From contig CAXXVS010000002.1 of NCBI GenBank assembly GCA_963674755.2, positions 1,504,001 to 1,568,000 of the forward strand: a stretch of DNA of 64,000 bases, given 5' to 3'. Numbering within the stretch: position 1 is the first letter of the stretch; the number at the start of each line of letters is the position of its first letter. This document shows, one piece after another, positions 1 to 64,000 of the stretch. This stretch comes from Desulfobacterales bacterium (GTDB taxonomy: Bacteria > Desulfobacterota > Desulfobacteria > Desulfobacterales > UBA5852). The notes beneath the pieces were generated by a model, which made no database searches, was not told the origin of the DNA, and saw nothing but the letters and a program-made list of their open reading frames with translations. Position numbers and translations under genes: made by a program.

Positions 1-1073
1 GCAACCAGGCCGTGCAGCAGGTGGAAGCCGGGCTGCAGGCCATCTATCTCAGCGGCTGGCAGGTGGCGGCCGACGCCAACCTGGCCGGCGAGATGTATCC
101 CGATCAGAGCCTCTACCCTGCTAACAGCGTACCGGCGGTGGTGCGCCGCATCAACAATGCCCTGCGGCGGGCGGACCAGATCCAGGTGCTGGACTGCCGG
201 GGTGACGGTCCTTATTGGTTCGCCCCCATCGTGGCCGATGCCGAAGCCGGCTTCGGGGGACCTCTCAACGCCTATGAATTGATGAAACAGATGATCGATG
301 CCGGTGCGGCTGGCGTTCACTTCGAAGACCAGCTGGCCTCGGCCAAGAAATGCGGCCATCTGGGCGGGAAAGTGTTGGTGCCCACCAGTGAGTTCATCAC
401 CAAATTAGTGGCCGCCCGGTTGGCCGCCGATGTCTGCAATGTGCCCACCGTTCTCATTGCCCGCACGGACGCCGATGCCGCCACCCTGCTGACCAGCGAC
501 ATCGATGAACGCGACCGGCCGTTTATCGTGGACGAATCCCGCACCAGCGAGGGATTCTACCGGGTCCGCAGCGGCGTGGAGGCCGCCATTGCAAGGGGGC
601 TGGCCTATGCGCCCTACGCTGATCTGGTGTGGTGTGAAACGTCCCGCCCCGACATGGACCAGGCCAGGAAATTCGCCGAGGCCATCCACGCCGAATACCC
701 GGACAAAATGCTGGCTTACAACTGCTCGCCCTCCTTCAACTGGAAGGCCCACCTGGACGATGCCGCCATCGCCCGCTTCCAGCGCGAATTGGGCGCCATG
801 GGCTACAAGTTCCAGTTCGTGACCCTGGCCGGCTTTCACTCCCTTAACCTGGGCATGTTCAACCTGGCGCGCTCCTACAAGGACAACGGCATGCTGGCCT
901 ACTCCAACTTCCAGCAGGACGAGTTCGAACAGGAAAAAGAGGGCGGCTACAGCGCCATCACCCACCAGCGTTTCGTGGGGGCCGGCTATTTCGACCGCCT
1001 GATGAACACGGTCACCGCCGGGCAGACCTCGGTCTCCGCCCTCAAGGGATCCACCGAAGAAGAGCAATTCTGA
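1..1073 (+). CDS. aceA: Isocitrate lyase (5' end outside window)
   Basis: KKCGH catalytic motif, [29 protein letters not shown]-terminal STEEEQF. Confidence 0.97.
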
Positions 1074-1281
1074 GCTGCAACCCGATAAACCCGTCTTCCC
1101 CGACGGGGTCCCCATGACCAACGGCCGATCCGCTTTGCGAATCGGCCGTTATGTCGTGTATATTTTCTCCAGTCGCTCCATGCGCGGTGATCTGATGTCC
1201 CATGACCCCATCGAAACCCCGTTGAGTTCGCTGCCAAAATCTGCTATCTCCCCCGCGGTCCTTTTTCACCAACTGCTAGGG

Positions 1282-1426
1282 AGTGCCCATCCAGAGGTGG
1301 TAGATTTTGGTTCCGGGCAAGGCCGCAGCCGACTGGCACCCGCAGGCGTAGCCGGGCTACGCCGAGGACCGACAGGAGGCGAGAACGCCGCCAGGGGCCA
1401 AAAGATGCCACCGCTGGATGGGCACT
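1282..1426 (+). mobile_element. MITE-like element, family 1, copy 1
   Basis: Terminal inverted repeats AGTGCCCATCCAGAGGTGG / CCACCGCTGGATGGGCACT (18/19 match); internal palindrome GGCGTAGCCGGGCTACGCC at 1345-1363; related copies elsewhere in the window. Confidence 0.8.
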
Positions 1427-1437
1427 AAGGAGTTGTC

Positions 1438-2583
1438 ATGACTGCCTTTGATTTCGACCGCCCCATCGACCGCCGCCATACGGCCAGCCTCAAATGGGAC
1501 AAATACGCCGGACGGGATGTTCTGCCCCTGTGGGTGGCCGATATGGACTTTGCCGTGCCGCCGGCAGTCATCGAGGCCCTGCACGAACGTCTCGCCCATC
1601 CCGTCCTGGGCTATACCCGCCCCCCGCAGAGCCTGGTGGAGACCGTGGTCCGGGTGCTGCGGCAGCAGTATGACTGGTCTATTGAACCGGAATGGATCGT
1701 ATGGCTGCCCGGGCTGGTCACCGGTCTCAATGTGGCCTGCCGTAGCGTGGGCCAGGATGGCGACGCGGTGGTGACCGCCACCCCGGTCTATCCGCCCTTT
1801 CTGAAAGCGCCCCTGTTGGCCCGCCGCAAGTTGATCACCGTGCCCCTGCGCCAGGACACGACCGGCTGGCATTGGGACCTGGAACGTCTGGAGGCCGGCC
1901 TGACGCCCCAAACCCGGCTGCTGCTGCTGTGCAGTCCCCACAATCCGGTGGGACGCGCGTTCCGCCGGGAGGAACTGCTGGAGCTGATCGCCATTTGCGA
2001 ACGTCACGATATCATCATCTGTTCGGATGAAATCCACGGCGATCTCATCCTGTCCCCGGATTGCCGGCACATCCCGACCGCCTCGGTCAGCCCCGCGGCC
2101 CATGAGCGCTGCATCACCCTCATGGCCCCCAGCAAGACCTTCAACATCCCAGGATTGGGCTGCGCATTCGCCGTCATCGGCAGCGCGCGCCTGCGCCGCC
2201 GGTTTCGCGAGGTCATGGCCGGCATCGTGCCCGATGTGAACCTGCTGGGCTACACGGCGGCCGAAGCCGCCTATCGTCACGGCTGGGACTGGCAGCGGAA
2301 CCTGCTGGACTACCTGCGGCAAAACCGCGACCTGGTTGTCCACGCGGTCGACCGCATGCCGCCCCTGCGGATCGATTCGCCGGAAGCCACCTACCTGGCC
2401 TGGATCGATGCCCGGGGGCTGACAGTGCCCGATCCGGCCGCCTTTTTCGAAACGGCCGGGGTCGGGCTGTCAGATGGGAAGGATTTTGGCGCGGAAGGGT
2501 TTTTGCGTCTCAATTTCGGTTGCCGGCGCGCCCTGCTGGAGGAGGCCCTGGCGCGCATGGGACAGGCGCTTGACCATCGTTAA
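1438..2583 (+). CDS. PatB/MalY-family PLP-dependent C-S lyase
   Basis: PLWVADMDF, LCSPHNPVGR, SDEIHGDL, APSKTFNIPGL, RLNFGC; AAGGAG RBS. Confidence 0.93.
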   Translation: MTAFDFDRPIDRRHTASLKWDKYAGRDVLPLWVADMDFAVPPAVIEALHERLAHPVLGYTRPPQSLVETVVRVLRQQYDWSIEPEWIVWLPGLVTGLNVACRSVGQDGDAVVTATPVYPPFLKAPLLARRKLITVPLRQDTTGWHWDLERLEAGLTPQTRLLLLCSPHNPVGRAFRREELLELIAICERHDIIICSDEIHGDLILSPDCRHIPTASVSPAAHERCITLMAPSKTFNIPGLGCAFAVIGSARLRRRFREVMAGIVPDVNLLGYTAAEAAYRHGWDWQRNLLDYLRQNRDLVVHAVDRMPPLRIDSPEATYLAWIDARGLTVPDPAAFFETAGVGLSDGKDFGAEGFLRLNFGCRRALLEEALARMGQALDHR

Positions 2584-2601
2584 ACAACCCTTCCTCCGGC
2601 C

Positions 2602-3507
2602 TTAGGTGTCCAGGTCGTCTTCCTCGTCGACGTAGTTCCGTCGGCGTCGTTGGAGACGCACAAAACCCAACAGGGTTGCCAGGGCGGCCAAAAAGAAAAG
2701 AACCCAATAGATTTGGCCGGCCATGCGCGCCAGCCATGCCAGGGGGGAAGTCTGCTGCTCACGCCAGTCCGTTTCCAAGCGCGACAGTGAAATGCCGCTG
2801 ACCGCCCCCACACTCCCCTCTATCGACCCGCCCGCCGCCAGGTGGGCCAGCAAATCCTTGATGACACCCTCCCCGTAGCGCCTTGTCATGTAACCGATGA
2901 CGCTGCGGCTCTGTTCGTAGGCCAGCTGCAAGCCGAATGCATCCCCGGGGAAACGTTCCGCCAAAGCCGCCAGGGGTATCACCCGGTCTGCGGCGAGCGC
3001 TTCCCCCAGAAGCAGCTGCCCCTGTCCGGAAAGGACCTCCGAGAGTCCGTCACTGAGGTGTTGGGCAATCCCTTCGTCCAGCCAGCGGGGCAGACGTCCC
3101 GTCGGAATGTGGCGATGGAGGAGGAGGTGGGCGTATTCGTGTTTGAGCACCGGTCGTAGCGTGTCGGGCCGATGCTTGAAGCGCGAAAGATCCATCACGA
3201 CCTGCTGCTGTTCCGGCAAGGCAAAGGCCACAAAAGTCCGTTCGCCTCCCAGGCGATGGAAGTCATCCCTATGGACGACGGGGATCACGGTGGGGCGAAA
3301 ATCCACTTTCAACCCGGTAGCCGCTTCCAGCGCCTTGAAAAGTCCCGGGCTGAGGGTCGCAATACGTTCGGCGGCGGAATGGCTCCTTTCCGTATAGAGC
3401 ACGCGAACGGCGTCCGTCTCCAAGGCATACCGGTCCTCCGCCACCGCCTGGGCACCCGTCAGCGGCAGGAGCAAGAGGCCTGCGAGGAGGATCACGGTGG
3501 GTCGCAT
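2602..3507 (-). CDS. Peptidase MA-family (zincin) exported, membrane-anchored protein
   Basis: Signal peptide, HEYAH...PRWLDEGIA, AY motif, C-terminal TM helix. Confidence 0.8.
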   Translation of the reverse strand: MRPTVILLAGLLLLPLTGAQAVAEDRYALETDAVRVLYTERSHSAAERIATLSPGLFKALEAATGLKVDFRPTVIPVVHRDDFHRLGGERTFVAFALPEQQQVVMDLSRFKHRPDTLRPVLKHEYAHLLLHRHIPTGRLPRWLDEGIAQHLSDGLSEVLSGQGQLLLGEALAADRVIPLAALAERFPGDAFGLQLAYEQSRSVIGYMTRRYGEGVIKDLLAHLAAGGSIEGSVGAVSGISLSRLETDWREQQTSPLAWLARMAGQIYWVLFFLAALATLLGFVRLQRRRRNYVDEEDDLDT

Positions 3508-3739
3508 GGCATATCCATCTTCTGATTTTTTCAATGTTTACGACAAGGCGACAATCTCGTATACTTCGCACTGCAACGCTATATGAGGCGTGCCGGGAGG
3601 GCTTGTCAAGGCCGCCACGAGCCTCTGTCAAGCGGGTGGGCCCTCTACGGCCGTTCCCCCCGCAGAAACCGGAGGATGCGGAAAAATCGCCGCCGGCAAA
3701 AATGTTTTTGCAGCCGGCGCCAGATCAAGGGAGGGTGGT

Positions 3740-3946
3740 ATGGAAGCTGGCGACATCGTCAATTTGACCACGACCATACTGGCGCTGGCCGCCGTGATCG
3801 TCCTGTTTCGGATATTTCGGGGGGATCGGAGTGACAACAAGGGGGGGATGGCATTTGCGGTCGTGATCCTCGGCGGACTGGCCTATTTTATCCGTACCGA
3901 CATGGGCCGGCGGCTGGTGGACCACCTGTTTGCCATTCTGCAGTAA
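3740..3946 (+). CDS. Small two-TM hypothetical membrane protein
   Basis: GGAGG RBS, two hydrophobic segments. Confidence 0.65.
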   Translation: MEAGDIVNLTTTILALAAVIVLFRIFRGDRSDNKGGMAFAVVILGGLAYFIRTDMGRRLVDHLFAILQ

Positions 3947-3989
3947 GATGGAATGACCGCCGGGCGTCCTGGACATATCGGCGGCAACC

Positions 3990-4367
3990 TTATTTGAGGA
4001 TCTCGGAACGCCCTTCGAAGCGGGCGCCTTCGTGGATTTGGATCGATCGGGCCCGACAATCGCCGATCAGGATCCCCTGGGGTTCAATGGTGACGGTTTC
4101 ACGGGCCTCAATATTGGCGTTCACCCGGCCCTGAATCGTGATGTTGCGTGCCGCGATAACGGCTTCCACATTACCGCTGACGGCAATGCACACATCTCCC
4201 GCCGTCTGAAGGCGACCCTTGACCCGCCCCTCGATCACCAGGTTACCACGGCCTTCCAATTCCCCCTCGATACAAATGTCGCGGCTGATCACGGCACGGG
4301 GTTGACCGTCTTCGCGACCCGACGTTTCGGAAGGACTGCCCGACGGGGTTTGCTTTGCTGCCGTCAT
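3990..4367 (-). CDS. Bactofilin (polymer-forming cytoskeletal protein)
   Basis: IEGELEGRGNLVIEGRVKG beta-helix repeats, GARFEG C-terminus. Confidence 0.88.
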   Translation of the reverse strand: MTAAKQTPSGSPSETSGREDGQPRAVISRDICIEGELEGRGNLVIEGRVKGRLQTAGDVCIAVSGNVEAVIAARNITIQGRVNANIEARETVTIEPQGILIGDCRARSIQIHEGARFEGRSEILK

Positions 4368-4786
4368 TTTCCTTGCTCCCATCCCTTAACAGAAGCGTCG
4401 CGCGCCGGCATGGCAACCTCCCCGTTGAGCTGCGCTCCTGATTCCATATGCAAGCGCGGGGTTTGCACCTGTCCGTCGACCCGTGCGGTTTCTTCCAGGT
4501 GCACGCCGCGCGAGGATTCCAGACGACCCTCCAGGCACCCTCCGACGCGGATGTCTTCCGCACGGAAGAAGCCCTTCACCATAGCGGGCGAGTCGATAAT
4601 CAAAGGACCCTGAATTTCGAGTTCCCCCTCATAGGCACATTGGATAATCACGCGGCCTTTGCCGTAGATACGCCCTTTGACCTGCCATCCCGGCGACATG
4701 ACCGTTCGGTCGGCAGGCGTCGATCGACGATCCGCCTCGGTCTGTTTGGTGTTTTTCGAAACGTTTTTTTTCCGCCATTTCAGCAT
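4364..4786 (-). CDS. Bactofilin (second, translationally coupled)
   Basis: Beta-helix repeats, ARVDGQVQTPRLHMESGAQLNG; ATGA overlap with the downstream gene. Confidence 0.85.
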   Translation of the reverse strand: MLKWRKKNVSKNTKQTEADRRSTPADRTVMSPGWQVKGRIYGKGRVIIQCAYEGELEIQGPLIIDSPAMVKGFFRAEDIRVGGCLEGRLESSRGVHLEETARVDGQVQTPRLHMESGAQLNGEVAMPARDASVKGWEQGK

Positions 4787-5091
4787 CTGATCAACCCTCG
4801 GTTATTTGGCCATGGAACGCCGCTTGAGCGTTTCACGCCCATATCGCGAAGTTCGCTAAAGGTCAATCGCATATTCCCAAAAGCCGGCCAGTCCTAGCCA
4901 TTGGGCAAATGAGGCGAAATCGCGATCGGTCCGGCCGGTTGCGCAGACGACCGCTTAATCGCTTGAGTTTCCCACCAAGGTGTCTTAGTGTGGCTTTTCA
5001 GGTAAGATGGCCCGGATCGTGTAAACGGTCAGGGTCAAACGGTCATTGTCTTTTTATAGCGCAACCCCAGGGACTACAGGAGGCCTGCCAC

Positions 5092-5592
5092 ATGCCCGGC
5101 ACAACTACCGTCGATATTTTGAAGAGCGCGATTCTATTGGAGAAAAAAGGCCGGGCCTTTTACAGCCAGGTTGCCGAGCAGAGTTCGCATACCGCGGTCA
5201 AACGGTTTTTCGAACTGATGGCGGACGAAGAAGCCGAACATATCCGGATCCTCACCGAACAATTCCAATCCTATCAGGATACGAAACGGTTTATGCCGCT
5301 AGCCGCCCCCGGCACCAGCGCCGATATCGCCGGCAAGGTCTTGACCGGCGACCTGGTGGCGGCCATCGCAGCGGCCGACTATGAAGCGGCCGCCATTTCC
5401 GCGGCCATGGCATTGGAGAAGAATGCCGTCCGTCTTTATAGCGACCGTGCTGCCAGCGCCTCGGATTCCGAAGAAAAGGCCCTCTATGACTGGCTCAGCC
5501 GCTGGGAGCAGTCCCACCTGCAATTCCTTGCGGATATCGACCGGGAAATCACCGAACGCATTTGGAACGACAATCATTTCTGGTCGTTCTGA
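5092..5592 (+). CDS. Ferritin-like / rubrerythrin-domain protein
   Basis: E..G..FY, EEAEH, ALEKNAVRLY, WEQSH di-iron motifs; AGGAGG RBS. Confidence 0.88.
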   Translation: MPGTTTVDILKSAILLEKKGRAFYSQVAEQSSHTAVKRFFELMADEEAEHIRILTEQFQSYQDTKRFMPLAAPGTSADIAGKVLTGDLVAAIAAADYEAAAISAAMALEKNAVRLYSDRAASASDSEEKALYDWLSRWEQSHLQFLADIDREITERIWNDNHFWSF

Positions 5593-5902
5593 TTCCATCG
5601 AAACGCACCGCTTCCGGGTTTTTTCCTGAAAACCATCCTGCCGGCCAGCCTTTCTTGCAAGGCCGGCCGGATCGGACCCCACCCCTCCTTAGGGCTTCGG
5701 CATCACCATCGTAAACCGGTGCCGAAGCGGTCGCCGCCGTCCCGGCACAGGCATTGATTCAAGTCAATGCGCTGGCAGGCCGATAAGCATTCAATCGGTC
5801 CTGCCCGGCAGACAGCCAATGCCGCTTGCCAACCGCGCCGGACATATTCAGTTCCTTGAATCGGCCCAACCGCCGCCGGAGAAAAATTACGTGCCGATAG
5901 CG

Positions 5903-8900
5903 ATGAACAAGCCTCTTTCATCCGATACCGCCAAAGAAATCAGCTGCCGTATCACCCGAACCCTGCTGATGTATGTAAGGGAAAACAACGGCGGTTCCCT
6001 GGGCAGTCTTCTGGATGGTCTGCCTTTGGACGAAACCTACCTTTCCGACCCGAACCAATGGGTCTCCCATGCCTTGCTGCAGCGACTCTATCGACGGATG
6101 CTGGACCAGCTCGGGGACGACCAGGCCGTCTACAAAATGACCCTGGCATCTGAACGTTACCGCTCTTTGGGGATTCTGGACAGTATTGTGCGCCTCATAG
6201 GCAGCCCGAAACTGATTTATGCCCAGGCACCCAAATACAACAAACTCCTTAAACGCAACGGCCGCGTCCTCATCCATGATATCGGCGAGGACTGGGTCCT
6301 GCTGGAAGATCGCTACCATGAAAGCGCCCAAAAGAGCCGCTTCGATTGCGACTATACCCGAGGCGTCATTGCCGGCATTCCCACCCTGTTCGGTCTGCCG
6401 GAAGCTGAGGTCGAGGAGATCGAATGCCAGGTGGCACCGGAGGTATACGGCCCCCGCACCTGGCCGGACAACCCGCGCCAGGGATGCGGCGGCTGTCTAT
6501 ACCGCGTTTCCTGGCGTCGGGATTTCAAGCCGTCCTTATGGAAACGCCTTTTCAAACGCGGGCACTACTTCCGCGAAGCCGTTGAAGAACTTCAGGAGTC
6601 CAATCGGCTGATTCAGGAAAAATACGAGGAAACCCGCCGACTGGCCGCCGAGCTCGACGAGGCCAATCGCAAATTGGAAGCCCAGGCGCAAGCCCTTATG
6701 GCTTCCGAACGCCAATATCGCGTCCTGGCGGACAATGCCACCGACGTCATCTGGATCATGGATCTGGCGCACCTCAAATTCGACTATGTCAGTCCTTCGG
6801 TGGAACGGATGCGGGGCTTTTCCCCGCAAGAAGCCATGGCCCTGTCCCTGGAGGCAACCCTTTCCCCCGAGTCTCTGGAGGAGGTGACCCACATCCTGAC
6901 GGAGGAGCTGGCCCGTGACGGCCAGCCAGGCGTCGATCCCCAACGGTCCCGCACGATCCAAATCCAGGAATCCCATAAAGACGGCACCTATGGTTGGGCC
7001 GAAGTGCAGGTATCCCTTTTACGTGATGCAGACGGCCGCCCGACCGCCGTCATGGGGGTTACCCGCGATATTACCGAACGCATACAGGCGGAAGCGGCTA
7101 AAGCGGAAAGCGAGGCCAAGTATCGCAACCTGTTTATCAACGGCATGGATCTGGTCTGCGTCCATGATCTGGACGGCAACCTGCTGGAGACCAATCTGCC
7201 CTATCAAACGCAATATGGCTGGGGACAGCAAGATCTCAAGCGCCTCAATATTCGTGGCTTGCTCCCGGAGCATCTCAAGCCGGAATTCGATCGTTATCTC
7301 GAACGGATTATCCGCAAAGGCTCGGCCGAAGGCTACCTTGAAGGGCTTACCAAGAACGGCCGCAATGTCATTCTCGAATATCGCAACACCCTGATCTACG
7401 ATGCCGACGGCCAGCCCAAAGCCGTTCAGGGTGCGGCCAGGGATGTGACCGAGAAATTGCGGGCAGAGCGCGCCCTCAGGGAAAACGAGGAAAAGTATCG
7501 CGAGCTTGTCCAGTATGCGCCGGCCGGAATCTATGAATTCGATCTGGAGAACATGTGCTTCGTCAGCGTCAATGATGTGATGTGCGAGTACACGGGCTAT
7601 ACCCGGGAAGAATTCCTGAAGATGGATCCCTACCAGCTCATCGCCGGGGAAAGCCGGGACACGGCCGATAGGGTGCTCGAAGAGGTTCTTTCCGGCCGGT
7701 CCGATCCGAATGCGGCCGAATACAAAATCCGCGGAAAGAACGGCCGCGAATTCTGGGTGCTGGTCAACTCCAAGATTTTCTTCCGCAAGGGCGTTCCCGT
7801 GCGCTCCATGTCGGTGGTCCACGACCTCACCGTGATCCACAACGCCCAGGAAGAAAAGCGCAAGCTGGAAATCCAGCTTCAGAATGCCCAGAAACTGGAA
7901 TCACTGGGCACCCTGGCCGGCGGCGTGGCCCACGATCTGAACAATATCCTGAGCGGCATCGTCAGCTATCCCGAACTGCTGCTGCTCGACCTGGAACCCG
8001 ACAGCCCCATGCGAGAGCCGTTGCAGGCCATCAAGGAGTCCGGCGAAAAGGCAGCCGAAATCGTGCAGGATCTGCTAACCCTGGCCCGTCGCGGCGTGGC
8101 CGGCAAAAAAACCACCAATCTCAACCATATCGTGGCCGATTTCCTCAAATCGCCGGAGTATCGCAACCTGATCTCCCGCAACAGCCGGATTTCAGTGGTG
8201 ACGGACATGGGGTCGGATATTCTCAACATGGCCGGGAGCCCTTTTCATCTATCCAAGACGCTGATGAATCTGGTATCCAATGCCGTTGATGCCATGCCCT
8301 CCGGCGGCGCGATTACCATCGCAACGCTAAATCGCTATATCGATGCGGCCTATCTGGGATACGAAACCATTCCGGAAGGAGAATATACCGTTTTGGAGGT
8401 CGCTGATCAGGGGTTCGGCATATCCGCCGATGACGTGACCCGCATTTTTGAACCCTTCTATACGAAAAAGTCCATGGGGCACAGCGGTACGGGGTTAGGC
8501 ATGTCCGTCGTGTGGGGAACGGTCAAGGACCATGACGGATTCATCGATATTCGTTCCGAAGAGGGGGCCGGAACCACTTTCACGCTCTACTTCCCGGCCA
8601 CCCGAACTACCGAGGAGATGGCCGAACCGATTTACATCGAGGACTATCTCGGGCAGGGCGAATCGATTCTCGTGGTCGATGATTCGCAAAAACAGCTCAG
8701 CCTGGCAGCCCGCATGCTGCAGCGGCTGGGCTATGGCATCGAGACCGCCGGCAGCGGGGAAAACGCGTTGGAACGCATGGAGGCGCGGCGCTTCGACCTG
8801 GTGATCCTCGATATGATCATGGATCCGGGCATGGATGGTCTGGAAACCTTCAAACACATGCGGCGGATCGCGCCCCGGCAGAAAGCCATCATTGCCAGCG

Positions 8901-9037
8901 GTTATTCCGAATCGGAACGGGTGCGGGAGATGCAGCGGCTCGGTGCCGGCAGCTACGTCAAGAAACCCTACACACTTGAAAAAATCGGTATGGCCGTGCG
9001 CCGGGAGCTGGATCGGCCGCACCCCGGCGATGGCTAA
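5903..9037 (+). CDS. Hybrid histidine kinase: N-terminal V4R/H-NOX-like domain, 3 PAS, HisKA, HATPase, REC
   Basis: AHDLNN H-box, FEPFYTKK..GTGLG, LVILDMIM receiver; PAS/PAC repeats. Confidence 0.93.
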   Translation: MNKPLSSDTAKEISCRITRTLLMYVRENNGGSLGSLLDGLPLDETYLSDPNQWVSHALLQRLYRRMLDQLGDDQAVYKMTLASERYRSLGILDSIVRLIGSPKLIYAQAPKYNKLLKRNGRVLIHDIGEDWVLLEDRYHESAQKSRFDCDYTRGVIAGIPTLFGLPEAEVEEIECQVAPEVYGPRTWPDNPRQGCGGCLYRVSWRRDFKPSLWKRLFKRGHYFREAVEELQESNRLIQEKYEETRRLAAELDEANRKLEAQAQALMASERQYRVLADNATDVIWIMDLAHLKFDYVSPSVERMRGFSPQEAMALSLEATLSPESLEEVTHILTEELARDGQPGVDPQRSRTIQIQESHKDGTYGWAEVQVSLLRDADGRPTAVMGVTRDITERIQAEAAKAESEAKYRNLFINGMDLVCVHDLDGNLLETNLPYQTQYGWGQQDLKRLNIRGLLPEHLKPEFDRYLERIIRKGSAEGYLEGLTKNGRNVILEYRNTLIYDADGQPKAVQGAARDVTEKLRAERALRENEEKYRELVQYAPAGIYEFDLENMCFVSVNDVMCEYTGYTREEFLKMDPYQLIAGESRDTADRVLEEVLSGRSDPNAAEYKIRGKNGREFWVLVNSKIFFRKGVPVRSMSVVHDLTVIHNAQEEKRKLEIQLQNAQKLESLGTLAGGVAHDLNNILSGIVSYPELLLLDLEPDSPMREPLQAIKESGEKAAEIVQDLLTLARRGVAGKKTTNLNHIVADFLKSPEYRNLISRNSRISVVTDMGSDILNMAGSPFHLSKTLMNLVSNAVDAMPSGGAITIATLNRYIDAAYLGYETIPEGEYTVLEVADQGFGISADDVTRIFEPFYTKKSMGHSGTGLGMSVVWGTVKDHDGFIDIRSEEGAGTTFTLYFPATRTTEEMAEPIYIEDYLGQGESILVVDDSQKQLSLAARMLQRLGYGIETAGSGENALERMEARRFDLVILDMIMDPGMDGLETFKHMRRIAPRQKAIIASGYSESERVREMQRLGAGSYVKKPYTLEKIGMAVRRELDRPHPGDG

Positions 9038-9110
9038 CGCCCTTCCCTGCGGACAGGCCGCCTGCGCTAGTCATCCTCAAATGGCTTGAAAGGCAGGCCG
9101 TCCGGACAGC

Positions 9111-9467
9111 CTAGCTTCGGCGCGCCCAAGCCAGTCTGAGCCCCAGGCCAACGAGCACCAGGCCGCTCACACGATGGGTCCAGCCGATCACCTTGGGCCG
9201 CGCCCGCAGCCAGCCGGAAAGGATGCCCGCACCGTAGCCGATCGGTCCCTTCACGATAAAAGTCAACACGGCAAACGACACCCCTAGCAACAACAGACGA
9301 AGGGTGGGATTTACGTCGCCGGCGGGCACGAATTGCGGCAGATACGCAAAATAGAAGATGGTGATCTTGGGGTTGGAAATATTGGAGATGGCCCCCTGAA
9401 GGAACATTTTCTTCAATGACGTCCGGGCCAGCTTACCCGTATCCAGATCGGTTCGTCCGGACGGCTG
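9111..9467 (-). pseudogene. C-terminal half of a LysE/RhtB-family exporter
   Basis: FLQGAISNISNPK..FY.AYLPQFV motif; the frame extends upstream only as far as the trkA stop, so the N-terminal PGP-containing half is missing. Confidence 0.75.
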
Positions 9468-10124
9468 TCAGGGCGCGATCTTGGACAGCGATCCGCTCTT
9501 GCCGATGACAATGATGCTGTCCCCGGCGGTCAGGATGTCGTCGGCGCGGGGAATATAGCGGTAGTGGGCTTCGGCCTGTTTGCGGATGGCGATGATCTGG
9601 CAGCTGAAGCGGTTGGTCAGGTCCATGTCCCGCAGGTTCTTGCCGGCCAATTGTTCGATGGTCATCTCCCGAATGATCATGTCCGGGTCAAAGGGCAGGC
9701 GATCGATGATGCCCGGGATGTGAATACGGTCGGCCAGCTGGGCCGCGGCGATATGTTCCGGGATAATCACCGCGTCGGCGCCGATTTTACGCAGCAGGGT
9801 GGCATGATCGTCGTTGATGGCTTTCACCCATACGTTGGGCACCTTCATCTCCTTCAGGTACATGGTGGTCATGGCGCTGGTGGAGATGGAGTCACCCACG
9901 CTGATCAGGGCATGGGTGATCTCGCGGAAGCCGATTTGCTCCAGGGCCTGTTTGTTGGAAATATCCGCTTCGTACACCTGATGAAACAATTTCTGGGCCC
10001 GCTGCACATTGGCGGGGTTGGAATCGATACCGATCACCTGATGATTCAGGTGCAGGAGGGAGGTCCCCACTTTGTATCCGAATTTGCCCAGTCCGATGAC
10101 GCATATCTGCGGTTTGCCAGCCAT
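9468..10124 (-). CDS. TrkA/KtrA K+ uptake regulatory subunit (RCK N and C)
   Basis: VIGLGKFG Rossmann motif, IGADAVIIPE, RCK-C domain. Confidence 0.92.
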   Translation of the reverse strand: MAGKPQICVIGLGKFGYKVGTSLLHLNHQVIGIDSNPANVQRAQKLFHQVYEADISNKQALEQIGFREITHALISVGDSISTSAMTTMYLKEMKVPNVWVKAINDDHATLLRKIGADAVIIPEHIAAAQLADRIHIPGIIDRLPFDPDMIIREMTIEQLAGKNLRDMDLTNRFSCQIIAIRKQAEAHYRYIPRADDILTAGDSIIVIGKSGSLSKIAP

Positions 10125-10139
10125 TCAACGCTCTCCTCG

Positions 10140-11504
10140 TCAGCCGATCATGATACTCTCTTCCGGAAGTCGATAGTAAGGGGTTTCCTGCACGCTCTGC
10201 AGGGCCGCGATCAAGACAAAGGGGCCCAGGCGGCCGATGAACATCAACGCAATGATGACCCATTTACCCGCCATCGACAAGCTCGCCGTCAACCCCGTGC
10301 TCAACCCCACCGTGCAAAACGCCGAAACCGATTCGAACAAAATCTCCAGGAATTGCCCCCGCACCATACTGTGGGGCATGTCGCCGCCTTCCGTAAAATC
10401 GAGCAGGAAGGCCGCCAGAAAAATAATCATCGATGCCAGGAGAAACAGGACCATCGCTTTTTTGACGGCATTCTCGCGGATGGCGAACTTCCCAACGGCC
10501 GTCTGGGGCCGGCCCTGCATCTGGGACCATATGGCGGCCACCAGCACCCGCAGGGTCGTCACTTTGATCCCGCCCGCGCACGAACCCGGGGCCCCGCCCA
10601 CGAACATGAGAAAAAGCAGCACCATGAGGGAAACATTCGTCATGCGGCTCATATCGAGGGAATTGAAACCGGCGGTCCGGGCGGTCACGGATTGGAACAG
10701 GGAGGTCAGAAGGGCGTCATCCGGGGCCATCATGCGATTGTAGCCCACGAACTCGGCAAAATAGATGCCCACCCATCCCAGAACGATCAGCAGGAGACTG
10801 GTGCGGATCACGATTCCGGCATACCAGCTGATCCCCTTGCCTTTGGGAATGCGGCGTCCGGTCATACGCTTGACAGCATAATTTTTGACCTCCACTAAAA
10901 CCGAGAAACCGATGCCGCCCACCACGATGAGGGTCATGAAAACCAGATTGATCCCCCAGTGGCCTTTGAAGCCCACCAGGCTGTCTGCAAACAGCGAGAA
11001 GCCCGCATTGCAGAAAGCGGAAACCGCGTGGAAGAGAGCCACAAAGGGCGTGAACGCGACCGGGTCCATGCTGAATAGCAATACCGCCCCGATCACCTCG
11101 ATCAAAAAGGTCCAGCAAACGATCTCGATGAGGAATCGGCCAAGGTTGAAGGTGGCGTCATGCAGCAGAATCTGGCCGACGGCGATCCGGTCCGTGATGG
11201 TCGTTCGCCGCCGCCAGATATAGATGGAGAGGCTCGTGAAGGTCATGATGCCCAGGCCGCCCACCTGCATCAGGCACAGGATGACGGCCTGGCCCAGGGG
11301 CGAAAAATAGGAGCCCGTATCGACGACCACCAGCCCTGTCACACAGGCGGCGGAGGTGGCCGTAAAAATGGCATCGGTCCAGGTCAGGGCATCCGTCACA
11401 TTTTTTTCCAGGCCATGCAGCAGAGCGGAACCCAGCAAAATGACGAACATAAAAAACAGGATGGGCAACAGGATGGGCGAATTGAGGAACTTGGAAAGCT
11501 TCAT
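10140..11504 (-). CDS. TrkH/KtrB K+ uptake membrane subunit
   Basis: SAACVTGL, SAFCNAGF, RTAGF, SAFCTVGLS, MFIGRLG pore motifs. Confidence 0.95.
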   Translation of the reverse strand: MKLSKFLNSPILLPILFFMFVILLGSALLHGLEKNVTDALTWTDAIFTATSAACVTGLVVVDTGSYFSPLGQAVILCLMQVGGLGIMTFTSLSIYIWRRRTTITDRIAVGQILLHDATFNLGRFLIEIVCWTFLIEVIGAVLLFSMDPVAFTPFVALFHAVSAFCNAGFSLFADSLVGFKGHWGINLVFMTLIVVGGIGFSVLVEVKNYAVKRMTGRRIPKGKGISWYAGIVIRTSLLLIVLGWVGIYFAEFVGYNRMMAPDDALLTSLFQSVTARTAGFNSLDMSRMTNVSLMVLLFLMFVGGAPGSCAGGIKVTTLRVLVAAIWSQMQGRPQTAVGKFAIRENAVKKAMVLFLLASMIIFLAAFLLDFTEGGDMPHSMVRGQFLEILFESVSAFCTVGLSTGLTASLSMAGKWVIIALMFIGRLGPFVLIAALQSVQETPYYRLPEESIMIG

Positions 11505-11638
11505 GCAGTGAGCTACCTTGCGTCATCACTCCGGACCGGAAACGCACCGCATTTGCCGGCCGGGTCGTCAGGCAAACCGGGTGACACGGAATTTCGGATC
11601 ATTGTCAATCCATCGACAACCGCAGAAAACAGGGCCCT

Positions 11639-12022
11639 TCAACTCCTGAGCAAGTAACGCTGCACGAACATCTCGTCACCGGGGGCCAGGCGGAAACCCA
11701 TCAACTCCAGAGGAGAGGCCCAACAAAGGGCTTCGTGCTCCAGGGGCTGGGGCTGGCCGATGATCCGCACCGGCTTGAAAACGATCAGGAATTCACTGCC
11801 CGGGTCGGGCACCTTAAAAAGGGTGGCCCCTACTTCGATGACGTGAACATTGAGCTCCTCGGCCAGCTCGCGGCGCACCGCTTCGGTGTCGGTTTCGTTC
11901 GCGTGGACCTTGCCGCCGGGGAACTCCCACAACCCGCCGTGGCGCTTGTCGCCGGGCCGTTGACAGGTCAAATATTTTCTCTTTTTTTCGATGACGGCGG
12001 CCACCACACGGGTCATTTCCAC
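11639..12022 (-). CDS. NUDIX hydrolase (MutT/NudG-like)
   Basis: WEFPGGKV...ET..EAVRRELAEEL Nudix box. Confidence 0.9.
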   Translation of the reverse strand: MEMTRVVAAVIEKKRKYLTCQRPGDKRHGGLWEFPGGKVHANETDTEAVRRELAEELNVHVIEVGATLFKVPDPGSEFLIVFKPVRIIGQPQPLEHEALCWASPLELMGFRLAPGDEMFVQRYLLRS

Positions 12023-12283
12023 AGCATTCCTTTCAGGCCAATTTGGCCTGAGAATACCATGATCGCCGTAAAAGCGCCACTCTCCAAACCCAGAATTCCC
12101 GCGGCCATCCTCTCCTTATCGCCAATGCCACAGCCGGCATCGGGCACGGTTTGACCGGGCCCCGGGCCAGGCGATTTGTGCACCAGATCGTCGACCGGCC
12201 GGTATTCCGTCAATCGGCCGTGCGGCCTCTGTCCAGCGGCTTTGCAGTTGTCATCATTCACCGTCGGCAACGCCCCTGTGTCA

Positions 12284-13258
12284 TTAACGTTTTTTTACGC
12301 TGATGCGCCAGCAGCGATGAATCGATTTGTGCTTGCGGCGGTAATCATCGGGAATCGTCCGGTCGGTAATCTCTTCCACCCCCACAGGAGGAAGATCCGC
12401 CGTTCGGAAGGTGAAATCCTGGTGGTTGGTGGAGAAGAACAGCGTGCCCCCGGGCCGCAGGACCTCGATCACCGCCGCCAGAAGAACGGGATGGTCCCGG
12501 GCGATGTCGAAATCGCGCTTCCCGGCGCGGTCGGTGGAATAGGAAGGCGGGTCCACCACGGCCAAGTCGAAGGCGATGTTCGCGGCCCGAGCCCGGGTCA
12601 GATAAGCCAGGCTGCCGGACTGGACCAGGGTGTTGCTTTCTTCGGCAAGGCCGTTCAGCGCCAGGTTGGCCCGGGCCCATTCAATGGCCGTACGGGAGCG
12701 ATCCACCGAGACGGTGCGCCGGGCGCCGCCCCGGGCGGCATAGCATGAAAAGGATCCCGTGTAGCAGTAGAGGTTCAGCACATCCCGGCCCCCGGCCAGC
12801 TCACGCACCATCTGACGGGTATTGCGGTGATCGGCAAAAAGCCCGGTATCCACGTAGTCATTGAGATTCACGTAGAATTTGAGATCTCGTTCCCGTATCG
12901 CGATCCTGTGGTCGGTACGCTCCAGCCGGCGGTAGCGCCTGCCCTCCTGTTTACCGGCCCAGCGGTTTTTGAGGTGGAGCCTGTCCTGGGAAACGTCAAG
13001 CGCCCGGGCCGCAGCCGCCCCCATGATGGGCAGCCATTGCGGTACGGACTGCCGGCGCATGTATTCGGCCACCACCAGGTGGCCGGCATACCAGTCCACC
13101 GCCGCCCGGATCTCGGGAATGTCATGGTCGTAAAGGCGAAAAACATCGATCTGCTGCCGGGCGAAGCGCTTGTGCAGATGCTTGAAATTCTTCTTCACCC
13201 GGTTGGCCAGCATCTCCCCCTGCTGCTCAAACCGGCGTTGCAGCTCCTCTTCCAGCAT
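12284..13258 (-). CDS. RlmK/RlmI-like SAM-dependent rRNA methyltransferase
   Basis: RLYDHDIPE, YVDTGLFADHR, VLNLYCYTGSFS, VDPPSY; resembles the C-terminal half of RlmKL. Confidence 0.88.
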   Translation of the reverse strand: MLEEELQRRFEQQGEMLANRVKKNFKHLHKRFARQQIDVFRLYDHDIPEIRAAVDWYAGHLVVAEYMRRQSVPQWLPIMGAAAARALDVSQDRLHLKNRWAGKQEGRRYRRLERTDHRIAIRERDLKFYVNLNDYVDTGLFADHRNTRQMVRELAGGRDVLNLYCYTGSFSCYAARGGARRTVSVDRSRTAIEWARANLALNGLAEESNTLVQSGSLAYLTRARAANIAFDLAVVDPPSYSTDRAGKRDFDIARDHPVLLAAVIEVLRPGGTLFFSTNHQDFTFRTADLPPVGVEEITDRTIPDDYRRKHKSIHRCWRISVKKR

Positions 13259-13322
13259 TCTAACTCCCCATGTAATTTCATGATCCGCTTAGAAGGCACG
13301 GGATTTTGCTTTTGACGACAGA

Positions 13323-13409
13323 AGGCTGTTCAGAAATTGGATTTTGGTTCGCCATCAAGGCGCGGCCGCAACGCCGAGGGCGGGCCAAAAGACTTTCCTG
13401 AGGCAGCCT
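13323..13409. repeat. Short palindromic intergenic repeat
   Basis: AGGCTG...CAGCCT ends and inner TTTTGGTTCGCC...GGCGGGCCAAAA; the AATT(T)GGATTTTGGTTC..GGCGCGGC start recurs at ~16211. Confidence 0.55.
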
Positions 13410-13436
13410 CTCTGAAACCCCTCTCAAAATTAGGGT

Positions 13437-14405
13437 TTACCAGGAGCCGGAGGCCCCCCCGCCCCCCGAGCTCCCCCCGCCGCCGGAAAACCCGCCGCCG
13501 CTTGAAAAGCTCCCGCCGGACGAGTGCCACCCGCCCCCGCCGGAAGACAGGGTAAATCCGCCGATGCTGGCCCGGCCCTTGCGCTTCAAATCGCTTTTGG
13601 CCTTGCCGTACCACGGCCTGCGCGAGAGAATGATTTTAGCGATGGGGAAGCAAACCAAATAGGTGACCAGCAGGATAAGGGCGCCCCTGGTGCCCACCAC
13701 CACGATGGGAAACATGGCCCAGAAAGGGATCAGGAAAAAGTAGAGAAACCAGCCCATGCCCGGTGTCACCACCCCCAGCACCGTAAACAGCCCGATGATC
13801 CCGAAGATGAAACAGCCGATGAGAATGCGCTCCACGATCCCGAGATCCGGACCCTGGAAAAAGCTATTGCTGGTTTTGGATGCCGACGTGGTGCGCCCCT
13901 CCGGGATGGCGGCACTGCCGTCCTGTAGCTGGGCCAGGATAGCCGCCACCCCTTGTTCAATGCCGCCGTCGTAGTCATCGGCTTTGAAACGGGGGGCCAT
14001 GACGTTGCGGATGATCCGGCCGGCCTCGAGGTCGGTCAGCCGGCCCTCCAACCCATAACCCACCTCGATGCGCATGCGCCGCTCCCGGGGGGCCACCACC
14101 AAAAGAACCCCGTTGTCCTTGTCCTTTTGCCCCAATTGCCAGGACGCGAACACCCGCAGGGCGAAATCTTCGATGCTCTCGCCGTCCAGGGTGGCCACGG
14201 TGAGTACGGCCACCTGGTCGGTGGTGCGGGATTCGTGATCGGCCAGCAGGGCGCCGATCCGGTCGATGGCGGCCGGGTTGAGAATTTCGGCATCGTCGGT
14301 GACCCGCCCCTGCAGATAGGGAATTTCCGCCGTATGGCCAATAGCCGCAAAACCGCCCCCTAAGAAGAGGGCCAGGATGAAGACAAGCGATCGGGGATTA
14401 CGCAT
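13437..14405 (-). CDS. TPM-domain (YgcG-like) membrane protein
   Basis: DNGVLL..RIEVGYGLEG, Gly-rich tail ending GGGGASGSW. Confidence 0.93.
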   Translation of the reverse strand: MRNPRSLVFILALFLGGGFAAIGHTAEIPYLQGRVTDDAEILNPAAIDRIGALLADHESRTTDQVAVLTVATLDGESIEDFALRVFASWQLGQKDKDNGVLLVVAPRERRMRIEVGYGLEGRLTDLEAGRIIRNVMAPRFKADDYDGGIEQGVAAILAQLQDGSAAIPEGRTTSASKTSNSFFQGPDLGIVERILIGCFIFGIIGLFTVLGVVTPGMGWFLYFFLIPFWAMFPIVVVGTRGALILLVTYLVCFPIAKIILSRRPWYGKAKSDLKRKGRASIGGFTLSSGGGGWHSSGGSFSSGGGFSGGGGSSGGGGASGSW

Positions 14406-15048
14406 CGGCGCCTCCCTTCTGCTGCAGGAGCGCTTCCGGGATCAGGTCCGGGCCATCCCCCCGCGGGGTAAACCCGGCTTTTTGTAGATGCATTTCCAGC
14501 TTGGCCAATCCTTCGAATAGCGCCTCCCGGCGATTGCCCTGCTTCAAAAGCGGTAGCATGGCGTCGATCACATTGGTGAGGGCGTCGGGCGGCAAACGGG
14601 ATTCGACCCCCCGGTCGGGCAGGACGACCACCTGTCGTTCGAAAAGACCAACCACCAGAAGGATCCCGCAGCGATCCGGTACCCGGAAAACCTCATGGGT
14701 CAGGAAAAGCGACTGCGCATACTGGCGCATCTCGCCCGCGGCACGGATCTTGTCAAGAAAACAGCGGGCCCAGCCGGGCCAAACGACCGTCAGCAGGGCC
14801 ATCAGCGACCCGGTGCCGAGGATTGTCAGCAAGGGGGGCAGGGCCGATCTCCAGTCTGGCCGCATGACGACCTGAATCAGCATCATCAGCGCGCCGGCCG
14901 CAGCCCCCAACGCAAAGGCCTTCCAGGGAATCTCCGGATAGTGATCGCACTTGTCGACCACCGCCGCCACAAGCTCGACGCCGGTGCTCTTCTCCAGGGC
15001 GTGAATACGGGAATTGAGCGCCTGACTTTGGTCTTGCGAAAAATACAT
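14398..15048 (-). CDS. TPM-domain membrane protein
   Basis: I.ALEKSTGVELV, GILLVVGLFERQVVVLPDRGV; overlaps its partner gene. Confidence 0.85.
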   Translation of the reverse strand: MYFSQDQSQALNSRIHALEKSTGVELVAAVVDKCDHYPEIPWKAFALGAAAGALMMLIQVVMRPDWRSALPPLLTILGTGSLMALLTVVWPGWARCFLDKIRAAGEMRQYAQSLFLTHEVFRVPDRCGILLVVGLFERQVVVLPDRGVESRLPPDALTNVIDAMLPLLKQGNRREALFEGLAKLEMHLQKAGFTPRGDGPDLIPEALLQQKGGADA

Positions 15049-15187
15049 GGCTGCTTCCAGGTTGAAGAATGCGGATAACGAACCTATCCATGTGGCCTAG
15101 CGACAATGCTTTCTATGCCACACCGGTCCCCTGGTCAAGAACAGGCCCGGGGGAGCCGTATGGTGGCGGCAGGGCGTTTAAGAGGCC

Positions 15188-16147
15188 CTAATGGCTTCCC
15201 TCACCGTTTGAAACCGCAAATGACGGCGTCGTTACCTCCGGCGGCATTTGCGGCCCCCCATCGCCGCAAAACCGGGCCCGCACGGTATAACGTCCCGGCG
15301 GCAGGCCGGACGGCAGTTCCCAGCGGATGAAGGCCATCTGGTCGATATCGTTGAACCGGGGGCAACGGCCGTCCCCGGCGGCGGCCAAGGCCGGCTCGAA
15401 GGCCATCGCCTGGCCGGGCGGACCGGCGGCGTTGCGCCTCTCGAGGAAGAACACCGGCACCACGCCGATGGGAAAGGCCGTCATGCGGATAAACCGCAGG
15501 GTGACGGTCTCTCCGGGTTGGTAGCGGTCAAAATCGGTGACAATGCCGACCAGCTTGTTGTCATCCGAGATCCCGGTGCCCACGCCTGAGGTCTTTTCAT
15601 CCCAGGACCGGGCCGGCCCCACGTCCACGTGCACGGAGCGGCCGTGATAATAGCCTGTGCCGCCAAAGCCGAGGTCCTTTACGAAATCCCACACCTTCGC
15701 GGAGGCCACCCCCGCCAGCATGAAATCGGCCGCCATGCCGTACTGGTGCAGGCTGGCCTTGGCAGCCAGGCCGCCCCGCGCCCTTACCTTGGTGTTGTAT
15801 TCCGGGCTGCGGTAGCCGGAGGTGATGGTCATCAGCGCGCCGGGATTCAAGCGGTCTTCCAGGAAATCCAGGAAGGCGATCAGCCGCAGGGAAATTTGGG
15901 GACGGTCCGGGTCGAAGGGGGCGCCGAAAACCCTATGGATGGCCTTGAGGGCAGCTTCGTCATACTCGCCTTCCGCCGACCGGTAGGTGCCCTCGAAGGA
16001 CGTCCCGTTTTTTTCACTCACCAGCCGTAGCCGCCCGTCGCCGTCATGAAAAAAGCGTGCGGCATCTGTCATGGCCGCCGATCCTGGGATGGCACTCCAA
16101 AAAAAACTGACCGCAAAAAGCGCCGCCGCGATGGATAGGTTTTTCAT
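15188..16147 (-). CDS. YcbK/DUF882 (peptidase M15A-like) exported protein
   Basis: Signal peptide, ITSGYRSPEYN, SLHQYGMAAD, VHVDVG. Confidence 0.88.
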   Translation of the reverse strand: MKNLSIAAALFAVSFFWSAIPGSAAMTDAARFFHDGDGRLRLVSEKNGTSFEGTYRSAEGEYDEAALKAIHRVFGAPFDPDRPQISLRLIAFLDFLEDRLNPGALMTITSGYRSPEYNTKVRARGGLAAKASLHQYGMAADFMLAGVASAKVWDFVKDLGFGGTGYYHGRSVHVDVGPARSWDEKTSGVGTGISDDNKLVGIVTDFDRYQPGETVTLRFIRMTAFPIGVVPVFFLERRNAAGPPGQAMAFEPALAAAGDGRCPRFNDIDQMAFIRWELPSGLPPGRYTVRARFCGDGGPQMPPEVTTPSFAVSNGEGSH

Positions 16148-16380
16148 CGATCATCCTATTGCCAATAGCGTGGTTTCAGCCTCAAATCTTCTAACGAGAC
16201 GCCATGTCATAATTTGGATTTTGGTTCCCTAGCAGGGCGCGGCTCTGCCGCATCCCGCATAGCGGGACGTCCCATCTGATTGATTTTTTCAACGGTGGGT
16301 GCCCGCAGGTAATGATGTGCGATGATCAGGCTAGGTATGGAGCCGTGTCCGATTCAGAAAAGACCTTTTCGGGGCGGACA

Positions 16381-16716
16381 CTACTTGAAGCGCTTGACCG
16401 CTTTCTTCAGCCCCTCGCCAAACGCCTTCCAGGCCGTTTCCGTCCCCTGCCGGACATCTTCCCAGGCATCCTCGGCCCCGTCCTTGAATTCGTCCCAGGC
16501 GTTTTCACCAGCCACTTCCAGATCGATGATGCGCTCTTTCAGGCGCTGGCGCATCCGTCCCAGCTCTTCCCACTCCTTTTCCACCTTTTGGCGGGCCTCG
16601 GCCGAAAGGTGCTGGGTCTTGGTCTCCAGTTTGCCGCGTTCGACATTCCAGCGCTCGTTCAGGTCGTCGAACTGCCGTTTCATGTTTTTCAGGAACTCAT
16701 CTTTGGTCAGCGCCAT
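16381..16716 (-). CDS. Small coiled-coil protein
   Basis: GGAGG RBS; charged helical sequence with AWDEFKDGAEDAWE motif. Confidence 0.75.
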   Translation of the reverse strand: MALTKDEFLKNMKRQFDDLNERWNVERGKLETKTQHLSAEARQKVEKEWEELGRMRQRLKERIIDLEVAGENAWDEFKDGAEDAWEDVRQGTETAWKAFGEGLKKAVKRFK

Positions 16717-16824
16717 ATGCTTGTCCTCCCTGGGGTTCACGATTGAAAAAAGTATAAGACACGGCCGCCCGTTGATCAAATCCAGGTTGATCAAATCCGG
16801 GAGGTCACGCGCCGGCTCGCCCGT

Positions 16825-17316
16825 TCATGGCACCCGGGTCAAATAGGCATCCCGCGTCAGCCAGAGTTCTTCCATGCGGTACATATGCCAATGATCGTGC
16901 ATCAGAATGTGGCGGGTCAGGATATACGCGGTGTAAAGCCTGTATTCCGGGTGCTCGGCGGTCTGGGGCCAGGCGGCGGGCGCCAGCCCGGCCAGCAGAT
17001 CCACCTGCTGCGCACGATAGCGGCCAAACCGGGCCAGGGCGTCTTCCATGGGCATGACCTCCGGCGTGTCGGGTTCTTCTTCGCCCTCACCGGGGATGTA
17101 GGGCACGAAGACGGGATGGTCTTCGTCCCGGAAGCGCTGCAGCCGCTCCAGCAACATGGGCTGCACCTGGGCCAGGTGGCTGACGTGTTCGGCAATGGTC
17201 CAGACCCCCTCGCCCCGCCTCTGATCCCGCCGGCCGGCGGGGATGCTTTGGACAAAAGCGGTCAGGATATTGGGCGCGCGCCGGAGGCCATCCAGCAGGT
17301 CTGCGATGTCGTTCAT
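16825..17316 (-). CDS. DinB-family protein
   Basis: WTIAEHVSHL ... HILMHDHWH metal triad. Confidence 0.85.
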   Translation of the reverse strand: MNDIADLLDGLRRAPNILTAFVQSIPAGRRDQRRGEGVWTIAEHVSHLAQVQPMLLERLQRFRDEDHPVFVPYIPGEGEEEPDTPEVMPMEDALARFGRYRAQQVDLLAGLAPAAWPQTAEHPEYRLYTAYILTRHILMHDHWHMYRMEELWLTRDAYLTRVP

Positions 17317-17533
17317 GGGGCATCTCCTTTTTCAGTGCCGGAAAGGCGGTCTTCTCCACAAAACCCGACCGCCGGCCGCCTACGCCGAATGACGCGGGCA
17401 AGGCCGATGTGAAAAGCGCAGCAGCCATCAGGGTTGTAACGCCGTTTCGCGAGGTCGGCAACGCCGCATTTCGGCTTTAGACACCGTTTATCCACGGTCT
17501 GTTGAGGCGCTGGCCGCAAGCCGCGTATGACGA

Positions 17534-18016
17534 TCAGGTTTCCGAGATGGGCACGGTTTCCGCGCCGGTTACCCGGAGGAGTTCCCGCGGGGTGAGGCGC
17601 ATCATGGCATCGATGGCGCCCCCGCCGCCGTATATCGTGTCCAGCGCCAGGACGGCCGGATCCACCAGGGTGCGCAGGGTCTGCCGATGGCCGAAAGGCG
17701 GCATACTGCCCACTACAAACCCTGTGATGGCCAGGGCCTGGTCCGCCGAAGCGAATTTGACTTTTTTGCGGCCCACCCCAAGATGGGATGCCAATTTCTT
17801 GCGGTCCACCCGGGAGAGCCCGTTGTTGATCACCAACAGGGGAATTTCGGCGTTCATGAACACCAGGGATTTGATGATCTGCCCGGCGGACACGTTCAAC
17901 TCCCGGGCGGCATCGCTGACCGTGGGCGTGTGGCCGTTCATGGGCAGAATGGTGGCCTCGATACGGTGGGCCTCGATGAACTGCTGCAAATCGGCGCTGG
18001 TGAAAGGCGCTGCCAT
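17534..18016 (-). CDS. YbaK/EbsC aminoacyl-tRNA deacylase family
   Basis: QIIKSLVF, TGFVVGSMPPFGH, YGGGG. Confidence 0.9.
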   Translation of the reverse strand: MAAPFTSADLQQFIEAHRIEATILPMNGHTPTVSDAARELNVSAGQIIKSLVFMNAEIPLLVINNGLSRVDRKKLASHLGVGRKKVKFASADQALAITGFVVGSMPPFGHRQTLRTLVDPAVLALDTIYGGGGAIDAMMRLTPRELLRVTGAETVPISET

Positions 18017-18178
18017 GGATCGCTCCTTTTTCGATGCGCAAGCCTATATCAAATCCATCGGTCTGTGGGTATGCTTTTCAGCGGGAAACGCCGGCTGAAG
18101 GCCCGTAAATGCGCGGTCTTCATGGGGGTATGGAAGCAGCCCTCCGGCTTCAGGGGGAGGGGCGCATTCAGGACCGCC

Positions 18179-19420
18179 TCATCCCAAGGCGCTGAGGCTG
18201 TCCACAAGCCGCGACACCTCGTCTTCGGTGTTGTAGTGCACCAGGCTGATGCGCACCACACCGGAGTTCTCCGGATCTTCGATTCCCAGTGCCTCCAGGC
18301 AGCGCAGGGCATAGAAGTGGCCGTGGCGCGCCGCAATGCGGTCCTGCGCCAGCCGGCGGGTGACCGCTTCGGAGGGCATCCCCTGCCTGACAAAGGAAAT
18401 GGTGGCCGCCCGCCGTCCGGTCTCCGCCACCGGGCGCCCGATAATCCGGATTTCCGGCATGCTGCGCAGGGCATCCAGCAAACGGTTGGCCAGGCGCGTC
18501 TCGTGCAGGGCAAAGAGCTCGAAGACCTGGCGGGCCTGGCCGTGGGCATCCGCCGCGACGTCCCCGAAATGATGATCGTACAACGTCCCCAGGTATTCCC
18601 GGATGCCTGCCAGGGCCGCGATTTCGGCATGCAGGGGCCCGGACGGGTTCATGCGGTAATGGGGTTTGTCATCGTTGAAGTAATGGCCCTGGGGGCGCAA
18701 CCGGGCCATGACCTCCGGCCGGATCCACATCACGCCGATATGGGTGCCGAACGTTTTATACGTGCTGAAAAGATAGACATCGAGCGCGCTTCGGCGGACA
18801 TCCAGCAGCCGGTGGGGCGCGAAGGAGACGCCGTCGCCCACCGTCAGCGCCCCCACCCGTCGCGCCAGGTCGCAGACCGCCGCCACATCGTTCATGGTGC
18901 CCACGATATTGGAGCAAAGGGTGAAGCACACCAGCCGGGTGCGGTCATTGACCAGAGCCTCCAGGTCGGCGATGGCCAGCTCGCCGCTGAGCGGGTCGAT
19001 GGACCACTCCCGGATGACGACCCCGAATTCTTCCAGACGGCGCCAGCAGCCGATATTGGCTTCGTGGTCCTGGTTGGTAACCACGATTTCATCACCGGGT
19101 TTCAGCAGGGGGCGCAAGGCCTGGGCCAGGACATAGCCGTTGAGGGTGGTGGAAGGCCCCAGGGTCAGGTCATCCACTTCGGCGTGCAAGAGGTCGGCCA
19201 CGGCCCGGTAGCCGGCCTCCATGGCCTCCCCCGCCGCCGCCGAGGACGGGAAGGGACCGTAGGGCTGGACCTTGGTATATTGGAAGAAGTGGGTCAGGCG
19301 GTCGATCACCTGCCGGGGCACGTATGATCCGCCGGCATTTTCGAAAAAAGCCCAGCGGGCCGTTTCGGGAGCCTGAAACACCGGAAACTGTCGGCGCACA
19401 AAATCAATTGCAAGAGGCAT
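18179..19420 (-). CDS. Class V aminotransferase / cysteine desulfurase-like protein
   Basis: FENAGGS, DHEANI, DGVSFAPH, FSTYKTFG, VRISLVHYNT. Confidence 0.9.
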   Translation of the reverse strand: MPLAIDFVRRQFPVFQAPETARWAFFENAGGSYVPRQVIDRLTHFFQYTKVQPYGPFPSSAAAGEAMEAGYRAVADLLHAEVDDLTLGPSTTLNGYVLAQALRPLLKPGDEIVVTNQDHEANIGCWRRLEEFGVVIREWSIDPLSGELAIADLEALVNDRTRLVCFTLCSNIVGTMNDVAAVCDLARRVGALTVGDGVSFAPHRLLDVRRSALDVYLFSTYKTFGTHIGVMWIRPEVMARLRPQGHYFNDDKPHYRMNPSGPLHAEIAALAGIREYLGTLYDHHFGDVAADAHGQARQVFELFALHETRLANRLLDALRSMPEIRIIGRPVAETGRRAATISFVRQGMPSEAVTRRLAQDRIAARHGHFYALRCLEALGIEDPENSGVVRISLVHYNTEDEVSRLVDSLSALG

Positions 19421-19616
19421 GTGTTGCTCCTGAACTCTAAAACACGGGTGGACGTGAAAGACCCTGCAGAAGCGCGCTCGAAGAAAGGCTTTCTCAATAG
19501 ACATCCTTGCGCTTTTTGATGATCAGGGCCAGAACGTCTCCCGCCGGGGAACCGCGACGTGGTAAAGCTCAATGAGATCGATCTTCATGGAATCGTCTTC
19601 GCCTGTGGCGGATTCT

Positions 19617-20633
19617 TTATAGCGTGCGACGCACCAGGTCTGCCCCGGCGGCAATGCTCCTGATCTTGCCCAGGGCCGTTTCATAGGGAATGGGCGTCAT
19701 GCCGCAGTTGGAGCACGGCAGCAGCCGTTCCGGATCCACGTAGGCCATGGCGGTACGGATCACCGTGGCCACCTCTTCCGGGGTTTCCACCCGCTGCGGG
19801 GTCACCGCCACGACCCCCACCATCACCGCCTTGTCCCTGAGAAGGCCCATCAGGGAGGGCGGGACTTTGGATTCGGCGCACTCCAGAGACACCTGGTGGA
19901 TGCGACTGGCATTGAGGGCCGGAAAGATCTCCTCGTACTGCCGCCACTCGCGGCCCAGGGTATCCTTCCAGCGCAGGTTCTCGTCGATGCCGTAGCCGTA
20001 GCAGATATGCACGGCCGTGGTGCAGTCCAGCCCTTCCACGGCCCGCTCCAGGGCCGCGATGCCCCATTCCTTGACATCGGCCATGAAAACATTGAAGGCG
20101 GGCTCGTCGAACTGGATGACATCCACCCCGACCGCGGCCAGCTCCCGGGCCTCGGCATTCAGGATCTCGGCAAAGGCCATGGCCATGTCGGCCCGTCGTC
20201 CGTAGTGGGCGTCGGCAATGGTATCGCAGATGGTCATGGGGCCCGGCAGCGTAAACTTGAGTTGGCGGCGGGTCTTCCCCCGGAGGAAGCGCGCTTCCTC
20301 CCGATGCACCGCCGCCGGCCGGGACAACGGACCGGTCACGGTGGGCACCTCCACCGTGTAGCGGTTGTCGCGGATGCCCATCGCGGTTTTCCTGGTCCAG
20401 TCGATGCCCTGAACGTGCTCCAGGAAGCCATGCACGAAATGGGTCCGGAACATCTCCCCGTCCGTTACGATATCGAGACCGGCCGTCTCCTGGTGGACGA
20501 TCCATTCGGCCGCGGCGCGTTCCTTGCCCCGGATCAGCGCTTCGCCGGCAAGGCGCCAGGCCGGCCATAATTTCTGCGTCTCGGCCAGCCAGTCCGGTTT
20601 GGGAAGGCTGCCGACGGTGGTGGTCATCAACAT
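19617..20633 (-). CDS. Cobalamin-independent methionine synthase family (single barrel)
   Basis: GSLPKP, TDGE, KFTLPGP, QFDEPA, HICYGY and NCG Zn ligands; AAGGAGG RBS. Confidence 0.9.
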   Translation of the reverse strand: MLMTTTVGSLPKPDWLAETQKLWPAWRLAGEALIRGKERAAAEWIVHQETAGLDIVTDGEMFRTHFVHGFLEHVQGIDWTRKTAMGIRDNRYTVEVPTVTGPLSRPAAVHREEARFLRGKTRRQLKFTLPGPMTICDTIADAHYGRRADMAMAFAEILNAEARELAAVGVDVIQFDEPAFNVFMADVKEWGIAALERAVEGLDCTTAVHICYGYGIDENLRWKDTLGREWRQYEEIFPALNASRIHQVSLECAESKVPPSLMGLLRDKAVMVGVVAVTPQRVETPEEVATVIRTAMAYVDPERLLPCSNCGMTPIPYETALGKIRSIAAGADLVRRTL

Positions 20634-21014
20634 GATGCGCCTCCTTGGTGTGATTTCGGAAACGTGACCGCATCGGGCCGCGGCCCGGCGGCCTGCGTCA
20701 GTCGCGTGCTCCGCCGTACGAAACGATCCAATCCTAAAAATAAGGTCGATCGGGTCGGTCTGACCAACGGTTTTTGTGCTCGGAGGCCGACAATCCAGTG
20801 GCTTTCTGCGTCCACCTTCGTCGGATCTGTCAGTGGAGAGGGATTTTCTTTTAAAATCCACTGTTATTGGTAGCAGGTCGGGCCGGTCTTTGCAATGCCG
20901 GGGTCGGGCATCGGGCCGGATCGTTTGACATCCCGGACGGGATTACATACATTGCGGCTCCAAAAATCCATACTCGGCGCCTTGCACCCGGGCATGGACA
21001 CGGAAGGATCGCCC

Positions 21015-21905
21015 ATGGGCTTTTACCGCACCTGGTTTCTGGCCAGCCGTCCCTGGTCGTTTACCATGACCGCCATCTCGGTAAGCGTCGGCAGCGCGCT
21101 GGCTGCATTGGATGGCCCCTTCGATGGGCGGCTCGCGCTGTTGGCGCTATCGAGCGCCGTTCTGCTGCATGCCGCCACCAACCTGATCAACGACTACTAC
21201 GATGTGGTCAACGGCATCGACACGGTCCAGGCCGCCACGGCCCAGTATCGCCCCCATCCCCTCGTGGAGGGCCGGATACCGCTGGGGCAAGTCCGTTGGG
21301 TGGCCTATACCCTTTTTCTGGCAGCGACCGGCATCGGGGTCTATCTGACGGTGGTCTGCGGTTGGCTCGTTCTGGCCATCGGCCTGACCGGACTGCTGGC
21401 CGGGCTCACCTACACGGCGCCCCCCTTGAAATACAAGTATGTGGCCCTGGGCGAACTGTCGGTATTTTTGATGTGGGGTCCCCTGATGGTGGAAGGCGCC
21501 TACTTTGTGCAGCGCCAGACCTTCAGTTCGCAGGCCTTCTGGGTTTCGCTGCCTTTCGGTATCCTCGTGGCGCTGGTGCTCCTGGCCAACAACATCCGGG
21601 ACATCGACCATGACCGTCGCCGGGGGATTCGCACCCTGGCCATCCTTCTGGGCCACCGTCTGGGATTGAGGGCCTATCTGGCCCTGATGATGCTCGCCTA
21701 TGCCGGCGTCCTGGTCCTGGCCCTGTCGGGTGTCCTCTCCTGGTGGGTTCTGATTATTTTTGCCTCCCTGCCCCTGGCCCTCCGTCTGCTGCGCCAGATG
21801 ACCCGCTCGGTGCCGGCCAACGCCGACGCCCTGACCGCCAAGCTGGACACCGCCTTTGGTTTGCTGCTGGTGGCTTCCCTGATGATCGAGGGCTGGATGG
21901 GATGA
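21015..21905 (+). CDS. menA: 1,4-dihydroxy-2-naphthoate polyprenyltransferase (UbiA family)
   Basis: ASRPWS, NLINDYYD..GID, KYVALGE, ANNIRDIDHD...RTLA. Confidence 0.88.
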   Translation: MGFYRTWFLASRPWSFTMTAISVSVGSALAALDGPFDGRLALLALSSAVLLHAATNLINDYYDVVNGIDTVQAATAQYRPHPLVEGRIPLGQVRWVAYTLFLAATGIGVYLTVVCGWLVLAIGLTGLLAGLTYTAPPLKYKYVALGELSVFLMWGPLMVEGAYFVQRQTFSSQAFWVSLPFGILVALVLLANNIRDIDHDRRRGIRTLAILLGHRLGLRAYLALMMLAYAGVLVLALSGVLSWWVLIIFASLPLALRLLRQMTRSVPANADALTAKLDTAFGLLLVASLMIEGWMG

Positions 21906-22528
21906 GGCCGCGGCGTGTCGATCCGGTGGCATTGTGGGGCACCGTCGCTCTGGCGGCGATCCTCTGGTTTGTGACCTTCTTTCTCACCTGGTCCAATTTC
22001 TGGATCAAGATCGGCTGTTCGGCGTCCCTGCTGGCCCTGCTGGCCTTCAAACTGCAGCCCGACTATGGCGGACAGATGCGCTTCGGGTCCAAGGCCATTG
22101 TCCAGGGCCTTCTTTCGGCGGCGGCGCTGTACGGTATCTTCTGGCTGGGCAAGCTGGTCTCCACGGCCCTCTTCCCATTTGCCGCCCACCAGATCGGTGC
22201 GATCTACGGCAAGGGCGCCCACGTACCTTTGCCGGTGGTGTTTGCCCTGTTGCTGCTGGTGACCGGCCCCTGCGAGGAGATTTACTGGCGGGGGTTTCTG
22301 CAGCGGCAGCTGATGCTGCGCTACGGCAATTGGCGTGGCTGGGCCCTGGCCACCGCCATCTATGCCGGGGTCCATATCTGGTCGTTCAACGTCATGCTGA
22401 TCGGCGCCGCCGCCGTGGCCGGCGCCTTCTGGGGCCTGCTTTATTGGCGCTGGCAGCGCCTGGCGCCGGTAATCGTCTCCCATGCGGTCTGGAGCGCGGT
22501 GATTTTCGCCGTGGCGCCGGTGCCCTAA
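21902..22528 (+). CDS. CPBP-family intramembrane protease
   Basis: EEIYWRG, YAGVH, SHAVW. Confidence 0.88.
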   Translation: MRPRRVDPVALWGTVALAAILWFVTFFLTWSNFWIKIGCSASLLALLAFKLQPDYGGQMRFGSKAIVQGLLSAAALYGIFWLGKLVSTALFPFAAHQIGAIYGKGAHVPLPVVFALLLLVTGPCEEIYWRGFLQRQLMLRYGNWRGWALATAIYAGVHIWSFNVMLIGAAAVAGAFWGLLYWRWQRLAPVIVSHAVWSAVIFAVAPVP

Positions 22529-22684
22529 GGCTGGTTTTTTCTTGGGAACAATCGAGACGGGGGCCAACCGGGTTCCTGTACGCCCGGCCGCTCCCGTCCC
22601 CTGCCGTCCGGGACCACATGGCCTTACAGCTTATGGATTGCCGGCAAGGCACTTGTGATCCCGAATGCACTTCTTTTCCATACG

Positions 22685-23173
22685 TTAAAGCTGGCGCTGT
22701 CTCCCGGTGTCATGGCGATCTCCCTGACGGGAGGCGCCGTTATCCGAGGCAACGGCCCCATCGGTGCGCCGGCGGTCGGATTGATCCCTCCCCCCGAAAC
22801 CTTGACGGGTCCTGTCAGAACTGAAATGGCCCGGACGATATTGGTTTGAAGAATTCTGCCGCCATCCCTGGCGATCGCTGCGGTGTTGTCCATAAGGGTG
22901 ACGGGGCCCCTGGAAATGAGGGCGGTGGCTGGGGGCACGATGTTGCAGGCGGTGGCGTGGTGCATACGCACGACCGTTGTGCCATCCCCGGTTGTGACGG
23001 GGCACGGCGCCACGCTTCCAGTGGTGGCCGTAAGGCTTGGGGGCGAAGTGCTTACCGGTTCCATAGCGATAACCGCGATGCGGACCACGCCAGTCAGCAG
23101 CGAAGGACACCGCCGTTGCGGCCAGGATGAACATTGCGGCCATGGCACCTGCCAATAGGGCTTGCTTTCTCAT
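22685..23173 (-). CDS. Exported His/Arg/Gly-rich low-complexity protein
   Basis: GAGGAGG RBS, signal peptide ending VSFA, strongly basic disordered mature part. Confidence 0.65.
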   Translation of the reverse strand: MRKQALLAGAMAAMFILAATAVSFAADWRGPHRGYRYGTGKHFAPKPYGHHWKRGAVPRHNRGWHNGRAYAPRHRLQHRAPSHRPHFQGPRHPYGQHRSDRQGWRQNSSNQYRPGHFSSDRTRQGFGGRDQSDRRRTDGAVASDNGASRQGDRHDTGRQRQL

Positions 23174-23366
23174 AATTTGCCTCCTCAATCGAATGGGGTT
23201 GAAGGCGGCCGGATAACGGAACCGCCTCAGGCGGGTTCCGTTGTCGAACGGGCAACCGTTTCCGGCCGTTTGAAAGGTCAGGACGTGCGGGGAAGCAAAA
23301 AAGTTGACGAGAAAGCCAACGGCGGTTTCCCAAAGATGGGGCGGAACCGCGGCGTGGAGCGGGTGC

Positions 23367-23942
23367 CTACCAGTTTTCAGCCAGCAGTTCGAAATACCCC
23401 CGGGGTTTGACGCAGGCCGGACATTTGTCCGGTGCCGCCGGGCCGGTATGCAGGTAGCCGCAGTTGCGACAGCGCCAGACGGTTTCTTTCTCACGGACGA
23501 AGACACGCTCCCCGGCCAGGTTGGCGGCCAGCTCCCGGTAGCGCTTTTCATGCTGCCGTTCCGAGACGCAGATGGCCTCCCAGGTATCGGCCGCCCGGGC
23601 AAAGCCTTCTTGGCGGGCGATCTTCGCAAAGCCCGGATAGAGCTCGCTGTGCTCGAAGCGTTCGCCGTCGGCCGCGGCCACCAGATTGTCATGGGTGGTG
23701 CCGATCACCCCCGCCGGGAAACGCCCCGCCATGTCCAATTCGCCGCCGTTGAAAAACTTGAAAAAGCGCAGGGCATGTTCGCATTCATGACCGGCCGTTT
23801 CCTCGAAAATCGAGGCGATCTGGTGGTAGCCTTCATCGGCCGCCCGGCGGGCGAAATAGGTATAGCGGTTGCGGGCCTGGGATTCGCCGGCAAAAGAAGC
23901 CAGCAGATTCCTGGCGGTCCGGCTTTCACGGAAAGGTGCCAT
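23367..23942 (-). CDS. rbr: Rubrerythrin
   Basis: FAGESQARNRYTYFA, ECEH, ERQHE, C-terminal CRNCG...CPAC rubredoxin domain. Confidence 0.95.
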   Translation of the reverse strand: MAPFRESRTARNLLASFAGESQARNRYTYFARRAADEGYHQIASIFEETAGHECEHALRFFKFFNGGELDMAGRFPAGVIGTTHDNLVAAADGERFEHSELYPGFAKIARQEGFARAADTWEAICVSERQHEKRYRELAANLAGERVFVREKETVWRCRNCGYLHTGPAAPDKCPACVKPRGYFELLAENW

Positions 23943-24047
23943 GGTTTTTCTCCTTAGGGGGATGGGAAAAGCGGCGTGCTTGGGGCCCCCTAACCGTTGG
24001 GCCGCCCCAAGCATGTGGCCCTGAAATGGCGAAGTGAACGCTCCGGT

Positions 24048-24239
24048 CTAGTCTTCGATGATGATGGCATCCGCCCCGCACTCCTGGGCGGCCTGGCGCA
24101 CGACATCTTCGTATTTCTCCGGAATCACATCGAACTGCACCACGGACAGCAGCTGATCTTCATCATAGGCGAAAACTTCCGGGCACAGCTTGTTGCAATT
24201 GCGATCGCCCATACACTGCTCGGTAACGCGTGCCTTCAT
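24048..24239 (-). CDS. Monocluster ferredoxin
   Basis: CMGDRNC...CPEVF...ECGADAI; AGGAGG RBS. Confidence 0.9.
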   Translation of the reverse strand: MKARVTEQCMGDRNCNKLCPEVFAYDEDQLLSVVQFDVIPEKYEDVVRQAAQECGADAIIIED

Positions 24240-24343
24240 GACAACCTCCTTTTCCGGCCCTCAGGTCGGATTGCGTAGATCAGTTAAAATGCTTCGGTAC
24301 AATGCACCGGGGTCAATATTATTCAGGATCGGGCCATCCCTGC

Positions 24344-24838
24344 TCAGATCCGATAACAGGCCACGATATCGCCGAAATAAAGCGTATGGTAGTCTTTCTC
24401 CGGATAGAGGGACTTCAAATCCGACGCCAGATGGGACGGATCCATGGCGGACTTGTAGATGATGCGGCATTCGAAATGAATGCCGGGGGTATCGATCACC
24501 GGGGAGGCCACCTGTTGTCCGTCAAGCGTCTTGAGGCTGCAGGCGGCCAGTTTGTCGCCGTCGCGGCCGGATTTGGTGCCGCAGTACATGATGGCCTTCT
24601 TCATGTCGCCGTCGGGGACCGAGACCGTGTAATCCGCCGCCCTTTCAATAAGATCGAAGGTATGGCGGGAGTCACGCACCGCCACCATGAATACGGGTTT
24701 GCGCCAGCACAACCCGATGGCGGCCCAGCCGATGGTCATGGTGTTGAGGCGGTCGCCGGCGCGGACCGTGAGAAAAGCGCCGGCCTTGATTTTTTCGATG
24801 ATGTCATCTGCAATAGATAGGTAATCGACAGGTTCCAT
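24344..24838 (-). CDS. Flavin reductase / flavoredoxin-like protein
   Basis: NTMTIGW, VRDSRHT, CGTKSGRD.DK, HTLYFGDI. Confidence 0.9.
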   Translation of the reverse strand: MEPVDYLSIADDIIEKIKAGAFLTVRAGDRLNTMTIGWAAIGLCWRKPVFMVAVRDSRHTFDLIERAADYTVSVPDGDMKKAIMYCGTKSGRDGDKLAACSLKTLDGQQVASPVIDTPGIHFECRIIYKSAMDPSHLASDLKSLYPEKDYHTLYFGDIVACYRI

Positions 24839-24867
24839 ACGTCTTCCTTTTTTTGTTTTTATAAGTT

Positions 24868-24986
24868 GTGTCCATTCAGCGGTGGTCAATTCGGGTTCCG
24901 GCCAAGGCGGCGACGATTTGTCCGGCGTAGCCCTGCGAGGTAAGCGCTGCGTGGCCCGGCTGAAATGAGGATTTCCATAGACAGCA
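24868..24986 (+). mobile_element. MITE-like element, family 1, degenerate copy
   Basis: GTGTCCATTCAGCGGTGGTCAATTCGGGTTCCGGCCAAGG..GGCGTAGCC aligns with the start of copy 1; right end is eroded. Confidence 0.6.
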
Positions 24987-25227
24987 TTCTCTCCATACCA
25001 TATCCCGGCCCAAGATCAAGCAAACCCTGCGACATCGGATAGGCGTTATAGGGCCGTTTGGTGCAGATTGGTTGTCAAAAACGGGCTCCGGGTTGTTATT
25101 CCGGCAGGGATACCCATATTATCTGTTGCCGATCCATAAACGGCATCTTTGGACGGACACTTTTGGAAAGGTCATAAACCTCTATGAAAATTTCACAAAC
25201 GGCCCGCCGCCGGGAAAGGAGGTTGCC

Positions 25228-25689
25228 ATGACCCTGCAAAAAATTCTATGGCCGACGGATTTCTCCGAGCAGACCGGGGAGGCCCTCGAGTATATCAAAT
25301 CCTTGACCCGGCGCTATGAAGCGGAAATTCATGTCCTCTACGTGATCGAAGATGTTCAAGGCCCCCCGGACTGGGCGGGTGGCATAGCATCGGGGGGCAA
25401 AGATAACATGCTGATCTGGCATAAAATGAAAGCCCACAAACGGTTGGACCAGATTTGCATCGACTATCTGGAAGACTGCCCTTATTTCGTTCGCCATATC
25501 GCGGTCGGCGATCCGGCCCGGGAAATCCTCAGGCTCGTGGAAAGCGAGCAGATCGACATGGTGGTCATGTCCACCCATGGCGCCAGCCCCCCCTTTCGCT
25601 TCGACAGCGTGGCCGCCCAGGTGATCAGAAAGGCGCCCGTTCCCGTCGTAACGATTCCCCCGGCCAGGGAAGCGGCGCCGGCGGCCTGA
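25228..25689 (+). CDS. Universal stress protein
   Basis: KILWPTDFS, GDPAREI, DMVVMSTHG, SVAAQVIRKAPVPV. Confidence 0.92.
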   Translation: MTLQKILWPTDFSEQTGEALEYIKSLTRRYEAEIHVLYVIEDVQGPPDWAGGIASGGKDNMLIWHKMKAHKRLDQICIDYLEDCPYFVRHIAVGDPAREILRLVESEQIDMVVMSTHGASPPFRFDSVAAQVIRKAPVPVVTIPPAREAAPAA

Positions 25690-25738
25690 AGTGCGTCAAC
25701 ACAACCAGGCCCAGCCTACGGCCATACCCCGGAGGACA

Positions 25739-27436
25739 TCAGGCGTCCCAGCCGCCCTGTTGGCGTAAGCGCTTGATACGCTCGGCCGCGAGCTTTTGAA
25801 CCGCCAGCTTATCCACTTTGGTGCTGCGGGTGATCGGGAACTCCTCTGTGACCGGCCAGAATTCCACATGTTGGGGCCGTTTGTAGGAAGCGATCTTGCG
25901 GCAGTGGGACAAAACCGCTTGCGGTGTGATGTCTGCGCCGGCCTCGGGCCGCACGTAGGCAAAGACGCCCTCATCGAACAAGTTGTGCTGCATGCCCACC
26001 ACCACCGTTGTGTCCACCCCTGGCATTTGAGCGATATGATTCTCGATTTCGTCGGGAAACACGTTGTAGCCTTTCTGCTTGATCATGAATTTGCGCCGCC
26101 CCGCGAGATAGAGCGCCCGGTAGGTGCCCATATCCTTGAAGCATCCCAGGTCCCCCGTATAGAGGATCCCTTCCCGGGAGATCGTTCGGGCCGTCTCGTC
26201 CGGCATGTTGTAATACCCGAGAAAAACAATGGGCGGATGGTAGCAGATCTCCCCAACGTCGCCATCGGGCAATTCCGGACCGGCCTGACCGTCCGGTTCC
26301 ATGGGGCCGCGGACGCTCACCGCGGCCAAATCCGGGAACGCACGCCCCACCTGTCCCGCTATCTCGTCGAGGGGAATACCCCGGGGGGTGAAGGTGCCGA
26401 ACCCGGCGTTCTCGGTCATGCCGAGCCCCGTGCCGAAAGAGGGGGCCATCCGGGATAGCCTGCGCAAAAAGGGGGTGTCCACGGCCGATCCGCCATAAAC
26501 CACGAATGCCAGACTGCTCAGGTCGTAGCGGTCATAATCGGGATGACGCCAGAGCATGCGGTACTGGGTGGGAATCTGCCCCAAAGCGTTGACCCGGTGC
26601 CGCTCGATGGCTTCCAGAGTCAGCTGGGCGTCAAAGATCCGCAGCAGGACCGTCGTCCCCCCCATGAACATCGCCGTCATAAAACATTCGGTAACACAGC
26701 CCACATGGCTGGGCGGAAGATTGATGAGAATGCGCGGATCCGGCAAGGGATGCATGCCCCGGGCCAGGATCTCGTTCTGGACGATAATGTTGGCATGGCT
26801 CAGCAGGGCCGGCTTGGGATCACCGGTGGTGCCGGTGGTATAGATGATCAGGGCCGCTGTCTGGGGGGTTACCTCGGCGTAGGCCCTGCTCAGCCGCCGG
26901 GTGGCCAGGTCCTTCACTTTCAGCCAGACCAGACGTTTTTTGTCCATCAGGCGGGTGATGCCCACGGCCCCGTTCAGGATGTCCCCCGGTTGAGGATCCG
27001 CTGTAAATTGCACCAGCCAACGAACACCCGGGCACTGTTCCTGGACCGCTCGTCCGGCTGTCCGGAAATCCCGCAGCGGGGTCTCCCCCAGGAAAAAAAA
27101 GGCCTGGGGTGCTATTTTATTGATGTCGCGCACCACTTCGTCATCCTGGAGGCGCACATCCAGGGGGGCCATGATGACCCCGATTTTAAAACAGGCGTAC
27201 ATCAGGGCCATATGCTCCGGCACCAGAACGAGCTGGGTAGCCACCCGGTCGCCATGCCGGATCCCCATATCCAGAAGCCGCAGGGCGAAAAAGTCAATAA
27301 GGGTATCAAATTGTTTATAGGAGAGCGTTTTACCATCTTCGTGCTGGATCATGGCCGTATGGTCGGCCTTTTCCCGGGCCCAGTGACGGATGTAGTCGTT
27401 GAGGCGCGGGAGACGGAGAAACGTCGGTTCAGGCAT
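25739..27436 (-). CDS. AMP-binding acyl-CoA synthetase family
   Basis: YTTGTTGDPK, GMTE, YTGDLG, YKRP, KVDK. Confidence 0.9.
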   Translation of the reverse strand: MPEPTFLRLPRLNDYIRHWAREKADHTAMIQHEDGKTLSYKQFDTLIDFFALRLLDMGIRHGDRVATQLVLVPEHMALMYACFKIGVIMAPLDVRLQDDEVVRDINKIAPQAFFFLGETPLRDFRTAGRAVQEQCPGVRWLVQFTADPQPGDILNGAVGITRLMDKKRLVWLKVKDLATRRLSRAYAEVTPQTAALIIYTTGTTGDPKPALLSHANIIVQNEILARGMHPLPDPRILINLPPSHVGCVTECFMTAMFMGGTTVLLRIFDAQLTLEAIERHRVNALGQIPTQYRMLWRHPDYDRYDLSSLAFVVYGGSAVDTPFLRRLSRMAPSFGTGLGMTENAGFGTFTPRGIPLDEIAGQVGRAFPDLAAVSVRGPMEPDGQAGPELPDGDVGEICYHPPIVFLGYYNMPDETARTISREGILYTGDLGCFKDMGTYRALYLAGRRKFMIKQKGYNVFPDEIENHIAQMPGVDTTVVVGMQHNLFDEGVFAYVRPEAGADITPQAVLSHCRKIASYKRPQHVEFWPVTEEFPITRSTKVDKLAVQKLAAERIKRLRQQGGWDA

Positions 27437-27492
27437 AGGGGCTCCTTTCTGGAAACGGGTGAAACATTCCACAAGCCATGAATGCGCCCTGA

Positions 27493-28392
27493 TCAGGCTG
27501 GCCCGATGTTTTCCGAACAGCGGACAAAAGCCCATCCCTGCTTGATGACGGGTTGCCCCTCCTCACCCAAGACGTCAAAAAAAAGATCGCGGCCCCGCTG
27601 GCCGTCCGAATGCGCCTGCCGGCGGATTCGGATCGTCGTTCCCGGCCGCACCATACCGCTGAAACGGCAGGCCAGCCCTTCCAAACGGCGGGGGTTGCCG
27701 GAGGCCTCACGATTCACGATTTCCCGGGCGGCCATGGCCAGCGTGGCCGTCCCCTGCAGGATGATGCCCGGCAGCCCCACCTGGCGGGCAAACCGGCGGG
27801 AGGTGTGAATGGGGAAAACAATGCCGGTGCATCCGTCGTACAGGTGGGGACGCTCGGGCTCGATATAGACTGTCGCCGCCCAGCCCTTGTCAGGATGGGC
27901 GGGCGCATTTGGAACGACGGGCAGATCGTCTGCCCCCCGGCCGGGGCCGCGGCAGACAACCCCCCGCAGGATGGTGCCCAGGTGTTCGGTGAAAACCGGG
28001 GCATCGCGTTCGTCCCGGGCCTCAAGACCGATCACCACCCGGGTGCCGGCCCGGTGGGGCAGGATGGCGGCAATGCGTCCCTCGATGGTCAGGGTTTCTC
28101 CGGGAATCGCGGGACGATGAAACCGCAGGTGCTCCGTGTGATGAACCTGGGTCAGAAGCAATTCCCGGGGAAAGGCCTCCGTCGGTATATAATCGGCGAT
28201 ATGGCCCAGGATCGGCCAGGTCACCGCCACGGCGAACATGGGGGGTGCCATGATGCCCTGGTCGCGCTCATCGTCGAAGTACGCCGGATTGGGATCGCCC
28301 ACGGCCGCCGCATAGTTCATGCTGTGGCGCCAGTCGATCCCCGTCTGATAAGGCTTCAGCAGAGTCCCGGCGAAATGGTCGTCAAGTTCCAT
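27493..28392 (-). CDS. MaoC-like double hot-dog dehydratase
   Basis: YAAAVGD.NP.Y, PIHT...A..VGLPGIILQG. Confidence 0.82.
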   Translation of the reverse strand: MELDDHFAGTLLKPYQTGIDWRHSMNYAAAVGDPNPAYFDDERDQGIMAPPMFAVAVTWPILGHIADYIPTEAFPRELLLTQVHHTEHLRFHRPAIPGETLTIEGRIAAILPHRAGTRVVIGLEARDERDAPVFTEHLGTILRGVVCRGPGRGADDLPVVPNAPAHPDKGWAATVYIEPERPHLYDGCTGIVFPIHTSRRFARQVGLPGIILQGTATLAMAAREIVNREASGNPRRLEGLACRFSGMVRPGTTIRIRRQAHSDGQRGRDLFFDVLGEEGQPVIKQGWAFVRCSENIGPA

Positions 28393-28493
28393 CCTGTCTT
28401 CCCGGATCGGTTTCCATTCGATTTTGGTTTGCACCGCAACTTCCGTTTCGCATATCGTCACGCCTCCAGAGCCAGACAGCCGCTCGCAACCCT

Positions 28494-30173
<1,680 letters not shown>

Positions 30174-30309
30174 CTTTTGTCTCCTCGTTATCAGCCGTCG
30201 CCCCACGAGGGGTCGGCCATAATCTGTGATGCGGTGGGTTGAACGCACCAAGCGGTTCTATGTTGCCGCCCGATCGAAATCGCTATCGGGATCGAAATCC
30301 GGTTCTCTT

Positions 30310-30912
30310 TCAGCGCAAAGCGCATCCATGCCCCTGATGGTAAAGCACATAGCCCAGCCAGAGGCTGCCGCTGCCATCGGCCGCCAAGCGACGCTGAAAG
30401 TTCACGATACGCATTCCGCAGGCTATAAAAAGTGACTGTAAGGCGTCCTCCTGCCAGAAGGAAAACACGCGCTCCTTCGGGTCGGTGGCGCTCCCGTGAC
30501 CTTCTTTCAAGGAAAGGTAGACGATCCGTCGTCGGGAGCCAGGGTCCAGGGCAGGAAGAATATTCTCCAAAACGGCCGCCAGTCGATGACGAGGGATATG
30601 CACCAAGGCACCGCACAGCAGGAGGGCGTCCATCTTCAGGACGCTGAAGTCATATGTGCAAAAATCCCCTTCGATGATATCGCAGCCGGCATGCCGGCGG
30701 GCCAACCGGGCCAGGCCCGCCGATCGCTCGAAGCCGGTCACCTGCATGCCTTGGTCCTGCAGCCAGCGCAAATCCCGTCCCGAACCGCAGCCCACATCCA
30801 GAACACGGTCGCCCGGAATCAGATGCCGCACAAACGGCCCCAGAAAGGGCGCCGGATCGATACCGGCCGTGGCATCGAAATAGGCCCGGAAGTTATGGGC
30901 ATAGAAATCCAT
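30310..30912 (-). CDS. Class I SAM-dependent methyltransferase
   Basis: VLDVGCGSGRD, ALVHIP, YLSLKEG. Confidence 0.88.
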   Translation of the reverse strand: MDFYAHNFRAYFDATAGIDPAPFLGPFVRHLIPGDRVLDVGCGSGRDLRWLQDQGMQVTGFERSAGLARLARRHAGCDIIEGDFCTYDFSVLKMDALLLCGALVHIPRHRLAAVLENILPALDPGSRRRIVYLSLKEGHGSATDPKERVFSFWQEDALQSLFIACGMRIVNFQRRLAADGSGSLWLGYVLYHQGHGCALR

Positions 30913-30942
30913 AATGCCGATTCGCCACCAGGTGCAAAGCCA

Positions 30943-31767
30943 TCAGCGCCAGATGATTTGGGGGTCGTTCCTAAGCGGCAGCCGCTGATAGCGGTACTTG
31001 GGACGTCCCACCATCATGGCGCCGAAAGGCGCGTGGCCCTCGGGCAGTTCCAAGGCCTCATTCAGGGGCGGCCAGATATTGGCGGCCACATTGAAGTACC
31101 CGCCCCAGCAGGCGCCCAGCCCCATCGAAGCCGCCGCCAGGTCGAAGTAAGTCAGGGCTATGGTGGCAGCAGCCGGAGAAGTGGGGTTGGCCTTGGCGGC
31201 ATGGGCCACAACCAGATGGGGCGCGCTGCGGCAGATGCGGTCATGGCCCTTGTCCCAGGCCTCCACCACCTTGTCCATATGCATGGCCGCGGCCATGGGA
31301 TTGTCTTCCGCAATGAGATGCCGCATCCAGTCCGCCACCAAACCGGCCAGACGCCGGACGTCTGCGGGGGACTGCACCACCAGCCAGTGGACGGGCTGGT
31401 AGTTGTGGCCCGAGGGGGCGTAGCGGGCCGTGTCGATGAGATGGGCCAGGGTCTCCCGATCCAGAACGTCTTCGCGATAGCGGCGGATGGAGCGCCGGGC
31501 TCTCAGGAACTGGGTTACCTGCCGGCGGTCGGGCATATAGGCCTTTTCGATAACCGGACACTGTTCGGAAGCCATGGCCGCATGGCTCAAGGCCCCGTGG
31601 GGGCATACGGCCACGCAGTGGCCGCAGCGGATGCAGCGCTCGGCACCGCCTTCCACCACCGCCGGGGTGCCGTCTTCTCCATCGAGGGTAATGATGAGGG
31701 CCGGGCAGACATCGGCACATATCCCGTCCCGCTGGCAACGCTCCCGATCGACAGTCAGCAATGACAT
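30943..31767 (-). CDS. Nitroreductase with N-terminal 4Fe-4S dicluster domain
   Basis: CQRDGICADVCP, CIRCGHCVAVCP, RRSIRRY, APSGHN.QP. Confidence 0.92.
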   Translation of the reverse strand: MSLLTVDRERCQRDGICADVCPALIITLDGEDGTPAVVEGGAERCIRCGHCVAVCPHGALSHAAMASEQCPVIEKAYMPDRRQVTQFLRARRSIRRYREDVLDRETLAHLIDTARYAPSGHNYQPVHWLVVQSPADVRRLAGLVADWMRHLIAEDNPMAAAMHMDKVVEAWDKGHDRICRSAPHLVVAHAAKANPTSPAAATIALTYFDLAAASMGLGACWGGYFNVAANIWPPLNEALELPEGHAPFGAMMVGRPKYRYQRLPLRNDPQIIWR

Positions 31768-31892
31768 GAGGCGAACTCTCCTTCTCTATTCATGTGGTTA
31801 TCGAAGATAACCGCACGGCATGGAATGGTGTTATGACGTTTGACCATAGCGAATCGTGCTACGAATAACAATGCTGGATTGTTTGCCCGTCG

Positions 31893-33710
31893 TCACTCCC
31901 GCGGCCGCTGGCGGTAGCGCTGCTGGGCGGAAAGGACAGCCTTGCGCAGCCGGATGGAGCGTGGGGTGACCTCCACCATCTCGTCTTCGCGGATGAAGTG
32001 GATGGCGCGCTCCAGGGTCATGGGCTTCACCGGCGACAGGATGACGTTTTCGTCCCGGCCGGCGGCCCGCATATTGGAGAGCTTCTTTTCCTTGCAGGGA
32101 TTGGCGTTGATGTCGTTGGACCGGTTGTGCTCCCCGAAAACCAAACCCTCATAAACCGGGTCCCCGGGCTCGATAAACAGCTGGCCGCGGGGCTCCAGGT
32201 TGAACAGGGCATAGGCCACGGCCTGGCCCTGGCGGTCGGATACGATGGAGCCGGTGAAACGGCTGGGAAATTCCCCCCGGTAGCTGTCGTAGCCCGCGAA
32301 ATAGGTATTGAGGATCCCGGTGCCCTTGGTATCGGTAAGAAACTCGTCCCGGTAGCCGATGAGCGCCCGGGCCGGAATGGTAAATTCCAGCCGCACGCGG
32401 CCGCTGCCGTGGTTGACCATATTGGCCATCTGCCCTTTGCGGGCCGAGAGCTTTTCGGTCACGATGCCCAAAAAGGTTTCATCGCAGTCGATATAGAGAT
32501 GTTCGATGGGCTCCAGGCGCTCCCCGTCGCGGTACTTGAAGATGACTTCGGGACGGCCCACGGTGAGCTCGAACCCCTCCCGGCGCATGGTCTCGATCAG
32601 AATCGCCATCTGGAATTCCCCGCGTCCCTTGACCAGGAAGACATCCCGGCTCTCGGTCTCCTCCATCTGGATGGCCACGTTGCGCAGGGTCTCTTTGACC
32701 AATCGCTCCCGGATTTTGCGGGACTGCACGATCTTGCCCTCCCGGCCGGCCAGGGGCGAATTGTTGATGGTAAAGCGCATGGCCACCGTGGGTTCGTCCA
32801 CCCGGATGCGGGGCAGGGCCACCGGCCCTTCCCGGGTGGCGATGGTGTCCCCGATCTGAACATCCTCGATACCGGACAGCACGATGATATCCCCGGTCTG
32901 GGCGGTCTCCACCTCCTGTAGAACCAGCCCGTCATAGGTCTGGAGGCGCGAAACTTTGAGCGGGCGCTGGTGGCCGCCCACCCCGATGCAGATCAGGTTG
33001 TCCTTGAGGCGGGCGTTTCCGTTGACCACTTTGCCGATGGCCAGGCGTCCCAGGTAGTCGGAGTAGCCCAGATCGGATACCAGCATCTGGAAGGGGGCTT
33101 GCGGGTCAAAGGCCGGGGCCGGAATGGCCTCCACGATGAGATCCAGCAACGGATGCAGGTTGACGCCTTTTTCGCGGGCCGTCTTCTGGGCCACGCCGTC
33201 GCGCCCGATGGCATACAGATAAGGAAAGTCCAGTTGGTCTTCGTTGGCATCCAGATCGATAAAAAGATCGTAGACCATGTCCAGGACCTCTTCGGGACGG
33301 GCATCCTTGCGGTCGATCTTGTTGATCACCACGATCACGGGCAGCCCGGCCGCCAGGGTCTTTTCCAGGACGAAGCGCGTCTGGGGCAGCGGCCCCTCGG
33401 ACGCATCCACCAGCAGCAGGGCGCCGTCGGCCATGGAGAGGGCCCGCTCCACTTCCCCCCCGAAATCCGCATGGCCCGGGGTGTCGATGATATTGATTTT
33501 GACGTCCCGCCACACCACCGAGCAGTTTTTGGCGGCGATGGTGATCCCCCGCTCCCGCTCCAGGTCCATACTGTCCATGACCCGTTCGTCCACATCCTGA
33601 TTGTCCCGAAACGTGCCGCTTTGGCGGAACATGGCGTCCACCAGGGTGGTCTTACCGTGATCCACGTGGGCGATGATGGCAATGTTGCGAATCAACTTGT
33701 TTTGCTGCAT
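31893..33710 (-). CDS. typA: Translational GTPase TypA/BipA
   Basis: IAIIAHVDHGKTT, ERGITI, DTPGHADFGGEVER, C-terminal EVTP.SIRLRK. Confidence 0.97.
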   Translation of the reverse strand: MQQNKLIRNIAIIAHVDHGKTTLVDAMFRQSGTFRDNQDVDERVMDSMDLERERGITIAAKNCSVVWRDVKINIIDTPGHADFGGEVERALSMADGALLLVDASEGPLPQTRFVLEKTLAAGLPVIVVINKIDRKDARPEEVLDMVYDLFIDLDANEDQLDFPYLYAIGRDGVAQKTAREKGVNLHPLLDLIVEAIPAPAFDPQAPFQMLVSDLGYSDYLGRLAIGKVVNGNARLKDNLICIGVGGHQRPLKVSRLQTYDGLVLQEVETAQTGDIIVLSGIEDVQIGDTIATREGPVALPRIRVDEPTVAMRFTINNSPLAGREGKIVQSRKIRERLVKETLRNVAIQMEETESRDVFLVKGRGEFQMAILIETMRREGFELTVGRPEVIFKYRDGERLEPIEHLYIDCDETFLGIVTEKLSARKGQMANMVNHGSGRVRLEFTIPARALIGYRDEFLTDTKGTGILNTYFAGYDSYRGEFPSRFTGSIVSDRQGQAVAYALFNLEPRGQLFIEPGDPVYEGLVFGEHNRSNDINANPCKEKKLSNMRAAGRDENVILSPVKPMTLERAIHFIREDEMVEVTPRSIRLRKAVLSAQQRYRQRPRE

Positions 33711-34328
33711 TTCTAACGACATGAGTTGTATCCTTGCTTGGCGCAAAAAAAAACAGCCATCACTGGCGACGGCCTAAAAATAATCATCCTCGAGCGACCC
33801 ACCAGGGGCGGCGCGGCATACCCATCGGTGAAAGCGGCTGCCGGCAGAGGATATGGCTTAGGGAAACCAGGGCCTATATGCCATCCAATGTGTTTTGTCC
33901 ATAGAAATCCCTTTACCCGAACAGGCAGGCGCCCATACCGCAACGCCAGGAAACGTTCCGATGCAGAAAATCAGGTCTCCGATCCCGTCGTTTTTCAACA
34001 CAGGATCGGATCTTGACTTAAGAATTCACGATTGGGGCCGATAGCCCTATGGGGGTTGTCATGAACAGCGGTCATTCCACCGGGTGCATGGCGAACCTGT
34101 TCATTCAGGCGAACGGCCAAGGATGCAAATGGTAGGTTAGCGCAATATGCAACGGGCAGACGGGAGGGATGGCGTTTGGTTCCGTTTGATTTTGATAGGG
34201 AATGCCCCAACAGGCGGCCATCGGCAACCGCCCCGGCGACGCTCTTTTGACATGCACCTTGACCGAGGGATCTAATTGGGTTAAGGCGACGCTTTCCTGT
34301 ATAAAACAAAAGGTGGGACTTCGCTTCC

Positions 34329-34748
34329 ATGGAAGATCATAGCAGACAAAAATGGCTCTCAATCCTGTTTTTTACCGTGTCGGGATTGGTTTTCGGCATT
34401 TCGTTCTATCTGATCACGGCCGGTGCCGGCGCCTCGCCCGAGCCGACGCCGGCCACCGTCGCGGCCGCCACCAATGTCCTGCCCTACGCGGACCAACCGC
34501 AGGTCAACATTGTGTTGCAACGGGACATTCGGATGCGGTTGGGTGATCTGGACATCACCTACCGGGGTGTGGAAGATCACAAGCTGCGCCTGGAAGTGGT
34601 GGTCCTGGATCTCGATCCCCAATATGCTTACCAGCACGCCATTGCCTTGGACAAGGCCGGCCTTGGTTTCCGGCTGGCGGGCGTCCGGCTGAAGCTGCTT
34701 TCCGCCCGGGATTCGCGTGCCAAACTCCTTTGGGACCGCCAGGGATAG
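34329..34748 (+). CDS. Hypothetical single-TM protein
   Basis: N-terminal TM helix; fills an intergenic gap with host-like codon usage. Confidence 0.65.
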   Translation: MEDHSRQKWLSILFFTVSGLVFGISFYLITAGAGASPEPTPATVAAATNVLPYADQPQVNIVLQRDIRMRLGDLDITYRGVEDHKLRLEVVVLDLDPQYAYQHAIALDKAGLGFRLAGVRLKLLSARDSRAKLLWDRQG

Positions 34749-34769
34749 AGACCGCCGGCCCGAAACGGG

Positions 34770-35153
34770 TTACTCGTGAATACGTCGATCCCAGTCGAAT
34801 TCCCGGGACGTCACGCTGTCTTCCAGCCGGCGGATGCGCCGTTCGAGATCCCGGGCCCGGCGCCGGATGCGCTGGGCGGCCCCTTCGGGGGAGTGGACAT
34901 AGCTGTGGTAGAACTCGCGCTCATCGTCGCTGCGGATGGGACGAACCGGTTCGGGCTTCATGATCAGGGCGGCGATCAGGTAGATGCCCGTCATGGGCCA
35001 CAGACCGGTCGTGATGAGCAGCACGACGGCCAGCATTCGAATCCAGCCGACTTTGAGGTCGAAATAGTCGGCAAGCCCCCGGCATACCCCAAAAAGCACG
35101 CCCTTGCGGGACCGATAGAGACCGTTGGAAGGTCTAATGCGTTTTCTCGCCAT
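34770..35153 (-). CDS. pspC: Phage shock protein C
   Basis: LYRSR.G.LFGVCRGLADYF, RRLEDSVTSREF. Confidence 0.92.
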   Translation of the reverse strand: MARKRIRPSNGLYRSRKGVLFGVCRGLADYFDLKVGWIRMLAVVLLITTGLWPMTGIYLIAALIMKPEPVRPIRSDDEREFYHSYVHSPEGAAQRIRRRARDLERRIRRLEDSVTSREFDWDRRIHE

Positions 35154-35400
35154 GATCTTTGGAACTCCTCTCTGAATACTCCATCAGGATGGTCTCCAGC
35201 GCTTCCACCCGTTGTTCCATTCGTGACAACCCCTGGTAAATATCCTGAATCATCCGGGCCTCTTTCTCCCGGGCCTCCCGGCTGTGAGCGGAAAGCCCCC
35301 CGTGGCGCAATTTCATGGCCAGGAGGATGGTGGCGCAAACCGTGCCCAGAATAAGCACCAGGCTGCCGAAAACTATCGTGACAATCCAGACCGCCGTCAT
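35134..35400 (-). CDS. pspB: Phage shock protein B-like
   Basis: TM helix plus RMEQRVEALETIL; lies between pspA and pspC. Confidence 0.8.
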   Translation of the reverse strand: MTAVWIVTIVFGSLVLILGTVCATILLAMKLRHGGLSAHSREAREKEARMIQDIYQGLSRMEQRVEALETILMEYSERSSKDHGEKTH

Positions 35401-35426
35401 GGGGTATCCACTCCCGGGTTAGATCG

Positions 35427-35662
35427 GTATCCATCCAGAGGTGACAACTTTTGGCCCCTGGCCCGCCGCCGGTGGACCAAATCCACCTTTAGCGGGCAAG
35501 CTGGCGTTCGCGCCTCCTGTCGGTCCTCGGCGTAGCCGGGCTGCGCCGGTGGACGCCCGTCGGCTGCGCTTTGTTGAACACCGATGTGTTACAGATCCGG
35601 CGTGAAATCCCGCGCTGTGCGGCGGGACCAGGAACCCAAATCTACCACCTCTGGATGGATAC
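35427..35662 (-). mobile_element. MITE-like element, family 1, inside the psp operon
   Basis: Perfect 17-bp TIRs GTATCCATCCAGAGGTG (35427-35443) / CACCTCTGGATGGATAC (35646-35662); interior matches the reverse complement of copy 1. Confidence 0.82.
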
Positions 35663-35706
35663 ATGATAATTCGCGTCTATAACATGATACGGGGTGCCCG
35701 GCCGTT

Positions 35707-36387
35707 TCAGGTCGCCGCCGGCTTATCGACTGTTTCTGGCCGTGATTTGATTGCGGCCAGCTCATTTTCGATGTCGTCATCCGTAACCAGTTCCTCGAAA
35801 GCCTTATCGAGGGTCGGGCCGGCGCCGTAGTTGACCAGATCGGCTTCGGCTTCCATGCGATCGATGCGCCGTTCCAGCTCCTCGAATTTGGCGATGGTTT
35901 CATGATTGCCGGCGCGCCGGATCTCTTCCTGCGCACGGCGGGCGTTCTGGGCCCGGGCGTGGCGGTGAACCAGCATACGCTGTTTTTCACGCGCGGAATG
36001 CAGCTTGTTCTCCAGTTGCTGGATATCATCGTGGTATTGATTGATCAATCCATCCTGCTCGGCCATCTCCCCCTGGAACCCTTCGGCCAGACGCGTAAAA
36101 CGACGCTTTTCAAGAAGGGCCTCCCGGGCCAGGTCGTCGCGGCCTTTGCGCACCGCCAGACGGGCCCGCTCATCCCAGTGGCGCTCCCTGTCCTGAACTT
36201 CCGCCAGGCGCCGCCCTGTCTTTTTGTGGTCGGCGATAACACCGGCGCAGGCCGCCTTGATCTCCACCAGCGTGTCTTCCATCTCCCGGATCATCAGCTT
36301 GATCAATTTCTCCGGGTCTTCCGCCCGATCGAGCATGGCATTGATATTGGAACTGATAATGTCGCGAAAACGTGTAAAAATTCCCAT
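35707..36387 (-). CDS. pspA: Phage shock protein A
   Basis: MGIFTRFRDIISSNINAMLDRAEDPEK, RDDLAREAL. Confidence 0.96.
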   Translation of the reverse strand: MGIFTRFRDIISSNINAMLDRAEDPEKLIKLMIREMEDTLVEIKAACAGVIADHKKTGRRLAEVQDRERHWDERARLAVRKGRDDLAREALLEKRRFTRLAEGFQGEMAEQDGLINQYHDDIQQLENKLHSAREKQRMLVHRHARAQNARRAQEEIRRAGNHETIAKFEELERRIDRMEAEADLVNYGAGPTLDKAFEELVTDDDIENELAAIKSRPETVDKPAAT

Positions 36388-36421
36388 GAGGACCTCCTGG
36401 TTTGGTTTGGTCGAATACCAA

Positions 36422-36438
36422 AGCAGAAAGGATGCCAA
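36422..36438 (-). promoter_or_regulatory. Sigma54 -24/-12 promoter of pspA
   Basis: TTGGCATCCTTTCTGCT (GG-N10-GC) upstream of pspA, divergent from pspF. Confidence 0.85.
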
Positions 36439-36573
36439 ACTGATCATCCGCGTTGTTTATACGTTATTCCAACTAGATACCCATTGACAGGGCCAATATC
36501 CCTATTGTATTTATTCTCCATATATTAGCTAAATTTACCATTTTTACGTCTTTTTACCACACTACGGATCGCC

Positions 36574-37602
36574 ATGGTCGCCCTATCATCCCCCGCCGCC
36601 GACTACCAGGAAGGCCTCGGTCAATCCGAAGCGTTTCTGGATTTCCAGGAACGGCTCTCCCGGGTGGCGACGGTCGAACGTCCGGTCCTGCTGATCGGCG
36701 AGCGGGGCACCGGCAAGGAACTGGCCGCCCGCCGCCTGCATTATCTCTCCCCGCGCTGGGAGGGTGCCTTTCTGACGTTGAATTGTGCGGCCCTTAGCCC
36801 CGCCCTGATCGAATCCGAACTCTTCGGACACGAACGGGGCGCCTTCACCGGAGCCCAGCAGCGGCGCATCGGCCGCTTTGAAACGGCCCATCGCGGTACG
36901 TTTTTTTTGGATGAAATCGGGTCCATCCCCCTGGCCGCCCAGGAAAAGATCCTGCGGGTGGTGGAGTATGGTAGTTTCGAACGGGTGGGCAGCAGCGCCC
37001 CGGTGGAAGTCGATGTGCGCATCGTGGGCGCCACCCATGCCGATCTGCGCGGCATGGCGCGGGAGGGTCGCTTCAAGCAGGATTTGCTGGATCGGCTGGC
37101 CTTCGAAGTCCTGTACCTGCCGCCCCTGCGATCGCGCCAGGGGGATATCCTGCTGCTGGCCCGCCATTTTGCCGGACGCATGGCACTTGAATTGGGCCGC
37201 CGGGAGGTGCCGGTGTTCAGCCGCGCGGCCGAAAAGGACCTGGCGCGTTACCCCTGGCCGGGCAACATCCGCGAACTTAAAAACGTGGTGGAACGGGCGG
37301 TCTATCTTGCCGAAGGAGACCGTATCACCACCATCCGCTTCGATCCCTTCGATCTGCCCGGATTGCCGGCGACGCGGCCCGATCCGCCGTCGACACTCCC
37401 GGCAGAAGAAGCGCCGGCCGTACCGGCGGCCGGTCCTCCGTCCGATCTGCCGTTAACCGAGGCGGTCGCGCAACTCCAGCTGGATCGGCTGAAAGCGGCC
37501 CTTCAGGCCACCCGCTTCAACCAGCGCCGGGCCGCGACGCGTTTGGGCCTGACCTACGATCAGTTCCGGGGGCTCATGCGCAAGTTCAAAGACCACCTGT
37601 GA
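36574..37602 (+). CDS. pspF: Sigma54 activator PspF
   Basis: GERGTGKE, GAFTGA, DLLDRLAF, HTH LGLTYDQFR; no N-terminal regulatory domain; divergent from pspA. Confidence 0.95.
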   Translation: MVALSSPAADYQEGLGQSEAFLDFQERLSRVATVERPVLLIGERGTGKELAARRLHYLSPRWEGAFLTLNCAALSPALIESELFGHERGAFTGAQQRRIGRFETAHRGTFFLDEIGSIPLAAQEKILRVVEYGSFERVGSSAPVEVDVRIVGATHADLRGMAREGRFKQDLLDRLAFEVLYLPPLRSRQGDILLLARHFAGRMALELGRREVPVFSRAAEKDLARYPWPGNIRELKNVVERAVYLAEGDRITTIRFDPFDLPGLPATRPDPPSTLPAEEAPAVPAAGPPSDLPLTEAVAQLQLDRLKAALQATRFNQRRAATRLGLTYDQFRGLMRKFKDHL

Positions 37603-37659
37603 CCCGACTTTCGGCCGCCTGCGAGCGGAGCGGAACGGCCTTCTTCCCGGGCGGCATCA

Positions 37660-40600
37660 TCACACCCGCCGCACAGGGGACCGGTCCAGTTCCCCACGGA
37701 CCGCCATACCGATTTTTTCGAGGGTGTAAGGCTTCTTCAGATACTGACCGACGCCCAGATCCAGGGCGGTCTTGACGCGCTCGGTTTCGGCGTATCCGCT
37801 GGCGATGATCACCTTCTGCTCTGGCCGGATGGCCATGATTTCCCGGTAGGTATCCAAACCGTCCATTCCGGGATCCATGATCATGTCGAGGATCACCAGA
37901 TCCACGGCATTCGCTTTCAGAAAGGCGACCGCCTTTTCGCCGCTGGAAACCGTTGTAACGGCATAGTTCAGGCGGCTCAAGATGCGGGAGGCGATTTCAC
38001 GCTGCTCCTGAATGTCGTCCACCACCAAAATTGATTCGTTGCGCCCGCGGATGGTATCGTGCGACGGGACCGGGTGATCCTGGCGCACCTTGCGCGACAT
38101 CGGGAAGTAAAGTTCGAATACGCTTCCGTTGCCGGTTTCGCTCTGGATATCGATGTAGCCCTTGTGGTCCTGGACCGTACCCCACACCACGGCCATGCCG
38201 AGGCCGGTGCCGCTGCGCCCCAAAACCTTTTTGGTGTAGAACGGCTCAAAAATGCGGGGGAGATCTTCTTCGGCAATGCCGTGCCCCTGATCGGCAACCC
38301 GCAGGAGGATATATTCCCCTTCAGCGACTTTTTCATATCCGGCCAGGGGTTGGTCTACATAGCAGCTTTCGGTAGAGATACGGACCAGACCGCCACCCGG
38401 TTGGGCTTCGGCGGCATTGGCAATCAGGTTCAAAATCGTCTTTTTAAGATGGATCGGCGAGCCTTCCAGGTTGGGCAAATTGGGCTCGCAGACGACCTGG
38501 AAATCCACATCCGGGTGGAAGCCGACCAGCTTGTGGTGCTCCGGCGAGCGCATAACGTCGGTAACGATGTCATTGAGGTTGATCACTTCGAAGGCGGTGA
38601 CCCCTCTGCGGGCCAGGGTCAACAGATCCTGCACGATAGCGGCGGCCTTGAGGCCGGATTCCTTGATCGTCATCACCGAGGCTGCCAGGGGGCTGTCCGC
38701 CGGAAGATCCATCAGAATCAAATCCGGATAGCTCACGATGCCGGAAAGGACATTATTGAGATCGTGGGCCACACCCCCCGCCAGAAGGCCAAGGGCCTCC
38801 ATTTTTCGGGACCGGGACAGCTTTTCAAGGAGTTCGAGACGCTCGGCTTCGGCTTTTTTGCGCTGGGAGACGTCCCGGGCGACGCCCAGAATCGTCTCCG
38901 GACATCCTTTTTCATCCAACATGATCGTGGCGGTCACCTCGGTCCAGACCTGAGTGCCGTTTTTGTGACGAAGCGCCAGTCCCAGGGTCTGCAAACGTCG
39001 AAAATTCCCGGGCCGCTCCCTGTCAGCGACCGCCCGGTCAAGGGCCGCCTGAACTTTTGCGCGTTCGAACTCGGGAATGATCTCCTCGAGGTTGAGCGCC
39101 ATGATTTCCTTGGCGGTCCATCCCAGGATATGCCTGCTTGTGGGGCTTACGTAAGTAAAGTTATAATTCAGGTCCATGGTCCAGATGGTTTCAGAAATGC
39201 TCTCGGTGAGCAGCCGATATTTCTCTTCGCTTTGCCGCAAGGCCTCCTCGGTCTTCTTCCGCTCGGAGATGTCGCGCATGATGCCCACAGCATGCCACTG
39301 CTCCTTGAGTCGGACGGACGCCAGGGAAAGCTCCACCGGAATTTCGCTCCCGTCCCGGTGGCATGCCGCCAATTCGATGGTGCGGCCGACCGCATCCCCT
39401 TCGCCGGTAAGCTGGAAGGCGTCAAAGGCCTGCATGAAACCTTTCAGATACCGATCCGGTGCCAGAAAGCGGTGCAACCGCCGGCCCAGCACGTCCTCCT
39501 CCCGATAGCCGAACATCTCCTCCCCGGCACGGCTCCAGTAAGCAATTTTCCCTTCGTTGTCGATCATGATGATGGCATCCCGAGCTGCATAGCCGATGGC
39601 CCGGAACATCTCCTGGCTGTCCTTTAAATCCTGCTCCGCCCGCAGGCGTTCCGTAATGTCCCGGAACTCGGTGACACGCGCGTTCTCATCGCCGAAGGGG
39701 ATGTCTTTGCCCTGGATCTCCAACGGATAGACGGATCCGTCCTTGCGCAGGCCCACCACCTCGTAAGGCGCCTCGAAACCGGAGAGGATGTTGCGGCGCA
39801 CGGTATCGCGCCATTCGGGGGCAATCAACTGCAGCCCGTCCATGCCGATCAATTCGTCTTCGCTGTAGCCGGTCAAGCGGGTCAGCGCCTGATTGACATC
39901 CTTGATGAGGCCTTTTACGTGGATGCCGATGGCGCCCACCGATGCTTCATGCATCCGGCGAAAGCGGGCTTCGCTTTCCTGCAGTTTGATCTCGTTTTTT
40001 TTGCGCTCGGAGATGTCTTCAAGATTGACGACCATGCCGCCGGCCGAACCGGTTCCCGGACGATAGGTGGCGGCATGGATCTGAACGTGAATGACGGTGC
40101 CGTCCTTGCGACGCCGCTGGGTTTCGAAGGCGAAAGAGCAGTCCTGAAAAGCTTTCTCGATGGCTTGGCGGGTCTCTTCCCGGCAGTCCTCCGGGACGAA
40201 ATCGATCGGTTGGCCGATGAGCTCCCGCAGTTCCCAGCCGAAAATGCGAGTAAAAGCCGGGTTGCAATACAGGACCTTGCCCTGGTTGTCATACACCACG
40301 ACCGCGTTGGGACTGGATTCCAGAACGGCCCTGTACTTTTCACGGCTTTCAGCCAAGTCCCGCCAGGCCTCATGCCGCCGCTTTTCCGTTCCACTCCACT
40401 GCCAGACATAGTAGCCCGAGAAGGCGATCAGCAACAGCAGCAGCGCCACGCTGAGCATGATCAGACGATGGGACAGGACGGCGGCCTCCGCACGGACATC
40501 TTCGATATAGATCCCCGAACCGAGGATCCATCCCCAGGGCTGGAAGGCCTCGACGTAGGATATTTTCGGAACGATGCGATGGGGGTCGTCCTTCCACTGC

Positions 40601-41067
40601 CACATGTAGTCCACGAAACCGCCGCCCTTATGACGGGCCGCGCGCACAACCTCGCGAAACAGGAATTTCCCGCTGGGGTCCTCGTAATCCGCAATATTGT
40701 GGCCGACAAGATCCTGCCGATAGGGATGCATGATCAACGTGGGGGTAAAGTCGTTGATCCAGAAGTAGTCTTTATTTTCCGGTCCATAGCGCATGTTCTG
40801 CAGCAGGTGGAGGGCCCTTTGCTGGGCTTCGGCACGGGACAGCAGCCCCTGCTGTTCCTGGTCGTGGTAATACACCAGCGTCTGCATGGCCGTCCGGACC
40901 AATTCCCGGACCATTTCCTTCTTCAAGGCCAGCATGCGGCTTTCCACCAGGGGGAGCGCCACCCGGAGGACGATCAGCACAAACGCCAGCAACAATAGCA
41001 GGGCGGGAATGACGATCCGCATGGGGCTGGCCGGTTTGCCGCTTACGGATGCTTTGTGAGAAAGCAT
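37660..41067 (-). CDS. Hybrid histidine kinase: single Cache, 4 PAS, HisKA, HATPase, REC
   Basis: YFWIND..MHP..GFVDYMW..PKISYV..WGWILGSGIY Cache domain; AHDLNN; LVILDMIM. Confidence 0.93.
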   Translation of the reverse strand: MLSHKASVSGKPASPMRIVIPALLLLLAFVLIVLRVALPLVESRMLALKKEMVRELVRTAMQTLVYYHDQEQQGLLSRAEAQQRALHLLQNMRYGPENKDYFWINDFTPTLIMHPYRQDLVGHNIADYEDPSGKFLFREVVRAARHKGGGFVDYMWQWKDDPHRIVPKISYVEAFQPWGWILGSGIYIEDVRAEAAVLSHRLIMLSVALLLLLIAFSGYYVWQWSGTEKRRHEAWRDLAESREKYRAVLESSPNAVVVYDNQGKVLYCNPAFTRIFGWELRELIGQPIDFVPEDCREETRQAIEKAFQDCSFAFETQRRRKDGTVIHVQIHAATYRPGTGSAGGMVVNLEDISERKKNEIKLQESEARFRRMHEASVGAIGIHVKGLIKDVNQALTRLTGYSEDELIGMDGLQLIAPEWRDTVRRNILSGFEAPYEVVGLRKDGSVYPLEIQGKDIPFGDENARVTEFRDITERLRAEQDLKDSQEMFRAIGYAARDAIIMIDNEGKIAYWSRAGEEMFGYREEDVLGRRLHRFLAPDRYLKGFMQAFDAFQLTGEGDAVGRTIELAACHRDGSEIPVELSLASVRLKEQWHAVGIMRDISERKKTEEALRQSEEKYRLLTESISETIWTMDLNYNFTYVSPTSRHILGWTAKEIMALNLEEIIPEFERAKVQAALDRAVADRERPGNFRRLQTLGLALRHKNGTQVWTEVTATIMLDEKGCPETILGVARDVSQRKKAEAERLELLEKLSRSRKMEALGLLAGGVAHDLNNVLSGIVSYPDLILMDLPADSPLAASVMTIKESGLKAAAIVQDLLTLARRGVTAFEVINLNDIVTDVMRSPEHHKLVGFHPDVDFQVVCEPNLPNLEGSPIHLKKTILNLIANAAEAQPGGGLVRISTESCYVDQPLAGYEKVAEGEYILLRVADQGHGIAEEDLPRIFEPFYTKKVLGRSGTGLGMAVVWGTVQDHKGYIDIQSETGNGSVFELYFPMSRKVRQDHPVPSHDTIRGRNESILVVDDIQEQREIASRILSRLNYAVTTVSSGEKAVAFLKANAVDLVILDMIMDPGMDGLDTYREIMAIRPEQKVIIASGYAETERVKTALDLGVGQYLKKPYTLEKIGMAVRGELDRSPVRRV

Positions 41068-41188
41068 GGCAGGTCTCTCCAAAAGTTCTTCCCTCTCCGG
41101 GATCCATGCCAAAGATTTGGGTCTGGATTGGCCTCGACCCGTCCGCTGGCGCTGCGGATAGGAAGTGATCCGACCCCTCAACCCTGTT

Positions 41189-42568
41189 CTAACGAAAGGA
41201 TTGGGAATCGATTCGCAACAACCGGCGCACCACCCGCCAGGCGAAAAAAGCGAACAGCAGGACGCATCCCAGCAGCAGGGAGGACAATGATACCATTCTT
41301 CCCGATGTGCGCCGGGGGGAGGCTTTCGCCTGCAGGTACCCGCCGAGCGTTATCGCAGGCCCGATGGCGAGGGTCGCGATCCGTTCGCCGGCCGCCGCCC
41401 GGGCTTCCGTCAGGTCGGCCGGCGGCGGCAGGGCTTCCGCCATCCGGCTGCCGTACGCCAAAAGGTAGGCCCCACCGCGTTCCGCCTTAAAAAAAAGCGC
41501 TTGGGGCCGCCACCCCAGCATCAATCGGGGAACATTGTTTCCCAGACGGCTGCGGCGAGGGTCGATATCGAGCTTCCAGTGCCGATCGGCGGTTTCCGGC
41601 AGACTCACCGGAAGATTGCGCAGAATTTGATCTTCCCAGGTCAACTGATAGAAGAGCCCCTGATAGTGAATACGCCACACGGCGCGTTCGGCATCCCGCG
41701 ACTGAAGAGTGCCGACCAACAAGCTGTTGCCCTGTGAAAACCGCAAATCGACTTGATCCACCGGGAACCACCCGCCGCTGTCGAATTGCATACTGCCGGG
41801 GGCTTGCTGGTCGGTTCGATAGGCGGCCCGAACCCACCGTCGTGGGGGTAGCGGGGTCCGGAGGACCGGCACACCCTCCACCGCCTTCAACATCACGGCA
41901 TCGGCGCCGCTGATCCAGGACAATTTGAAATACCGATCCTGCGGCTTTCCGACGGGCAGAACAATGGTCCGATTTTCCAGCCGCCACTCGCCGTGCCGGA
42001 TGTCCCACAAAGAAACGGCCGGAACCAGCGGCTGCCAGTGGGTAAGATCGCGGCCGGTCTCGAGGCGGACGTTGACCAGCACATTGGGCCGGTTCCGCTG
42101 CCAGACGAGGGTGAGCTTGGCAAGGCCCCGCGGCAGACCGTTGTGATCGATAAGATAAGCCGGTGCCGCCTTTTCTTCCCCTGTGACCGGTAAACCGGAA
42201 CGGCCCGGCAGCGCGCGGCTGGGGTTCGTGCCCACGCTCACATCGGGGCGGCCCTTACCCGGCGTTTCATTGCCGAGCGGAGAAAATGGCAAGGGAGTGG
42301 GGTGGACCGTGCCGTCAGCCGCCGGAGGACGTTCCAGGAGGTGGGGCACCGGGCGCCCGTCCATGCGAAAAATAGCGATATCACCGGCATCGGACCGGGC
42401 CATATGACGATAAACCGTCTCCGGCAGGACCACCCTTACAAGACCGCTTTGTTCGGGGGGGGCCAGACGCAGGCCATAGGCGAAATCATTCATGCGGAAT
42501 GCGGCACGACCTGCCACGGGGAGGGCAAGAATAGCAAGCAACCATAGCGCCCGGATACTGGCTTTCAT
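41189..42568 (-). CDS. DUF3999-like exported protein
   Basis: Signal peptide, DFAYG, D.GDIAIF..GRPVP, YLLAYG, C-terminal TM helix. Confidence 0.7.
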   Translation of the reverse strand: MKASIRALWLLAILALPVAGRAAFRMNDFAYGLRLAPPEQSGLVRVVLPETVYRHMARSDAGDIAIFRMDGRPVPHLLERPPAADGTVHPTPLPFSPLGNETPGKGRPDVSVGTNPSRALPGRSGLPVTGEEKAAPAYLIDHNGLPRGLAKLTLVWQRNRPNVLVNVRLETGRDLTHWQPLVPAVSLWDIRHGEWRLENRTIVLPVGKPQDRYFKLSWISGADAVMLKAVEGVPVLRTPLPPRRWVRAAYRTDQQAPGSMQFDSGGWFPVDQVDLRFSQGNSLLVGTLQSRDAERAVWRIHYQGLFYQLTWEDQILRNLPVSLPETADRHWKLDIDPRRSRLGNNVPRLMLGWRPQALFFKAERGGAYLLAYGSRMAEALPPPADLTEARAAAGERIATLAIGPAITLGGYLQAKASPRRTSGRMVSLSSLLLGCVLLFAFFAWRVVRRLLRIDSQSFR

Positions 42569-42833
42569 TGGTCGAGCCCTTGTGAAAGGAGGGGCCGTGG
42601 ATCGTTCAAACCCCTCAAAACGGAGTTGTGGTGCCGCCTTATTTGGATAAGGTAGCATTCACGTTAATTGATTGCAATGCGGATCACAACCGAAGCTCGG
42701 ATGAAACGCATTGCCACAAGAATCCAGCGGATATCTAAAACCCGGGGAAATCGTTTAATTTCGAGCCAGTGCGTTTCGACGGGGGGTAAAGCACGGCGCC
42801 ATCTTTTGAAGGGGCGGCGGGGCAAACCCGCTT

Positions 42834-45800
42834 TTAGACCGAGGGGATTTCATCCAGGATGTCGCGCAGCAGAAAGGCCAATTCGCGTATCACCACCGGT
42901 TTCATGACAAACCCGCGGATCCCCAGGGCTTCGGCCGCCGCCTCCGTAATCCGCTCACTATAGCCGGTGCACAGGATGATCGGCAGGTCGGGGCGATTGG
43001 CCAGGATACGCCGGGCCAGCTCATCGCCTGTCATTTCCGGCATGGTCATATCGGTGATCACCAGATCGATCGCCTGCGGATCGGCTTCAAAGGCCTCCAG
43101 GGCTTCCGAACTGCGGGTAAAGGCTTGGACGCGATACCCCAAACGGCCCAGCATCTGACACCCCAGGTCGGTTTGAAACGGTTCGTCGTCCACGAAAAGA
43201 ATCCGTTCACGGCCACCGGGCATTTTCAGGGAGGCCGGCAGGATCGCGGAAGGCCGGTCCTCGATGACCGGCAGAAAAATGATGAAGCAGGCGCCCTCCC
43301 CCGGCGTGCTGTTCACCGCGATGGCCCCGCCGATGCGCTCGACAATGCCGTGAACCACGGCAAGACCCATTCCGGTGCCCCGGCCTTCGCCCTTGGTGGT
43401 GAAAAAGGGATCGAAGATTTTTTCCATGACATGGCTGGGGATGCCCTGCCCCGTATCGCAGACCGTCAGCTTGCAGAAATTGCCGGGCGTCAGCCGCGGG
43501 TAGCGCGCCGCCTCTTCGGCACCCAGGGCCGCCACCTCCAGAATGACGGTGAGGGTGCCTTCGACATTCTCCATGGCATCCCGGGCGTTGGTGCACAGGT
43601 TCATGACCAGCTGGTGGATCTGGGTGGGATCGGCCATGACCATCCCCACCGGCTCGATGATGGCATCCATTTTGATGGTGGTCGGCAACGAAGCCCTCAG
43701 CAATTTAAGGGCCTCCTTGATAATAGGCTGGAGCTGGATGGGTCTGGGATCCATTTGCGCCTGCCGGCTGAAGGTCAGGATCTGCTTGACCAGATCCCGT
43801 GCCCGGCCGCCGGCCTGCAGCACTTTCTCGAGGTTTGCGGTTAGCCCGGATTCCGGAGGAACATCCATCAGGCTCATCTCGGTAAAGCCGATGATGGCCG
43901 ACAGGATGTTGTTGAAGTCGTGGGCAATGCCGCCCGCCAGGGTGCCGATGGCCTCCATTTTCTGCGTTTGCAGCAGCCGAAACTCGAGTTCCTGCTTGGC
44001 TTCCTCCGTTTTCATGCGCTCGGAAATATCAATGGCCACACCGCCCAGATAGGTGGGTTCCCCCTCACGGTAGAGAGGGAACTTGGATACCTGCCAGTAT
44101 TGCGTCTCACCACGATGCTCGGTGGTTTCGACGAAATTGGAAATGCGGCGTTCGTTCAGCACCCGCCGGTCGTTGGCCATCAATGCCCGCCCAACCTCCT
44201 CGGGCCAGAGATCCAGATCGGTCTTGCCCAGGCGATGGCCCTGGGGTTCGTCAAATTGCGTGCTGTAGAACGGATTCGTGTAGATATAGCGGCCTTCGCG
44301 ATCCTTGATAAACGCCAGGGCCGGAAGGTGCGTCATGAACGAATCGAACAGGGCGCGGCTTTGCCGCAGGGCCATCTCGGCCTCTTTCTGGTCGGTGATG
44401 TCCCGTCCGACGCCGATGATGGCCGTCACCTGACCGGCCTCACCCAACAGGGCCGTGTCCGACCATGCCAGCCAGCGCCATCCCTCTTTGGTACGTGCCC
44501 GCTGTTCCACAATAGCGGTATGCGGCGGGTGCGACAGCGCTTCCATGGCCTGAGCCGTGCTTTCCCGGTCATCTTCGTGCACCAGGGGCATGAACGTCCT
44601 ACCGAGCAGCTCGTCTTCGGTTTTGCCGAACATCCGGCAATAGGACGGACTTACAAAAAGAAAACGGCCTTCCAGATCCACCTTGACCACCAAATCGGTC
44701 TGGTTTTCCACCAGCAGCCGATAGCTGGCTTCCCTGGCCTGCAGACGATGGTGATTGCGGGCACTGGTAACCCCCAGCGCAATCTGGGATGCCACGCCTG
44801 AAATAAGATTGATGTCGCTGAAGGAAGTGCGTTCGGTGGCGGTGTCTTTATACATGAACAGCAGGCCGATGGTCCGATCTTCATACTGCAGGGGAACCGC
44901 TACCAGGGAGTGCACACCCAGGGCTTTCCAATAGGCGCTGCCACCCGGAAACTGACGGCGGATTTCGTCGGCATCATCGATTACCGTGGCGGCGCCCCGC
45001 CGGCAGACGGTTGCCAGGAGGCCCCCGAAGCCGTCTCTCGAAGGGTCGAGGGGCACCTCACGAATTTTTTCCATAAGCGCCGGAGGAATTCCAAACCCTC
45101 GTCCCACAAGGTGTTCCGGCTGGTCTTCCGCCATCAGCCACAGCATTCCCCCTTTATAGCTCAGCCGTTTTTGTAAAAGCGCCACCGCAGCCGATACGAA
45201 TTGTTCCGGGGTCTGCAGGGCCGAGGCGGCTTTGCCGATTTCCTGGATCAGAAACGCTCCGCTGTAACGGTATTTGATTTCCTGAATATCGCGGTCCGCC
45301 GTTTCGCCCGCGTGCGTGATCTTGTGTTTGAGTTCCCGGTTTTCCAGCAACACGGCCATCGTTCCGCCCGAACCCAGCGCCACAATCCAACCCGCCAATT
45401 CGATCAACCAGCCCCGGAGGGGCATGAAAGCCGCCGAACCGGCGAGGAGGGCAAAGGCGCCCAGAGCGCCGTAGCGCAATCCACGCTTCCAACGGTTGGA
45501 GGGCAGTGCCTGCCATGAAATCATATACTCGCAACTTTGACCGCCTCGGTGCATGCAGGCGGGGTGCTCGACCTGTGCATATTGACCGGTGAAAAGCTTG
45601 GCCAGGGCCTCCAGCATCCCGACCCGGTTATCGCACTGAAAGGACTGCTCTCGCACACCCGGCCGGGGCGTGACTTTGAGGGCAATCCGGGTGCCGGAAA
45701 CGGGCCGCGCCACATAATCCGTTGCCCTGGTCCACTCCGAAGCCACTTTGGCCACGCCGCGATACGCCATCAAGGGGGTTACGAACCCCAGGACATAGCG

Positions 45801-46067
45801 TGTCAGTATGCCGGCCGTCCGGGAAGCCTGGGAAAAGCGCCCCACTTCACGGGCCAGCCCGGGATCGCGAACCACCTGCTGCAGAGACTGGTGAAACGCA
45901 TCGATCTGCGCCTGGTTGAACCAGTGTCCCGGGTCTTCGACTTCCGCACGCCCGATATCGGCGGCTGACAAAAGGTCGTCCAGTGAAATGTCCGGATAAT
46001 GTCTTTCCAGATACTCCAGATAATTCTTTACCAAGCGGCTATTGTAGAGGGGAGGCGCATCCGTCAT
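42834..46067 (-). CDS. Hybrid histidine kinase: V4R/H-NOX-like, TM, GAF, 2 PAS, HisKA, HATPase, REC
   Basis: [30 protein letters not shown]-terminal C..H..C..C motif. Confidence 0.93.
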
Positions 46068-46209
46068 GTCACATTGCCTGGAAATGGTTTAGATCACTCT
46101 AAGTAAAAGGTATCCGAGAATCATGTCAATCGTTTCTAATCGACGCATGCGGATAAGGATGCGGGGTTACGTCATTGGGCCGCTATCAGCGAAGGCAGGA
46201 TGAGCCATG

Positions 46210-46563
46210 TCAGGCCAGCGCATCGAGCAGGGTACCGAGCATTTCATCGCGGGACCGGATGGTTTTCAAGTTGGCCTTGTACCCGATCTCGCTCGGTATC
46301 ATACCGGTCAGTTCATCGGCCAGATCGACGTTGGAAAGTTCCCTTTCCACCCCGGGGGTATCAGGCGCCAGGGGGTCCTCCGGCGCCGACGACATGTCTT
46401 TGGACAAACTGACCCGCACATCCCCGGCCGGCCCTTCCTGCAAAACCGCCCGGTCCCGTTTGAAGCCATTGGTGTTCACGTTGGCGATGTTGTTGGCCGT
46501 GACGCTCATTTTGCGCTCATGCGCCTGGAGGGAGGAGACCGTGCTGCTTAAACCGTCGACCAT
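46210..46563 (-). CDS. Short flagellar basal-body rod (FlgC-like) protein
   Basis: ANNIANVNTNGFK N-terminal motif and SNVDLADE..YKANLKTI..DEM C-terminal motif. Confidence 0.85.
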   Translation of the reverse strand: MVDGLSSTVSSLQAHERKMSVTANNIANVNTNGFKRDRAVLQEGPAGDVRVSLSKDMSSAPEDPLAPDTPGVERELSNVDLADELTGMIPSEIGYKANLKTIRSRDEMLGTLLDALA

Positions 46564-46691
46564 CGCGAAAGCTCCTTCGGTTCACTGTGATTCCGTCCGG
46601 GAAGGCCTGTTAAGATGGCGGAACCGTTTGAAAAGGTCCATCACCGTTCCCCGGGACGCGCCGCTACGAAACGGCAAGTCCGTCATTCCCG

Positions 46692-46718
46692 TTATCGGAT
46701 TCCGGATATAAAACTTGA
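46692..46718 (-). promoter_or_regulatory. Sigma28 (FliA)-type promoter
   Basis: TCAAGTTT-N11-TCCGATAA on the minus strand (consensus TAAAGTTT-N11-GCCGATAA), upstream of the flgC-like gene. Confidence 0.7.
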
Positions 46719-47002
46719 GCTTTTTTCGTCATTTTCCAGCCATACGGCCCCCGCAGCGGAAATCGCAGGATGCGGAAGGGGTCTCATGCGGGCAACGTTC
46801 GGAAATGGTCAGGATGCCTCACAGCGCTTCGCGCCAGGGCCGGGGGCCTCGCTATCTTGCGGAATGCCTGTCGATTTTGCGCTAACCCCTTGAAGGGTCT
46901 CAAGTAATTCACGATCCAGCCGATAATGTCTCTGATGTCCACACATGCTGAAAGGCATCATGGGCATCGACCTTACTATTTCGCCACCCTTAACCATTAA
47001 CC

Positions 47003-48799
47003 GTGTTGGATCAAATGCGTAAGAATATGGCATTATCCATTTCCCCAGATGATGATTCACAGCCGATGACGTGTCTCGACAATATCCAACCCCATCGGAT
47101 TCAGGCAACCTATCGCAGCGTTTTCGAAAATACGGGTACGGCCACCATCATCGTTGAAAAGGATATGACCATCGTCAAGGCCAATGCCAAATTCGAGCAA
47201 CTTTCCGGCTATGCCCGGGCGGAGATCGAGGGGCGGCTGAGTTGGCCGGAATTCGTCCATCCGGACTATGTCGCAATGATGAAGGGATTTCATCTGGCTC
47301 GCCGTTCCGGCGAGGGCCAGCCGCCCACTGAATATGAGTGCCGGGTCGTGACACGCGGGGGGCAGGTCCGTGACATCCAGATGAAAGTCGGCATGATTCC
47401 CGGCACCGGCCAGAGTATTCTTTCGTTGATGGATATCACCGCCCTCCGGGAAGCCGAGCAGACCGCTATCCACCACATGAACGAAACCCGGGAAATCGTC
47501 GATCTGATCGACGGCTATGTCTACACCTGTTCCGAGGATTACCGCATCGAATTCATGAACCGGCGTCTGATCGAACACATCGGTTGGGACGGAACGGGCC
47601 ATCACTGTTTCAAGGTGCTGCACGAACTCGAGAAACCGTGCCCCTTTTGCGTCAACAAGCGTGTCTTTCAGGGGGAGGCCGTTCGCTGGGAAATGCAGAA
47701 CCCGAAGGACCAGCGCTGGTATTATTCCATGAATACGCCGGTATTCAAGGATGGCCAGGTGGTGCGCAAGCAATCGGTGATCATCGACATCACCGACCGC
47801 AAACTGGCCGAAGAAAAGCTTCAAAAAGAACACGCGATTTTAAAGCACACGATGCAGAACCGGCAACGATTCGGCCGTATCGTCGGCAAGTGCCCGAGAA
47901 TGCAGGAAGTCTACCAGAACATCCTCCAGGCGGCCGCAACGGACTCGCCGGTGATCGTCTACGGTGAATCCGGCACGGGCAAGGAGCTCGTGGCCCGCGC
48001 CATCCACGAAATGAGCGCACGGCGGGCAAAGCCCTTCATCACCGTCAACTGCGGCGCCATTCCGTCCAATCTTCTGGAAAGTGAATTTTTCGGCCATGTG
48101 CCGGGAGCCTTTACCGGAGCCGATCGCATCAAAAAGGGCCATCTGGAGGTGGCTGACCGGGGCAGCCTCTTTCTGGATGAAATCGGCGAGATCGAATTGA
48201 TGCTGCAGCCCAAGCTGCTGCGGGCCATCGAAGGCGGGGGCTACATGCCCGTCGGTGCGGAAACCCTCAAACACCCGGATGTCCGCATTATCGCCGCCAC
48301 CAACCGCGACCTCCAAAAACTGGTTTCCGAGGGACGCATGCGTTCCGATTTCTACTACCGGGTCCACGTGATACCGATCTATCTCCCGCCCCTGCGGGAG
48401 CGCACCGGCGACCTGCCCCTGCTGATCGACCATATCATGGCCGAAATCGATCCCCACCGCACCCGGCCCATCAGTTCCGACGTAATGACTCGTCTGTTGG
48501 ACTATCACTGGCCCGGCAATGTGCGCGAACTGCAGAACGCGTTGCGGCAATATGTTGCCCTGGGCCATCTCGCGCTGGCAGCGGTCGCCCCACCCCGCAC
48601 GACATCCCCCCCTACCGTTTCCGAAACGCTTTCATCTGACCGGGAAAATGATCTCCAGGACATGATTCAGGCCTATGAGAAAAAAATCATCTCCCTGGCC
48701 TTGCAGCGTAATCGCTGGCATCGCACCAAGGCGGCCGAAAGCCTGGGCATCAACCGCCGGACGCTTTTCAAAAAAATGAAGCAGCACGCCCTCGACTGA
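47003..48799 (+). CDS. PAS-containing sigma54-dependent activator
   Basis: Two PAS domains, GESGTGKE, GAFTGA, WPGNVREL, Fis-type HTH; exact start uncertain. Confidence 0.93.
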   Translation: MLDQMRKNMALSISPDDDSQPMTCLDNIQPHRIQATYRSVFENTGTATIIVEKDMTIVKANAKFEQLSGYARAEIEGRLSWPEFVHPDYVAMMKGFHLARRSGEGQPPTEYECRVVTRGGQVRDIQMKVGMIPGTGQSILSLMDITALREAEQTAIHHMNETREIVDLIDGYVYTCSEDYRIEFMNRRLIEHIGWDGTGHHCFKVLHELEKPCPFCVNKRVFQGEAVRWEMQNPKDQRWYYSMNTPVFKDGQVVRKQSVIIDITDRKLAEEKLQKEHAILKHTMQNRQRFGRIVGKCPRMQEVYQNILQAAATDSPVIVYGESGTGKELVARAIHEMSARRAKPFITVNCGAIPSNLLESEFFGHVPGAFTGADRIKKGHLEVADRGSLFLDEIGEIELMLQPKLLRAIEGGGYMPVGAETLKHPDVRIIAATNRDLQKLVSEGRMRSDFYYRVHVIPIYLPPLRERTGDLPLLIDHIMAEIDPHRTRPISSDVMTRLLDYHWPGNVRELQNALRQYVALGHLALAAVAPPRTTSPPTVSETLSSDRENDLQDMIQAYEKKIISLALQRNRWHRTKAAESLGINRRTLFKKMKQHALD

Positions 48800-48808
48800 C
48801 CTCCTTTC

Positions 48809-48893
48809 GGGAACGATCGTTCCCATTCTACTTTTCCCCTTTTATTTCAATCAGATATACTATGGTCTCTTCAAATCGGGAACGATCGTTCTC
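48809..48893. promoter_or_regulatory. Paired palindromic upstream activator sites
   Basis: GGGAACGATCGTTCCC (48809-48824, perfect palindrome) and GGGAACGATCGTTCTC (48878-48893). Confidence 0.75.
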
Positions 48894-48943
48894 ATCCATT
48901 TCACACCATACCGGCACTTTCGCAAGGTATATTATTCTATATT

Positions 48944-48956
48944 TATCAGTAGGTTA
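48944..48956 (+). promoter_or_regulatory. IHF site
   Basis: TATCAGTAGGTTA matches WATCARNNNNTTR, between the UAS pair and the sigma54 box. Confidence 0.6.
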
Positions 48957-48984
48957 AAATTTTTTCCGTTCGTGCCGAGAGCGT

Positions 48985-49000
48985 TGGCATTGTCATTGCT
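48985..49000 (+). promoter_or_regulatory. Sigma54 -24/-12 promoter
   Basis: TGGCATTGTCATTGCT (GG-N10-GC). Confidence 0.85.
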
Positions 49001-49050
49001 TTAAACCCTGGCGAGTCTCAACAGAAATCGCACCAAGGGAGAATAGGCAC

Positions 49051-49413
49051 GTGAATGTTTTGATTGCGGAAAACGAGTTTACAACCGCCGACGCCATCCA
49101 GCAGACGGTGGAAAACATGGGCCACCGGACCGCTTGGGTCTGCACCGGTCAGGAAACCCTGCACAGTCTGGCCAGCCAGCCCTGCCAGCTGCTGATCCTG
49201 AGCGCCCAGCTGCGGGACGCGGATATCATCGAGCTGCTGCCCGACCTGCGCAAGCGCTATCCCGATATCCCGGTGGTGGCCCTGACCTCCCGTAACAGTC
49301 TGGCCCTCGAACAACAGGTACGGCAGCTGGGGGTCATCTGTTATCTTATCAAACCCCTGGATATCGATGAGCTAGGGTCCATCGTCTCGCACGTTTCCCA
49401 TAAACAGGCATAG
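49051..49413 (+). CDS. Atypical stand-alone receiver domain
   Basis: REC fold (VLIAE, PVVALT, YLIKPLD) but LLILSAQL has Ser at the phospho-acceptor Asp position. Confidence 0.8.
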   Translation: MNVLIAENEFTTADAIQQTVENMGHRTAWVCTGQETLHSLASQPCQLLILSAQLRDADIIELLPDLRKRYPDIPVVALTSRNSLALEQQVRQLGVICYLIKPLDIDELGSIVSHVSHKQA

Positions 49414-49434
49414 GCAACATTTAAGGAGAACACC

Positions 49435-51324
49435 ATGAAAAAAAGAACACTCGGTTTTAAACTGGTTGCCGGCGGGATCGCCGCTGTCTTGATCCCCCTG
49501 CTCGTGGTCGGTCTGTTTGCCGTCGACAAGGCGGAAAATGCCATTACGGAAGCCTCCCAGAGCCAGGCCCTGAACATCGCCACCGATTTGGCGGAGTCCG
49601 TCAACCTGGTCCTGGCAGAGCAAATCAATAAAGTCGAAAGCCTGGCCGCGATCGACGCCTTTCGCCAAGCGGCTGAAGCACCAAGTTTGACCCCGGCGGA
49701 AGAAGACATCCTCAATCACCAGATCCATGCTGTGCTGAAAGGGATGGGCGACAATTATCAGGGCATCTTTCTGGGACGCAACGACGGCATCCTGTTCGCC
49801 GGCACCCTGGCCAACGGCACGGCCTCCTATAAGGGAATCGATGTCAACGACCGCGACTACTTCAAACAGGCCGGCAGCGGCGGCAAGGCCGTATTGAGCG
49901 ATGCGCTGCGGTCGAAGATCGACCAGAAACCGGTCATTTTTGCGGTTTCCCCCCTCCGTTCAAACGACGGGCGTCAGGTCGGCATCATCGGCCTCACCCT
50001 CAAGATCGATTTCCTGATCGACACCGTCTCCCGCAAAAAAATCGGGACCACGGGCTATGCCTTCATGGCCAACCGCAACGGCATCGTCGTGGCGCATCCC
50101 AAGTCGGAATATGTCCTGGAGCTGGATTTCAAAACCCTGGAGGGTATGGAAGACATTACCCGTCAGATGATGGCCGGCGAAACGGGCGTAGATCCGTATA
50201 CCTTCGAGGGCGTCGATAAAATCGCCGGCTTTGCCCCGGTACCCCTCACCGGCTGGAGCGTGGCCGCCACCCAGAATACCGATGAATTCATGAGTGCCTC
50301 CCGCTCCATCCGCAACGTGATCCTGATCGTGGCGTTCGGCTTCCTCACCCTCACCGTCCTCGGCGTGCTGTGGTTTGCCCGCTCCATCACCTTGCCCATC
50401 AACCGGGTGGTGACCTTGATGAACGCCGGGGCCGAGGAAGTGGCCTCGGCCTCCGGTCAGGTCTCGTCCGCCAGCCAGTCCCTGGCCGAGGGATCCTCCG
50501 AGCAGGCGGCCGCCATCGAAGAAACCTCTTCTTCGCTGGAAGAAATGGCCTCCATGACCCGTCAGAATGCGGACAACGCCAACCAGGCCGACCAGCTGAT
50601 GAAGGATGCCAACCAGATTATCGATGAAGCCAACCAGTCCATGAATCAGATGACGCACTCCATGGCTGAGATCACGCAAACCAGCGAGGAAACCCAGAAA
50701 ATTGTCAAAACCATCGATGAGATCGCCTTCCAGACCAATCTGCTGGCCTTGAATGCGGCCGTGGAAGCCGCCCGGGCCGGTGAGGCCGGGGCCGGATTTG
50801 CCGTGGTGGCCGATGAGGTCCGCAACCTTGCCATCCGCGCCGCGGAAGCTGCCAAGAACACCTCCACCCTGATCGAAGATTCGGTCAAACGCATCAAGGA
50901 GGGCTCCAGCCTGGTGGAAACCACCAACAGCGCTTTTGACAAGGTGGCCCAGAGCTCAAGCAAGGTGGCCGATCTCGTGTCGGAAATCAGCGCCGCTTCC
51001 AGCGAACAGGCCCAGGGCATCGAGCAGGTCAACAAGGCCGTCTCCGAGATGGATCAGGTGGTTCAGCAGAACGCTGCCAATGCCGAGGAATCCGCTTCGG
51101 CTTCAGAGGAAATGAACGCCCAGGCCGAGCAGATGAAAGCCGTCGTTCTGGAACTGGTGGCCATCGTGGGGGGATCGGACAAACAGGCGCCTACAGGCCA
51201 TGCGCACCGCGGCACGGCCAAAGCAACGGTAAAACCGGTCAAGAAGCCCAAACGGCCGGCCATGGCGGCCCATGCCCCCCAGGACATCATCCCGTTTGAA
51301 GACGATCAGTTTTCCGAGTTTTAA
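49435..51324 (+). CDS. Methyl-accepting chemotaxis protein with dCache domain
   Basis: [38 protein letters not shown], two TM helices. Confidence 0.96.
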
Positions 51325-51349
51325 GGTGAATCTGTAGAAAGGAGCTCCC

Positions 51350-51823
51350 ATGAAGAACGATCTGGCCGGCAAATATCTGACCTTCCGTCTGGCGGAGGAG
51401 GACTATGGCATTCCCCTGCTGCAGGTCAAGGAGATCATCGGCATGATGCCCGTCACGGCCGTGCCCCGCACGCCCGATTATGTCAAAGGCGTCATCAACC
51501 TGCGGGGCAAGGTGATCCCGGTAAGCGATCTGCGGCTGCGGTTCGGGATGGAGGCCGTTCCCTACAACGACCGCACCTGCATCATCGTGGTGGACATCCA
51601 GGGCATCGAGCAGGCCACCCGCATGGGGGTCATCGTGGATGCCGTATCCGAAGTCCTCAACGTCCGGGAGGAGGAAATCGAACCGGCACCGTCTTTCGGC
51701 GAGCATGTCGAGACCCGCTACATCCTGGGCATGGCCAACATGGACGAGCAGGTCAAGATTCTCCTGGACATCGATCGGGTCTTTGATCCGGAAGACATCG
51801 CCCAGCTGGAAATGGCCGCCTGA
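51350..51823 (+). CDS. cheW: Chemotaxis coupling protein
   Basis: YLTF.L..E.YGI, VPRTPDYVKGVINLRGKVIP, GVIVDAVSEV. Confidence 0.95.
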   Translation: MKNDLAGKYLTFRLAEEDYGIPLLQVKEIIGMMPVTAVPRTPDYVKGVINLRGKVIPVSDLRLRFGMEAVPYNDRTCIIVVDIQGIEQATRMGVIVDAVSEVLNVREEEIEPAPSFGEHVETRYILGMANMDEQVKILLDIDRVFDPEDIAQLEMAA

Positions 51824-52037
51824 AAGAGGGGCGCTCGAAGCCCCGCTGAAAGCTCATACCACCGGGAGGGATTCAACGGTATCGGATCCCTCCCGGATCG
51901 GTTTCCTGGGGGCGAATCCCCTCCCCTTTCATTATCCTACACGCGTGGTTCGGTCACAGGCCCGCGGCCTGCTAAAGCGGGGCGGCTCTGCGGTGGTTTG
52001 CGTTTCAGCGGCCGGACCGGCCGCCTGGTCAACGCGT

Positions 52038-52226
52038 TCAATTGGTATCTTTGGCAAGACCGCTGAAGGGGGCGATGCCGTCGAAAAGGCCGGCCGGACC
52101 TTGAAGGGGTTTCACGCCGGAGGCGTTGCATCGCGGGCATACCGCCGGCAGCGGCGTTTCACCGCGGAGCGTCACGCGCTTGAAACTGTGACCGCAGCAG
52201 GGGCAGCTATAGTCGATCGTCGGCAT
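52038..52226 (-). CDS. FmdB-like zinc-ribbon protein
   Basis: MP..DY.CPCCGH.F ... CPRC. Confidence 0.75.
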   Translation of the reverse strand: MPTIDYSCPCCGHSFKRVTLRGETPLPAVCPRCNASGVKPLQGPAGLFDGIAPFSGLAKDTN

Positions 52227-52342
52227 GCTGTTCCTCTATCGGAGATCCGCTTCACCGTCAACCGAGGGATCCGACGCCCTGTCCGCCAGACGGACCTACC
52301 CACTCCCCGTAACGGCCGGCAACCACACCCACGCACCTCCGC

Positions 52343-52741
52343 TCAGGCAGGGGTTTTGCTCCCGCTTTGTCCCATCAGAGCGGTCAGGGAAAGGCCCAGA
52401 CTGGGCAATCTCTCCACCGCCGTGCGAAAATCCTCCCGGGAGGGGACCGGACAGGCCAGCCAGTCGAATAGGAAGGTTTCGGCCTGGGCCTGGGGCAGGT
52501 TGTCCGCGGCGATGAATCCCGCCCCGGGCAGGCCCGTGCGGGCACTGACCACGAGGCTGGTGAGCGGGGGCAGGCCTTTGAGGATGCAATGGGACTGGAT
52601 CGGTTCTAGCAGCGGCCCCAGGTCGGAGGCCGGCACGCCGATCAGGCGTCCCAGGAGATCGTAAGTCAAAACCTGCCTGTTATGGGCGGCCAGCACCAGC
52701 AAAGGCCAGATACCTGTGCTCTGATCAAATCGGGATATCAT
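52343..52741 (-). CDS. Hypothetical protein (possible winged-helix)
   Basis: IWPLLVLAA.NRQVLTY..L, LPPLTSLVVS..TGLPG.GF; AGGAG RBS. Confidence 0.7.
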   Translation of the reverse strand: MISRFDQSTGIWPLLVLAAHNRQVLTYDLLGRLIGVPASDLGPLLEPIQSHCILKGLPPLTSLVVSARTGLPGAGFIAADNLPQAQAETFLFDWLACPVPSREDFRTAVERLPSLGLSLTALMGQSGSKTPA

Positions 52742-52765
52742 AGGCTCCTCGCCATAAAAACCGGT

Positions 52766-53839
52766 CTAATGGCCGGTTCTGATTTTGACCTTACCGTCCC
52801 CGTAATCCAGAACGATCCCGTCCGCGGTGATGCGCTCCAGCAAATAGCCCTCGGATCCGATACGGTCACCGGCACGATAGCGCCGGGAGTTGATATAGAC
52901 GACAGACGCCGCCGGCCTTGCGTCATAAACCAGCACGCTGATTTTAAGGCGTTTAAATTTTTCACGAAGATCCGGGGACAATTCCTGCAGCAGGGGAATC
53001 CCCTGGTCGGCGTCCTGGGACACAGCCGGCAATGGCCGGGCCGCGGCCGGTTTTTGGGCGGGCGCAGCGGTTCGGGGGATGTGCGCGCCGACCGCGTCCG
53101 GGGCCGTCTCAAGGTGGGAAGGCGATGCCGATGCCAGCGCCGCGTTTTTCTCCGGTACCGGCATCGGGGCGGAAGTTGCCGAAGCGGTCGGGGATGACGG
53201 CGCTGCACGGGGCGCCTGCGAACCAAGCGTTTCGCTTGGGAGTTCCTCCGTTGTCAGCGCCCCGGCGGCTGCCGGCGCGTCCCTTTCCGGGACGACGGCG
53301 GCCGGAGAAGTCCGGGGTGTGCGGGGCGTCCGATCCGGGGCGGCCGTTTCTCCCACTTGGCCGCCGGGAATGCGGCCTGTCCCGCCGGCCGACACGGCCA
53401 CCGGCGGGCCGAAACGCACCGCCGTTGAGCGTGATTGTTCTTCGATCGGCGCAGTTGTCTGCGTTTGCACCTCGACCGCAGGAGGCTCTGCGAGGGAGGA
53501 CGACGGGAATGGCGGCGCCTGGGGTTCCACGGCAGGGGCTTTTGGGGCAGCGCTTGGCATGGCAGGCGGGTGGGGCGCCGCAGTTGCTGCCGTTGCCTGG
53601 CGGTCCGGCCTGTCGGGGAGTGGAACCTTGTCAGGTACGCTCCGTGTGTGCAGCACGATACCCAAAACAAGGGCCAGGGCCGCCAGATTGGCCAGCAACA
53701 CGCCCACCAGCCAGGTTTGGCTTGTCTTGCGCGGCCTGGCCGGCGGAGCGTTTTCCTCGTAGAGGGCGTACAAGGCCGGCTTTTCGCCCAGCCGGCGCTC
53801 GCGTTCGGCCCTTTTCAGCGAATCAAGGATGAATGACAT
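52766..53839 (-). CDS. gspB: General secretion pathway protein B-like
   Basis: MSFILDSLKRAERER, TM helix, Pro/Ala linker, C-terminal VYINSRRYRAGD..ERIT.DGIVL. Confidence 0.85.
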   Translation of the reverse strand: MSFILDSLKRAERERRLGEKPALYALYEENAPPARPRKTSQTWLVGVLLANLAALALVLGIVLHTRSVPDKVPLPDRPDRQATAATAAPHPPAMPSAAPKAPAVEPQAPPFPSSSLAEPPAVEVQTQTTAPIEEQSRSTAVRFGPPVAVSAGGTGRIPGGQVGETAAPDRTPRTPRTSPAAVVPERDAPAAAGALTTEELPSETLGSQAPRAAPSSPTASATSAPMPVPEKNAALASASPSHLETAPDAVGAHIPRTAAPAQKPAAARPLPAVSQDADQGIPLLQELSPDLREKFKRLKISVLVYDARPAASVVYINSRRYRAGDRIGSEGYLLERITADGIVLDYGDGKVKIRTGH

Positions 53840-55788
53840 CAGTGACGATTCCCCGGCCCCATGGGCGTCAACAAAGGCGTGTGGGCATCGTGGACAGCCG
53901 CGTTGAGCCGGATCAGCGTTTTCTCCCCCACCACGCCGTCCACCGGTACGTGGCTGCGTTCCTGGAAACGCATCACCGCCTGTTGCAGCGCTTCATCGAA
54001 ATATCCCTCTTGTCGGTCATTGCCGGATGACGGTTCACGCCCCTCGATGCGTGCCAGACGATCCCGCAGCCAGAGCACGTCAATGCCCCGGCTGCCCTTT
54101 TGCAGCATCAGATTTTCGAGCAGCGGAGGGCGCCAGAGCAGAACAAATTGGCCGTTCCAGGCCGCCCGCACCGCCGGGGCGTCGAAGGTGCGTTCCCGGC
54201 CGCCGATGTTGAGGGTCACCTGTTGGTTCGTCATGGCGCCCACCGTCACGTAGTGCACCTGCCCGCGTTCATCGAACAGGGTCAAGACCGCCGGGCGGTT
54301 GTAGGCCGCCAGGTGCTCGAGGCGGCCCGTCCTGGAAAGGCATCGCAAACCGGCGCCCAAAGCCCGCACACAGGCGGTATGGCCCGCCAGCGCGTCGAAG
54401 TTCAACTGCCAGTACTGAAAAAGCGTCCTGTAGGCGGTTTCGGCATCCGTCTTCAGGCGCCCGCTGCCCAAAAGCGCCGTCAGATCCCCGGGCAGCGCAG
54501 CCGGCCGGTCTTCCCGCGGAACCGCCAGGGCCAGAAGATCCGTCTTGGGGGGCATCGTCTTCTCAGGGTTTTCCGGCACAGCAGCCGTAACCGATGCGGG
54601 CGCCGGCGGCGCCGGTTCGCTCCCGTCAATGAGGGCGAGCGCTTCGGGGCGCGGGTTTTCGGTTGCCGCAAGTTTCCGTTCCTGACGGAGGGCTTCCGCG
54701 GCCGGATCGTTCGTATCCTGGGGGGGGTCCGCTTGCGCCGCGGGCGATCCGGCCGGGGACGGCATCTGCGCCGCGGTCTCCCCTGCCGGTGCGGGCTTTG
54801 CAGCCGCGATCGCCTGCGATGGGGGTTTCTCCGCCAAAGGTTCGGCCGTTTCGGTTTTCGCCGCCAGGGAAGGTTCGCTCGCGATGGGCCACTGGGTATA
54901 GGCCCAGCCCCCGATAAATCCGAGCAGAAGAAGTGCCGGAATCCCCCACACCAGGCCCAACCGTCTCGGCCGGGCCGGCGCCCGGCCCTTGATTTCTTGT
55001 TCGGCCTGTCTCACCAAGGCGGGGGTGATAAGGTCCGCTTGGCGGGCATAGGCGCCCAGCAGGGCCCGGTCGCAGATGATATTGATCAGACGCGGGACCC
55101 CCTGGCTGCCCTTGTAAATCTGCCGCAGGGCCTTTGGGGTGAACAATTTCTTCCGGCAACCGGCGACCGCCAGACGATGGGCGATATAGGTCTCTGTTTC
55201 GGTAGCGGAGAGCGAGGTCAGATGATAGCGGGCCGTGATGCGCTGGTCCAGTTGCCGCAACTCCGGCCGGTCCATGATGGCCTGAAGCTCGGGCTGGCCG
55301 ATCAGGAGAATCTGGAGAAGCTTGTGGCGGGTCGTCTCCAGGTTGGTCAGCAGACGAATCTGTTCCAGCACCTCCGCGCTCAGATTTTGGGCTTCATCGA
55401 TCACCAGAACCGTGCGCTTGCCCTGGCTGTGGCGCTCCAGAAGATGGGCGTTCAAGCGATCGATCAGCGTTTTGATGCTGTCGTTTTCCCGGGGATAGCC
55501 CACGCCCAGCTCGTCGCAGATGGAGGCCACCAGTTCCAGGGCCGACTGCCGCGGGTTCAGGATTAAAGCGACGTCGACTTCTTCAGGGGTGTTCTCCAGC
55601 AGATAACGGCAAAGGGTCGTCTTGCCCGTCCCCACTTCACCCGTCAACTGGACGAACCCGCCCGTATCCCCAACTCCGTACAGGAGGTGGGCAAAGGCTT
55701 CCCTGTGATCGTGACTGAGGAAAAGAAAACCGGGATCCGGCGTTATGGAAAAAGGAGCCTGCGTGAAACCGAAATAATCAATGTACAT
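53839..55788 (-). CDS. gspA: ExeA/GspA AAA ATPase with peptidoglycan-binding domain
   Basis: PFSITPDP.FL, GEVGTGKT, IDEAQNL, GQPEL, AVMRFQ...VDGVVG.KT. Confidence 0.92.
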   Translation of the reverse strand: MYIDYFGFTQAPFSITPDPGFLFLSHDHREAFAHLLYGVGDTGGFVQLTGEVGTGKTTLCRYLLENTPEEVDVALILNPRQSALELVASICDELGVGYPRENDSIKTLIDRLNAHLLERHSQGKRTVLVIDEAQNLSAEVLEQIRLLTNLETTRHKLLQILLIGQPELQAIMDRPELRQLDQRITARYHLTSLSATETETYIAHRLAVAGCRKKLFTPKALRQIYKGSQGVPRLINIICDRALLGAYARQADLITPALVRQAEQEIKGRAPARPRRLGLVWGIPALLLLGFIGGWAYTQWPIASEPSLAAKTETAEPLAEKPPSQAIAAAKPAPAGETAAQMPSPAGSPAAQADPPQDTNDPAAEALRQERKLAATENPRPEALALIDGSEPAPPAPASVTAAVPENPEKTMPPKTDLLALAVPREDRPAALPGDLTALLGSGRLKTDAETAYRTLFQYWQLNFDALAGHTACVRALGAGLRCLSRTGRLEHLAAYNRPAVLTLFDERGQVHYVTVGAMTNQQVTLNIGGRERTFDAPAVRAAWNGQFVLLWRPPLLENLMLQKGSRGIDVLWLRDRLARIEGREPSSGNDRQEGYFDEALQQAVMRFQERSHVPVDGVVGEKTLIRLNAAVHDAHTPLLTPMGPGNRH

Positions 55789-55920
55789 ATGCTGTCCACC
55801 GCGCCCGGGCTGGAAAACGCGTTTTTCCGGGGGCACCCATTTCGGTAATCTGCTGCGTGAAAAAAAAGAGCATGTACAGACGTCACTTTTGAAATAAATA
55901 CAGAAATTTGGGCACGCCTG

Positions 55921-56487
55921 TCAATAGGAGACGGGCGGTTTGCCGGACAGAACCCGTCGAACCCAAGCGGTGAATTTGCAGGGGGTGCGCATGACGAGAA
56001 ACCAGCCCAGCTTGTAGAAGCCGCGCTTGACCGCTTTGATTTCCGGCGCGATCCCGTCGGTGCTGCTGCAAAAGGTCGTCAGGCAGACCTCGGCCCGGGC
56101 GGTGGCCGGCAGGATGCAGGGCCCTTGGCCGTCCGCCAGGAAAACGCAGTCGGCGGCATAGAACGGGATTTCTTCTTCCAGACAGGTGGCCATGCGGTCG
56201 CGGCAGTCACCCGCCACGGTGAGGATGTAAACCAGATCCCAGACCCCGATAATTGCGTCGAGCTGAATATTGCGGCAGCACAGCCCCTGGCAGACATGGA
56301 TGCAGCGCGCCATGGCGGGGCCGGACTTGGCCAGGAGCTCGGCCTCGGCGGATTGGATCGCATCGCAGATTTGGCCCAGACGGACCTTGTCGTCCGGCCC
56401 CAATCGCGCCAGGATACGCTCCGCTTCGGCAAAGTCCGCGCTGATGCCCATGCGCCCCCTTTCGGGCAGTCGTGCTCCCCAATGCAT
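55921..56487 (-). CDS. Cys-rich hypothetical protein (YkgJ-like metal cluster)
   Basis: CIHVCQGLCC, CVFL..GPCIL...R.EVC.TTFC. Confidence 0.65.
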   Translation of the reverse strand: MHWGARLPERGRMGISADFAEAERILARLGPDDKVRLGQICDAIQSAEAELLAKSGPAMARCIHVCQGLCCRNIQLDAIIGVWDLVYILTVAGDCRDRMATCLEEEIPFYAADCVFLADGQGPCILPATARAEVCLTTFCSSTDGIAPEIKAVKRGFYKLGWFLVMRTPCKFTAWVRRVLSGKPPVSY

Positions 56488-56727
56488 CCTTTATGAAGGA
56501 AGGTGACGCAAACCGCAAGGGGCGTGGAAGGGCGGCGTCACATCAAGACCCGCCGGATCGCGCTGCGGCGTCATTCCTCCACACGGTGAACAGGTTGCAT
56601 AGGCCTTAACGCTGTTTTATCTCCTGAACACAGGGGCGTGTTAGCCGGGCACGACCGCACCAACTTTCGGGCGGCACGCCGTTTCGATGAAAAGCACGGC
56701 TTCGCTAGGAAAGGCAATTTTATAAGT

Positions 56728-56897
56728 AGTGTCCGTCCAGAGATGGTAAATTTCGGTTCTGGCCAAAGCCGCAGCGATTTGAAAACCGACGGCGTAGCCG
56801 TATGAGCGATAGTGTTGCGTAGCTGGGCTACGGCGAGGATTTCCACAGCGCAAGAAAGCCGGCCGGGGCTGAAAGATGCCGTTTATGGATAGGCAGT
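56728..56897 (+). mobile_element. MITE-like element, family 1, copy with internal insertion
   Basis: AGTGTCCGTCCAGAGATGGTAAATTTCGGTTC...GGCGTAGCC...GGGCTACGGCGAGGA...AAAGATGCCGTTTATGGATAGGCAGT aligns end to end with copy 1. Confidence 0.75.
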
Positions 56898-56988
56898 GCG
56901 ACTCCTCCTGCCTAGCGGGAGATCTCGGGAAGCCCTTTCGAAGGGGGCTTGAAAAAGGTTTCTGAGGTTCGGCTTTTGAATTTCCCTT

Positions 56989-57167
56989 TGTCCCGCGCTG
57001 AGCATCGGCGCGGCGGACGGATTAAAGCGCGCGGACTGTTTGAGTCCGCCGTAGCCTTGGCGAAGGCGGGCGAGTTTCCGCGTGCTCCGGCCGCCGTGAC
57101 GACGCGCAGGGAGAAGCGGGACACGGGCGTTTTCTTTTGCTTCCGTTTTCTTTCACGTGAAAGAAAA
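56989..57167. repeat. Nested multi-hairpin intergenic element
   Basis: TGTCCCGC/GCGGGACA outer stem, CCGCC-GTAGCCTTGGCGAA-GGCGG inner hairpin, perfect 22-bp palindrome TTTTCTTTCACGTGAAAGAAAA (57146-57167). Confidence 0.6.
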
Positions 57168-57316
57168 TGAAGAAACCAATTGATGTAAAGGCACCCCGGA
57201 TCGGTCGAACCTCTTCGCGTACTCCATCAGAGGTGGAGGGTTTAGAATAAAGAACAAAAAATGTCTCTGCTGACAAGCGTACCGCAACCCCTTAAAAACA
57301 ACGGAGCGTATACCCG

Positions 57317-58147
57317 ATGCAAACCATCAAGAATCAGATTATCCTGGTAACCGGGTCAACAGACGGCCTGGGCAAGCAGGTTGCCCAAGACCTGGCAGCC
57401 CAGGGGGCGACCATCCTCATGCACGGCCGCCACCCGGCCAAAGGAGAGGCCGTGCTGCAGGATGTCCGGCAGTCCACCGGCAACCCTAACCTCACCTACT
57501 ACAACGCCGACTTGGCCTCCCTCGATGCGGTGCGGCAGCTCTGCGAACAGCTACAGGCCGACCAGACGCGGCTGGATGTGCTCATCAACAACGCCGGCCT
57601 GGGGCCGGGTGCACGGCAATCCCGGCGCGAGCAGAGTACTGACGGCCATGAATTGCGGTTTGCCGTCAACTACCTGGCACCCTACCTGTTGACCTATCGC
57701 TTGCTTCCGCTGCTCCGCCGGTCGCCGGCCGCGCGCATCGTCAATGTCGCTTCCATCGGCCAGCAGCCCATTGAATTCGACAATATCATGCTGGAGGATG
57801 GCTACGACGGCCTGCGGGCCTACCGCCAGAGCAAACTGGCCCAGATCATGTTTACCTTCGACCTGGCCGGGGAGCTCGAGGGATCCGGCATTACCGTCAA
57901 TTGCCTGCACCCGGCGACCCTGATGAACACCAAAATGGTGGTTGAAACAGACTACTTCGGGGGCGGCATGAGCACCGTGGCCCAGGGGGCGCAGGCTGTG
58001 GTGTATCTCGCCACCGCCCCCGAACTGGACAATGTCACGGGGCAGTTCTATGACGGCATGCGGTCAGCACGGGCCAATGCGCAGGCCTATGACAGGGAAG
58101 CCCGCCGCCAGCTGCGGGCGCTAAGCCGGCAGCTTACTGGGCTATGA
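57317..58147 (+). CDS. Short-chain dehydrogenase/reductase
   Basis: TGSTDGLG, NNAG, YRQSK, LHPA. Confidence 0.93.
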   Translation: MQTIKNQIILVTGSTDGLGKQVAQDLAAQGATILMHGRHPAKGEAVLQDVRQSTGNPNLTYYNADLASLDAVRQLCEQLQADQTRLDVLINNAGLGPGARQSRREQSTDGHELRFAVNYLAPYLLTYRLLPLLRRSPAARIVNVASIGQQPIEFDNIMLEDGYDGLRAYRQSKLAQIMFTFDLAGELEGSGITVNCLHPATLMNTKMVVETDYFGGGMSTVAQGAQAVVYLATAPELDNVTGQFYDGMRSARANAQAYDREARRQLRALSRQLTGL

Positions 58148-58655
58148 CCGCGCTAAGGTGAGCGGTGTGTCGTTTACGCGATGGTATACAACCACCCGTT
58201 ACCGCATTTGCATAACTGGGATCCTAAAGCCCTATCCCCCTCTCGATCCCGGATAAACCCTATCGCCTGTCTTTGCATTTCCCATGCGCATTTTTCCCGT
58301 AAAAATTGCTCTCAAGTGATTGTAGGTATTGCAAGAGACCGTCGTATACAGTATATGCGAAATAGTTCTTTCCTTTGCTTCAAAAAATAATTGGGAAGGG
58401 GTTCGGTTTTTACCTACCCACAAGGCACCCAGTTCACATTCTTAGCCAATAACCTGCCCCCTCCTTTATCAGTTGTTTTTATTCAACCTTTCCTGTTTTG
58501 CCAAAATCTTGAATTCTTAAGGCTACCCTATAGGTACGCCTTTTCGAAAATAGTAAGTGGGTTTTTAGATCTCTTCTGCGGAGGCGGCGGGCTTCTGTTG
58601 ATGATTCATGTTCGCTAATCGAGTGTGATGAAATCGGATATTTGAAAGGACATAA

Positions 58656-58728
58656 GGATCAGGTCTCAATATTTACCAAACCAAAAGTCTGGTTCCAACT
58701 AATTTGTCAGATGTTGAGACCCGACCCC
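58656..58728. repeat. Junction hairpin repeat, copy A
   Basis: GGATCAGGTCTCAATATTT...AGATGTTGAGACCCGACCCC with inner AACCA/TGGTT stem. Confidence 0.85.
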
Positions 58729-58770
58729 TGATCCTTTTTCTGGACTAGAAGTGTCTCAAAATAATTTTCC

Positions 58771-58801
58771 GCGTAACTATGTCGCTGCGACATAATTACG
58801 C
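58771..58801. repeat. 31-bp near-perfect palindrome
   Basis: GCGTAACTATGTCGC-T-GCGACATAATTACGC (arms match 14/15). Confidence 0.8.
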
Positions 58802-58855
58802 TAATAAGCGGTAAAAGACGCAAATTGAGGAAAAGGTTGTGATCTACATATTTTG

Positions 58856-58883
58856 TTTACTTTAGGTATCACACTGTTATGAT
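58856..58883 (+). promoter_or_regulatory. Candidate sigma70 promoter ahead of the first cassette
   Basis: TTTACT-N16-TATGAT with extended -10 TG; AT-rich context weakens significance. Confidence 0.4.
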
Positions 58884-58985
58884 GTAAAAATATCAATAAA
58901 CGCGAAGTCATGCATCGAGACCCGAAAAGTGTCTCATATTTCAGTTTCCGTCAAAAAGTTGAAAACTATTTAATATTATAGTTCG

Positions 58986-59372
58986 ATGACCAATATGACA
59001 TCTACAAACAACAATATTCTCATCAATGCTGATGACACCGTAAGAGATATAGTGGACCGGATAATGGCAATTTTATCTGAAAATAAAGCCAATTTATCCA
59101 AATTGAAAAATGAAATATGCCTTCTTTTGGAGCACTTGACAACGGAAGAAGGAAGAACCGATCTAAATTGTAAGGCTGTCGATTATTATTTTATGAATAA
59201 TGACCTGTGGGCTGAAAAAGATTTCCCAGATGAATTGCATGATATTTTTGCGGACATCTCTGGGGCTTTGCACGATACAATTTCATCGCCTGATGTGGCA
59301 AAAAATTTTGATTCAACTCCAGAGCAACTGCTGGAAAGACTAAGAAAGGTTCGCATCGAACCAGGGCATTAA
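58986..59372 (+). CDS. Hypothetical cassette protein
   Basis: 128-aa ORF bracketed by GTTCGAT (58981) and ATCGAAC (59355); its stop lies inside the attC. Confidence 0.8.
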   Translation: MTNMTSTNNNILINADDTVRDIVDRIMAILSENKANLSKLKNEICLLLEHLTTEEGRTDLNCKAVDYYFMNNDLWAEKDFPDELHDIFADISGALHDTISSPDVAKNFDSTPEQLLERLRKVRIEPGH

Positions 59373-59416
59373 GGGCGACGGCCAAAAGCCGCCGCGCCTT
59401 ATGCCCGCCGTTAAGC
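59355..59416 (+). other. Integron attC site
   Basis: R'' ATCGAAC, stem GGGCAT(T)AAGG.GCG..CGGC-CAAAA-GCCG..CGCGCCTTATGCCC with an extrahelical base, R' GTTAAGC; 62 bp. Confidence 0.85.
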
Positions 59417-59430
59417 GTAAATTAAAACTT

Positions 59431-59940
59431 ATGGATATCGAACCAGAAATCAAAGAGCTTTCTGAGTTTTTAGACGAATTCAACAAAGAAAGCGACAGGG
59501 GCGCTGTTCTTAATGCTGCAACAGTCCTTGATGAATGGCTGCTAAGCATAATTAAAGAGTTTTTAGTGGATAACCAATCTTCGAAAGAACTGTTAACTGG
59601 ATTCAATGCTCCACTTGGCACTTTTTCTTCAAGAGCAGCTGCAGCACATGCGCTAGGGTTAATCCAAGACAATGAATTTCAAGAAATCACAACAATTAGA
59701 AAAATCAGAAATGAATTTGGTCACAACTAGAGAGGTATTTCATTCAAAACACAAAAAATCTCAGACCTTGCAAACAATTTACCGTGGCTTGGACCTCCTG
59801 AAATAGAGAAGCAATCAAGCCTAAGAGTGCGTTTTGATTTTGTGGTTGCTGTTTTATTAACAGATCTATTGTGGCGTTCTCGAATGATAAAAAACGAAAA
59901 AAGAGAAATGAAGATTTGGCCAAACAGAGCCAGAAAATAG
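59431..59940 (+). pseudogene. MtlR-like / HEPN-fold cassette gene with in-frame TAG
   Basis: ESDRGAVL..LDEWL, APLGTFSSR, IRKIRNEFGH; TAG at 59728-59730, then the same frame stays open for 69 more codons. Confidence 0.8.
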
Positions 59941-59949
59941 CTATGGCTC

Positions 59950-59974
59950 GCTTAACAAAGCCATTAAGACGGAC
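59950..59974 (+). other. Left half of a truncated attC
   Basis: GCTTAAC-AAAGCCATTAAGACGGAC just after the stop; GCTTAAC is the reverse complement of the cassette-start GTTAAGC; no matching right arm seen. Confidence 0.7.
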
Positions 59975-60056
59975 CGCAATCGCGCTCGATGAACGCAAGA
60001 GCAGTAGTCGTGGTGAGAAAACCGTTAACCCAAATTTCAGTGTAGGGATAAGATTG

Positions 60057-60186
60057 GGGTCGCATCTTAATTGTTAACTATTGACATCTGCGTTATATCA
60101 GTTCTCTATACCCTATACCGACCGACGATTCCGAAATAGAATGTGGTAACTTAAACATCGTATAATTAATAATTAAGATGCGACCC
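60057..60186. repeat. Junction hairpin repeat, long variant E
   Basis: GGGTCGCATCTTAATTGTTAACTAT / ATAATTAATAATTAAGATGCGACCC, arms match 23/25, ~80-bp loop. Confidence 0.85.
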
Positions 60187-60217
60187 TCTTTCTCTTCCTT
60201 ATGTATCGAAAAAACAA

Positions 60218-60859
60218 ATGGGTTTATTAATGAATGACGAAATATCAAAAGCTATAGCAAAAGCCGGCGTTGAGGGAGGGATAGAGGCTGCTAAGGGTTT
60301 TCTTAGAAGATTAGCAGGCCCTGCTGTTGATGAATTAGGATTTCTATTGCAGGATCAAGTAAGGTTTTTTAGGCTTAAAAATCAGCTAAAAATATTATCA
60401 AAAGCCCAAAATATGATACTAAAGTCTGGCCTTTCTCCAGGGGCTATCCCACTTAGGACTTTGATCCCGTTACTGGAGGGGGCAGCTCTAGAGAATGATG
60501 AATATCTATCCAGCAAGTGGGCTGCTTTATTGGCCAATGCATCCATCGGTAAAAATGATATTGCAACGCACCCATCATTCCCACACATCCTTTCGCAACT
60601 CTCACCAGATGAGGCTTTGTTTTTGGATAAATTGGAAACATATGGTGGCGAGACTAATTGGAGTATATTCCGTAGAAATTTTGCTGCCGATTTTTCGAAG
60701 TCTATTGAAGAAGTAGATCAATATTTTGGAAACCTATTTCGCTTAGCACTGTGTCGAATATCTAACAAGGAAGCAGGAAAGCCATATAGCTCGTTATCAA
60801 TTGGGCCATTTGGCAAAAAATTCCTAAAAGCGTGCTCTTCTATCGACAATAATGCATAG
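60218..60859 (+). CDS. Abi-alpha / DUF4393-like protein
   Basis: PLLEGAALEND..L..KWAALLANAS, HPSF..ILSQLSPDEA.FL. Confidence 0.75.
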   Translation: MGLLMNDEISKAIAKAGVEGGIEAAKGFLRRLAGPAVDELGFLLQDQVRFFRLKNQLKILSKAQNMILKSGLSPGAIPLRTLIPLLEGAALENDEYLSSKWAALLANASIGKNDIATHPSFPHILSQLSPDEALFLDKLETYGGETNWSIFRRNFAADFSKSIEEVDQYFGNLFRLALCRISNKEAGKPYSSLSIGPFGKKFLKACSSIDNNA

Positions 60860-60942
60860 TCAGTTGTTGGCGCATACAGAAAATATTTCTCGATTCTATA
60901 ATATCTTGTTTGATTAACTATTTTTAAATATACTTAGCTATT

Positions 60943-62094
60943 ATGAATAGGCCAATAACCCGCGAAAACCCTATGTTTCGGACAGGAAGCGATATCAATC
61001 TTAACGCTTGTGTAGGTTATAATGGATTTCCGAACATCCACACCTATCAGTTTGGGTACCATCAAGCTGTAGTCTCATTAATTGCGACCGCAAAAGAGAA
61101 GACCTACGATTCGGATTCATTGATTTACCCAATTTTATTTTGTGCAAGGCATGCGATAGAGCTTTTTCTCAAAAAACAAATTTATCTTTTATCAGATGTT
61201 AAGGCTATTACTTTGGATAGTGATTCTGAGAACCGCCTGCTAACTGCACACAGCTTGTATTCTTTATGGAATAATTTCAAAGACCTCTCAAAAATAGATA
61301 AGAGGTATGACTCCTTTATCGATAAATTGGAGCCTCATATTAAATGTTTTTGTGATGTGGATGATACGGGCCAAACTTTTCGATACCCCTTGGATGTAGA
61401 TGGCAAACGTCATCTAACAGAGTTCGGTTGCATCAATATCGGAATTTTCAGCAAAAAATATGAATCGATGTATAAAATCATCGAAGAAGTCGTTCTTCTG
61501 ACTGAGTATATTAAAGCCGAGTACAAACAGGGCACATTTATTAAAGAATTGTCTAGAGAACAAATTTCTGAAATTGCTCACATGCTTCCGATAAGAAGGA
61601 ATTGGGTTACAGATGACTTTTCAAAAGCGAAAAACGATATTTGTGCTGAATATGGCATAGGCTCAAGAACCTTTTCAAGGACTCTTAACCTGATTCAGAA
61701 GCACCGGGAGTTTGCATCATATATTGGGATGGAACTGCCCTTAAATGAGATTACTTCACACGAATTGAAAATATTTATCAATTTGTTTAATAAACACAGA
61801 AAAAGATTCAGAACTGATGATTATATCGCCATTATAAATGATTTCCCAAACGAGGTATGCGAAAACCTTTCGAACGATAATATTTATGCTATTTCGGCTA
61901 TTTTTGACATATCATTTTTTGATTTATTCAGTGAAGAGTATGATTCTGACATTGAAAGAAATAGAAAGCGTGATGATCCATTTGGTATTGTATTCAATAA
62001 TATATCTGTAAGGCGTGGCATTGTCTTAAAACATATAAAACGTGGGCTTGGTAGATTAGGCCAGATAACTTTACTCAAAGTTTTTGACGAATAA
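60943..62094 (+). CDS. Hypothetical protein, possible HEPN-like N-terminal domain
   Basis: 383-aa ORF; D.LIYPILF..RHAIELFLK, HSL..LW, D..GQTFRYP. Confidence 0.75.
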   Translation: MNRPITRENPMFRTGSDINLNACVGYNGFPNIHTYQFGYHQAVVSLIATAKEKTYDSDSLIYPILFCARHAIELFLKKQIYLLSDVKAITLDSDSENRLLTAHSLYSLWNNFKDLSKIDKRYDSFIDKLEPHIKCFCDVDDTGQTFRYPLDVDGKRHLTEFGCINIGIFSKKYESMYKIIEEVVLLTEYIKAEYKQGTFIKELSREQISEIAHMLPIRRNWVTDDFSKAKNDICAEYGIGSRTFSRTLNLIQKHREFASYIGMELPLNEITSHELKIFINLFNKHRKRFRTDDYIAIINDFPNEVCENLSNDNIYAISAIFDISFFDLFSEEYDSDIERNRKRDDPFGIVFNNISVRRGIVLKHIKRGLGRLGQITLLKVFDE

Positions 62095-62103
62095 GAAGGA
62101 TCA

Positions 62104-62185
62104 CTGGGTCAGATCTCAACATTTTACAGCCCAGTAATAACGGTTCCAGCAAAATAAAGTTGTCAAACGTTGAGATCAGACTCAG
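62104..62185. repeat. Junction hairpin repeat, copy B
   Basis: CTGGGTCAGATCTCAACATTT...TTGTCAAACGTTGAGATCAGACTCAG, starting 10 bp after the preceding stop. Confidence 0.88.
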
Positions 62186-62334
62186 CGGTTTTTTTAATTT
62201 CAGATATTCGGATGAAATTCCTGTCAATCACTAGTTAGAAATAAAATAATGAGCAGAAACCTTACCAGAATATTTAAAAAATTAAATTTTAAACATCGGA
62301 TTCTACTTTCAAAACACAACGATCGTAGACTCCA

Positions 62335-62919
62335 ATGGAAAGTTTTAGAAAAAAAGCTGAATCAATTTTCAATGAAATAATTCAGCAAGCAAAGGATTGT
62401 AGCTTTTGGGAAAATCTTTATATTCAAAAAAGTCCAGAAAAGTGTAAAACCATATTTGAAGGTGAGAAGTATTTAAATTTCAATATGATTGCACTTTCAT
62501 ATGGGAGTCATCCAACAGATATATCCGTCGAGATATACAAATCTGGAAAAAGAGTAAACGAACGTACAATTTCAGAAACCGGGGGTGCATTCTTAATTTC
62601 CCAGATTCCAAACGGTGGCGTCACTTTTTATCTATATTCTTCTAGTTCTGAATTGCATAAAGCAGATGAATATCCAAAACTGATAAGAGTATACAAAAAG
62701 CCATGTGATGTAAAAGAAAGGCAAATTTGGAGATGTGCAATTCGATTACTAAATTTTTCACATGACACCTCTTATGCTTCTTTCTATCCTTACCATAAAT
62801 ATTTGTATGAGCTTGCGAATAAACATAAAAGAGATTTTTTATTTTTATTGATCGGTGCTTTTATGTCTTATTTTATAGCATTTATTTTTGAAAACTTAAC
62901 AAATATTTTTTCTGGATGA
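62335..62919 (+). CDS. Hypothetical cassette protein with C-terminal TM helix (possibly frameshifted from a start at 62249)
   Basis: 194-aa ORF bracketed by GTTAGAA (62234) and TTCTAAC (62926). Confidence 0.75.
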   Translation: MESFRKKAESIFNEIIQQAKDCSFWENLYIQKSPEKCKTIFEGEKYLNFNMIALSYGSHPTDISVEIYKSGKRVNERTISETGGAFLISQIPNGGVTFYLYSSSSELHKADEYPKLIRVYKKPCDVKERQIWRCAIRLLNFSHDTSYASFYPYHKYLYELANKHKRDFLFLLIGAFMSYFIAFIFENLTNIFSG

Positions 62920-62969
62920 AATAATTTCTAACAAGTGCGAAATCGCAGTCTTTTATCGAAAGAGAATGA

Positions 62970-63042
62970 GGGTTGGCTTTTAACATTTTATAAACCAAAA
63001 CTTATGGTTTCAACTAATTTGCTAAATGTTGAAAACTGGCAC
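62970..63042. repeat. Junction hairpin repeat, copy C (degenerate)
   Basis: GGGTTGGCTTTTAACATTTTATAAACCAAAACTTATGGTTTCAACTAATTTGCTAAATGTTGAAAACTGGCAC aligns with copies A, B and D. Confidence 0.8.
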
Positions 63043-63080
63043 AAGATTATTTTCGTAACTTAGTTAGGCGAGAAGAAAAT

Positions 63081-63659
63081 ATGAAAGTAGAAATTATAAT
63101 ACCACTAATTGGTGTACTTCTTGGTTGGTTTCTAAATGAAATCAGTCAGGCAATTAGACAAAGCAGAGAAAATAAACCCTTTTTGGCACAAGCTATTGGT
63201 TCAATTTGTTGCATTTTATTCATACTTGAACGTAAAAGAAACTATTTAAACAGTGCTATCTACGCGGGAAAGCTCAGCGAGCACGGACACGAATTTTTAA
63301 ACTCTATCCTGCAAAACAAAGAAAATGAAATTAGAACCATAAGGGAAAAATCAGTATCAGCTGTTTCAAACCTAGACAAATTTGAACCTTTTATCTCACA
63401 TGAGTTAGACTTTTTCATGTTATATGCCTTAGATCTTGATGAAAAGATACAAAATAAATTACATAATATTGAAACGAACCTTGAAGAAATTCAGCGATTA
63501 GTAAGAGAGTTGAATATTGCTATTAAAAAATTTCATTTTATTATAAAGAAACTGACGTTAAAGCACAGCGTCTCAATGTATTTTAAGTATAGATGTGAAG
63601 CAAGAAAGAATAATAGTGACAAGATAGATTCTTTTGTTGAGGTATTCCAGCAAATTTAA
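63081..63659 (+). CDS. Hypothetical cassette protein, N-terminal TM helix plus helical domain
   Basis: IIPLIGVLLGWFLNE; preceded by the core-like GTTAGGC (63063-63069). Confidence 0.78.
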   Translation: MKVEIIIPLIGVLLGWFLNEISQAIRQSRENKPFLAQAIGSICCILFILERKRNYLNSAIYAGKLSEHGHEFLNSILQNKENEIRTIREKSVSAVSNLDKFEPFISHELDFFMLYALDLDEKIQNKLHNIETNLEEIQRLVRELNIAIKKFHFIIKKLTLKHSVSMYFKYRCEARKNNSDKIDSFVEVFQQI

Positions 63660-63674
63660 AGAATAAGAGCCATT

Positions 63675-63747
63675 GGGTCAGATATCAACATTTTACGAAC
63701 CAGAAATTATGGCTCGAACTAAATTGTCAAATTATTTGATCTAACAC
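63675..63747. repeat. Junction hairpin repeat, copy D
   Basis: GGGTCAGATATCAACATTTTACGAACCAGAAATTATGGCTCGAACTAAATTGTCAAATTATTTGATCTAACAC. Confidence 0.82.
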
Positions 63748-63812
63748 GGATTCTTTTTTGAGATACGAAGCGCATTTCTTTTCTATTTTCCGAACTCGAT
63801 ATGGAGTAACAA

Positions 63813-64000
63813 ATGAAATGTTTCATTATCATGCCAATTACCACTCCTGCTGAGTGGGCACATCATTATGGCAACGATCCTGACCACTTCTCAAACGTCA
63901 TAGAGTATCTTTTCATTCCTGCAATTAAAGCGGCAAATATGGAACCTATACCACCTAGTTCCGAAGCCTCCCAGATAATCCATTCTGATATTATTTCAAA
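63813..64000 (+). CDS. Nucleoside 2-deoxyribosyltransferase-like domain protein (3' end outside window; not in the ORF track)
   Basis: GGAG RBS; MKCFIIMPITTPAEWAHHYGNDPDHFSNVIEYLFIPAIKAANMEPIPPSSEASQIIHSDIIS. Confidence 0.7.
   Translation, partial: MKCFIIMPITTPAEWAHHYGNDPDHFSNVIEYLFIPAIKAANMEPIPPSSEASQIIHSDIIS

What the first reader, a model, noticed from the sequence alone, without database searches (positions are those of the whole stretch)
58656..63747. Gene-cassette array punctuated by a non-attC GGGTC...GACCC hairpin family
Seen: four homologous ~73-82 bp hairpins (58656, 62104, 62970, 63675), all in the same orientation. Their consensus is about GGGTCAGRTCTCAACATTTTACAAACCA-N7/8-TGGTTCCAACTAAWTTGTCAAATGTTGAGAYCYGACCC. 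A longer hairpin with the same GGGTC/GACCC ends lies at 60057-60186. All sit at junctions of co-oriented, unrelated AT-rich genes, two of them 10-16 bp after a stop codon. They lack attC AAC/GTT ends and were not seen in the 58 kb of core DNA. Inference: they are the recombination or cleavage sites of a cassette capture/shuffling system that works like an integron but uses another enzyme. From recollection, not verified here, similar GGGTC..GACCC hairpins flank some Y1/HUH (RAYT, IS200-like) transposase genes, so an ssDNA hairpin-recognising HUH enzyme is a reasonable candidate. No such gene is in the window.
Basis: partly seen in the sequence, partly recalled or inferred. Interest (0 to 1): 0.9.

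Follow-up and report, generated by a model that had tools for sequence, protein, structure and literature searches.

The report
Transposase-end hairpins inside a dead integron
The repeated hairpins are miniature mobile elements made of the two end-repeats of a tyrosine (HUH) transposase gene, and they have settled between the gene cassettes of an integron that has lost its integrase.

Summary
Four homologous, co-oriented hairpins lie at the stated places, a fifth lies 570 bp past the window, and the long hairpin at 60057-60186 belongs to a second family. The gene array is not a new capture system. It is an ordinary integron that has lost intI. It keeps an attI-like site (58740-58983) that ends in the G|TT crossover, one canonical attC (59355-59416) and AT-rich co-oriented cassettes. 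The hairpins are not attC sites by a covariance model built from this genome's own attCs. Their arms are the terminal inverted repeats that flank RAYT-like Y1/HUH transposase genes carrying a DnaA-like C-terminal domain. These genes and their repeats were named TIRYT and TIRtron in 2013. Family 1 arms flank such a gene in a congener. Family 2 arms flank another one. A third family in this genome flanks the genome's own intact gene. The hairpins are therefore REPIN-like TIR dimers. In this genome they are concentrated in degenerate cassette arrays and always point the way the cassettes point. They often sit where an attC should be, and one abuts the last codons of the deleted intI. Why they gather there is unexplained.

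The parts
58654..58736 (+). Family 1 hairpin, copy 1 (TIR dimer). It abuts the remnant of the intI 3' end.
   Evidence: nhmmer E 3.5e-19. Fold z -2.2 on + and -4.2 on -. 29 of 34 aligned positions identical to the upstream end of the G004 TIRtron.
58740..58983 (+). attI-like site. CTGGACTAG (58740-58748) resembles the last codons (LD*) of intI. It holds two AAGTGTCTCA repeats and ends in ATAATATTATAGTT, the G|TT crossover.
   Evidence: 75% identity over 80 nt to the DNA right after the intI fragment at C1:722107-722185 (E 1.9e-5 genome-wide). In the alignment the homology stops in both at ...TATAGTT. A contig of a related organism (X5) matches 57267-58983 at 96% identity and stops there.
58986..59372 (+). 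Cassette ORF, 128 aa, no Pfam family.
59355..59416 (+). Canonical attC site.
   Evidence: R1: 36.1 bits, E 5.7e-6. 91% identical to the attC at C2:2364322-2364377. Contigs of the likely source run break here and depth is about 35-fold higher.
59401..59941 (+). Cassette ORF of about 180 aa, broken by an in-frame TAG at 59728-59730.
   Evidence: read by eye in the same frame
59950..60030 (+). Possible degenerate attC (GCTTAAC...CGTTAACC).
   Evidence: Only moderate scores with position weight matrices made from the attC ends (8.4 left, 8.3 right). Not reported by R1 at E<=10.
60052..60194 (+). Family 2 hairpin (TIR dimer with about 80 nt of interior).
   Evidence: nhmmer E 2e-41. Identical to the ends of the G006 TIRtron at 56 of 64 positions (left) and 25 of 25 (right). 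Fold z -4.5.
60218..60859 (+). Cassette ORF, 213 aa, Abi_alpha (abortive infection).
   Evidence: PF14337, E 3.4e-22
60943..62094 (+). Cassette ORF, 383 aa, no family.
   Evidence: Found only in G000 among 401 genomes of the order at E<=1e-8.
62104..62185 (+). Family 1 hairpin, copy 2 (the best preserved).
   Evidence: nhmmer E 3.8e-19. Fold z -3.4 and -3.6. 29 of 32 positions identical to the upstream end of the G004 TIRtron.
62335..62919 (+). Cassette ORF, 194 aa, no family.
62967..63044 (+). Family 1 hairpin, copy 3 (decayed). It is bracketed by TTCTAAC (62925) and GTTAGGC (63061).
   Evidence: nhmmer E 3.6e-18. Fold z -1.3. Bracketing boxes read by eye; not confirmed by R1 or the weight matrices.
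63081..63659 (+). Cassette ORF, 192 aa, no family.
63673..63749 (+). Family 1 hairpin, copy 4 (right arm decayed).
   Evidence: nhmmer E 1.5e-19. Fold z -1.6 and -0.8.
63813..64000 (+). Start of a 256-aa cassette ORF that runs to C2:1568583 and ends inside family 1 copy 5 (C2:1568567-1568643).
   Evidence: Weak Nuc_deoxyrib_tr match (26.3 bits, below the 28.8 cut-off).

Best explanation
The hairpins are TIR dimers. Each is a short non-autonomous element made of the left and right terminal inverted repeats of a TIRtron, joined by a short loop. A TIRtron is a RAYT-like Y1/HUH tyrosine transposase gene (a TIRYT) flanked by repeats that begin GGGGWSAS. Family 2 also keeps about 80 nt of the TIRtron's untranslated ends. 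These elements are the counterpart of REPINs for this transposase clade.

Shown here:
- There are three hairpin families in this genome. They share the end GGGTC-R-N-R-TCT and differ further in.
- Each family matches the repeats that flank one clade of Y1_Tnp+DnaA_C genes.
- Only family 3 has an intact cognate gene in this genome, and family 3 is the youngest and most numerous.
- The cognate gene of family 1 survives only as a broken remnant. No cognate gene of family 2 was found.

Inferred:
- The transposase binds the folded end on single-stranded DNA, cuts with its tyrosine, and moves or copies the dimer, as IS200/IS605 TnpA and TnpA-REP do.
- The window copies are fossils that nothing in this genome moves any longer.

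The setting is an integron that has lost intI. It keeps an attI-like site, at least 8 AT-rich cassettes and one clear attC. The dimers have accumulated in such degenerate arrays. They sit at cassette junctions, co-oriented with the cassettes and often where the attC should be. Copy 1 sits exactly where intI was deleted. The most likely causes, both inferred, are a preference for easily melted, hairpin-prone DNA together with deletions that start at the element's ends.
For: Family and enzyme match:
- The G000 gene C1:916398-917372 has Y1_Tnp (58 bits) plus Bac_DnaA_C (41 bits) and matches REP_Tyr_transpos with 70.8 bits.
- That gene is flanked by a perfect 27-bp inverted repeat, AAGGGGTCAAGTCTGCCCTTGACGCAT, which equals the family 3 arm over its first 16-17 nt.
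- The G004 paralog (41% identical, 85.6 bits to REP_Tyr_transpos, above the cut-off of 80) is flanked by GGGGTCAGGTCTCAACATTTGACA, the family 1 arm. Window copy 2 is identical to that end at 29 of 32 positions.
- The G006 paralog is flanked by TGGGGTCGCATCTTAATTATTAATTATT, the family 2 arm. The window's family 2 copy matches its ends at 56 of 64 and 25 of 25 positions.
- In G021 the repeat flanking the gene equals that genome's own 10-copy hairpin family.
- Of 20 gene loci checked, 15 have flanking inverted repeats of 12 nt or more, all containing GGTCA or GGGTC.

Age and the state of the cognate gene go together:
- Family 3: 16 full copies, mean identity 0.92, intact gene.
- Family 2: mean identity 0.82, no cognate gene found.
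- Family 1 in the window: mean identity 0.63. Its gene is broken into fragments at C3:149264-149515, 67-78% identical to the G004 protein and next to a family 1 arm.

Not attC, and the array is an integron:
- R1 hits none of the 8 hairpins in the island but finds the attC at 59355-59416.

Distribution:
- 19 of 32 hairpin loci lie in 3-kb windows with GC<=0.45, which make up 4.1% of the genome's windows.
- All 5 island family 1 copies, 6 of 6 family 2 copies and 16 of 16 full family 3 copies are on the + strand, the strand of the cassettes in the arrays mapped.
- The only array with an intact intI has 0 hairpins among 15-16 attCs.

Literature (passages read): TIRtron/TIRYT and the GGGGWSAS motif in PMC3733652; most TIRYTs belong to subclass 2.1, whose members carry Bac_DnaA_C or HTH C-termini, in PMC6006769.
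Against: - No movement was observed. There is no empty-versus-filled site pair: the one candidate (G004 L080 against G000) could not be aligned.
- Copy numbers are low, 5-17 per family, against tens to hundreds for classical REPINs.
- The G000 protein scores below NCBIfam's cut-off for REP-associated tyrosine transposase (70.8 against 80).
- In 5 of 20 gene loci no flanking repeat was found.
- The clustering in cassette arrays is not a property of the superfamily. In relatives, 19 hairpins at 17 loci lie in DNA of normal GC, with attC-like hits near only one locus. The explanation therefore does not account for the clustering seen here.
- Five cassettes in the window have a hairpin and no detectable attC. 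A simple insertion would not remove the attC.
- R1 was trained on one array only, so a miss does not exclude a divergent attC.
Confidence: 0.8

Rival explanations
1. The family 1 hairpins are working, if unusual, attC sites. IntI would recognise the folded hairpin with its inner TCTCAAC/GTTGAGA boxes, and each gene plus hairpin would be a true cassette.
For: - They sit exactly where an attC belongs, 10-50 bp after the stop codon and co-oriented with the genes.
- Five cassettes in a true integron array, with attI present, have no other attC, yet each must have had one when it entered.
- The inner boxes match RYYYAAC/GTTRRRY at 6 of 7 positions each.
- The extra unpaired bases are on the same arm as in attC sites.
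Against: - R1 gives no hit at E<=10.
- The stem next to the boxes is fully paired rather than an unpaired spacer, and the asymmetry is a 10-15 nt bulge, not 2-3 flipped-out bases.
- The same arms flank a transposase gene in G004 and lie singly in core DNA of relatives.
- Families 2 and 3 take the same positions in arrays without any AAC/GTT.
- The array with the intact intI has none.
Confidence: 0.08
2. One reading: the hairpins are the recombination sites of a separate, HUH-driven system that captures and shuffles genes. Any gene between two dimers, or between one left and one right repeat, could then be moved.
For: - Repeats of these families flank cargo instead of a transposase at two places. 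Family 1-type arms flank a GNAT ORF at C3:776215-777238. A family 2 left half followed by 2.7 kb and then a full family 2 copy spans C2:1569681-1572559.
- Synteny with congeners breaks within 0-12 nt of hairpin ends in 3 of 3 alignable loci, with 25 kb and 43 kb of extra DNA and one truncated gene duplicate.
Against: - The array has attI and a canonical attC and matches the genome's other integron remnants.
- A related organism's contig diverges at the attI GTT (58983), not at a hairpin.
- Genes between two dimers are bounded by outward-facing ends.
- The five window copies are too decayed to be in use.
- Hairpins in relatives carry no genes.
Confidence: 0.07
3. They are mainly host-serving RNA or DNA signals, namely intrinsic terminators or mRNA-stabilising hairpins after each cassette, kept by selection. 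Their likeness to transposase ends would be historical.
For: - A run of T follows the extended stem in 4 of 5 copies.
- Copy 2 contains one of the 6 terminator-like sites found by the scan.
- All copies point in the direction of transcription.
Against: - The terminator scan found 6 sites against 4.2 +/- 2.1 expected in shuffles, and only one of them lies at a hairpin.
- Three of 5 copies no longer fold better than shuffles.
- Family 1 copies outside the island and the family 3 copies lack a T run.
- There is no Rfam family.
Confidence: 0.05

Closest known systems
TIRtrons and TIRYTs (Di Nocera et al. 2013, PMC3733652); subclass 2.1 of TnpA-REP-like Y1 proteins (Quentin et al. 2018, PMC6006769)
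   Same: - A RAYT-like Y1/HUH gene with a C-terminal Bac_DnaA_C/HTH domain.
- Flanking terminal inverted repeats that begin GGGGWSAS. Family 1 is GGGGTCAG (8 of 8); families 3 and 2 match 7 of 8.
- The repeats also occur free in the genome as single, dimeric or grouped copies.
   Different: - Three dimer families are matched here one-to-one to three gene clades across genomes, including two families whose gene is broken or missing in this genome.
- The dimers are concentrated in integron cassette arrays, and one abuts a deleted intI. The passages I read do not mention this.
- Quentin et al. state that they found no REP-like repeats near subclass 2.1 genes.
REPIN-RAYT systems (Bertels and Rainey 2011; seen as listing and abstract only)
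   Same: Two inverted copies of a short repeat form a hairpin with a variable loop. The same repeat flanks a single-copy Y1 transposase. Copies persist at orthologous sites between species (G000 and G004).
   Different: The head motif is GGGG rather than GTAG. Copy number is low. The protein is longer and has an extra DNA-binding domain. The arms have only a short inner palindrome (GTCA...TGAC).
Integron attC sites and CALINs (Cury et al. 2016, IntegronFinder; listing only)
   Same: The size (60-130 bp), the hairpin form, the position after each cassette gene and the common orientation. The host array is a cluster of cassettes without an integrase.
   Different: They are not detected by an attC model. 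Their ends are GGGTC/GACCC. There are no flipped-out bases and no unpaired spacer. The arms belong to a transposase gene.
IS200/IS605 elements and their miniature forms (PATEs) (recalled)
   Same: A Y1 HUH enzyme that acts on folded single-stranded DNA, leaves no target duplication and inserts with a strand preference. An IS200 copy in this genome sits in the loop of a family 3 hairpin.
   Different: IS200/IS605 ends are subterminal hairpins on one strand, not terminal inverted repeats.

Membership tests
Integron attC site | Scores with an attC covariance model (paired R and L boxes) | tested here: not met
   R1, built from 15 attCs of this genome's intact integron, hit 0 of 8 hairpins in the island at E<=10 with filters off. 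The true attC at 59355-59416 scored 36.1 bits. Caveat: the model comes from one array, and IntegronFinder's own model was not available.
Integron attC site | RYYYAAC and GTTRRRY boxes at the two ends of the site | tested here: inconclusive
   Family 1 has TCTCAAC/GTTGAGA (6 of 7 each), but 8 nt inside the repeat. Copy 1 has AAT on the left. Families 2 and 3 have none.
Integron attC site | Unpaired central spacer and 2-3 extrahelical bases that set polarity | tested here: not met
   In the DNA folds the stem next to the boxes is paired, with one mismatch, and there is a single 10-15 nt bulge.
Integron (the array itself) | An attI site next to the first cassette, with the crossover at G|TT | tested here: met
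   Window 58740-58983 aligns with the DNA after an intI fragment on C1, and the homology ends at ...TATAGTT in both. A related organism's contig stops at 58983.
Integron (the array itself) | An integron integrase gene beside attI | tested here: not met
   No TIGR02249 match within 700 kb. tblastn of the intact IntI against window 58100-59000 found nothing at E<=10. Only CTGGACTAG resembles its last codons.
TIRtron / TIRYT repeats | The repeat equals the inverted repeats that flank a RAYT-like gene | tested here: met
   Family 1: G004 (L057). Family 2: G006 (L058). Family 3: G000 (L043)..
TIRtron / TIRYT repeats | The repeat begins with GGGGWSAS | tested here: met
   GGGGTCAG in family 1 of relatives and on C3. 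Window copy 2 has TGGGTCAG. Family 3 has GGGGTCAA and family 2 has GGGGTCGC (7 of 8 each). Motif taken from PMC3733652.
TIRtron / TIRYT repeats | The protein has the HUH motif, a catalytic tyrosine and a C-terminal HTH | tested here: met
   Y1_Tnp plus Bac_DnaA_C. NHYHLLV and LVRYIHKNP read in the translation. REP_Tyr_transpos scores of 70.8, 85.6 and 72.8 bits against a cut-off of 80.
TIRtron / TIRYT repeats | The repeats are moved by the protein | not testable with these tools
   Indirect only: copy identity follows the state of the cognate gene.
REPIN-RAYT | GTAG-type head and tens to hundreds of copies | tested here: not met
   The head is GGGG, and there are 5-17 copies per family.
IS200/IS605 miniature elements | Subterminal hairpins at both ends on the same strand, without terminal inverted repeats | tested here: not met
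   Perfect terminal inverted repeats of 15-32 nt.

The most novel reading that the evidence does not exclude
TIR dimers and their HUH transposases act on integrons. They may be drawn to the same folded single-stranded hairpins that IntI uses. They insert at cassette junctions, replace attC sites and delete intI from the element's end. Working integrons would thereby become frozen arrays without an integrase (CALINs). A bolder version is that family 1 dimers, with their inner AAC/GTT boxes, can stand in for attC and so supply new recombination sites to genes. The evidence does not exclude either version: 5 cassettes in the window have a dimer and no attC, copy 1 abuts the last codons of intI, G004 has an intI remnant cut off by a family 2 dimer, and the intact integron has no dimers.
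Probability: 0.15. Interest if true: 0.75.

Novelty: new member of a known kind. Interest (0 to 1): 0.5.

Why it matters
TIRtrons were named in 2013. My full-text search found the term in only three papers (two listed), and no experiment on them turned up in what I read.

This genome and its congeners give a clean natural test set:
- three dimer families, each matched to its own transposase clade;
- one family with a live gene and young copies;
- two families without a working gene and with decaying copies.

That makes the claim that these proteins move these repeats directly testable.

The link to integrons is the less expected part. The dimers sit at cassette junctions, in place of attC sites and at the stump of a deleted intI. 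This suggests one route by which integrons lose their integrase and become fixed arrays, a process whose causes are not settled.

For annotation, such hairpins should not be taken for a new kind of attC site.

Tried and rejected
- **Rfam.** Window 55500-64000 gave only chance likeness to microRNA precursors, far below the gathering scores.
- **RNAalifold.** It found no consensus structure on the attC alignment. I derived the structure by pair counting instead.
- **attC remnants around the hairpins.** Position weight matrices of the attC ends found good pairs only at 59355/59400 and, more weakly, at 59950/60014. None bracketed a family 1 hairpin. The TTCTAAC...GTTAGGC pair around copy 3 was seen by eye only.
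- **Homologues of a cassette gene with another downstream site.** The 383-aa protein was found only in G000 among 401 genomes of the order. BLAST of the island against its own genome found no paralogous cassettes.
- **The AT-rich family 1 subfamily elsewhere.** The genome-contig scan gave 2 chance matches without a hairpin. The metagenome scan gave one copy at a contig end.
- **Family 2 dimers in relatives.** With a strict pattern they were found only in G000 of 61 genomes.
- **Empty against filled site.** The G004 L080 locus could not be aligned with G000.
- **The IS200 idea.** The strong Y1_Tnp hit beside family 3 arms at C2:1977407-1978094 is an IS200 copy inserted into a family 3 loop, not the cognate gene.
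- **Orientation by replication direction.** Rejected. The window island lies in the negative-skew replichore and the C1 and C3 arrays in positive-skew DNA, yet all hairpins follow the cassettes.
- **Sequencing runs.** No RNA holder was listed. Run X3 holds the same sequence in fragments and is not a variant. A single X1 contig joins 60191 back to 60054; this could be a tandem copy, a circle or an assembly loop and cannot be read. Parts without cover in X3-X5 say nothing.
- **Earlier notes of this scan.** Nothing on this locus.


Full report
**1. The observation**

The window changes from about 0.60 GC to 0.32-0.44 GC at about 58150. The low-GC island runs to about C2:1572600 in the whole genome. 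The window is G000:C2:1504001-1568000.

Four homologous stretches lie at 58654-58736, 62104-62185, 62967-63044 and 63673-63749, all on the + strand. A profile made from them finds a fifth copy at C2:1568567-1568643 (E 2.9e-8), a weak relative at C3:1818103, and nothing in the 58 kb of core DNA of the window.

Copies 1 and 2 fold clearly better than shuffled sequence as single-stranded DNA. Copies 3-5 do not. Mean pairwise identity of the five is 0.63.

The long hairpin at 60057-60186 is a member of a second family. That family has three copies in the island (one is a left half only) and three on contig C1. One detail needs changing: eight bases inside the GGGTC/GACCC ends lie TCTCAAC and GTTGAGA, which resemble attC boxes.

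**2. The array is an integron without its integrase**

The genome has one complete integron integrase (TIGR02249, 415 bits) at C2:2339256-2340191. It also has several fragments: C1:181041, C3:1409422, C1:756585 and C1:721999. Behind the complete gene, and co-oriented with it, lie about 15 classical attC sites in AT-rich DNA.

I aligned 15 of these attC sites and derived a structure by pair counting, because RNAalifold gave none. From this I built covariance model R1.

- With filters off, R1 finds one clear attC in the window island, at 59355-59416 (36.1 bits, E 5.7e-6). It hits none of the eight hairpins, even at E<=10.
- That attC is 91% identical to another attC at C2:2364322.
- R1 also marks arrays on C1 (two), C3 (three) and elsewhere on C2, several of them directly behind intI fragments.

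Window 58740-58983 aligns with the DNA that follows the intI fragment on C1 (75% over 80 nt, E 1.9e-5 against the whole genome). Both sequences hold two AAGTGTCTCA repeats. In both the likeness ends at ATAATATTATAGTT, the G|TT crossover of an attI site. A contig from a related organism matches 57267-58983 at 96% identity and stops at that GTT (contigs only, so this is a hint).

The cassette genes are typical of integrons:
- Abi_alpha (213 aa);
- a weak nucleoside deoxyribosyltransferase-like protein;
- otherwise no Pfam family;
- the 383-aa protein has no relative in 400 other genomes of the order;
- one ORF carries an in-frame TAG at 59728.

**3. What the hairpins are**

A scan for GGGTC...GACCC inverted repeats found a third family of about 60-70 bp with 16 full, near-identical copies. 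All three families share the end GGGTC-R-N-R-TCT. That end motif occurs 106 times in the genome against 53 in the reversed-sequence control.

The genome has 13 Y1_Tnp matches. One of them, C1:916398-917372, encodes 325 aa with Y1_Tnp plus Bac_DnaA_C domains. It is flanked by a perfect 27-bp inverted repeat whose first 16-17 bases are the family 3 arm.

The same protein family is found in 48 of 61 related genomes. I looked at the flanks of 20 such genes. Fifteen have inverted repeats of 12-32 nt, all containing GGTCA or GGGTC, and five have none.

- The G004 paralog is flanked by GGGGTCAGGTCTCAACATTTGACA, the family 1 arm.
- The G006 paralog is flanked by TGGGGTCGCATCTTAATTATTAATTATT, the family 2 arm.
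- The G021 gene is flanked by the arm of G021's own ten-copy hairpin family.
- Window copy 2 is identical to the G004 element end at 29 of 32 positions.
- The window's family 2 copy matches the G006 element ends at 56 of 64 and 25 of 25 positions.

The hairpins are therefore the two ends of such elements joined together, with the gene missing.

In G000 the family 1 gene survives only as fragments at C3:149264-149515, 67-78% identical to the G004 protein and next to a family 1 arm. No family 2 gene was found. Copy identity follows this order: family 3 at 0.92, family 2 at 0.82, window family 1 at 0.63.

**4. Comparison with what is known**

Di Nocera et al. 2013 (PMC3733652, passages read) named RAYT-like genes flanked by terminal inverted repeats TIRtrons, and their proteins TIRYTs. 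They gave the repeat motif GGGGWSAS. They noted that the repeats form families of single, dimeric or grouped copies.

Quentin et al. 2018 (PMC6006769, passages read) place most TIRYTs in subclass 2.1, whose members carry Bac_DnaA_C or HTH C-termini. They say they found no REP-like repeats near those genes.

NCBIfam's REP-associated tyrosine transposase model matches the N-terminal halves with 70.8 bits (G000), 85.6 bits (G004) and 72.8 bits (G006), against a cut-off of 80.

The hairpins thus fit the TIRtron repeat family. They work like REPINs but fail the REPIN criteria of a GTAG head and a high copy number.

**5. Where they sit**

In relatives, 19 hairpins at 17 loci lie singly in DNA of normal GC. 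Weak attC-like hits occur near only one of them.

In G000 the picture differs.
- 19 of 32 loci lie in the 4.1% of 3-kb windows with GC<=0.45.
- A map of four arrays shows each gene followed by a canonical attC, by a hairpin, or by both.
- Of eight family 3 copies inside arrays, four have an attC 18-225 nt upstream and four have none.
- All hairpins are on the + strand, as are the cassettes in the four arrays mapped. This holds in replichores of both GC-skew signs, so orientation follows the cassettes and not replication.
- The array behind the intact intI has no hairpins.
- Family 1 copy 1 ends 3 nt before CTGGACTAG, which matches the last codons (LD*) of intI. No other trace of intI remains upstream.
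- In G004 an intI remnant is cut off and followed by a family 2 hairpin.

**6. Element ends as breakpoints**

Two family 1 loci on C3 are shared with G004 and have the same loops. In both, G000 has extra DNA that starts 11 nt after the hairpin, or inside its last 5 nt.
- One insertion is 25.2 kb and includes a cassette array.
- The other is 43 kb, a mosaic of metabolic, defence-like and IS genes.

At the family 3 copy at C3:1436296, likeness to five of five congeners stops 8-12 nt before the hairpin. The left flank there is a truncated duplicate of a gene 10 kb away.

That makes three of three alignable loci, a small number. I read this as rearrangements that start at element ends, as is known for many transposable elements (inference).

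**7. Mechanism and confidence**

Shown:
- the identity of the hairpin arms with TIRtron ends;
- the domain make-up of the protein;
- the integron nature of the array;
- the distribution of the hairpins.

Inferred:
- movement by the TIRYT on single-stranded DNA;
- a preference for easily melted, hairpin-prone DNA;
- deletions starting at element ends as the cause of lost attC sites and the lost intI.

Not explained:
- why five cassettes in a row have a dimer and no attC;
- why the clustering is seen in this genome and not in its relatives.

**8. Literature on the link with integrons**

Three full-text searches listed no paper whose title or abstract opening links REP, RAYT or TIR repeats with integron cassette arrays. 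The term sets were REPIN/RAYT/integron; attC/repetitive extragenic palindromic/cassette; and CALIN/attC/MITE/sedentary chromosomal integron. I opened only one of the listed papers on this point. PMC8266576 mentions integrons only as an analogy for proteins that read folded single strands.

**9. Verdict**

The hairpins are a new set of members of a known but little-studied kind. The proposed new capture system is not supported. The interplay with integrons is a lead worth testing.

Noticed in passing
window 56895-57260: A dispersed repeat of about 350 bp in the non-coding stretch upstream of the SDR gene. It has dozens of copies at 75-90% identity in G000 and in every one of 12 congeners searched. 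No Rfam family covers it.
   Followed up: no
G000 C2:2325898-2340191 (L010): A complete integron in which intI and the cassettes point the same way (the inverted type). It has about 15 classical attC sites in 0.35-GC DNA and no TIR dimers.
   Followed up: partly
G000 C2:1977402-1978110: An IS200-type element (149-aa TnpA, one of 5 copies) is inserted exactly in the loop of a family 3 hairpin.
   Followed up: partly
G000 C3:776215-777238: Family 1-type left and right arms flank about 1 kb that holds a GNAT-like ORF instead of a transposase. The left arm is kept only up to TCTCAAC.
   Followed up: no
L009:9681-12559 (C2:1569681-1572559): A left half of a family 2 element is followed by 2.7 kb of higher-GC DNA (a small ORF plus a PAS/HisKA/receiver hybrid kinase) and then a full family 2 copy. 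The kinase's last codons and its stop lie inside the repeat.
   Followed up: no
G000 C1:626353, C1:1285445, C2:1644554, C2:1885871, C3:604225, C3:764740, C3:1282421: A second paralogous group of long Y1_Tnp proteins (about 340 aa, starting MPRQARIDAPGA). For three of the six whose flanks were checked (C3:604225 was not), the flanks are inverted repeats beginning GGGGAC.
   Followed up: no
G000 C1:917378-917420 and beside family 3 copies (C1:486849, C3:2487458): Short tandem repetitions of the right-end motif (TGACCCCTTACGC; GACCCCAAGAACT) follow the TIRYT gene and some dimers. They may be a trace of repeated end processing.
   Followed up: no
G000 C3:2470826-2471020 and C3:2490690-2491010: A direct repeat of about 200-300 bp, containing a TATAAT-like box, brackets the 20-kb C3 cassette array.
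   Followed up: no
L103:300-1300 (G004:C19): An intI remnant cut at ...GTTCTTAAC, then a family 2 hairpin, then a classical short RAYT gene with its own 35-nt inverted repeats.
   Followed up: no
window 59728-59730: An in-frame TAG splits a cassette ORF of about 180 aa (59401-59941). This suggests a decaying cassette.
   Followed up: no
L009:13057-15110 and 15161-16534: An IS21-type istA/istB pair and a T6SS Tle1-like phospholipase gene lie just beyond the island.
   Followed up: no

What the first reader, a model, noticed from the sequence alone, without database searches (positions are those of the whole stretch)
58981..63069. Cargo genes are former integron cassettes, with no integrase in the window (CALIN-like)
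Seen: three genes are each bracketed by exactly complementary 7-mers: GTTCGAT (58981) / ATCGAAC (59355), GTTAAGC (59410) / GCTTAAC (59950), and GTTAGAA (62234) / TTCTAAC (62926). A fourth gene starts after GTTAGGC (63063). One complete 62-bp attC survives (59355-59416). Established: in an integrated cassette, the 5' GTTRRRY-type core is complementary to that cassette's own R'' site. No intI-like ORF was found in 58150-58980.
Basis: partly seen in the sequence, partly recalled or inferred. Interest (0 to 1): 0.75.

Follow-up and report, generated by a model that had tools for sequence, protein, structure and literature searches.

The report
Orphan integron docking site with cassettes
These genes are real integron cassettes that still sit behind a complete gene-docking site, but only the last three codons of the recombinase gene beside it remain, so the array is likely served by the one intact recombinase 776 kb away, and small inverted-repeat mini-elements now stand where most of its other recombination sites would be.

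Summary
Observation confirmed: all seven heptamers are in place. The bracket pattern is rare by chance (1 of 198 AT-rich ORFs outside arrays), and an attC model built from non-window sites hits 59355-59416 (E 1.2e-6). The reading needs correcting. 58740-58983 is a full ~245-bp attI platform (E 7e-13, model without the window), preceded by the last three intI codons, so GTTCGAT at 58981 is the attI crossover. 62189-62240 is likely a second attI type. An intact intI lies 776 kb away. Only one attC scores, so the strict CALIN definition (two or more) is not met. TIRYT-type inverted-repeat mini-elements sit at the intI deletion point and at 4 of 6 gene junctions. In relatives they are not near attC (0 of 19 loci), which argues against attC targeting. 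Best reading: a decaying satellite integron, likely served in trans. Same-locus integrase-free platforms in relatives carry different first cassettes, including one empty/filled pair. The scan noted both features before, on other DNA of this and other genomes. New variant of a known kind.

The parts
58656..58728 (.). Family-A inverted-repeat mini-element (A1), at the intI deletion junction
   Evidence: the same ends bracket ~1.04-kb Y1/TIRYT transposase elements elsewhere
58740..58748 (+). Last three codons of intI (Leu-Asp-stop)
   Evidence: aligns with the ends of intI genes; contigs of other organisms match from 58740 and carry the intI C-terminal codons (K-N-R-H-G-V-V-S-P) just before it
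58749..58987 (+). attI platform of the reverse-layout integron family of this genus; crossover G|TT at 58981/58982
   Evidence: nhmmer model from 3 intI-linked platforms without the window: model positions 5-248 of 252, E 7.4e-13; 79-90% identical to platforms in G004 and G001; 15 of 20 platforms with a readable core are followed by a cassette whose R'' is the exact complement, attC judged by eye
58982..59410 (+). Cassette 1 (429 bp), complete; gene 58986-59372, 128 aa, function unknown
   Evidence: bracket; 2 of 2 relatives are cassettes; no Pfam, NCBIfam or PADLOC family above cut-off
59355..59416 (+). Intact attC, 62 bp, folds on the bottom strand
   Evidence: R2 33.1 bits, E 1.2e-6; fold
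59431..59940 (+). Cassette 2 gene, weakly MtlR/MltR-like, broken by an in-frame TAG at 59728
   Evidence: PF05068 E 2.5e-5, below cut-off; NF008234 E 4e-6; contigs of X1/X2 agree letter for letter (they may be the window's source)
59950..60055 (+). Left part (R'', L'', loop) of a long-type attC; the right arm is missing
   Evidence: sequence; no R2 hit
60056..60186 (.). Family-B inverted-repeat mini-element (B1)
   Evidence: further copies in the C1:726-729 kb array and beyond the window
60230..60859 (+). Abi_alpha-family gene without att marks; likely an ex-cassette
   Evidence: PF14337 E 3.4e-22; PADLOC PDC-S47 E 5.9e-13; 3 of 6 distant relatives lie in cassettes
60943..62094 (+). 383-aa gene of unknown family, no att marks
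   Evidence: no family hit
62106..62183 (.). Family-A mini-element (A2)
62189..62240 (+). Likely second attI type; crossover at 62234
   Evidence: 5 further copies (3 in this genome, G004:C12, G008:C9), each before a different gene; 2 of the 5 have an exact and 1 a near complement followed by an attC or attC remnant; no intI found beside any
62249..62919 (+). Cassette 3 gene, frameshifted (ATG 62249 frame stops after 43 aa; the ORF at 62335 runs to 62919)
   Evidence: bracket GTTAGAA/TTCTAAC
62926..63069 (+). attC remnant: R'' at 62926 and R' at 63063 with a worn family-A element (62970-63042) between them
   Evidence: fold z -1.8, 11 of 200 shuffles as good; no R2 hit; A3 identified
63081..63659 (+). 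Cassette-like gene after GTTAGGC; no R'' at its end
   Evidence: no relative in 300 phylum genomes
63675..63747 (.). Family-A mini-element (A4)
63813..64000 (+). Start of a further island gene (to 64563); the island continues to about 65.7 kb with A5 and a B half

Best explanation
This is a truncated integron that kept its attI docking platform and first cassettes but lost all of intI except the last three codons, and it is likely loaded and unloaded in trans by the one intact IntI elsewhere in the genome. SHOWN: the attI platform, its G|TT crossover, complete cassette 1 with a folding attC, half attC sites after cassettes 2 and 3, an intact intI 776 kb away with its catalytic motifs, and inverted-repeat mini-elements whose ends are those of Y1 (TIRYT) transposase elements. 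INFERRED, step 1: an integron copy of the reverse layout lost intI, with mini-element A1 marking the deletion end. Step 2: IntI inserted cassettes at G|TT (attC x attI). Step 3: further mini-elements, likely moved by a TIRYT enzyme, landed in the AT-rich array and went with deletions that removed attC halves and brought in a second attI-headed segment at 62189. This froze most genes, and two of them decayed. Step 4: cassette 1 would still be excisable and the site would still accept cassettes.
For: Platform. attC: (the predicted circular-form attC folds at -23.1 kcal/mol with a 7-bp R box). Relatives of cargo genes in cassettes. Intact intI: TIGR02249 415.5 bits (cut-off 265), no stops, motifs present. 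Orphan platforms are the norm in the genus: of 27 platform loci examined (native locus not among them), 3 have a full intI, 5 a partial one, 3 a tip of about 14-17 codons, and 16 nothing or about 3 codons. Use after intI loss: G000:C3:2579 kb and G004:C20 share the integrase-free junction (80-90% upstream identity) but have different first cassettes; G010:C7 and G001:C3 are 94.7% identical over 1500 bp upstream and share nothing downstream; G001 and G010 give an empty/filled pair with an 847-bp cassette exactly at G|TT. Mini-elements: 16 of 22 complete dimers outside the window lie within 10 kb of an attC, against a background of 5.9%, or 25% of GC<50% DNA; there are none in the array with the intact intI. 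They sit at intI junctions also at G000:C1:481.5 kb, G001:C3 and G004:C19.
Against: No recombination was observed: the laid contigs show no joint that excises cassette 1 (contigs drop rare variants). The window's platform groups with G004 and G001 platforms, not with the native one (support 98/96), and those two genomes have no intI over the cut-off. The window's core also differs at two letters from its closest relatives, so the resident IntI may not use it. In the empty/filled pair the upstream junctions differ, so intI loss there may be independent. The 16 dimers fall in only 5 arrays, so they are not independent. Most orphan platforms have no inverted-repeat element at the junction, so these elements are not required for intI loss. 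No TIRYT gene with family-A or family-B ends was found in this genome; a family-A one is in G004. The promoter scan of the platform is at chance level (2 found, 2.0 expected).
Confidence: 0.7

Rival explanations
1. A dead relic: the same anatomy, but all cassettes were captured before intI was lost, and the resident IntI does not recognise this platform subtype.
For: Platform subtype differs from the native one; two core substitutions; two broken genes and one intact attC; no excision joint seen.
Against: The platform is kept over its full 245 bp at 79-90% identity to copies at unrelated loci; orphan platforms in relatives differ in first cassette; cassette 1 and its attC are intact.
Confidence: 0.2
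2. The inverted-repeat mini-elements are themselves a gene-capture system: a TIRYT HUH transposase joins gene-bearing segments at them, in place of attC.
For: Five family-A copies, 62-73% identical to each other and co-oriented; four of them follow a gene stop within about 50 bp. Enriched in integrase-free arrays. One abuts a bare attI core at C1:730.6 kb. An Abi_alpha relative has its attC cut by a similar element (L212).
Against: Family-A ends elsewhere are mostly not in arrays: attC in 2 of 74 loci across phyla and 0 of 19 in the genus; intI in 0 of 80. R2 models short attC sites only, so these counts are lower bounds. No cargo gene was seen with such elements on both sides in another genome. 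The likeness of the B end to the missing attC arm is not special (score 9; 1 of 35 other attC scores 10).
Confidence: 0.06
3. Cassettes were dropped at secondary genomic sites (attG), as described for SALINs and small CALINs, with no integron platform here.
For: The route exists (10.1101/2022.09.11.507474, passages); only one attC scores.
Against: The first cassette sits exactly at the crossover of a full attI platform that carries the intI tip.
Confidence: 0.04

Closest known systems
CALIN / SALIN (Cury et al. 2016, PMC4889954; Loot et al., 10.1101/2022.09.11.507474; passages read)
   Same: attC cassettes with no nearby intI; the paper names integrase loss as an origin and allows that such arrays stay linked to an integrase elsewhere
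   Different: This one keeps a full attI platform and the intI tip, has a likely second attI type, and has only one scoring attC. The paper says attI cannot be searched for in most integrons, so such platforms would go unseen.
Sedentary chromosomal integron with attI downstream of intI (reverse layout); the resident integron at C2:2.32-2.34 Mb; attI downstream of intI is also reported for archaea (10.1101/2022.02.06.479319, passages)
   Same: same platform architecture, same crossover position, same attC style
   Different: intI deleted; platform of another subtype; array broken up by mini-elements
TIRtrons / TIRYT and their TIR repeat families (Di Nocera 2013, PMC3733652; TnpA-Y1 subclass 2.1 in Quentin 2018, PMC6006769; passages)
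   Same: ends fit the GGGGWSAS motif; the same ends bracket ~320-aa Y1 transposases; short head-to-head dimers
   Different: no link to integrons in the passages read; here they crowd integrase-free arrays of one genome
attC-targeting elements: group IIC-attC introns (PMC3001079, search listing only) and IS1111-attC (recalled)
   Same: mobile elements found at attC positions
   Different: those insert at a fixed base and keep both attC halves (recalled); these sit at variable positions with loss of flanking DNA and show no attC link in relatives

Membership tests
Integron gene cassette | 5' GTT core complementary to the cassette's own R'' | tested here: met
   3 pairs exact; background 1 of 198
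Integron gene cassette | attC that folds on the bottom strand with R and L boxes | tested here: met
   cassette 1 only; cassettes 2-4 have partial or no attC
Integron gene cassette | relatives lie in attC arrays | tested here: met
   2 of 2 for cassette 1; 3 of 6 for the Abi_alpha gene; none found for the 63081 gene; the other genes were not searched this way
Integron gene cassette | IntI-dependent excision or insertion | not testable with these tools
   needs an assay; no joint in contigs
CALIN | no intI nearby | tested here: met
   only 3 codons remain
CALIN | at least two attC sites less than 4 kb apart | tested here: not met
   one hit with my model R2; IntegronFinder's own model was not available and might score the remnants
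Complete integron | intI adjacent to the array | tested here: not met
   nearest intact intI 776 kb away
Complete integron | attI site | tested here: met
   by homology and comparative crossover mapping; function untested
Complete integron | Pc promoter | tested here: inconclusive
   one sigma-70-like site at 58856-58883, chance level; no RNA run listed
TIR repeats of TIRYT | terminal inverted repeats with the GGGGWSAS-type motif | tested here: met
   the window copies are worn (16-21 of 24 matches for the ends read in register)
TIR repeats of TIRYT | same ends flank a Y1/HUH transposase gene | tested here: met
   family A: Y1 gene in 13 of 80 loci, three of them overlapping pairs, full elements and G004:C2; family B: no such gene found
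TIR repeats of TIRYT | mobilisation by the transposase | not testable with these tools
   none
attC-targeting mobile element | consistent insertion at attC across hosts | tested here: not met
   2 of 74 and 0 of 19 loci have an attC nearby

The most novel reading that the evidence does not exclude
In this genus the integron is a distributed system: one integrase serves many stand-alone attI platforms spread over the chromosome, and TIRYT mini-elements cut integrase genes off their platforms and splice attI-headed segments into composite defence-gene islands while erasing attC sites, so that cassettes become fixed genes.
Probability: 0.3. Interest if true: 0.7.

Novelty: new variant of a known kind. 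Interest (0 to 1): 0.48.

Why it matters
The origin of integrase-free cassette arrays is open: 95% of CALINs have no recognisable intI pseudogene (PMC4889954), and off-target insertion has been proposed instead. Here the intI remnant is three codons long, far below what a pseudogene search detects, and the attI platform survives. Some CALINs may therefore be truncated integrons that still take up genes. The locus gives a directly testable pair (resident IntI, orphan attI) and shows intermediate steps by which cassettes, including an Abi_alpha-type candidate defence gene, lose their att sites.

Tried and rejected
Rfam gathering scan of the window: 0 hits. Rfam on the intI 5' flank: 0 hits. My strict heuristic attC finder missed the window's attC. 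Model R1 had no base pairs and was not used. 62926-63069 as a second intact attC: not supported, because the fold is weak, R2 gives no hit and a family-A element fills it. Homology-guided insertion of element B into attC 2: rejected. Short GGGGAC-type patterns were mostly chance matches (183 loci, 36 within 10 kb of an attC); I dropped these and the half-elements and counted only 22 complete dimers outside the window. The conserved motif upstream of intI was not found in the window. The same chromosomal locus was not found in 12 genus genomes; only distant SDR matches came up. The cargo DNA was not found in 5 close genomes. No integrase was found for the second attI type in 400 order genomes. 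No RNA holder listed. Run X4 holds only a small share and was used only for flank comparison. The protein atlas gave no answer for the 383-aa protein. Nine literature searches showed no paper describing attI-bearing integrase-free arrays or TIR repeats in integron arrays. The library lacks most subscription papers, and no supplements were read. The passages of PMC9229058 that I saw did not show a CALIN with its own attI. No folding or complex jobs were run.
Full report
Setting. The window is G000:C2:1504001-1568000. GC falls from 60% to about 36% at 58.7 kb, and the AT-rich island runs on to about 65.7 kb, past the window end.

Observation. All seven heptamers are at the stated places and the three pairs are exact complements. 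Outside array regions the same bracket occurs in 1 of 198 AT-rich and 23 of 12,767 GC-rich ORFs; in the island it occurs in 3 of 8 genes. A covariance model from 10 attC sites elsewhere in the genome hits 59355-59416 at 33.1 bits, E 1.2e-6, and nothing else in the window below E 1. It gives 40 hits at E up to 1 genome-wide. There is no intI gene in the window. Both relatives of the cassette-1 protein found in metagenomes are attC cassettes, one with the same unusual GTTCG start and the same attC style. Of 6 relatives of the Abi_alpha gene in 300 phylum genomes, 3 are in cassettes and 3 are not. The 63081 gene has no relative there.

An attI platform. The genome has one intact integron integrase, at C2:2339256-2340191 (415.5 bits, cut-off 265, no stops), 776 kb from 58981, with its array downstream in the same direction. 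The DNA after its stop codon resembles window 58740-58983. A profile from three intI-linked platforms, window excluded, matches the window over model positions 5-248 of 252 at E 7.4e-13. The match begins with the codons Leu-Asp-stop. Contigs from other organisms match from 58740 and carry the intI C-terminal codons just before it; others diverge right after the GTT at 58983. Of 22 platform loci in the genus, 20 have a readable core. In 15 of the 20 the heptamer starting at that GTT has its exact complement after the first gene, followed by an attC that I judged by eye, and the first genes differ. So GTTCGAT at 58981 is the attI crossover. The stretch before the third bracket (62189-62236) recurs five times elsewhere, each time before a different gene. 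Two of the five have an exact and one a near complement plus attC or a remnant. It is likely a second attI type; no integrase was found beside any copy.

Orphan platforms are common. A platform model hits 11 of 13 genus genomes; an intI over the cut-off is in 5 of 13. Of 27 loci examined, 3 have full intI, 5 partial, 3 a short tip and 16 nothing or about three codons. Many keep a motif from the 5' flank of intI, which the window lacks. Same-locus pairs without intI have different downstream DNA. G000:C3:2579 kb and G004:C20 share the junction and differ in first cassette. G001 and G010 give an empty/filled pair with an 847-bp cassette at G|TT, though their upstream junctions differ. Against activity here: the window platform clusters with those of G004 and G001, not with the native one; its core has two changes; and no excision joint was seen.

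Mini-elements. Palindromic elements sit at 58656, 60056, 62106, 62970, 63675 and beyond. That is the intI junction and 4 of the 6 junctions between the seven genes from 58986 to 63813. The family-A copies are 62-73% identical and co-oriented. Their ends bracket ~1.04-kb Y1 transposase elements in other bacteria (Y1 gene in 13 of 80 loci fetched, of at least 128 matches) and in G004. A third family in this genome has the ends of the Y1 gene at C1:916 kb. These fit TIRtrons/TIRYT (PMC3733652 and PMC6006769, passages). In this genome 16 of 22 complete dimers outside the window lie within 10 kb of an attC (background 5.9%, or 25% for GC<50% DNA), in five arrays, and none is in the array with the intact intI. 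In other genomes the link fails: 2 of 74 and 0 of 19 loci have an attC. They therefore mark local rearrangement points and are not shown to target attC or to capture genes.

Decay. Cassette 2 has an in-frame stop and cassette 3 a frameshift; contigs of X1 and X2, possibly the window's source, agree with both. Cassette 1 is whole, and its predicted circular attC folds canonically. The cargo includes an Abi_alpha gene (PF14337, E 3e-22; PDC-S47, E 6e-13) and, past the window, a gene with weak nucleoside-deoxyribosyltransferase and TIR-effector hits, which suggests defence functions, untested.

Comparison and verdict. CALINs need two attC sites, and their authors note that attI cannot be searched for in most integrons and that 95% lack intI pseudogenes (PMC4889954, passages). 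In-trans mobilisation is asserted in 10.1101/2025.06.18.660453 (passages), and attG insertion is the alternative origin (10.1101/2022.09.11.507474, passages). Also seen as passages: 10.1101/2022.02.06.479319 and PMC9229058. PMC3001079 and PMC3184786 were seen only as search listings; IS1111-attC is recalled. Nine searches found no paper on attI-bearing orphan arrays or on TIR repeats in arrays, within a limited library. Earlier notes of this scan report orphan attI platforms and TIR repeats on other DNA of this genome and orphan platforms in other genomes; I had reached both readings before looking (notes). Verdict: the feature is real and best read as a decaying satellite integron, a new variant of a known kind, interest 0.48.

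Noticed in passing
window 58555-58600: A short reading frame piece (F-L-D-L-F-C-G-G-G-G) resembles motif I of C5 DNA methyltransferases (resemblance recalled); possibly a gene remnant left of element A1. No match elsewhere in the genome by tblastx.
   Followed up: partly
G000:C2:2340659-2340720 and upstream of many platforms: A conserved GC-rich motif ending in a small GCAA-loop hairpin lies upstream of intI and is kept at platforms that lost intI; no Rfam hit. It may be a leader RNA or the element's left end.
   Followed up: partly
G000:C3:2471000, 2477040, 2490950 (L015, L016): A third attI-like repeated sequence (palindrome plus ...AAT-N5-GTT) heads cassettes three times in one integrase-free island.
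   Followed up: no
G000:C1:730626-730710 (L011): A family-C mini-element abuts a bare attI core that heads a complete cassette.
   Followed up: partly
G000:C2:2331125 and 2333073 (L006): Two attC-like sites in the array of the intact integron read best on the opposite strand to the rest; inverted cassettes or near-symmetric sites.
   Followed up: no
G000:C3:1409422 and C1:756585: Fragments of a second, different IntI type, each followed by its own flank and cassettes.
   Followed up: no
G000:C2:1977406-1978105 (L020): An IS200-type transposase gene sits inside a family-C mini-element.
   Followed up: no
window 56940-57250: An intergenic stretch matched at high depth by many other contigs in all four runs; a repeated element upstream of the SDR gene.
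   Followed up: no
L042 (G004:C19:7562-7900): An intI 3' fragment cut off by a family-B element, followed by a REP-like sequence and another Y1-like gene.
   Followed up: partly
G001 and G004 (97-98% complete): They hold 4 and 7 platform hits but no intI over the family cut-off.
   Followed up: partly

Follow-up and report, generated by a model that had tools for sequence, protein, structure and literature searches.

In this study, a hairpin repeat (hairpin C) was found to interrupt what is most likely a single attC site (62926-63069) in a low-GC island near the end of the window, the 64,000-nt stretch of the Desulfobacterales bacterium genome analysed here (G000:C2:1504001-1568000). Established are the boundaries of the cassettes, the attI platform, the family to which the hairpins belong and the link of this family to TIRYT genes, and we consider it probable that a decaying, integrase-less integron was opportunistically colonised and broken by non-autonomous TIRYT TIR dimers (TnpA-Y1 subclass 2.1). 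On this reading, which we hold with reasonable though not high confidence, the hairpin would be an opportunistic disruptor of attC and not a specific targeter of it. Dimers would have been copied into dispensable DNA by a transposase that works in trans on hairpins in single-stranded form; insertions within genes would mostly have been purged, leaving survivors at gene ends, which in cassette arrays are often attC. One dimer would have entered the cassette 3 attC about 33 nt in (62959), pushing out the inner stem, after which both decayed. Cleavage and rejoining at the TIRs, or recombination between TIRs, may have produced some of the island breakpoints, including the loss of intI.

The GC content changes from about 0.60 to 0.32-0.44 past 58 kb of the window, and in the low-GC island the genes all point the same way as far as about 65.7 kb (Table 1). 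Its attC inventory comprises one intact, one chimeric and one interrupted site, and decay is marked by a frameshift in the cassette 3 gene and a nonsense codon in the cassette 2 gene. G000 has about 60 attC sites in 14 clusters and 13 Y1_Tnp matches; the only intact integron integrase gene lies 770 kb from the island, accompanied in the genome by several integrase fragments. The island is a decaying integron, an attI platform with cassettes that has lost its integrase.

Table 1. Features of the low-GC island, in window coordinates unless a genome position is given.
Feature	Position	Strand	Basis or remark
TIR dimer, family B, first copy	58645..58739	+	nhmmer E 2e-21; profile seed
Last codons of the lost intI (Leu-Asp-stop)	58740..58748	+	aligns with SPLD* intI ends in relatives
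intI-attI spacer and attI, crossover core GTTCGAT at 58981	58749..58987	+	79-90% identity to platforms of relatives
Cassette 1, complete attC at 59355-59416	58982..59416	+	R'' ATCGAAC exact complement of GTTCGAT
Cassette 2: MltR-like gene 59431-59940, internal TAG	59411..59956	+	7/7 core complement; translation
Chimeric attC, two half-types joined	59950..60030	+	scores 16.0 and 8.9; ends unpaired
TIR dimer, family E (hairpin E)	60045..60197	+	family in 16/321 genomes of the order
Abi_alpha-domain gene	60218..60859	+	Pfam PF14337 E 3e-22; PADLOC PDC-S47; without clear attC
TIR dimer, family B (hairpin B)	62095..62194	+	directly 3' of the stop of gene 60943-62094
attI-like site, core GTTAGAA (62234), 5' boundary of cassette 3	62220..62240	+	kept in L145
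Cassette 3 gene, frameshifted near 62345	62249..62919	+	homologue P0002
Left stub of the interrupted attC (R'' TTCTAAC, spacer, decayed L box)	62926..62958	+	12-nt identity with intact attC of L145
Hairpin C, decayed TIR dimer, family B	62959..63053	+	nhmmer E 2e-17, copy C being one of the four seeds of the family-B profile
Right stub of attC (probable), core GTTAGGC at 63063	63054..63069	+	pairs with left stub, null 0.4-1.5%
Gene, function unassigned	63081..63659	+	cassette-like start, no R'' at end; homologues P0004 and P0005 equal in length
TIR dimer, family B	63664..63758	+	nhmmer profile search
Fifth family-B copy, just outside the window	G000:C2:1568559		

The intI-attI spacer and attI aligned with locus L150 at a local score of 67, against a shuffle maximum of 33, and the T tail of the hairpin at 58645 adjoins the surviving intI codons. 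A contig of a related strain tracks the window from 57267 until its match ends at 58983, the attI crossover, where further records likewise stop or join; because the contigs diverge at this position, different first cassettes at the island attI are suggested among related strains. Cassettes 1, 2 and 3 all have cores that are complementary at 7/7 positions. The cassette 2 gene gave a weak Pfam MtlR match and has plasmid homologues named MltR family, and no close homologue of it was found among 301 genomes. Integrase-less attI platforms are common in the genus.

The hairpins can be assigned to a known family, TIRtrons/TIRYT, as transposase-free TIR dimers, since their end motif and their flanking of Y1 transposase genes match that family. 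The family-B consensus (GGGGTCAG), whose start is GGGGTCAGGTCTCAACA, fits the GGGGWSAS end motif and occurs at no fewer than 131 loci across many phyla, with copy C itself decayed. B-type repeats directly flank MARPLR-type genes (recognised by their N-terminus, without a domain scan) as inverted ends in L245, L248, L250, L252 and L254, and a pair of A-type repeats flanks a gene with Y1_Tnp and Bac_DnaA_C domains in G000; elsewhere the TIR repeats are scattered, in dimers or in clusters. No cognate B-type transposase turned up in G000, where the Y1 genes carry other TIR types and no B-flanked gene was seen. The five B copies of the island have the same flanks, point the same way and stand between consecutive genes, and this order looks greater than random colonisation would give, which counts against opportunistic colonisation. 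Among the B copies, a terminator-like score was given by the one at 62095 alone; a promoter scan stayed at chance level, and Rfam returned sub-threshold matches only.

At the outer ends of the TIRs, short tandem copies of the flank plus GGGTC were present at 35 of 179 B ends, against 9.4 expected. These copies possibly represent a footprint of the TIRYT reaction and are consistent with an end that is cut and rejoined several times. Related TnpA-REP enzymes cut and rejoin single strands near their own hairpins, according to the portion of the source available (PMC8266576), and TIRYT activity may be similar by analogy with these other TnpA-REP groups. The tandem copies were seen in L014-L144 and at G000:C1:917376-917430. 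Two candidate attC resemblances were dropped. The B dimers, whose arms carry AAC and GTT, gave no consistent signal as pseudo-attC when neighbouring arms were compared by eye, and the CTAAC that follows half-E elements appeared, also by eye, to be the remnant of a gene end.

The preliminary description of this DNA had reported an attC-like left end at 62926, followed by hairpin C and an attC-like right core, with no stem joining the two halves. The left end (TTCTAACAAGT; TTCTAAC-AAGTG) is a genuine attC end, because the homologous locus L145 is an intact cassette that has the identical 12 bases followed by a full attC. The cassette 3 gene has a single homologue, P0002 (55% amino acid identity), at this locus, where GTTAGAA stands before the start and the stop is followed on its 3' side by TTCTAACAAGTA and then by a complete 79-nt attC. 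The 12 nt in common (TTTCTAACAAGT in L145) correspond to 62925-62936 of the window, which diverges beyond them, and in low-GC DNA a match of this length was obtained in 2 of 20000 trials. Moreover, the R'' TTCTAAC (62926) is a 7/7 complement of the 5' core of its own cassette, GTTAGAA (62234), and the same pairing exists in L145. The left end of the preliminary description is thereby confirmed.

Hairpin C was likewise borne out, as a decayed member of family B, and the right stub is probable. Its core GTTAGGC (63063) has an ATG 11 nt downstream, as in a cassette start; no homologous locus was obtained for the gene at 63081, and hence no intact allele for the right stub. The supposed lack of a stem proved incorrect: on the bottom strand of 62926-63069, an outer stem of 5+4+5 pairs (14) surrounds hairpin C, with the R''/R' cores (AAC ... 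GTT) paired. Nine pairs beyond the R box arose by chance in 40 of 10000 cases, or in 148 of 10000 with the T tail of the element kept, so both stubs probably belong to one attC. When hairpin C was removed in silico at three choices of boundary, sites of 49-68 nt were obtained with an identical outer stem and no canonical L box; as the results are similar at the three boundaries, they do not fix the exact breakpoint. Alignment with the intact homologous cassette, which had been proposed for mapping the breakpoints, established the left stub; no empty-site allele of the 62959 junction was found.

The preliminary description had extended the same picture to two other places, and in each it holds in part. 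At 59950 the left half-attC is real (profile score 16.0), but hairpin E is not at the break: the right half of another attC type (GGTGAGA-AAAACC-GTTAACC, GTT at 60024, score 8.9) is joined there, the ends of the chimera (59950..60030) do not pair, and hairpin E begins 15 nt further on. Hairpin B does precede GTTAGAA (62234), by about 40 nt, but the context is not that of a broken attC. The right-half attC score at this core is -6.4. GTTAGAA is a genuine start of a cassette, and its surroundings are attI-like, with 10 of the 14 bases upstream of its GTT identical to L145.

With these data, it is very improbable that 62926-63069 remains functional as a single long attC whose variable terminal stem is the hairpin. 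The 144 nt of the bottom strand are predicted to form one structure with a paired R box (z -1.9), as such a site might, but the L box is 4/7 paired at a 7-nt spacer and 0-1/7 paired at spacers of 5-6 nt, below all 40 reference attC of G000 (5-7/7). Pairing around one extrahelical base with a 5-6-nt spacer, the usual mark of an attC L box, is missing. The half-site profile scores are -1.6 and -11.7, where leave-one-out scoring gave 3.6 to 26.5 and -5.6 to 25.9, the spacer is paired here and unpaired in real sites, and the upstream gene is frameshifted; the region is not an ordinary long attC with proper L boxes, in agreement with the preliminary description. That description had further proposed that the hairpin element targets attC structures, in the manner of IS1111-attC elements and group IIC-attC introns, which we regard as unlikely. 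Hairpins do lie inside broken attC: beside the present site, three interrupted or truncated attC were found (G000:C1:726455, L289 and L306), making four across three genomes, and, as an analogy, HUH transposases and IntI both act on folded single strands, according to the available text of PMC8266576. The four breakpoints, however, lie about 20, 33, 48-56 and 50-60 nt from R'', at no fixed position, and the counts agree with the intergenic expectation. Two of the 37 A, B and E elements of G000 are flanked by attC halves on both sides. In the five G000 arrays that hold elements, with both interrupted sites added by hand, 2 of 17 elements are inside attC, against 0.7 expected if any position is allowed (P=0.16) and 3.1 if only intergenic ones are (P=0.85), and 5 of 17 lie within 60 nt of attC against 5.1 expected. 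Pooling of the array-associated elements gave 4 of 20 inside attC (any-position P=0.009, intergenic P=0.52); as this exceeds the any-position expectation, a weak preference for attC may exist. The enrichment of half-attC beside hairpins that had been anticipated across genomes did not appear: adjacent half-attC were found at 0 of 178 B ends (control 8/283), 0 of 39 A ends (control 0/148; 30 loci of 196 matches) and 1 of 25 E ends (control 2/95), in a count that leaves out five E loci of G000, five duplicates and ends less than 70 nt from a locus edge, that relies on a half-site profile trained on one genome, which may miss attC of other phyla, and that includes many genomes which may be without arrays. 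YTAAC stands beside 7 of 179 B ends, against 13.1 expected, and the 17-site intact integron of G000 holds no A, B or E element. Neither a fixed attC position nor a majority of copies within attC, as in IS1111-attC-type elements, was found. The hairpins are enriched in cassette islands and not at attC: TIR elements are present in 6 of 16 attC-bearing low-GC blocks and in 8 of 72 other low-GC blocks (P=0.018).

This enrichment also bears on the other proposal of the preliminary description, a second system that excises genes with attC stubs attached and re-arrays them. In its fuller form, TIRYT and its repeats would be an integrase-independent system that excises integron pieces (attI, cassettes and attC stubs), reassembles them elsewhere and seeds integrase-less arrays, which we judge doubtful, though less so than attC targeting. 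Its support is circumstantial, namely co-location with arrays, hairpins at some integrase-loss breakpoints and one array between transposase remnants. In L145, one side of the array carries an A-type TIRYT pseudogene reduced to its 3' part, together with its TIR, and the other side carries a further TIR and the beginning of another copy, the two being in direct orientation; both attI-type sites of the island lie after a B dimer; E-type ends mark edges of islands in L289 and L306; and of 32 integrase-less attI platforms, 4 have a TIR arm no more than 300 nt upstream (backgrounds 60/1500 and 5/577), with motifs chosen post hoc. On the other hand, 28 of the 32 platforms are without an upstream TIR arm, one B dimer was found in 20 array regions of relatives, and in no case did one gene appear at two separate positions bounded by TIRs. 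Among the joints listed from four runs, from contigs that drop rare variants, none skips a segment between two dimers. Most dimers of these families adjoin ordinary genes, and dimers sit between ordinary genes in genomes without a detected integron integrase. Mobilisation of integron fragments by TIRs is possible; if it occurred, which we think rather unlikely, TIRYT would move attI and cassettes without the integrase and seed the platforms of the genus, IntI in trans would load cassettes, and repeat-punctuated arrays would result.

Opportunistic colonisation, the explanation we prefer, brings together two components that are each known, and the interplay of TIRYT repeats with integrons appears to be undescribed. 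TIRtrons/TIRYT and TIR repeat families were described by Di Nocera et al. (2013; PMC3733652), and the same group corresponds to TnpA-Y1 subclass 2.1 (Quentin et al., 2018; PMC6006769) and RAYT group 1 (Bertels et al., 2017; PMC5581495), as given in the available text of these papers. The present elements resemble that description in their GGGGWSAS-type ends, their dimers and clusters, and their flanking Y1 transposase genes with a DnaA-type HTH; they differ in that the dimers here are decayed, are interspersed through an island of integron origin and break up an attC. The main texts of PMC3733652 and PMC6006769 do not use the term 'integron', and full-text literature searches, with subscription papers and bioRxiv supplements outside their reach, returned no paper linking RAYT/TIRYT repeats to integrons.

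Group IIC-attC introns are mobile elements inside attC. IS1111-attC elements insert at a specific attC location, according to a citing paper seen in part (cited in PMC11187229). The present hairpins resemble both in being mobile elements within an attC, but their points of entry vary, they show no enrichment at attC and they have no coding capacity. The island also resembles CALINs, clusters of attC without an integrase that arise by integrase loss or by mobile-element rearrangement and are recognised, in the text available, by at least two attC within 4 kb with no intI nearby (Cury et al., 2016; PMC4889954). It has cassettes and attC without a neighbouring intI and, as in IS-linked CALINs, a mobile element marks the breaks; in contrast to them, it keeps attI and the last intI codons, its breakpoint is a TIR dimer instead of an IS, and only one attC is intact. 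MITE- or IMU-flanked class 1 integrons, as far as the source text describes them, have units of 288-439 bp with target duplications, moved by a transposase in trans (PMC3575428). Here too non-autonomous repeats bound integron DNA, and L145 is comparable, but the repeats are about 25-150 nt, belong to a HUH transposase and are putatively mobile.

The origin of integrase-less cassette arrays has so far been explained only in part, and the literature consulted on TIRYT transposases, in the text available, gives no biological role for them. The locus provides base-level examples of TIRYT repeats at an integrase-loss breakpoint and inside an attC, together with an array between two transposase remnants, by which a link between TIRYT and integrons becomes testable. 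As it stands, the locus chiefly documents an integron in decay through the action of a repeat family already known.

Several further observations were made. Within the island, the Abi_alpha gene (PDC-S47, 60218-60859) is a candidate anti-phage cargo, and the gene for a nucleoside deoxyribosyltransferase-like protein (G000:C2:1567813-1568583) is a second. A second island (G000:C1:726420-730700) has E and A dimers separating successive low-GC genes among attC sites and includes the attC interrupted about 20 nt past its start. At L145:3582-8237, a cassette array with methylase-like and restriction-like genes lies between the two direct-orientation A-type TIRtron remnants in a composite-like arrangement, and a 12-nt unit is repeated about 8 times in tandem (L145:3745-3840) just 5' of the attI-like site. 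Elsewhere in the window, a non-coding repeat of about 350 bp (56900-57250) has dozens of copies in 13 of 13 genus genomes searched, and a separate dispersed inverted-repeat family (CCATCCAGAGGTGG...) is present in the high-GC part at 1277-1426, 24862-24939, 35427-35662 and 56723-56895.

Genomes of the genus have many integrase-less attI platforms each, which start at the intI stop codon or slightly ahead of it (for example G000 C1:481594, C1:722106, C3:616923, C3:693107 and C3:2579857, and L179-L208). The platform spacer contains two copies of a motif with an ATTATC..GATAAT-type palindrome, and one copy in short versions. A GC-rich motif with a small palindrome lies about 40-60 nt 5' of many of these platforms (L180, L184, L190-L192, L199, L200 and L206, and G000:C3:2579900). 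At L204:2018-4916, a gene of 403 aa is tandemly duplicated right after attI, and each copy starts at a GTT core.
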